A DNA stretch of 5,295 nucleotides, from IMG/VR virus record IMGVR_UViG_2526164633_000031. The stretch is one strand, 5' to 3'. Shown piece after piece: positions 1-5,295 of this stretch. Under the pieces are notes generated by a model. The model was not told the origin of the DNA. It saw only the letters and a list, made by a program, of their open reading frames with translations, and did not search any database. How positions within the stretch are numbered: the first letter of the stretch is position 1; the number at the start of each line of letters is the position of its first letter. The stretch comes from a virus. Its lineage: Duplodnaviria; Heunggongvirae; Uroviricota; Caudoviricetes. The position numbers and the translations under genes were made by a program.

Positions 1-1
1 T

Positions 2-82
2 GCCGACACAGAAGACACCGTGCTGGAAATTCAGCGGCTGGCTACAGTCTGCCGCGACACCCTGAATGGCATGACGAAGTAA
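2..82 (+). CDS. 3' end of an upstream CDS, 5'-truncated by the window edge; small protein of unknown function
   Basis: Frame 2 is open from the window edge and ends at TAA 80-82 (translation ...ADTEDTVLEIQRLATVCRDTLNGMTK*). The stop lies 6 nt before the rep ATG at 89, an arrangement typical of translational coupling in phage early operons. No homology recognised. Confidence 0.4.
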   Translation, partial: ADTEDTVLEIQRLATVCRDTLNGMTK

Positions 83-88
83 ATCACT

Positions 89-2911
89 ATGACGGCAGAG
101 TACATCAGGGACTGGCAGCAACCGCGCCACGCAGTGGGGCGTGAAGGAACGGGGATCCCCGCTCCTGAATCCGCGCTTTCCTCCTGGCTGGATGCCTACC
201 GGGTAGAGAACGAGCGCCGCCAGGAAATGGCTGATGCGGCGTTCTCCGCCACGCCGCTGGGCAACCTGATTAATAAAAGCCTGGACGCACAGGAAAAACA
301 GGACAAAACCATCACACTGGCAGGAGACGCCAGAAAACAGGCACGCGGCGCGGTGGATGAAGCCATGGCCTCGCTGCGCCTGCTGCCGTCCTATCTGCGC
401 GATCCGCTTATTCGCCACCTCTCCTTCCTGCGCAAAAAACAGGAAGCCGATCGCCGGAAAGGCAAAAAGAGCTGGCAGGCTGAACGCTACGCGCGCGGAA
501 CCCTGCGCAAAATATTCGAACGTCTGGACCGCACCGACCACCGCTGGCTGACACCGGGTTATCGCTCCCTTGCCGGACGCGAACGCCTGGATGATTTGCT
601 TTACCTGCCGCAGCTCAACAAGCACCAGATACAGACGCTGGCCACCATGACGGCGGCGATGTTCAGCAGCACCTTCGAAAAACTCTGCGATGGCTTTGGC
701 GCGACTGATGGCGAGCTGACCATGGATGTAACGCTGAAGGCGTATCAAATGCTGGCCCGCATGGCGTTACACCTGCACGCCATGCCTCCGCATTATGACG
801 CACTGACAACAGACAAAGACCGGAGGAACGAACCGGACACGGAGCTGCTGCCGGGCGCAATCCTTCGCCTGACCTGTGCGGAATGGTGGAAACGCAAACT
901 GTGGCTGTTACGTTGCGAGTGGAGAGAAGAACAACTCCGCGCCGCCTGTCTGGTTTTCAGAAAAACATCACCCTATCTGAGCCAGGACGCGTTAAGCGAG
1001 TTTCGCGCACAGCGCGAGAAAACACGCGATTTCCTGAAAAGTTTCATGCTGGAAAATGAAGACGGGTTCACGATTGATCTCGAGACGGTGTATTACGCGG
1101 GAGTAAGTAACCCGGTTCACCGTAAGGCAGAAATGATGGCCACCATGAAGGGACTGGAACTTCTGGCCGAAGCCCGTGGCGACAGAGCGGTGTTTCTGAC
1201 TGTCACCTGCCCGTCAAAATACCACGCAACAACGGAGAATGGTCATCCGAACCCCAAATGGAACGGGGCCACCATGCGCGACTCCAGCGATTACCTGGTT
1301 AACACGTTTTTTGCGGCGGTCCGCAAAAAACTGAACCGCGACGGTCTGCGCTGGTATGGCATCCGCACGGTAGAGCCTCACCATGACGGCACTGTGCACT
1401 GGCATATGATGGTCTTTGCTCATCCGGAAGAAATCGACAGCATCGTGGCCATCACCCGCGATATTGCCATTCAGGAAGACCGCCACGAGCTGGGCAATGA
1501 TATTACTCCGCGCTTTAAGGCGGAGTATGTCGACGGCTCAAAAGGCACACCAACCAGCTATATCGCGACCTACATCGGAAAAAACCTGGACAGCCGCGCC
1601 GTAGATGGCATCGACCCGAAAACGGGCAAGCCACGCGTTGACCACGAAACCGGAAAATCAATGGCCGAGAGCGTGGAACGCGCCATCGGCTGGGCGCGCC
1701 TTCACCGGGTCCGCCAGTTCCAGTTCTTTGGTATCCCCTCCCGTCAGGTGTGGCGTGAACTGCGCCGCCTTGCCAGCCAGATGGCACGCAACCCGGAAGG
1801 CCCGCAACGGCTGAAGGATGACGCAATGGACGCGGTACTCGCTGCCGCTGATGCCGGATGTTTTGCCACCTACATTGAGAAACAGGGTGGCGTACTTGTT
1901 CCACGCAAAGACTACCTGATTCGCACCGCCTACGACCTCGCAGATGAGCTGAACGATTACGGCGAGCAGAGTGTACAGATTTACGGGATCTGGTCGCCGC
2001 TCATCGGGGAGTCTTCCCGCGTGTGCACGCACCCGGATAACTGGAAGCTAGTAAGACGTAAACCGGAAGCGGAAGACAGCGCCCGCGAAAATGGTTTTGA
2101 CCTTCAGGGCGGCCCTGCCGCCCCTTGGACTCGTGGCAATAACTGTCCCCGTGTACAGGAAACGGACAACAACGGGACAGAACAGCTGGAAGAACGGCCA
2201 GCACCGTGGCCGCAGCTTCCTGACGGCGTTGACGTGAATGAATGGATGCGCTCACTGAAACGGCACGAACGCCGGGCGCTGATGCGTTCGCTGCGTGACA
2301 AACAGGCAAAAAACAGCAGTGATGAAATGCAGAACTGGACACAGAGCCGCAAACAGCCACGGCCTTTGCCTGATAACCACGAGTTACTCGCTAAAGAATG
2401 GCGGGAGTCTGCTGAATCTCTCGGCCTGCATATCGGTGAACAGCAGATGCAGCACCTGTTACGGGGCGGCAGTCTGTACGTCGACGGCAGCATCATTGCA
2501 CCGCAGGGATTTGAAATTGTACGCAAACCGGATACCCGACCGGACAGCCGGATCACGCAGCTCTGGCAGCGCCTGAGCCGTAACCACGGCGTAAGCAGCA
2601 CGGAGATCCGCCATAACCCGGTCGCCAGCTATCTGGAACAGCTGGGGGCATCAGACCCCGAAGCCGCCGCACGCCTGGCATCCACACTTCAGCAGGACCA
2701 GAACACCATGAAAACACCCGTTACCGTGCTTTCTGACATGCTGCGCGCCATCCGCGACGCAGAGCACGCACAGAGAATCAGTGAAACCACTGAACGCGCC
2801 CGCCGCAAAGCAGACCTGCTGCGGGGTGGCCTGACCAGTGGAAACAAAAAACAGACAGAAACGGGATTCACAAATCCCGTAAATGAGCAAAAAACGCGCC
2901 GCGATATATGA
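89..2911 (+). CDS. Rolling-circle replication initiator, P2 gpA-like HUH endonuclease (replication gene A protein family)
   Basis: Single 940-aa ORF filling more than half the window. Translation carries an HUH motif (GTVHWHMMVFAHP, His437/His439, nt 1397-1405) followed about 50 residues later by a paired-tyrosine motif (TSYIATYIGKN, Tyr491 and Tyr495, nt 1559-1573). This order and the Y-x3-Y spacing match the phiX174 gpA / P2 gpA superfamily. It is about 180 aa longer than canonical P2 gpA (761 aa, from memory). Confidence 0.85.
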   Translation: MTAEYIRDWQQPRHAVGREGTGIPAPESALSSWLDAYRVENERRQEMADAAFSATPLGNLINKSLDAQEKQDKTITLAGDARKQARGAVDEAMASLRLLPSYLRDPLIRHLSFLRKKQEADRRKGKKSWQAERYARGTLRKIFERLDRTDHRWLTPGYRSLAGRERLDDLLYLPQLNKHQIQTLATMTAAMFSSTFEKLCDGFGATDGELTMDVTLKAYQMLARMALHLHAMPPHYDALTTDKDRRNEPDTELLPGAILRLTCAEWWKRKLWLLRCEWREEQLRAACLVFRKTSPYLSQDALSEFRAQREKTRDFLKSFMLENEDGFTIDLETVYYAGVSNPVHRKAEMMATMKGLELLAEARGDRAVFLTVTCPSKYHATTENGHPNPKWNGATMRDSSDYLVNTFFAAVRKKLNRDGLRWYGIRTVEPHHDGTVHWHMMVFAHPEEIDSIVAITRDIAIQEDRHELGNDITPRFKAEYVDGSKGTPTSYIATYIGKNLDSRAVDGIDPKTGKPRVDHETGKSMAESVERAIGWARLHRVRQFQFFGIPSRQVWRELRRLASQMARNPEGPQRLKDDAMDAVLAAADAGCFATYIEKQGGVLVPRKDYLIRTAYDLADELNDYGEQSVQIYGIWSPLIGESSRVCTHPDNWKLVRRKPEAEDSARENGFDLQGGPAAPWTRGNNCPRVQETDNNGTEQLEERPAPWPQLPDGVDVNEWMRSLKRHERRALMRSLRDKQAKNSSDEMQNWTQSRKQPRPLPDNHELLAKEWRESAESLGLHIGEQQMQHLLRGGSLYVDGSIIAPQGFEIVRKPDTRPDSRITQLWQRLSRNHGVSSTEIRHNPVASYLEQLGASDPEAAARLASTLQQDQNTMKTPVTVLSDMLRAIRDAEHAQRISETTERARRKADLLRGGLTSGNKKQTETGFTNPVNEQKTRRDI
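2861..2880. repeat. 20-bp perfect palindrome ACGGGATT-CACA-AATCCCGT (copy 1), inside the 3' end of rep
   Basis: Read directly: 8-bp arms that are exact reverse complements around a 4-bp spacer, flanked by A-runs (gaaACGGGATTcacaAATCCCGTaaa). The same arms recur at 2934-2953. Confidence 0.9.
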
Positions 2912-2933
2912 AGCGCGCATAAAACAGGCAAAA

Positions 2934-2953
2934 ACGGGATTTCAGAATCCCGT
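2934..2953. repeat. 20-bp perfect palindrome ACGGGATT-TCAG-AATCCCGT (copy 2), in the rep-parM intergenic region
   Basis: Read directly: identical 8-bp arms to copy 1 with a different 4-bp spacer, again flanked by A-runs. Start-to-start distance from copy 1 is 73 bp, about 7 helical turns, so both sites face the same side of the helix. Confidence 0.9.
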
Positions 2954-2987
2954 AAACGATTAATTAATCAACATAAGGAAAAGCGAC

Positions 2988-3947
2988 ATGAAAATTTGTA
3001 TCGACGACGGCTCCACCAACATCAAGCTGGCATGGACTGAGAACGGCGAATGCCGCAACGCCATCAGCCCGAACAGCTTCAAGTCGGAATGGTCTGCGCC
3101 GTTCGGTGGCTCGCAGCCTGCGAACTACATGCTTGATGGCGTGCGCTATGGTTTTGATCCGGTCAGCGATCGCTTTGTCCAGACGACCGACACGCAATAC
3201 CAGTACAGCGATGTGAATGTAATCGCCATTCACCACGCGCTGGTCAAATCAGGCATCACACCACAGGAGGTGGATGTGGTTGTCACCCTGCCACTGAGCG
3301 AGTATTTCGACACAAACGCACAGCCGGACATGGCCAACATCAACCGCAAAAAAGCGAACGTTATGCGCCCGGTGGAGTACCAGAACGGTGAGGCATTCAC
3401 TATCCGTAACGTGCGGGTTATGCCTGAATCCATTCCGGCAGGCTTTAAGGCACTGGCTGACATGAGTCCGTTTGAATCCCTGCTGATTGTGGATTTGGGC
3501 GGAACCACGCTGGATGTGGCAAAGGTTCAGGGACAACTGGCAGGTATCAGCCAGGTGTTTTGCGATCCACACGTAGGTGTTTCACTGATGGCCGATGCCG
3601 TGCTGTCGGTGATGGCCACTAACGGTATGCGCACCAGTCACCACATCGCCAATACCATTATTGAACATCGCCATGATGAAGCCTGGCTGCGCCAGCACAT
3701 CCACAATGACGCGCATTACGCCAGCCTGATGGCGGTTATTCGTGAAAAGGAAGAAACACTGAAACAACGCGTGATCCGCGCGCTGGCGGGTTTTTCGGGT
3801 TACGGGCGGGTGATGGTTGTCGGTGGCGGGGCGGAGATTGTGGCACCCGCTATCCGCGAAGCCTGCGGAGTTAATGCGACTTTCATCGCGGACGGGGTGC
3901 CACAGTTTGCTCTGGTTAATGGGCTGTACGCAATGGACAAGGAGTAA
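2988..3947 (+). CDS. parM: ParM/StbA-family actin-like segregation ATPase (type II plasmid partition)
   Basis: 319-aa ORF with good RBS. Translation aligns along its whole length with plasmid R1 ParM as I recall it (MKICIDDGSTNIKL.., ISPNSFK.EW, YSDVNV.A.HHAL, QPDMA.I.RKKAN, FTI..V.VMPESIPAG, SLLI.DLGGTTLD, GIS...GD...GVSL, VMV.GGGAEI, LVNG.Y). The actin-fold phosphate and adenosine motifs are present. Confidence 0.9.
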   Translation: MKICIDDGSTNIKLAWTENGECRNAISPNSFKSEWSAPFGGSQPANYMLDGVRYGFDPVSDRFVQTTDTQYQYSDVNVIAIHHALVKSGITPQEVDVVVTLPLSEYFDTNAQPDMANINRKKANVMRPVEYQNGEAFTIRNVRVMPESIPAGFKALADMSPFESLLIVDLGGTTLDVAKVQGQLAGISQVFCDPHVGVSLMADAVLSVMATNGMRTSHHIANTIIEHRHDEAWLRQHIHNDAHYASLMAVIREKEETLKQRVIRALAGFSGYGRVMVVGGGAEIVAPAIREACGVNATFIADGVPQFALVNGLYAMDKE

Positions 3948-3951
3948 GCCA

Positions 3952-4263
3952 ATGACGACACCAACCAGACGGATAAGTTTCTATCTGAAGCCCGCCGCCG
4001 TCAAGAACGAAGGCGAAGCATGCGCCTGGCTGGACAGCCTTACACCAGAAGCCCGCAAAAGTGGTCAACGCGTGGCTTTTCTGGCCGGGCTGGCACTACT
4101 GAAAATGAATCCGGCAGAGGCTTACCGACTGGCTGCATGGGCTGATGATGAGGCGTTATCAGTGACACAAACCAGGACAGAACGCCCCGCGTCACAGCCA
4201 GTATCAGCCGCACAGATAACCAGTCAGATGGCCGGAAATATCCGGGCGTTATTTCCCGAATAA
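3952..4263 (+). CDS. parR: ParR/StbB-like ribbon-helix-helix centromere-binding adaptor
   Basis: 103-aa ORF starting 5 nt after the parM stop, with AAGGAG (3939-3944) 7 nt upstream of the ATG. The RRISFYLKP (beta strand) and LDSLTPEARKSGQRVAFLAGLAL segments resemble R1 ParR (RTIAFKLNP / LDSIPQGERSRLNRAALTAGLAL), and the C-terminus ..IRALFPE resembles ..LRSLFPKE. Gene order parC-parM-parR matches R1. The track ORF starting at 3817 is an in-frame 5' extension overlapping parM and is not used. Confidence 0.75.
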   Translation: MTTPTRRISFYLKPAAVKNEGEACAWLDSLTPEARKSGQRVAFLAGLALLKMNPAEAYRLAAWADDEALSVTQTRTERPASQPVSAAQITSQMAGNIRALFPE

Positions 4264-4268
4264 CACAA

Positions 4269-4292
4269 CATCAGGGCGCATCCGCCCTGATG
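4269..4292 (+). terminator. GC-rich hairpin (10-bp perfect stem CATCAGGGCG / CGCCCTGATG, 4-nt loop) after parR; possible weak terminator or attenuator
   Basis: Read directly. The stem begins 6 nt after the parR stop. It is followed by ACTTTAAC, a short T-run rather than a canonical U-tract, so intrinsic termination is uncertain and read-through into the next gene is plausible. Confidence 0.35.
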
Positions 4293-4326
4293 ACTTTAAC
4301 CCGGGAGCATAAACAAGGGGGACACA

Positions 4327-4659
4327 ATGCAACACATTGACAGAGAAAAAGCGCAGCGACTGATTGAGCGGATGGAAGCGCTGGCGAAAGAAGAAAATGT
4401 CAACATCCAAAAAATAGCTGAATGTGGCCAGATAGTTCTTCGTCGTGAAAAAGACCTCAAACAACTGATGTCTGGCGAAACCAGCAAAACATGGACTTCA
4501 GGTGAGGAGACGATTTATTGCAGCTTCTGCAATAAATCCCAGTACGAAGTCACAAAGGTGATTGCTGGACCGTCTGTTTACATCTGCAATGAGTGCGTGG
4601 ATTTGTGCAATGAAATTATCAGGAGAGAAGTGACAGACAAAAAGGGAAAAAACGCATGA
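4327..4659 (+). CDS. Orphan ClpX-type C4 zinc-ribbon (ClpX N-terminal zinc-binding domain) protein with a unique N-terminal helical region; no AAA+ domain
   Basis: 110-aa ORF with strong RBS (AAGGGGGA 4313-4320, 6 nt before the ATG). Residues about 62-100 (nt about 4510-4626: [40 protein letters not shown]) align almost position for position with the E. coli ClpX zinc-binding domain as I recall it ([40 protein letters not shown]). Cys65-x2-Cys68-x18-Cys87-x2-Cys90 matches the ClpX ligand spacing. The ORF ends right after the domain. Residues 1-55 are charged and helix-like with no recognised homology. Confidence 0.8.
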
Positions 4660-4754
4660 ACAGAAGTAAGCGCATCATTTAAACCGTCTTTCGCCTCCCT
4701 TTCCTGTTTCCGATACTAATGTCCATTTTCGCAGTAAAAGGACATTTAAGATGA

Positions 4755-5216
4755 ATGCACGAAAAAGCGGTACTGGCAGATAATCCAGAATTGATCCTGC
4801 GTGTGCTACAGCTGAGATTTGACGAGTCACTGTCGTACCCGCGCATTTCTGCGCAGACTGGTGTCAGCAAAACCGCCATTTTTTCTCTGGTGAGGCGATT
4901 TCACCAGGTATTCACTGACTGGCCTCTTTCCGGTGAATATTCCTGCGGGCAACTGGCCCGGGCTCTTTTCCCGGGGCGATACCCTTCAGCCCCGACCGTG
5001 ACTCAGCCTGTGAAAGCAGAGAAACCCCGCCGGAACCGATTTTCACCGGAGTTTAAATGGAGACTGGTTCAGCAAACTCTTTTACCCGGTGCCTGTGTCG
5101 CACAAATAGCTCGAGAGAATGGAATTAACGATAACCTGCTCTTTAACTGGCGGCATCTCTGGCGTAACGGTGGCCTGCAACCGCCCGGCGAACATGAAAC
5201 ATCGCTACTCCCGTGA
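4755..5216 (+). CDS. Transposase-associated DNA-binding protein, HTH_Tnp_1 type (IS66/IS3-family TnpA/OrfA-like)
   Basis: 153-aa ORF. The C-terminal half (RRNRFSPEFKWRLVQQTLLPGACVAQIARENGINDNLLFNWRHLW) fits the HTH_Tnp_1 pattern of IS first-ORF proteins (RR.YS.EFK ... GI..NLL..WR). A second HTH-like segment sits near the N-terminus (SYPRISAQTGVSKTAIFSLVRRF). Start choice is uncertain: ATG 4751 opens a 10-codon frame, ATG 4755 this ORF, and GTG 5011 is a possible internal start. RBS AAAGGA at 4737-4742. Confidence 0.5.
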   Translation: MHEKAVLADNPELILRVLQLRFDESLSYPRISAQTGVSKTAIFSLVRRFHQVFTDWPLSGEYSCGQLARALFPGRYPSAPTVTQPVKAEKPRRNRFSPEFKWRLVQQTLLPGACVAQIARENGINDNLLFNWRHLWRNGGLQPPGEHETSLLP

Positions 5217-5295
5217 CGTTAACTCCGGAGCCGGATAATAAAATCCCGGCACCAGTGCAGATACCTGAACAGATAAATACACTGCCAGACAGTCT
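5213..5295 (+). CDS. Possible 5' end of a downstream ORF overlapping the previous stop (GTGA overlap), truncated by window end
   Basis: GTG 5213-5215 overlaps TGA 5214-5216. That frame stays open to the window end (VTLTPEPDNKIPAPVQIPEQINTLPDS..). It is either a coupled next gene, as in tnpA-tnpB arrangements, or the continuation of a frameshifted transposase ORF. Confidence 0.25.
   Translation, partial: MTLTPEPDNKIPAPVQIPEQINTLPDS

Follow-up and report, generated by a model that had tools for sequence, protein, structure and literature searches.

The two 20-bp palindromes that lie on either side of the stop codon of rep in this prophage probably form the cis site (parC: a centromere, and probably an operator) for a type II ParMRC partition cassette, the cargo at the gpA-gpQ hotspot of a temperate P88-like phage in the P2 family. 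The window, by which we mean the whole 5,295-nt stretch of DNA that was analysed, is the early-right region of a prophage that resembles P88 (Xuanwuvirus, P2 family), with the genes in the order gpA-type rep, parM and parR. The site has an unusual layout: its four half-sites are inverted, no clear promoter lies within it, and the prophage that carries it is integrated.

The palindromes and the genes that flank them

In the window, the motif ACGGGATT-N4-AATCCCGT occurs exactly twice, at 2861-2880 (palindrome 1, ACGGGATTCACAAATCCCGT, with the loop CACA) and at 2934-2953 (palindrome 2, ACGGGATTTCAGAATCCCGT, with the loop TCAG). Both are exact matches whose 8-bp arms pair perfectly around a 4-nt spacer. 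Palindrome 2 starts 73 bp after palindrome 1, and each contains two inverted candidate ParR half-sites; exact copies of the half-site AATCCCGT are found in the window only at these four arms. No further copy of the palindrome was found within the window at up to three mismatches, and shuffled windows gave a mean of 0.01 matches, with two or more matches in none of 200 shuffles. Palindrome 1 lies inside the final 51 nt of rep in this strain, the rep stop codon (2909-2911) falls between the two palindromes, and 34 nt separate the end of palindrome 2 from the ATG of parM (2988). An earlier note on this DNA had claimed two perfect-arm palindromes 73 bp apart with no other copy, one at the 3' end of rep and the other just upstream of parM, and the coordinates and shuffles bear this description out.

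The true repeat unit is a 42-nt direct repeat on the plus strand that takes in the A-rich stretch upstream of each palindrome. Unit 1 (2845-2886) consists of the A-rich leader CAAAAAACAGACAGAA followed by palindrome 1, and unit 2 (2918-2959), which starts 73 bp later, is 81% identical to it; a repeat search of the window found nothing beyond the four half-sites in two inverted pairs. The 53-bp spacer between the palindromes (2881-2933) holds the rep stop codon, a weak promoter-like pair of hexamers seen by inspection (ATGAGC-16-TATATG) and a third, unlike GC palindrome (CGCGC-N13-GCGCG, 2895-2917), which lies around the rep stop, midway between palindromes 1 and 2, and shows a compensatory change (CGTGC..GCACG) in phage 520873. 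Across 2835-2990, AA dinucleotides have a periodicity of 10-10.5 bp, at a power reached by about 0.4-1% of 500 single-base shuffles. The whole conserved cis region, with its helically phased A-tracts, spans 2841-2987; this is our candidate parC, and it forms the left end of the parMR cassette.

Downstream of this region, parM (2988-3947, plus strand) encodes a 319-aa actin-like segregation ATPase (PF06406, 2.3e-82; PF21523, 1.3e-68), which is assigned to phrog_691 'partition protein' and is 47% identical to the ParM of IncFII R1-type plasmids. It is followed by parR (3952-4263, plus strand), which encodes a 103-aa ribbon-helix-helix (RHH) centromere-binding adaptor of the R1/StbB family (PF10784, 1.5e-24). 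This ParR is 34% identical to R1-type ParR over its N-terminal 56 aa (residues 6-61), and a profile built from the phage ParR family matches pB171 ParR (PDB 2JD3, E=0.0023). In 16 homologues of 43-100% identity, the N-terminal, DNA-contacting strand RRISFYLKP is invariant, as are N, I, F and P of the C-terminal tail NIRALFPE, which resembles the plasmid ParR tails ..NIKNLFPDDE and ..NVQHLFPDDD. The AlphaFold monomer model of ParR was poor (pLDDT 55.7) and lacked the N-terminal strand. As judged from these family and profile matches, the flanking genes are those of a type II (ParMRC) locus, with a ParM and an R1/StbB-family ParR. Directly after parR, a hairpin with a 10-bp stem (4269-4292) probably marks the right boundary of the cassette and the point where its transcript ends; the same hairpin is terminator-like in P88, and the homology of several relatives ends at 4263-4289. 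Since ParM is 94% identical between this E. coli prophage and a Hafnia phage, the most divergent relative found, and ParR is conserved, the system is under selection and needs a cis site.

Conservation of the palindromes and their linkage to parMR

Conservation was assessed in 101 distinct related sequences, which together contain 404 half-sites. Perfect 8-bp arms are specific to this strain and some others, and the near-invariant core is GGGAyT-N4-AATCCy. The core of palindrome 1, GGGAyT-N4-AATCCC, is retained in relatives from E. coli, Salmonella, Citrobacter and Hafnia, while that of palindrome 2 reads GGGATT-N4-AATCCy among the relatives. Within the half-site A-A-T-C-C-C-G-T, the bases TCC are conserved at 99-100% (400-404 of the 404 half-sites), the third C at 94%, the second A at 92% and the final T at 88%; loop bases vary freely, and either strand can lose pairing. 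Because all half-sites share the same TCC while loops are free and pairing can be lost, recognition of DNA by a protein fits these data better than an RNA stem.

Both palindromes are found in every intact parMR locus examined (about 100 distinct sequences) with one exception, locus L067, in which ParM is intact and the palindromes have fused into a single hybrid copy whose right-hand part is palindrome 2. Palindrome 2 is also the copy retained in a rearranged locus, L026. The spacing of 73 bp is present in 58 of 63 loci, and it survives in the Hafnia phage, where one insertion and one deletion in the spacer compensate for each other. Within IMG/VR, the motif occurred as a pair solely in P88-like loci. 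The motif was also considered as a general repeat element and rejected as such, the 40 non-P88 IMG/VR matches being single, unrelated and at about chance level. Searches for more distant phage-borne relatives returned only three near-identical loci in a scan of genome contigs and only P88-like loci in the IMG/VR scans.

The comparison with relatives further separates the palindromes from rep. The Rep protein of the Hafnia phage is 61% identical to that encoded here and stops inside palindrome 1, and both palindromes are kept. At the DNA level, identity to this phage is 57% in the rep segment 2501-2840, 78% in 2841-2987 and 88% in parM, and 2841-2987 is the only conserved sequence of the cassette (about 2840-4292) that lies outside parM and parR. 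Conversely, two E. coli prophages (L383 and L384) have the same rep as far as about 2795-2811 and different cargo, with the breakpoint at about 2795-2840; both lack the two palindromes and have different Rep tails. Where enough sequence was available in IMG/VR, parM followed this rep type in 77 of 77 loci. Whether the palindromes follow parMR or rep had been set out beforehand in the earlier note as a test that could refute its reading, and they follow parMR, being lost when other cargo is present. On this comparative evidence, the palindromes are part of the parMR cargo cassette and not of rep. The proposal that copy 1 has a dual use, as protein-coding sequence and as DNA site, is not supported by the comparison, as the Rep tail is unconserved over and beyond copy 1 and the Hafnia Rep ends within it. 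Since the tail is not conserved as protein and differs with the cargo, the final 25-35 codons of rep are best read as read-through into whichever cargo cassette is present, with no link between replication and partition. The comparison also places the left boundary of the P2 cargo hotspot inside the 3' end of gene A, so that cargo cassettes supply the last codons of Rep. Palindromes acting as sites of cassette exchange at the hotspot boundary were considered and rejected, as they are missing where other cargo cassettes meet this boundary.

Alternative explanations and transcription of the site

An alternative raised in the earlier note was that copy 1 belongs to the replication origin, and it is barely conceivable that palindrome 1, or the pair, is part of a phage origin recognised or nicked by the gpA-type initiator. 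In P2 itself, the annotated ori nick (29892) does fall in the 3' portion of gene A (28034-30319), but the P2 nick sequence GCGCCTCGGAGTCCTGTCAATAACTGT aligns to about 2120-2146 of the window, with a predicted nick near 2127. It thereby falls in a separate island of conservation (2105-2166), which is the only stretch whose DNA matches that of distant P2-like phages of Klebsiella and which reaches 92-95% identity to the Hafnia phage, within a rep gene of about 60-70% identity. The palindromes share no sequence with this block, no homology to the P2 nick GCGCCTCGGAGTCCTGTCAATAAC was found at them, and prophages with the same rep that lack parMR also lack the palindromes. With the nick homology about 735 bp upstream of the palindromes, the origin reading fails. 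As for a parC-like role, the position beside parM and parR and the joint inheritance with parMR speak for it, but for the operator half of that idea we could not recognise a sigma-70 promoter: no site in or near the palindromes passed a sigma-70 promoter scan, and in a hexamer search of the site the best pairs scored only 7-8/12, with no good -10 element. Nor was a plus-strand terminator-like site found between rep and parM, and with no clear promoter either, parMR is probably read from the phage early transcript.

The remaining rivals concern transcription, RNA structure and other proteins. It is unlikely that the palindromes are Rho-independent terminators of the minus strand, arranged as a series of three hairpins (palindrome 2, the GC palindrome and palindrome 1) that would block antisense transcripts from the cargo or late region before they reach gene A and the origin, a function that could coexist with ParR binding. 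Both palindromes are terminator-like on that strand, each having an 8-bp stem (-9.7 kcal/mol) followed by TTTTTG or TTCTGTCTGTTTTTT, and UUUUUU comes next after the middle GC hairpin on the same strand; with a T-run after each of the three hairpins, the palindromes also resemble intrinsic terminators, and a stem-loop with a U-run was found on the minus strand only. In the Hafnia phage, moreover, the A-runs at the palindromes (T-runs on the minus strand) are conserved, and the common copy-1 variant GGGACT retains full minus-strand pairing through a G-U pair. However, AATCCT, a common variant of copy 2 present in about a fifth of sequences, weakens the minus-strand hairpin to -3.3 kcal/mol, and we found neither a transcription unit that ends at the palindromes nor maintenance of the hairpins. 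No minus-strand gene ends there; in P88, the genes from A to portal are all on the plus strand, and better hairpins follow the portal gene (11024-11006) and parR (10160-10137). A loose terminator pattern is in any case common on the T-rich minus strand, with 14 minus-strand matches in 6.5 kb, and terminators require neither identical stems in both copies nor a fixed spacing of 73 bp. Prophages with the same rep and other cargo also do without these terminator-like palindromes.

Also very doubtful is that the palindromes bind another phage or host DNA-binding protein instead of ParR, for example a regulator of the cargo hotspot. The phage early operon does encode several small helix-turn-helix proteins, but such early-operon regulators vary among relatives, unlike the palindromes and the DNA-binding strand of ParR, and the palindromes are lost together with parMR. 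The palindromes are not known to match any of the site types of P2 C, Cox or Ogr. About as doubtful are plus-strand RNA hairpins in the early transcript, for example ones that would process or stabilise it and so uncouple parMR from the rep mRNA, or that would modulate translation of parM. On the plus strand, the region folds far better than its shuffles (-36.8 kcal/mol, z = -5.9), although any repeated palindrome will fold strongly. The finding of no promoter suggests that the site is transcribed within the early mRNA, and the copy-2 variant AATCCT keeps plus-strand pairing through G-U (-7.8 kcal/mol). Against this, plus-strand pairing in the frequent copy-1 variant GGGACT is broken by a C-A mismatch, the Hafnia phage has lost the outer two pairs with no compensating change, no compensatory double change was found in either palindrome among the 101 distinct sequences, and a comparison with Rfam families gave no match.

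Known partition systems, mode of action and distribution

The parC reading can be set against the plasmid systems to which the phage proteins are related. R1 parC (Dam & Gerdes 1994, PMC2241845) likewise lies directly upstream of parM-parR and is arranged in two blocks, with a spacer of 39 bp compared with 53 bp here; the coding strand is A-rich at both sites, the AA periodicity seen here is what would be expected of a curved centromere such as R1 parC (PMC2241845), and the R1 and phage proteins are homologous (ParM 47%, ParR 34% over the RHH domain). The sites themselves differ. Centromeres of the R1 family and of pSK41 consist of about 8-10 direct iterons of 10-11 bp (PMC2241845, PMC5016525), ten iterons of 11 bp in the case of R1, whereas the four half-sites here form two inverted pairs. 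The R1 spacer contains a strong ParR-repressed promoter and none is detectable in the candidate site, and R1 parC resides on a low-copy plasmid, whereas the candidate site overlaps the end of rep in an integrated prophage. Descent from R1 parC was considered and rejected: DNA similarity was not significant, the best local alignment being a ribosome-binding region that 476 of 500 shuffles equalled or bettered. A CCC core with A flanks in both the R1 (L020) and the phage half-sites is a by-eye impression with no statistical support.

In the segrosomes of pB171 par1 (ParR, PDB 2JD3, the structure matched by the phage ParR profile) and pSK41, an RHH dimer occupies each repeat of about 10 bp and directs its C-terminal tail toward ParM (PMC5016525). 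Their tandem direct repeats wrap a ring of about 12 dimers, which the four half-sites of the phage could not fill without non-specific spreading. Operators with inverted or mixed-orientation half-sites are used by the RHH repressors Arc and omega of pSM19035; there, neighbouring half-sites spaced by about one helical turn hold two RHH dimers (PMC5016525), as we propose here, and omega binds direct and inverted heptads equivalently (PMC5016525). Both belong to protein families other than that of phage ParR, Arc being a plain repressor and omega serving a ParA-type system.

By analogy, each 20-bp palindrome would offer two inverted AATCCCGT half-sites with centres 12 bp apart and could hold two RHH ParR dimers, as in Arc/omega-type operators. 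Because the palindromes are seven helical turns (73 bp) apart, they would face the same side of a segment curved by A-tracts. Four ParR dimers, possibly more if they spread onto the A-rich leaders, could then form a single looped complex that would offer the conserved C-terminal tails of ParR to a ParM filament end. With parMR probably expressed from the early transcript, the system would act on excised or replicating phage circles and not on the silent integrated prophage. Going further, we tentatively suggest, as a possibility with the odds against it, a minimal, promoterless centromere of two palindromes, on which about four ParR dimers, and not a ring of 10-12, would support a ParM spindle only when the early operon is on, after infection or induction. 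Such a spindle might push apart or position replicating phage circles, with a role in the phage life cycle and not in plasmid maintenance. The centromere itself would remain silent in the chromosomes of the roughly one in four E. coli strains that have it, where an active one would disturb chromosome segregation. Features that count against a centromere, as far as the sequence can tell, are the presence of only four inverted half-sites, the lack of a promoter that passes the scan, the want of significant DNA similarity to R1 parC, the terminator-like T-runs on the minus strand, the integrated location and the single hybrid copy of L067 beside an intact ParM. Should ParR bind the sites, their layout would challenge the R1/pSK41 picture of a ParM filament end captured by a ring of at least 10 dimers on direct iterons.

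Rousset et al. (2022, PMC9122126) reported a 'putative plasmid partitioning system' at the gpA-gpQ hotspot in about a quarter of the P2-like prophages of E. coli. Theirs is the cassette described here, at the same location; only its genes were noted there, with no cis site described, and in the literature searched we found no description of a centromere for the phage cassette. The cassette is present in 1370 of 5426 complete E. coli genomes, and the sites, if bound by ParR, would be the cis element of a partition system found in about 25% of them, including O157:H7 and O104:H4. They would also provide a defined 150-bp fragment for studying the function of a plasmid-type spindle in an integrating phage. 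In the complete E. coli genomes, 1530 of 1532 places of the cassette are chromosomal, and the suggestion of plasmid maintenance (PMC9122126) is not borne out by this chromosomal to plasmid ratio of 1530:2. The carrier is not a low-copy extrachromosomal element, and the phage encodes an integrase. A plasmid lifestyle was rejected on inspection of the 'plasmid' matches, which are prophages in large plasmids or misassigned chromosomes, together with one circular 'plasmid' record of 34.5 kb that is a whole phage genome.

A parMR cassette in the gpA-gpQ hotspot

By megablast, the window matches P88-like phages of the P2 family (Peduoviridae, Xuanwuvirus), with phage P88 itself 97% identical over positions 1-4665. 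ORF and Pfam scans place rep, which encodes a gpA-type replication endonuclease of 940 aa (PF05840), at 89-2911, followed by parM at 2988-3947 (PF06406 and PF21523), parR at 3952-4263 (103 aa; PF10784, the StbB/R1 ParR family) and, at 4327-4659, an ORF with a ClpX zinc finger only. Since the gene order runs from the early operon through A, parM, parR and variable cargo to the portal gene Q on the opposite strand, parMR lies at the end next to A in the known gpA-gpQ cargo hotspot, in which a 'putative plasmid partitioning system', with no cis site described, has been reported for about a quarter of P2-like prophages (Rousset et al., PMC9122126).

The parMR cassette extends from about 2840 to 4292. 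Directly 3' of parR lies a terminator-like hairpin with a 10-bp stem (CATCAGGGCG-CATC-CGCCCTGATG, 4269-4292), which is also the right edge of the cassette in several relatives. The left boundary of the hotspot falls within the 3' end of gene A, at about 2795-2840 in the window and at 3596-3660 and 3590-3640 in L383 and L384, two E. coli prophages with the same rep and other cargo. Each cargo cassette, whether it carries parMR, genes for an AAA ATPase and an S8 peptidase, or three ORFs on the minus strand, completes Rep with 15-35 codons and a stop codon of its own. The product of 4327-4659, which has a conserved counterpart in P88 gp19, is 110 aa long and amounts to little more than a ClpX-type C4 zinc finger (PF06689, 8e-18; phrog_6797) without the ATPase domain; it might act by ClpX adaptor mimicry or interference. 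The cargo region also contains an inserted IS66-family element (about 4660-5295) with an accessory tnpA at 4755-5216; P88 homology ends at 4665, and from 4645-4666 onward the sequence is homologous to many IS66 copies on plasmids.

ParM is 47% identical to an IncFII R1-type ParM, and ParR is 34% identical to R1-type ParR over the RHH domain; a profile of the phage ParR family also matches the solved pB171 ParR (2JD3). Across 16 ParR homologues (43-100% identity), no change is seen in the N-terminal recognition strand, RRISFYLKP; the C-terminal tail, NIRALFPE, is like those of plasmid ParR proteins and has four invariant positions. A partition system with these features needs a cis site, and the only conserved stretch of the cassette outside parM and parR is 2841-2987. 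In the chimeric parR genes of 569R5, 705R2 and other P88-like phages (6952-7266 in the related locus L006), DNA is shared up to window position 4006, that is, over the first 18 codons (3952-4006), DNA-binding strand included; beyond this point the ParR protein is only about 52% identical, yet the same short tail motif stands at the end.

The paired palindromes upstream of parM

Within this stretch, the two palindromes described in the earlier note lie at 2861-2880 and 2934-2953, with perfect 8-bp arms and 73 bp from start to start; the window holds no further copy, even when three mismatches are allowed, and two matches arose in none of 200 dinucleotide shuffles. Each is part of a longer direct repeat of 42 nt (2845-2886 and 2918-2959, 81% identity) that also takes in an A-rich leader, and AA dinucleotides across 2835-2990 recur with a period of 10-10.5 bp, at a power reached by about 0.4-1% of 500 single-base shuffles. 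Midway between the two, and centred on the rep stop codon, is a GC palindrome, CGCGC-N13-GCGCG (2895-2917), which carries the compensatory pair CGTGC..GCACG in phage 520873, pairs via G-T in a Hafnia phage and is followed by TTTTTT on the minus strand.

We compared about 220 loci, comprising 101 distinct sequences, from E. coli, E. albertii, Salmonella, Citrobacter and Hafnia; because these relatives form a tight clade, the conservation among them has limited power. Both sites are present in every intact parMR-carrying relative collected except one, L067 (IMG/VR 2657245439_000011), from which exactly one 73-bp repeat unit is missing at about 1480-1540, so that a single hybrid palindrome stands with an intact ParM of 319 aa. 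A spacing other than 73 bp was seen at five loci, two of them with a truncated parM. In the relative L026 (1440-1530), foreign DNA reaches as far as the A-run preceding copy 2, and parM is truncated. The half-site consensus of the 101 sequences is AATCCCGT, in which TCC is kept in 400-404 of the 404 half-sites and the four loop bases vary freely. Perfect arms hold for the two copies in the window but not as a general feature: GGGACT in copy 1 and AATCCT in copy 2 are frequent variants, and in the Hafnia phage the outer two pairs are gone without compensation. In IMG/VR the paired motif is confined to P88-like loci, the 40 other matches being single, unrelated sequences.

Four agreeing lines of sequence comparison indicate that the palindromes belong to parMR, the strongest evidence coming from the Hafnia phage, L013, together with the two prophages that join the same rep to other cargo. 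The Rep, ParM and ParR proteins of L013 are 61%, 94% and 75% identical to those of the window. At the DNA level, identity is 57% in rep 2501-2840, rises to 78% in 2841-2987 and reaches 88% in parM. DNA is here conserved where the Rep protein is not, as the L013 Rep ends in ..KQKRDS*, the stop codon falling within the palindrome 1 loop, and the 73-bp spacing is retained although the spacer has one insertion and one deletion. The earlier note had named palindromes kept by homologous elements that lack parMR as an observation that would speak against a centromere. In L383 and L384 the match to this rep ends at about 2811 and about 2795 of the window, and what follows is the ATPase and peptidase genes or the three minus-strand ORFs; their Rep tails are short and unrelated, both lack the palindromes, and the parC reading comes through. 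Places that have this rep type show the parC-parM junction in about 94% of cases (1443/1529), and in another relative, L385, a plain deletion from mid-spacer to beyond parR has left copy 1 as a relic.

Origin, RNA hairpin or centromere

An embedded replication origin, which the earlier note gave as the other reading of the palindromes, is better placed elsewhere in rep. In the P2 record the nick is annotated at 29892, within gene A and 427 bp before the A stop, and its sequence, GCGCCTCGGAGTCCTGTCAATAACTGT, aligns both as protein and as DNA to window positions of about 2120-2146, which predicts a nick near 2126/2127. The block around it, 2105-2166, is the only stretch with a DNA-level match to distant P2-like phages of Klebsiella (Reipivirus) and forms an island of 92-95% identity with the Hafnia phage, against about 60-70% in the rest of rep. 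By this alignment and the conserved island, the phage probably has its replication origin at 2105-2166, which has no relation to palindrome 1 and precedes it by about 735 bp.

The main rival is that the palindromes are minus-strand terminators, since T-runs after both of them and the middle hairpin give terminator-like scores on that strand. However, this T-rich strand has many matches to a loose terminator pattern, no minus-strand unit ends at the palindromes, and better hairpins lie just past the portal gene and past parR. The frequent copy-2 variant cuts the minus-strand hairpin to -3.3 kcal/mol, and termination would leave the identical stems and the fixed spacing unexplained. Hairpins in the plus-strand RNA, a further rival, find no Rfam family match; their pairing is disrupted by the common copy-1 variant, and compensatory double changes occur in neither palindrome. 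One-sided changes yield minus-strand G-U pairs in copy 1 and plus-strand ones in copy 2, so that protection is consistent for neither strand of RNA, in keeping with recognition at the level of the DNA duplex.

Set beside known systems, the locus has the genes that define type II par loci and a repeated site upstream of parM, but lacks their array of about ten direct iterons, has no significant DNA similarity to R1 parC and does not lie on a plasmid. On these sequence features we rate the candidate parC as a variant within type II par loci.

A predicted ParR-DNA complex and its genomic setting

In the mechanism that we propose, each palindrome would be bound by two RHH ParR dimers, with half-site centres 12 bp apart; for RHH proteins such as omega, direct and inverted repeats can serve equally (PMC5016525). 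As seven helical turns separate the palindromes on a segment that is curved and has phased A-tracts, a looped ParR-DNA complex, comparable to the U-shaped ParR-parC complex of R1 (PMC2241845), would offer the ParR tails to ParM. A promoter scan for the internal autoregulated promoter typical of type II par loci detected no sigma-70 promoter in or near the site, and a scan between rep and parM found no plus-strand terminator-like site, so that the parMR operon probably belongs to the early transcript and stays silent in lysogens, a timing that we infer from these scans.

Such silence would make sense given where the rep-parC-parM junction occurs: it is found in 1370 of 5426 complete E. coli genomes, O157:H7 and O104:H4 strains included, in up to 3 copies per genome, and its 1532 places are chromosomal in 1530 cases and plasmid in 2, with no sign of a plasmid lifestyle. 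The related locus L004 (NZ_CP148288.1, 34,461 bp, circular), which was submitted as a plasmid of E. coli, comprises an entire P88-like phage genome, including integrase, repressor and the full set of structural genes, and could be an excised or replicating phage form picked up by the assembly. Another, L010 (NZ_JBQPOM010000071.1), is a contig labelled Vagococcus sp. (Firmicutes) in which this enterobacterial prophage region occurs with a 97% identical ParM, probably through contamination or a mixed culture.

Follow-up and report, generated by a model that had tools for sequence, protein, structure and literature searches.

The actin-type segregation module parMRC (stbAB) of plasmid R1 and the IncFII plasmids, which are low-copy replicons, is arranged in the order cis-site, parM, parR, and its cis-site is built from two sets of five direct 11-bp iterons separated by 94 bp. 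The srpMRC locus of the SXT/R391 integrative and conjugative elements (ICEs) is type II-like, belongs to an element that is integrated by a tyrosine recombinase and rolling-circle replicated as an excised circle through a nicking enzyme (relaxase), and stabilizes that excised form by lowering its loss (Carraro et al., 2015, PMC4489591). In the AlpAC/alpS system of the integrated Corynebacterium glutamicum prophage CGP3, an actin-like protein is paired with a DNA-binding adaptor that recognizes sites in the promoter region upstream of itself; the pair is induced early upon excision, and without it the circular phage DNA is not replicated efficiently (Donovan et al., 2015, PMC4446434). Plasmid prophages of the KS14/VP882 group join P2-type morphogenesis genes to a partition function, and Burkholderia phage KS14, which carries RepB, a type I ParA and a serine recombinase, is a proven plasmid (PMC3091744).

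The locus described here lies in a 5,295-nucleotide (nt) stretch of viral DNA, the whole of which is called the window. It shares with R1 parMRC the order of its parts, a full-length ParM with common Pfam domains and nucleotide-binding motifs, a ParR of the same Pfam family in which the N-terminal strand, the helices and the C-terminal KN..L tail are conserved, and two repeat blocks 5′ of parM, whose half-site AAATCCCGTAAA resembles, as judged by eye, R1 iterons such as AAACCCAAAAAC. Unlike R1, its carrier is an integrating P2-like prophage; its candidate cis-site consists of two copies of one 20-bp palindrome, 73 bp apart and partly embedded in rep, whereas the R1-type locus L015 has two 46-nt blocks of direct A/CCC iterons with 94 bp between them; and its ParR is shorter (103 aa versus 116 aa in R1, with ~34% identity over 56 residues). 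As to srpMRC, SrpM and SrpR are distant from R1 ParMR while the present cassette is a close member of the R1 family, srpMR is co-operonic with int and controlled by SetCD while parMR here follows a replication gene, and the carrier of srpMRC is an ICE rather than a phage. AlpAC, likened here by description, comes from a distant actin-like family and a Gram-positive host, and has its adaptor gene first (alpA, then alpC). KS14 differs from this locus, which combines gpA, a type II ParMR, a tyrosine integrase and chromosomal copies.

Layout of the cassette and its candidate centromere

The cassette and its surroundings comprise the following features:
89..2911, + strand: rep, gpA-type rolling-circle initiator, 940 aa, intact (Pfam Phage_GPA, 5.5e-130)
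2845..2886, no strand: candidate parC block 1, within the 3′-terminal part of rep; 42-nt repeat unit with palindrome ACGGGATTCACAAATCCCGT at 2861-2880
2918..2959, no strand: candidate parC block 2, a 42-nt repeat unit with palindrome ACGGGATTTCAGAATCCCGT at 2934-2953
2963..2971, + strand: ATTAATCAA element, adjoining on its 5′ side the Shine-Dalgarno sequence AAGGA (2975-2979)
2988..3947, + strand: parM, predicted actin-like segregation ATPase, 319 aa (Pfam and PDB 1mwk matches)
3952..4263, + strand: parR, predicted centromere-binding adaptor, 103 aa (PF10784 Plasmid_stab_B, 1.5e-24)
4269..4292, no strand: GC-rich hairpin with a 10-bp stem, right behind parR

The rep product bears an HUH motif (HWH, residues 437-439) and a YxxxY pair (residues 491-495), and rep is 96.8% identical in nucleotides to gp16 of phage P88, with a dN/dS of 0.12. 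Its stop codon is separated from the start of parM by 76 bp. ParM matches Pfam StbA_N over residues 1-157 (2.3e-82) and the ParM C-terminal domain PF21523 over residues 159-316 (1.3e-68), and it aligns full-length with R1 ParM (PDB 1mwk; E 3e-93, residues 2-316, 46.5% identity), keeping in that alignment the phosphate and adenosine motifs DDGSTNIK, DLGGTTLD and GGGAE. It is thus predicted to be the actin-fold ATPase of an R1-type type II system. The parR gene begins after a 4-nt gap at an ATG preceded by GGAG, this codon being taken as the start in place of the TTG at 3817 given in the open reading frame list. Its product opens with a ribbon-helix-helix (RHH)-type strand, RRISFYLKP, and closes with a conserved tail, NIRALFPE. 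The ParR sequence alone returned zero matches from the PDB; a family profile that includes plasmid ParRs matches pB171 ParR/StbB (PDB 2jd3, E 3e-15), and the C-terminal motif N..(L/I)FP(D/E) aligns with KKNAMKLIN of R1 ParR in 10 of 10 ParRs. These alignments place ParR in the R1/pB171 StbB family, and parR would therefore supply the small RHH adaptor, encoded immediately 3′ of parM, that an R1-type system requires. The matches of ParM, ParR and rep lie far beyond chance. The original prediction, an R1-type ParMR cassette at 2988-4263 directly behind a P2-type initiator, is borne out on both counts.

The final 70 bases of rep overlap repeat block 1; block 2 lies 73 bp 3′ of it and 35 bp 5′ of the parM ATG. 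Each 42-nt unit holds a single 20-bp palindrome of the type GGGATT-N4-AATCCC, a motif that occurs twice in the window and, in the 35.8-kb genome of P88, only at those same two sites. Among 10 relatives the half-sites GGGATT and AATCCC are unvarying while the 4-nt centre varies. Paired palindromes are found in Plesiomonas and Hafnia loci as well, so that three lineages have GGGAyT-N4-6-AAyCCC pairs upstream of parM, spaced 72-83 bp apart, and these same lineages have the ParR strand RR(I/V)SFYL in common. The palindromes were also considered as terminators; they score as such on the minus strand only, where there is no converging gene. Their recurrence in pairs ahead of parM in other lineages makes binding by a protein the preferred role. 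A centromere role for the two repeats is plausible on these grounds, and block 2 likely doubles as a ParR operator. The window contains no array of about ten direct 11-bp iterons around the parM promoter, the arrangement that characterizes R1 parC.

Scanning for the sigma-70 consensus gave no canonical promoter for parM, and the rep-parM interval holds no terminator-like site on the + strand. The ATTAATCAA 9-mer is identically placed in the E. coli, Hafnia and Plesiomonas loci despite a ParM identity of only 62-63%, and may serve as the −10 or another regulatory element of a parM promoter. At the other end of the cassette, the homology of many relatives to the window ends at 4263-4289. The hairpin at 4269-4292 marks the end of the conserved module, beyond which (from ~4290) begins the variable cargo of the gpA-portal hotspot. 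The cassette had been predicted to occupy the place of variable cargo in P2-like genomes, and the gpA-portal interval is indeed the site of old and tin in P2 (Rousset et al., 2022, PMC9122126).

Carrier, distribution and descent

Ahead of an IS66-family element inserted at 4666, directly behind the gene for a ClpX-zinc-finger protein, the window's own content is limited to rep, parMR and one cargo gene. The insertion distinguishes it from P88, and its junction was absent from all complete E. coli genomes of the collection. Positions 1-4665 are 97.2% identical to phage P88 (NC_026014; Xuanwuvirus, Peduoviridae), whose gp16-gp19 are rep, ParM, a partition protein and the ClpX-zinc-finger protein, and whose gene table further lists int, C, cox and the complete P2 structural and lysis set. 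At this identity the window is assigned to a P88-type (P2-like, Xuanwuvirus) temperate prophage of E. coli. The original prediction would have been refuted by a plain plasmid whose rep is dead, and this scenario does not hold here. In P88, plasmid-type genes (ParMR) stand beside a full P2-type virion and lysis set, the gene content by which phage-plasmids are recognized. The partition genes of P88 were remarked upon by Pfeifer et al. (2021) and by Rousset et al. (2022, PMC9122126), both of which proposed an episomal state, and the annotation of phage D6 refers to a product "similar to phage P88 StbA protein". As a sequence feature, then, the cassette is ordinary, annotated and already known in print. 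The searchable literature yielded no functional work on the ParM/StbA cassette of P88.

The cassette is a common trait of integrated prophages. Of 5426 complete E. coli genomes, 1278 carry it, with 1543 of its places on chromosomes and 2 on plasmids; the same rep type is present in 1322 of these genomes, a near 1:1 linkage. Rousset et al. (2022, PMC9122126) likewise put its frequency among E. coli P2-like phages at about one in four, and the "uncommon replicon architecture" originally predicted is contradicted by both figures. One of the plasmid places is a 438,722-bp record (H107), and the other known plasmid-borne copy in complete genomes is integrated in a 129-kb replicon; no phage-sized replicon occurs among the 1545 places in complete RefSeq genomes. 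The sole exception for a phage-sized circle is the PLSDB record pZ1323PEC0009-2, 34,461 bp long and containing a complete P88-like genome. A match to a 26.7-kb Shigella boydii "plasmid" was rejected as an episome, this record being a linear, degraded prophage fragment. On replicon counts, the autonomous extrachromosomal lysogenic state that marks a phage-plasmid is not seen. The two alternatives offered by the original prediction therefore part ways: a prophage carrying a partition module agrees with the integrase-bearing P88 as nearest relative and with the chromosomal places, while a stable phage-plasmid does not agree with the replicon sizes, the one 34.5-kb circle excepted. A stable plasmid lifestyle of the P88-type element is unlikely.

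Compared with relatives, dN/dS is 0.03-0.10 for parM (dS ~0.1), 0.08-0.12 for rep and 0.13-0.4 for parR. Such ratios indicate that parM is under strong purifying selection, with a constraint like that on rep or tighter. ParR alleles are mosaic and evolve faster, with a breakpoint at about window position 4006. The open reading frames are unbroken in phage, chromosomal and defective O157 copies. P2-like prophages of Plesiomonas, Hafnia, Serratia and Enterobacter, whose ParM identities are 54-63%, show one gene order, int-C-cox-…-gpA-(0-2 ORFs)-parM-parR-variable cargo-portal; a tyrosine integrase, C and Cox are present in all the relatives that were examined, and the Plesiomonas relative lies on a phage-sized contig of 32,167 bp. 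A contig scan with ParM returned only relatives of 97-99% identity, and the intermediates came by way of a protein search. The gpA types beside parMR differ widely (30-55% identity), and the module is therefore not tied to one replicon. Phage ParMs form two clades apart from the R1, R621a and D6 plasmid groups, each with a bootstrap of 100/100; a joint clade of all prophage ParMs has a bootstrap of 42/100 only. Outside six prophage-carrying records, all plasmid ParMs found are less than 60% identical, the closest listed reaching 52.6%. A recent capture from a plasmid was rejected on this ground, and the suggestion of a recently acquired "moron" falls with it, the gpA-parMR order being kept across the divergence of ParM noted above.

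Proposed function and rival explanations

We favour, with somewhat more belief than doubt, the reading that the cassette is a working type II (actin-type) segregation module of P88-type phages that acts on excised or infecting circular DNA replicated by gpA, much like srpMRC in the SXT/R391 ICEs and AlpAC in prophage CGP3. We infer the following course of events. ParR dimers would bind the two palindrome-bearing repeats, which lie on either side of the rep stop codon, and so form a partition complex, probably auto-repressing parM by the same binding. ParM-ATP filaments, caught by the C-terminal tail of ParR, would push sister circles apart. Because the candidate centromere is atypical (two palindromic sites versus 2 × 5 direct iterons in R1), a ParR ring or helix is only putative here. 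The substrate would be the circular phage genome outside the chromosome, after infection or excision, rather than a resident plasmid, and the time of action would be that in which gpA, encoded immediately 5′ on the same strand without a terminator between, drives rolling-circle replication. The phage would gain the spacing or positioning of its replicating circles and would avoid loss at cell division while outside the chromosome. Against this reading, gpA of P2 belongs to the early operon silenced by the immunity repressor C, so that a long-lived, repressed and replicating episome is hard to picture. Since a normal lytic cycle lyses the cell before segregation at division matters, a role in positioning is favoured over one in partition.

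The extrachromosomal period would be long in non-lytic or defective derivatives, as exemplified by Sp13 of E. coli O157. In strain Sakai of O157, Sp13 has been described as a P2-like element that has an epsilon-like gene and lacks head and lysis genes; it is spontaneously excised, and upon mitomycin C treatment its circles rise about 30-fold and its early-region transcripts are raised (PMC2669165). The gpA-ParM-ParR locus of O157:H7 F6667 fits this description. A bolder proposal, which we put forward tentatively and hold to be rather unlikely, is that P88-type phages, which roughly one E. coli genome in four carries, pass through a regulated extrachromosomal phase without lysis and are facultative phage-plasmids or ICE-like, their gpA HUH rolling-circle replicon being segregated by a ParMR spindle on a minimal two-palindrome centromere. 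Such a phase, if true, would explain the presence of an intact module in defective, non-lytic derivatives of the Sp13 kind that excise and amplify.

Full phage-plasmid status, in which P88-type phages would routinely be low-copy circular plasmids with gpA as replicon and ParMRC for partition, integration being optional, appears improbable. The phage-plasmid screen of Pfeifer et al. (2021) did flag P88, suggesting episomal and integrative states, and plasmid maintenance was suggested by Rousset et al. (2022, PMC9122126). To these can be added the circular pZ1323PEC0009-2 with its whole P88-like genome and the phage-sized Plesiomonas contig, yet the former could be merely excised or induced DNA. 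KS14 demonstrates that a plasmid prophage may bear P2-like virion genes (PMC3091744), although its RepB and ParA are unlike gpA and ParMR. Against routine plasmid life stand the preponderance of chromosomal over plasmid places in the 5426 complete genomes, the large size of the replicons that carry the known plasmid copies, and the integrase, C and Cox retained by all relatives examined.

Partition proteins could also serve a resident prophage against competitors: as lysogenic-conversion or defence cargo, ParMR expressed from the prophage would counter incoming plasmids or related phages through partition incompatibility or through titration or silencing of parC. The cassette does share the gpA-gpQ hotspot with old, tin, retrons and further defence systems (Rousset et al., 2022, PMC9122126), but it forms the conserved left flank of that hotspot, whose variable part begins past the hairpin. 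The conserved ATTAATCAA element and the operator-like palindrome hint that the cassette has its own, autoregulated promoter, and the mosaic, faster evolving ParR alleles would suit such a role; however, the full set of ParM, ParR and repeats, kept under strong constraint and with conserved ATPase motifs, would be needless for interference alone. A search of PADLOC-DB with rep, ParM, ParR and the ClpX-zinc-finger protein gave no match at E <= 0.01, and the classification as a defence system was rejected. We regard this reading as quite improbable. The module could, finally, be a decaying relic, taken once from a plasmid and now hitch-hiking without function alongside rep. An integrated element seems to have no need of partition, and the candidate centromere is reduced relative to that of R1. 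Even so, the low dN/dS of parM, the intact reading frames of even the defective O157 copies, and the arrangement retained in lineages with widely diverged ParMs already strongly disfavour decay, which we consider very improbable.

Should the module work as a segregation system for the excised or infecting circle, a very common type of E. coli prophage would possess a plasmid-like safeguard for its extrachromosomal phase. It would offer a natural example of ParMRC joined to a rolling-circle replicon with a very small centromere, and would matter for the stability of prophages, their spontaneous excision and the transfer of cargo from the hotspot, for instance defence systems and toxins. The boundary between integrating phages, ICEs and plasmids would, if this is true, be blurred.

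A ParMR cassette behind the gpA-type initiator

The window contains five substantial ORFs on the plus strand. Its features are:

89-2911, plus strand: rep, gpA-type initiator, 940 aa (Pfam Phage_GPA, 5.5e-130)
2845-2886: repeat block 1, 42 nt, palindrome ACGGGATT-N4-AATCCCGT, within the last codons of rep
2918-2959: repeat block 2, 42 nt, palindrome ACGGGATT-N4-AATCCCGT, ending 35 bp before the parM ATG
2988-3947, plus strand: parM, 319 aa (Pfam StbA_N, 2.3e-82; ParM C-terminal domain, 1.3e-68)
3952-4263, plus strand: parR, 103 aa (PF10784 Plasmid_stab_B, 1.5e-24)
4269-4292: GC-rich hairpin 3′ of parR
4327-4659, plus strand: ClpX-zinc-finger ORF, 110 aa (Pfam zf-C4_ClpX, 8.2e-18, residues 64-99)
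4666-5295: IS66-family element, its end beginning GTAAGCG
4755-5216: tnpA-like ORF of the IS66-family element (HTH_Tnp_1)

The ORFs and their Pfam matches bear out the coordinates originally predicted for the cassette, and these matches, together with the alignment to R1 ParM, confirm the observation of an R1-type ParMR pair after a P2-type initiator. ParM aligns over its full length with that of plasmid R1, which carries the reference type II parMRC system (PDB 1mwk; E 3e-93; 46.5% identity), and keeps the nucleotide-binding motifs; a profile built from the window ParR and its relatives matches pB171 ParR (PDB 2jd3) at E 3e-15. A gap of 76 bp separates rep from parM, and parR starts 4 bases past the parM stop codon. 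Rep carries an HUH motif (HWH, residues 437-439) and a YxxxY pair (residues 491-495). Its C-terminal ~440 residues (~504-940; window 1600-2911) have no Pfam domain, and its length among relatives is 785-940 aa.

Positions 1-4665 are 97.2% identical to the temperate P2-like phage P88 (Xuanwuvirus, Peduoviridae); a dozen records of related phages match likewise. The P88 gene set comprises a tyrosine integrase, C, Cox, a derepression protein, gpA, ParM, a partition protein and a ClpX-zinc-finger protein, followed by P2-type portal, terminase, capsid, lysis and tail genes. Among relatives, homology usually breaks off at the 4269-4292 hairpin, which marks where the variable hotspot begins. Beyond it, the ClpX-zinc-finger protein has a short N-terminal region and a ClpX-type C4 zinc finger without the AAA+ module; its ORF is kept in P88 (gp19) and in 369 genomes matching at least 80% of the window, and the protein has no PADLOC match. 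Such a stand-alone ClpX N-domain could disturb the recognition of substrates or adaptors by ClpX. The IS66-family element sits 6 bp past the stop codon of this ORF, with the homologue of P88 gp20 truncated, and its exact junction at 4666 was found in none of the 5426 complete E. coli genomes searched.

Distribution and evolutionary depth

The segment covering the 3′ end of rep and all of parMR (2700-4263, counted at ≥80% coverage) is present in 1278 of 5426 complete E. coli genomes and the matching rep type in 1322, so rep and parMR travel together in this species. Copies of the segment occupy 1543 chromosomal places versus 2 plasmid places; the plasmid-borne copy examined is integrated within a 129-kb replicon, and the other plasmid record among those listed is H107 (438,722 bp). 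PLSDB holds only about six records with this ParM. One of them, a circular record of 34,461 bp submitted as a plasmid (pZ1323PEC0009-2, NZ_CP148288.1), is a complete P88-like genome bearing integrase, C, Cox, gpA, ParMR and structural genes, and could be a true episome or excised or induced DNA. Among cultured phages, the window-type ParM occurs in P88-like phages only (≥95% amino acid identity), bar the P1-like phage-plasmid D6 (47.8%). The cassette is a common trait of integrated prophages. Thus, of the original interpretation, a prophage with a partition module stands, given the P88 identity, the integrase and the chromosomal locations, while the supposed rarity of the architecture does not survive the genome count.

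In RefSeq phages 520873 and 503458, rep, parM and the portal gene are each broken into several short CDSs; because the frameshifts affect several unrelated genes, they resemble sequencing errors more than genuine pseudogenes. A 226-kb contig labelled Vagococcus sp., a Firmicute (NZ_JBQPOM010000071.1), encodes a ParM with 97% identity to that of the E. coli prophage, and contamination or mislabelling is likely.

The cassette is already known: public records annotate it, and two papers have remarked on it. One analyzed the gpA-gpQ locus of P2-like phages in E. coli (Rousset et al., 2022); the other flagged P88 in a phage-plasmid screen (Pfeifer et al., 2021). Partition is not taken up in the P88 genome paper (PMC5285337), and our literature search turned up no functional work on the cassette.

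With the six prophage-carrying records set aside, all plasmid ParMs found are <60% identical, the closest among the matches listed reaching 52.6%. Intermediate ParMs recovered by protein search, from Plesiomonas (63%), Hafnia (62%), Serratia (58%) and Enterobacter ludwigii (54%), all lie within P2-like prophages of one gene order (int, C, cox, …, gpA, 0-2 small ORFs, parM, parR, variable cargo, [ogr], portal, terminase), the cargo including HicAB, a KAP NTPase and others. Recent acquisition is not borne out by this distance from plasmid ParMs and by a gene order kept in diverged prophages. A neighbor-joining tree resolves two prophage ParM clades, P88+Hafnia+Plesiomonas and Serratia+Enterobacter (each 100/100 bootstrap), both apart from the R1, R621a and D6 groups and united at only 42/100 support. 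The adjoining gpA proteins are far more divergent (30-55% identity); the cassette thus keeps its place beside different gpA types. The 32,167-bp Plesiomonas shigelloides contig (WEKF01000002.1; 17.4 kb read) has P2-like genome size and an integrase gene 142 bp from its end, and could represent a circular replicon of its own.

parR shows mosaicism: a common allele diverges after codon 18 (breakpoint near 4006) but still has the strand MTTPTRRISFYLKP at the N-terminus and LFPE at the C-terminus. E. coli has at least two parR alleles with ~52% protein identity, the first 18 codons and last four residues common to both. Nucleotide homology is lost at 4006 in many relatives, including O157:H7, with parM still 98-99% identical, placing the mosaic joint inside the adaptor gene, beside the conserved motor gene.

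A putative two-block centromere

The two blocks are direct repeats 73 bp apart, and no further copy of their palindrome is found in the window or in the 35.8-kb P88 genome. Across ten relatives, block 2 has invariant half-sites around a variable 4-nt center. The last 70 bases of rep also contain block 1. In Plesiomonas the unit GCGGGAC-N6-AACCC appears twice at a distance of 72 bp, and in Hafnia, read by eye, GGGATTGAGGAAACCC and GGGTTCATTAAATCCC lie ~83 bp apart; the ParRs of both share the strand RR(I/V)SFYL. Serratia and Enterobacter, whose ParR strand is RKISFYL, instead carry a large inverted repeat unlike these units. In all three "GGGA" lineages, ATTAATCAA lies immediately upstream of the Shine-Dalgarno sequence. 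The R1 parC, seen in a record whose ParM is 100% identical to R1 ParM (L015), is made up of direct A/CCC iterons in two blocks separated by 94 bp; the window thus shares the arrangement in two blocks with R1 but lacks the iteron array. The window repeats are probably parC and operator, which would make this an unusual, minimal centromere. The rep-parM interval holds no plus-strand terminator-like site, and no canonical sigma-70 site was found for parM.

Proposed partition of an excised phage genome

Why would an integrated prophage keep a partition cassette? A stable plasmid lifestyle, to which the circular P88-like record might point, is argued against by the preponderance of chromosomal copies and by an integrase in every relative examined (P88, pZ1323PEC0009-2, Plesiomonas, Hafnia, Serratia, Enterobacter). 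It also sits poorly with P2 biology, in which gpA belongs to an operon repressed by the immunity repressor. A role in defense is disfavored by the lack of any PADLOC match for ParMR, and a functionless relic by the low dN/dS of parM against close relatives (0.03-0.10; rep, 0.08-0.12; parR, 0.13-0.4).

Two experimentally characterized precedents come from integrated elements. srpMRC stabilizes the excised, rolling-circle-replicating SXT/R391 ICE as well as a single-copy test plasmid (PMC4489591), and AlpAC of prophage CGP3, induced early, connects the circular form of the phage DNA with actin-like filaments, and without it phage DNA is not replicated efficiently (PMC4446434). In E. coli O157:H7, the copy comprises an epsilon-like derepression gene, gpA, ParM and ParR, then IS elements and tail genes alone. 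In strain F6667 (2259274-2288580), this P2-like prophage keeps int, the early region and intact gpA, ParM and ParR, the portal, terminase, capsid and lysis genes having gone by IS-mediated deletion; the half for replication and partition persists while the virion half decays. Its fit to the published description suggests that the O157:H7 copy is Sakai prophage Sp13, which excises spontaneously, its circles rising about 30-fold after mitomycin C with early transcripts induced (PMC2669165). If so, a replicating circular form of such an element does exist. The best-supported reading of the cassette is that of a working type II segregation machine, which would act on the extrachromosomal circular phage genome during gpA replication.

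Follow-up and report, generated by a model that had tools for sequence, protein, structure and literature searches.

Why would a temperate phage carry a free copy of the domain through which a host protease selects its substrates? The ClpXP protease has sigma-S, SOS proteins, antitoxins and the lambda and Mu proteins for replication and transposition under its control, and most of its selectivity passes through the small N-terminal domain of ClpX. The question is raised by a short gene encoding a ClpX-like zinc-binding domain in the stretch of viral DNA analysed here, 5,295 nt in length and referred to below as the window (Table 1).

The gene and the element that carries it

An intact ORF of 110 amino acids with an ATG start was identified in the six-frame ORF list of the window. 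Its product is identical to WP_001163780.1 from Escherichia coli UMNF18, which PGAP names "ClpX C4-type zinc finger protein", and it matched end to end the profile of phrog_6797, a family of unknown function (E 1.5e-58, residues 1-106 against positions 5-107 of 107). UMNF18 shows 100% DNA identity to the window across 4290-4665, and the same ORF with an identical stop codon is found in the intact, IS-free phages P88 and PhiR44_2.

Table 1. Features of the window and of the 110-residue product, with the basis of each assignment.
Feature	Position	Strand	Basis
gpA replication endonuclease	89-2911	+	Pfam Phage_GPA, E 5e-130
ParM	2988-3947	+	Pfam StbA_N/ParM
ParR/StbB	3952-4263	+	Pfam Plasmid_stab_B
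10-bp GC-rich hairpin just 3' of the parR stop	4269-4292		terminator scan
Shine-Dalgarno-like AAGGGGG, 5 nt 5' of ATG	4315-4321	+	read from sequence
Complete zinc-domain gene, phrog_6797 family	4327-4659	+	ORF list; PHROG match; identity to UMNF18
Predicted family-specific helical hairpin, residues 1-58 (helices 6-23 and 27-48)	4327-4500	+	AF2 model
ClpX-type C4 zinc-binding domain, residues 62-104	4510-4638	+	Pfam PF06689; PDB 1OVX/2DS5; Foldseek
F67 and I97/I98, counterparts of the ClpX hydrophobic docking site			residue alignment
Start of Ead/Ea22-type gene (P88 gp20 homolog), first 10 nt	4656-4665	+	P88 comparison, 10520-10545
IS66-family element, left end (GTAAGCG), runs off the window	4666-5295	+	NCBIfam, plasmid matches

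The initial annotation had described a mobile element with flanking rep and par genes. These neighbours proved to be the gpA endonuclease, ParM and ParR of a P2-like prophage and not of a plasmid, and all three share their orientation with the zinc-domain gene. A plasmid context was ruled out by the 97% identity of positions 1-4665 to phage P88 and by a matching chromosomal E. coli prophage; ordinary plasmids match only the IS part of the window. The gene is carried by a P88-like prophage (Xuanwuvirus, P2-like). The GC content of the zinc-domain gene is 43.5%, versus 58.0% for gpA, 55.3% for parM and 55.4% for parR, in line with a previous hand count of about 43% and with the view that the gene is AT-richer than its flanks.

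The gene starts 63 nt after parR. The hairpin between the two is terminator-like on the minus strand only, and it marks the point where homology among P88-like phages breaks, with matches to P88_4B11, Shae_phiSM and phage 520873 stopping at 4263-4289. No sigma-70-like promoter was found within 3900-4800 by a weak consensus scan, and the best -10/-35 candidates looked poor by eye. Gene order, taken together with this weak scan, suggests early expression. At the 3' side, the start of the following gene overlaps the stop codon of the zinc-domain gene (ATGA), and the remainder of that gene was removed by insertion of the IS66-family element. P88 homology ends at 4665, hundreds of plasmid matches begin at 4645-4666 with 98-99.7% identity, and the tnpA ORF at 4755-5216 matched NCBIfam IS66_access_TnpA (E 2.9e-66). 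The truncated gene belongs to the P88 gp20 family, which is mosaic, occurs in prophages and includes ead/Ea22 and YcgB types. The initial annotation had also considered that the ORF could be the 5' fragment of a clpX gene disrupted by the adjacent IS. An IS-truncated clpX was ruled out: the ClpX-like domain is C-terminal in the product, the stop codon is common to the intact phages, and the IS, beginning 7 nt past this stop, cuts the next gene instead.

A ClpX zinc-binding domain devoid of the AAA+ module

The Pfam model zf-C4_ClpX (PF06689) matched residues 64-99 against profile positions 2-38 of 39, with 64.5 bits (E 8.2e-18) for a gathering cut-off of 27 bits. BLASTP aligned residues 52-104 with residues 2-54 of E. 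coli ClpX at 33/53 identities (62%, E 1e-21), and identity over the 40-residue core was 78%. PDB entries 1OVX/2DS5 were matched by sequence with E 2e-19, and Foldseek superposed the predicted model on 2DS5_A with an rmsd of 0.7 Å over 40 columns, a TM score (target) of 0.88 and 75% identity. The predicted fold is that of the ClpX zinc-binding domain. Cysteines C65, C68, C87 and C90 form a CxxC...CxxC arrangement with the spacing found in ClpX, and they are invariant across the full-length homologs and in all 13 subfamily representatives. By contrast, the ClpX equivalogs TIGR00382 and PRK05342 gave only 50.2 and 48.7 bits, far below their cut-offs of 370.75 and 359 bits, and were covered only at model positions 3-52; the ORF stops at residue 110. 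Judged from its sequence, the protein lacks the AAA+ module and falls outside the ClpX unfoldase class. The strong profile match, the aligned ligands and their conservation among homologs agree with the earlier description of a near-copy of the ClpX N-terminal zinc ribbon separated from its unfoldase.

Within subfamilies, dN/dS ranged from 0.04 to 0.19 at dS 0.3-2.3 over both domains. These ratios indicate strong purifying selection on each of them and argue for a functional 110-residue protein and against a clpX fragment in decay. The family was detected in 112 of 5426 complete E. coli genomes (~2%), with UTI89, NU14, ST131 and O55:H7 strains among the carriers, as well as in many viral contigs. 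As the gene is cleanly deleted in about a third of the related E. coli prophages, it is dispensable. A natural allele with a deletion of 12 codons also occurs. Identity of the zinc domain between subfamilies is 60-70%, and each phage subfamily resembles E. coli ClpX (65-88%) more than it does the remaining phage subfamilies (mean 60-73%), a pattern that slow evolution of ClpX would equally produce; on the origin of the domain, its 40 residues carry no phylogenetic resolution.

Full-text literature searches found no characterisation of the phrog_6797 family or of stand-alone phage ClpX zinc-domain proteins, as the initial annotation had supposed for such orphan domains. The single trace found is a row of Table S5 in Rousset et al. 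2022 (PMC9122126), listed as "StbA + Plasmid_stab_B + zf-C4_ClpX + hypothetical".

A helical hairpin specific to the family

The unrelated helical N-terminus proposed previously was predicted by AlphaFold2 as a helical hairpin, with a mean pLDDT of 76 for the model, values of 82-92 over residues 1-40 and a low-confidence linker at residues 53-59. A search with residues 1-60 against 1.84 billion representative proteins returned 12 matches, consisting of family members (full or cut) and one repetitive protein of 1212 amino acids; two of the matches (P0123 and P0127) retain both domains. No relative outside the family was thus detected among these representatives, and on the sequences searched the hairpin is found only fused to the zinc domain. 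No hairpin relative appeared among PDB sequences either (best E 0.24), and structure searches with the predicted model returned only zinc-domain matches. A weak Pfam NAF match (E 0.099) was noise.

The hairpin behaves as a conserved domain. Its dN/dS within subfamilies is 0.06-0.18, C33 is conserved in at least 90% of sequences, and within the E. coli/Salmonella subfamilies conservation extends to the charged residues E17, E22/E23, R39/R40 and D43. Between subfamilies, it diverges much faster than the zinc domain (12-47% versus 60-70% identity), and the two-domain architecture is retained down to 36-50% overall identity.

Conservation of the ClpX docking residues

Residues F16 and I46 of ClpX in the Houry numbering (F17 and I47 when Met is counted, as below) form part of the docking site common to lambda O, trigger factor, SspB and RssB (PMC7804408). 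In the phage family, F67 is present in 13/13 subfamily representatives and the I97 position is occupied by I in 12 and by V in one; docking positions F17, I47 and I48 are conserved as strongly as the zinc ligands. Among other positions tied experimentally to ligand docking in ClpX (PMC8808172), that of L13 is L, I or Y, H23 is H or Y in 11 of the 13 representatives and A30 is invariant. The C-terminal helix segment is nearly as in ClpX (ECVDLCN-II), with E39, C40, V41, I47 and I48 kept in 12-13 of 13. In contrast, L12 is never retained, being replaced by T, E, K, P or N; in ClpX, the L12S mutation impairs binding of the MqsA degron (PMC8808172). Moreover, two segments differ in the D6-like subfamily, where GPSVY becomes GDNVF in the beta-turn and VDLC becomes VKDC in the helix. 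Owing to the loss of L12 and to these D6-like alterations, the range of ligands may differ from that of ClpX. The three mechanisms put forward initially, titration of ligands, heterodimerisation with ClpX and tethering of a partner by the N-terminal helices, are plausible and find partial support in this pattern, with docking residues kept and L12 lost.

A recurrent position among phage accessory genes

The gene lies in the variable slot between gpA and the portal gene (gpQ), in the order gpA-ParM-ParR-gene in the window, and the portal gene comes next in P88, UMNF18, UTI89 and about 40 viral contigs. This slot of P2-like phages is a hotspot for anti-phage systems, where old and tin of P2 reside, and it also houses genes with other functions (Rousset et al. 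2022, PMC9122126). Homologs recur in the same slot of P2-like phages with a gpA sharing only 31-52% identity with that of the window, which points to an old and partly vertical association with this phage group. The status of the gene as cargo is supported, and its recurrence at one position, a check proposed at the outset, was found. The proposal of a separate acquisition agrees with the low GC content but is too simple in view of this recurrence, and nothing specific pointed to stabilisation of ParR or Rep, the gene occurring both with and without ParM/ParR.

The family is also present in D6-like phage-plasmids, among small genes of the Ead/Ea22, DUF551 and DUF4014 types, where the homolog matches phrog_6797 with E 4.5e-58. 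The gene is always co-oriented within tight blocks of small accessory genes, which in the P2-like phages follow gpA. Its downstream neighbour varies: an Ea22-type gene, doc/phd on the opposite strand, other genes, nothing or an IS, and in P88, UTI89 and UMNF18 the downstream gene is ATGA-coupled. A dedicated two-gene or type II toxin-antitoxin system was rejected on the grounds that the pairing is not conserved and the partner belongs to the broad mosaic ead/Ea22/YcgB-type family. The lack of a fixed partner fits a protein acting on a conserved host target. Searches with the PADLOC-DB v2 defence models gave 0 families at E up to 0.1, and on these models a known defence system was ruled out.

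Possible functions of the protein

Interference with the substrate choice of ClpXP is the likeliest function of the protein. The explanation that we place first, and hold tentatively, is that it is a phage accessory protein mimicking the N-terminal docking domain of ClpX and competing for the adaptors and substrates that depend on it. According to this scheme, the gene would be transcribed together with the phage early genes, and the free zinc-binding domain would fold and dimerise as the ClpX N-domain does, displaying the same hydrophobic docking site. It could then compete with ClpX for the adaptors SspB and RssB and for UmuD, as well as for direct substrates such as lambda O, MuA and unfolded antitoxins like MqsA, while the hairpin, being specific to the phage, would increase avidity or provide another contact. 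N-domain-dependent proteolysis would be selectively lowered, the protease as a whole remaining unblocked, and the payoff may be the protection of a labile phage protein or the weakening of a process, in the host or in a rival phage, that requires ClpXP. Of this scheme, we infer the timing of expression, the dimerisation, the competition for ligands and the biological payoff. Work by Wojtyra and co-workers in 2003 reportedly found that the isolated ClpX zinc-binding domain supplied in trans inhibits degradation of lambda O and MuA by ClpXP. Zinc-domain-only mini-proteins occur in unrelated phages, an argument for the domain itself as the active part. Against the scheme stands the need for a decoy to be present in abundance relative to ClpX. 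Similarity alone is no proof of mimicry, since an unrelated family of 136 residues with an HTH-like tail is also highly similar to ClpX, and there the domain may be a mere dimeriser.

In a second explanation, doubtful in our estimation, the protein would act independently of ClpX, the zinc domain being only a compact, zinc-stabilised dimerisation or peptide-binding module and the hairpin the effector, for instance a small regulator or inhibitor of another host or phage protein. The domain has been reused in seemingly non-proteolytic architectures, such as the 136-residue zinc plus HTH-like proteins (P0031, P0061), and it is a known dimeriser (PMC5415555); L12 is lost, surface positions are altered in the D6-like subfamily, and the gene is surrounded by generic Ead/Ea22-type genes without an assigned function. 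However, a bare dimeriser would be functionless, and zinc-domain-only phage proteins do exist. The conservation of F17, I47 and I48 at the level of the zinc ligands and the closeness of every phage subfamily to E. coli ClpX also weigh against independence from ClpX.

An unlikely alternative has the protein acting not as a decoy but as a hijacking adaptor or poison subunit, whose zinc domain pairs with the ClpX N-domain or docks on the ring and so plants the hairpin on ClpXP. The hairpin would then bring in one particular protein, of the host or of a rival phage, to be degraded, or it would disturb the trimer of dimers formed by the N-domains. The near-unchanged ClpX helix segment is compatible with pairing with ClpX, and the activity of ClpXP depends on the number of free N-domain dimers (PMC7804408). 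The hairpin is a conserved domain in itself, as seen in C33, the charged positions and the low dN/dS, and its fast divergence would be expected if it meets a variable target while the zinc domain meets the conserved ClpX. On the other hand, the hairpin has no detectable relative. According to work by Wojtyra and Donaldson in 2003, the ClpX N-domain dimers are said to be stable and at high local concentration within the hexamer, so that exchange with a free domain may be slow.

It is very unlikely that the protein serves anti-phage defence or lysogenic conversion, being expressed from the prophage and excluding, like P2 old and tin, those phages that need the ClpX N-domain, such as Mu-like phages for MuA remodelling. 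Its location in the gpA-gpQ hotspot shared with old and tin, together with the Table S5 row (PMC9122126), its low GC content typical of hotspot cargo and the N-domain dependence of MuA as a ClpX substrate (PMC5415555) would be in keeping with such a role. Yet PADLOC has no matching model, the gene is absent from the systems cloned by Rousset et al., and the same hotspot houses genes with other functions too (PMC9122126). Moreover, there is no promoter-like site upstream, the gene is tightly spaced and co-oriented with the lytic early genes, and the D6-like phage-plasmids carry the family among ea-type early genes and not within a defence island. Finally, non-functional debris, as a captured 5' piece of clpX or an IS-truncated ORF, has a practically negligible probability despite the high clpX identity and the nearby IS66-family element, given the C-terminal rather than N-terminal position of the ClpX-like part, the stop codon shared with IS-free phages, the low dN/dS and the wide occurrence in E. 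coli genomes and viral contigs.

Returning to mimicry of the docking domain, if true, the protein would be a naturally occurring factor that selectively inhibits or re-routes proteolysis dependent on the N-domain, and domain mimicry would be a new mechanism beside the few phage proteins that tune host proteases. Effects on stress response, persistence or phage susceptibility would touch well-studied pathogens, in about 2% of complete E. coli genomes. A bolder generalisation, which we regard as rather unlikely, is that enterobacterial temperate phages encode a mimic of the ClpX N-domain by which the ClpXP of the host is reprogrammed, the mimic being either a decoy or a partner of ClpX. Acting as a decoy, it would switch off proteolysis that depends on adaptors and the N-domain, and could thereby stabilise a phage replication or regulatory protein, or else prevent the ClpXP-triggered loss of an antitoxin and abortive infection. 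As a partner, it would pair with ClpX, and the fast-evolving hairpin would deliver a selected protein, of the host or of a rival phage, to the protease. In both cases, this would be the first description of a viral protein directed at a bacterial AAA+ protease through a copy of its substrate-docking domain. If the protein is independent of ClpX, it is merely another small phage gene of unknown function.

Comparison with known systems

The closest relative is the ClpX N-domain itself, with which the phage domain shares the spacing of the C4 ligands, the predicted fold, the core identity and residues F17, I47 and I48. It differs in being free-standing, C-terminal and untethered to an AAA+ ring, in the hairpin that precedes it and in the change of L12 to T.

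In its proposed role, the protein would resemble phage accessory proteins that change the targets of a host ATP-dependent protease. T4 PinA and T7 Gp4.5 are Lon inhibitors, and lambda RexB blocks the degradation of lambda O and antitoxins. None of the three is related to the present protein in sequence or fold or is a copy of a protease domain, and a decoy mechanism is undescribed for them. The proposed role would also parallel that of IraD, IraM and IraP, small anti-adaptors that stabilise sigma-S by blocking RssB and so stop one adaptor-dependent ClpXP pathway while the protease itself is uninhibited. IraD has been proposed to overlap the surface of RssB that docks on the ClpX zinc-binding domain (PMC7226468). 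These proteins are, however, unrelated in sequence and bind the adaptor through folds of their own, with no imitation of ClpX.

Other stand-alone proteins carry the zinc domain in the absence of the AAA+ module. The phage proteins of phrog_12435 (65 amino acids, e.g. in Pseudomonas phage PP9W2) and an ORF of Caulobacter phage Cr30 (79 amino acids or less) lack the hairpin, as does the 136-residue family, in which the domain order and the partner are different, the zinc domain being N-terminal and the HTH-like tail C-terminal. No characterisation of any of these proteins was found in the literature.

With the cargo of the gpA-gpQ slot (old, tin, retrons, DprA-PRTase), the gene shares its position, a low GC content and a variable presence among related phages. 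It differs from this cargo in not being a recognised defence system, and also in that it recurs in the slot down to 31% gpA identity and is found in a second type of phage as well.

A ClpX-type zinc-binding domain without its ATPase module

In its C-terminal part, the 110-residue protein matched the Pfam model zf-C4_ClpX (PF06689) over residues 64-99, with 64.5 bits against a cut-off of 27 bits (E 8.2e-18; 37 of 39 profile positions). By BLASTP, residues 52-104 were 62% identical to residues 2-54 of E. coli ClpX (E 1e-21), with 78% identity in the 40-residue core, and the top matches among PDB sequences were the isolated ClpX zinc-binding domains 1OVX and 2DS5 (E ~2e-19). These results bear out the ClpX zinc ribbon of the initial annotation, as well as its four Cys ligands: C65, C68, C87 and C90 do not vary in any full-length homolog. 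C94, the counterpart of a non-ligand Cys of ClpX, is not fixed (C94Y in protein cluster P0003). The absence of the AAA+ module, also claimed there, follows from the ClpX equivalog models, which, with cut-offs of 359-371, gave about 50 bits and matched at model positions 3-52 only. In an AlphaFold2 model (mean pLDDT 76), the predicted C-terminal domain superimposed on 2DS5_A with an rmsd of 0.7 Å over 40 columns.

The whole protein matched phrog_6797 (function unknown) end to end (E 1.5e-58). It is thus a member of PF06689 and of phrog_6797, and belongs neither to ClpX, nor to a recognised defence system, nor to a fixed gene pair. The domain call is already present in Pfam, PHROG and PGAP, whose present name is ClpX C4-type zinc finger protein. 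Many members (P88 gp19, D6 orf93, clusters P0001-P0015) carry the older product name carboxylate--amine ligase; no ligase domain was detectable in members so named, and the name appears to be a mis-annotation passed along. As anticipated, a literature search found no characterisation of phrog_6797 or of any free-standing ClpX zinc-binding domain encoded by a phage.

Features of the window around the zinc-domain gene, and segments of its product
Feature	Position	Strand	Basis
gpA, P2-type replication endonuclease	89-2911		Phage_GPA, E 5e-130
ParM	2988-3947
ParR/StbB	3952-4263
10-bp GC-rich hairpin, directly after parR	4269-4292		Terminator scan
Shine-Dalgarno-like AAGGGGG	4315-4321	+	Read from sequence
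Zinc-domain ORF, 110 aa, ATG start	4327-4659	+	ORF list of the window
Remnant of ATGA-coupled downstream Ead/Ea22-type gene, first 10 nt	4656-4665		Comparison with P88 and PhiR44_2
IS66-family element, left end GTAAGCG, 7 nt past the zinc-domain stop	from 4666
tnpA of the IS66-family element	4755-5216		NCBIfam IS66 TnpA, E 2.9e-66
N-terminal helices of the protein	residues 6-23 and 27-48		AlphaFold2 model
Linker of the protein, low confidence	residues 53-59		AlphaFold2 model

Both halves of the protein are under selection

Selection was estimated from pairs of loci within subfamilies, with heavily diverged synonymous sites, scoring the hairpin and the zinc domain apart. The dN/dS values were 0.06 and 0.07, respectively, for L077 against L078 (dS ~1.1), and 0.07 and 0.19 for L086 against L090; for L076 against L080 the zinc domain gave 0.04, and the synonymous sites of the hairpin were saturated. 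Such strong constraint on both halves argues that the protein is functional.

At the N terminus, the hairpin forms a domain of its own. Residues 1-60 found 12 matches among 1.84 billion representative proteins, all of them family members (full-length or cut) except one repetitive 1212-aa protein; P0123 and P0127, with 41-58% identity to residues 1-60, keep both hairpin and zinc domain. No relatives of the hairpin were detectable among PDB sequences or by fold search. Between subfamilies its identity drops to 12-47%, against 60-70% for the zinc domain; C33 is nearly invariant, and there are conserved charged positions in the E. coli and Salmonella subfamilies.

The gene occupies the gpA-gpQ slot of a P88-like prophage

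The window element is a prophage, with the order integrase-C-cox-...-gpA-ParM-ParR-[zinc-domain gene]-...-portal-terminase of Xuanwuvirus (P88-like, Peduoviridae). The rep/par genes of the initial annotation are a P2-type gpA and ParM/ParR in this order, and a plasmid-type element is rejected. The region between gpA(-ParMR) and the portal gene differs among close relatives, and matches to P88_4B11, Shae_phiSM and phage 520873 end at 4263-4289. The hairpin located there is terminator-like for minus-strand transcription only, and may shield the early operon from oppositely transcribed cargo or constitute a recombination boundary. The gpA-gpQ slot is a hotspot of anti-phage systems in which about one quarter of P2-like phages have a partition system; Table S5 of the same study lists 'StbA + Plasmid_stab_B + zf-C4_ClpX + hypothetical ...' arrangements, the zinc-domain gene being absent from the systems tested (Rousset et al. 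2022, PMC9122126).

An E. coli 'plasmid' record of 34.4 kb (NZ_CP148288.1) is 96% identical to window 392-4351; its size is that of a whole P88-like genome, in line with a conjecture in the literature that ParMR allows these phages to persist as plasmids. In strain UMNF18 (L006 8664-8974) the zinc-domain gene is 100% identical to that of the window and parR is annotated as frameshifted. As the window has an intact parR and a P88-type gpA, its prophage is distinct from, although closely related to, that of UMNF18.

The intact phages P88 (NC_026014) and PhiR44_2 (PV340564) are 97-98% identical to the window as far as 4665, with identical zinc-domain ORF and stop codon, the latter overlapping, as ATGA, with the start of the next gene (104-112 aa). 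Together with the start of the IS, this comparison indicates that the insertion wrecked the neighbour and spared the zinc-domain gene. An ORF made by the IS, or a 5' fragment of clpX cut by it, is ruled out by the stop codon common to both phages. Any cargo further downstream in this prophage has probably been silenced by the IS66-family element.

Spread, age and dispensability of the family

At the DNA level, at least 80% of the gene is present in 112 of 5426 complete E. coli genomes, including, besides UMNF18, those of UTI89, NU14, an ST131 strain and O55:H7 CB9615. The family, which is real, conserved and selected, is found in well-known pathogenic E. coli lineages. A survey of 80 IMG/VR loci distinguished three contexts. 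Group A (~31 P88-like loci) has the order gpA-ParM-ParR-gene-...-portal. Group B comprises ~10 divergent P2-like phages (gpA 31-52% and portal 58-72% identical to those of the window's phage), in which a homolog 36-70% identical lies between gpA and portal in the same position and orientation, mostly without ParMR; examples from Salmonella and E. coli assemblies agree with this arrangement. In group C (~28 loci, 48-52% identical) neither gpA nor portal is nearby; its counterparts are phage D6 (orf93) and the 107-109-kb records PhiR41_1 and CMS-2020a, and the gene sits in long one-directional blocks with Ead/Ea22, EaA, DUF551, DUF4014 and similar small genes. The phage-plasmid PhiR41_1 encodes a UmuD homolog 3.5 kb downstream of the gene, within the same block (L096 6043-6366, 9883-10272).

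This recurrence implies that the gene is no one-off recent pick-up; it has long resided, semi-stably, in temperate phages of enterobacteria. Its GC content, estimated initially at about 43%, was computed as 43.5%, against 55-58% in the flanking gpA, parM and parR. The separate acquisition proposed on that ground oversimplifies, as homologs share the slot in distant P2-like phages, an association that is old and partly vertical.

The only feature common to all contexts is that the gene lies in a block of small accessory genes that share its orientation. The downstream gene is a mosaic ead/Ea22/YcgB-type protein in P88, and elsewhere doc/phd on the other strand, unrelated genes, or none; being mosaic and replaceable, it argues against a dedicated partner, and a fixed partner gene was rejected. 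In E. coli 1190 (L008 5038-6291) the gene is followed by the doc/phd toxin-antitoxin pair on the opposite strand. Phd of P1 is a ClpXP substrate, and its adjacency here could be either meaningful or accidental.

Among 170 E. coli genomes with a match, 58 had no match spanning 80% or more of the query, and the 14 of these that were listed each match window 4290-4351 only. The one inspected, from E. coli O26 RM8426 (L097 3538-3576), has a clean deletion between short AAAAAG repeats that leaves a 12-codon ORF still ATGA-coupled to the next gene, so that translational coupling seems to be kept. A deletion allele in about one third of related E. coli prophages, a figure that counts the 58 of 170 and a clean deletion inspected in one, indicates that the gene is dispensable.

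Free copies of the domain also exist in unrelated phages, as indicated by an ORF of at most 79 aa in Caulobacter phage Cr30 (L098 1222-1461), of which the record annotates a 41-aa piece only (gp170), and by a 65-aa zinc-domain-only protein of Pseudomonas phage PP9W2. The domain is also reused in a separate, likewise uncharacterised family of 136-182 aa (P0031, P0061, P0085, P0116; JGI metagenomes and one 2.86-Mb NCBI contig), in whose members a ClpX-type zinc domain at the N terminus precedes an HTH-like C-terminal segment (…GVSWARIGEALGMTRQSAWERF…).

The docking surface of ClpX is largely preserved

By mutagenesis, one site around F16 and I46 of ClpX (F17 and I47 counting Met) serves lambda O, trigger factor, SspB and RssB alike, and lambda O degradation is nil without the zinc-binding domain (PMC7804408). 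The same domain is the docking site of RssB (PMC7226468), and MqsA-degron binding requires L12, L13 and H23, overlapping the SspB-tail site (PMC8808172). Among 13 subfamily representatives (ClpX numbering, Met = 1), F17 is F in all 13, A30 is invariant, I47 is I in 12 and V in one, and I48 is I in 12 and L in one. Position 13 is L, I or Y; 11 of the 13 have H or Y at position 23, and L12 is replaced throughout, by T, E, K, P or N. The D6-like group has GD(N/A)VF in place of GPSVY and, in part, VKDC in place of VDLC. The predicted docking surface is hence largely but incompletely preserved. Each phage subfamily is 65-88% identical to E. coli ClpX, against means of 60-73% to other phage subfamilies, which fits pressure to remain ClpX-like; the same pattern is equally expected if ClpX evolves slowly.

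A putative mimic of the ClpX N-domain

We tentatively favour, at somewhat less than even chances, a phage-made mimic of the ClpX N-domain that would depress N-domain-dependent ClpXP proteolysis. The protein would probably be co-produced with the phage early genes, since its gene lies on the same strand, 63 nt after parR, with a strong ribosome-binding site, no sigma-70-like promoter found in window 3900-4800, and an intervening hairpin terminator-like on the opposite strand only. By competition, free docking sites on the mimic would draw adaptors and N-domain-dependent substrates away from ClpX, selectively lowering that branch of proteolysis. Speculative ligands would include a labile protein of phage replication or regulation, antitoxins, which set off abortive infection when lost through ClpXP (doc/phd adjoins the gene in one prophage), UmuD-type proteins, and sigma-S via RssB. 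UmuD docks on the ClpX N-domain and delivers UmuD' for degradation.

The zinc domain might instead act independently of ClpX, dimerising a protein whose effector is the hairpin, a doubtful reading with perhaps one chance in four: the joining of the domain to an HTH-like segment and the loss of L12 speak for it, the zinc-domain-only phage proteins and the conserved docking residues against it. It is unlikely, and a little more so, that the protein is a hijacking adaptor or poison subunit whose zinc domain pairs with the ClpX N-domain and whose hairpin recruits a client or blocks it; the helix of the zinc domain, nearly unchanged, and the fast-evolving yet constrained hairpin would suit this reading, but ClpX N-domain dimers are reportedly stable. 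An exclusion gene expressed from the prophage, like old and tin, would fit the location in the gpA-gpQ slot, but is improbable given the D6-type context, the lack of a promoter-like site, and a search of the protein against PADLOC defence models without any match. Debris can be dismissed, with dN/dS of 0.04-0.19 and a stop codon as in IS-free P88 and PhiR44_2.

The initial observation is confirmed and its interpretation partly supported: the domain call holds, the element type does not, and the putative mechanism is plausible. If mimicry or hijacking were true, the phage would modulate a host AAA+ protease by copying the protease's own docking domain, and the mimic hypothesis is sharp and open to direct test in standard ClpXP assays. 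Mimicry draws support from the mini-proteins of PP9W2 and Cr30, from the work of Wojtyra et al. in 2003, where the isolated ClpX domain in trans reportedly competes in this manner in vitro for lambda O and MuA, and from the precedent of lambda RexB. RexB reportedly keeps lambda O from being degraded and blocks the cell death caused by antitoxin loss, a phage tuning of this protease of the kind proposed for the zinc-domain protein.
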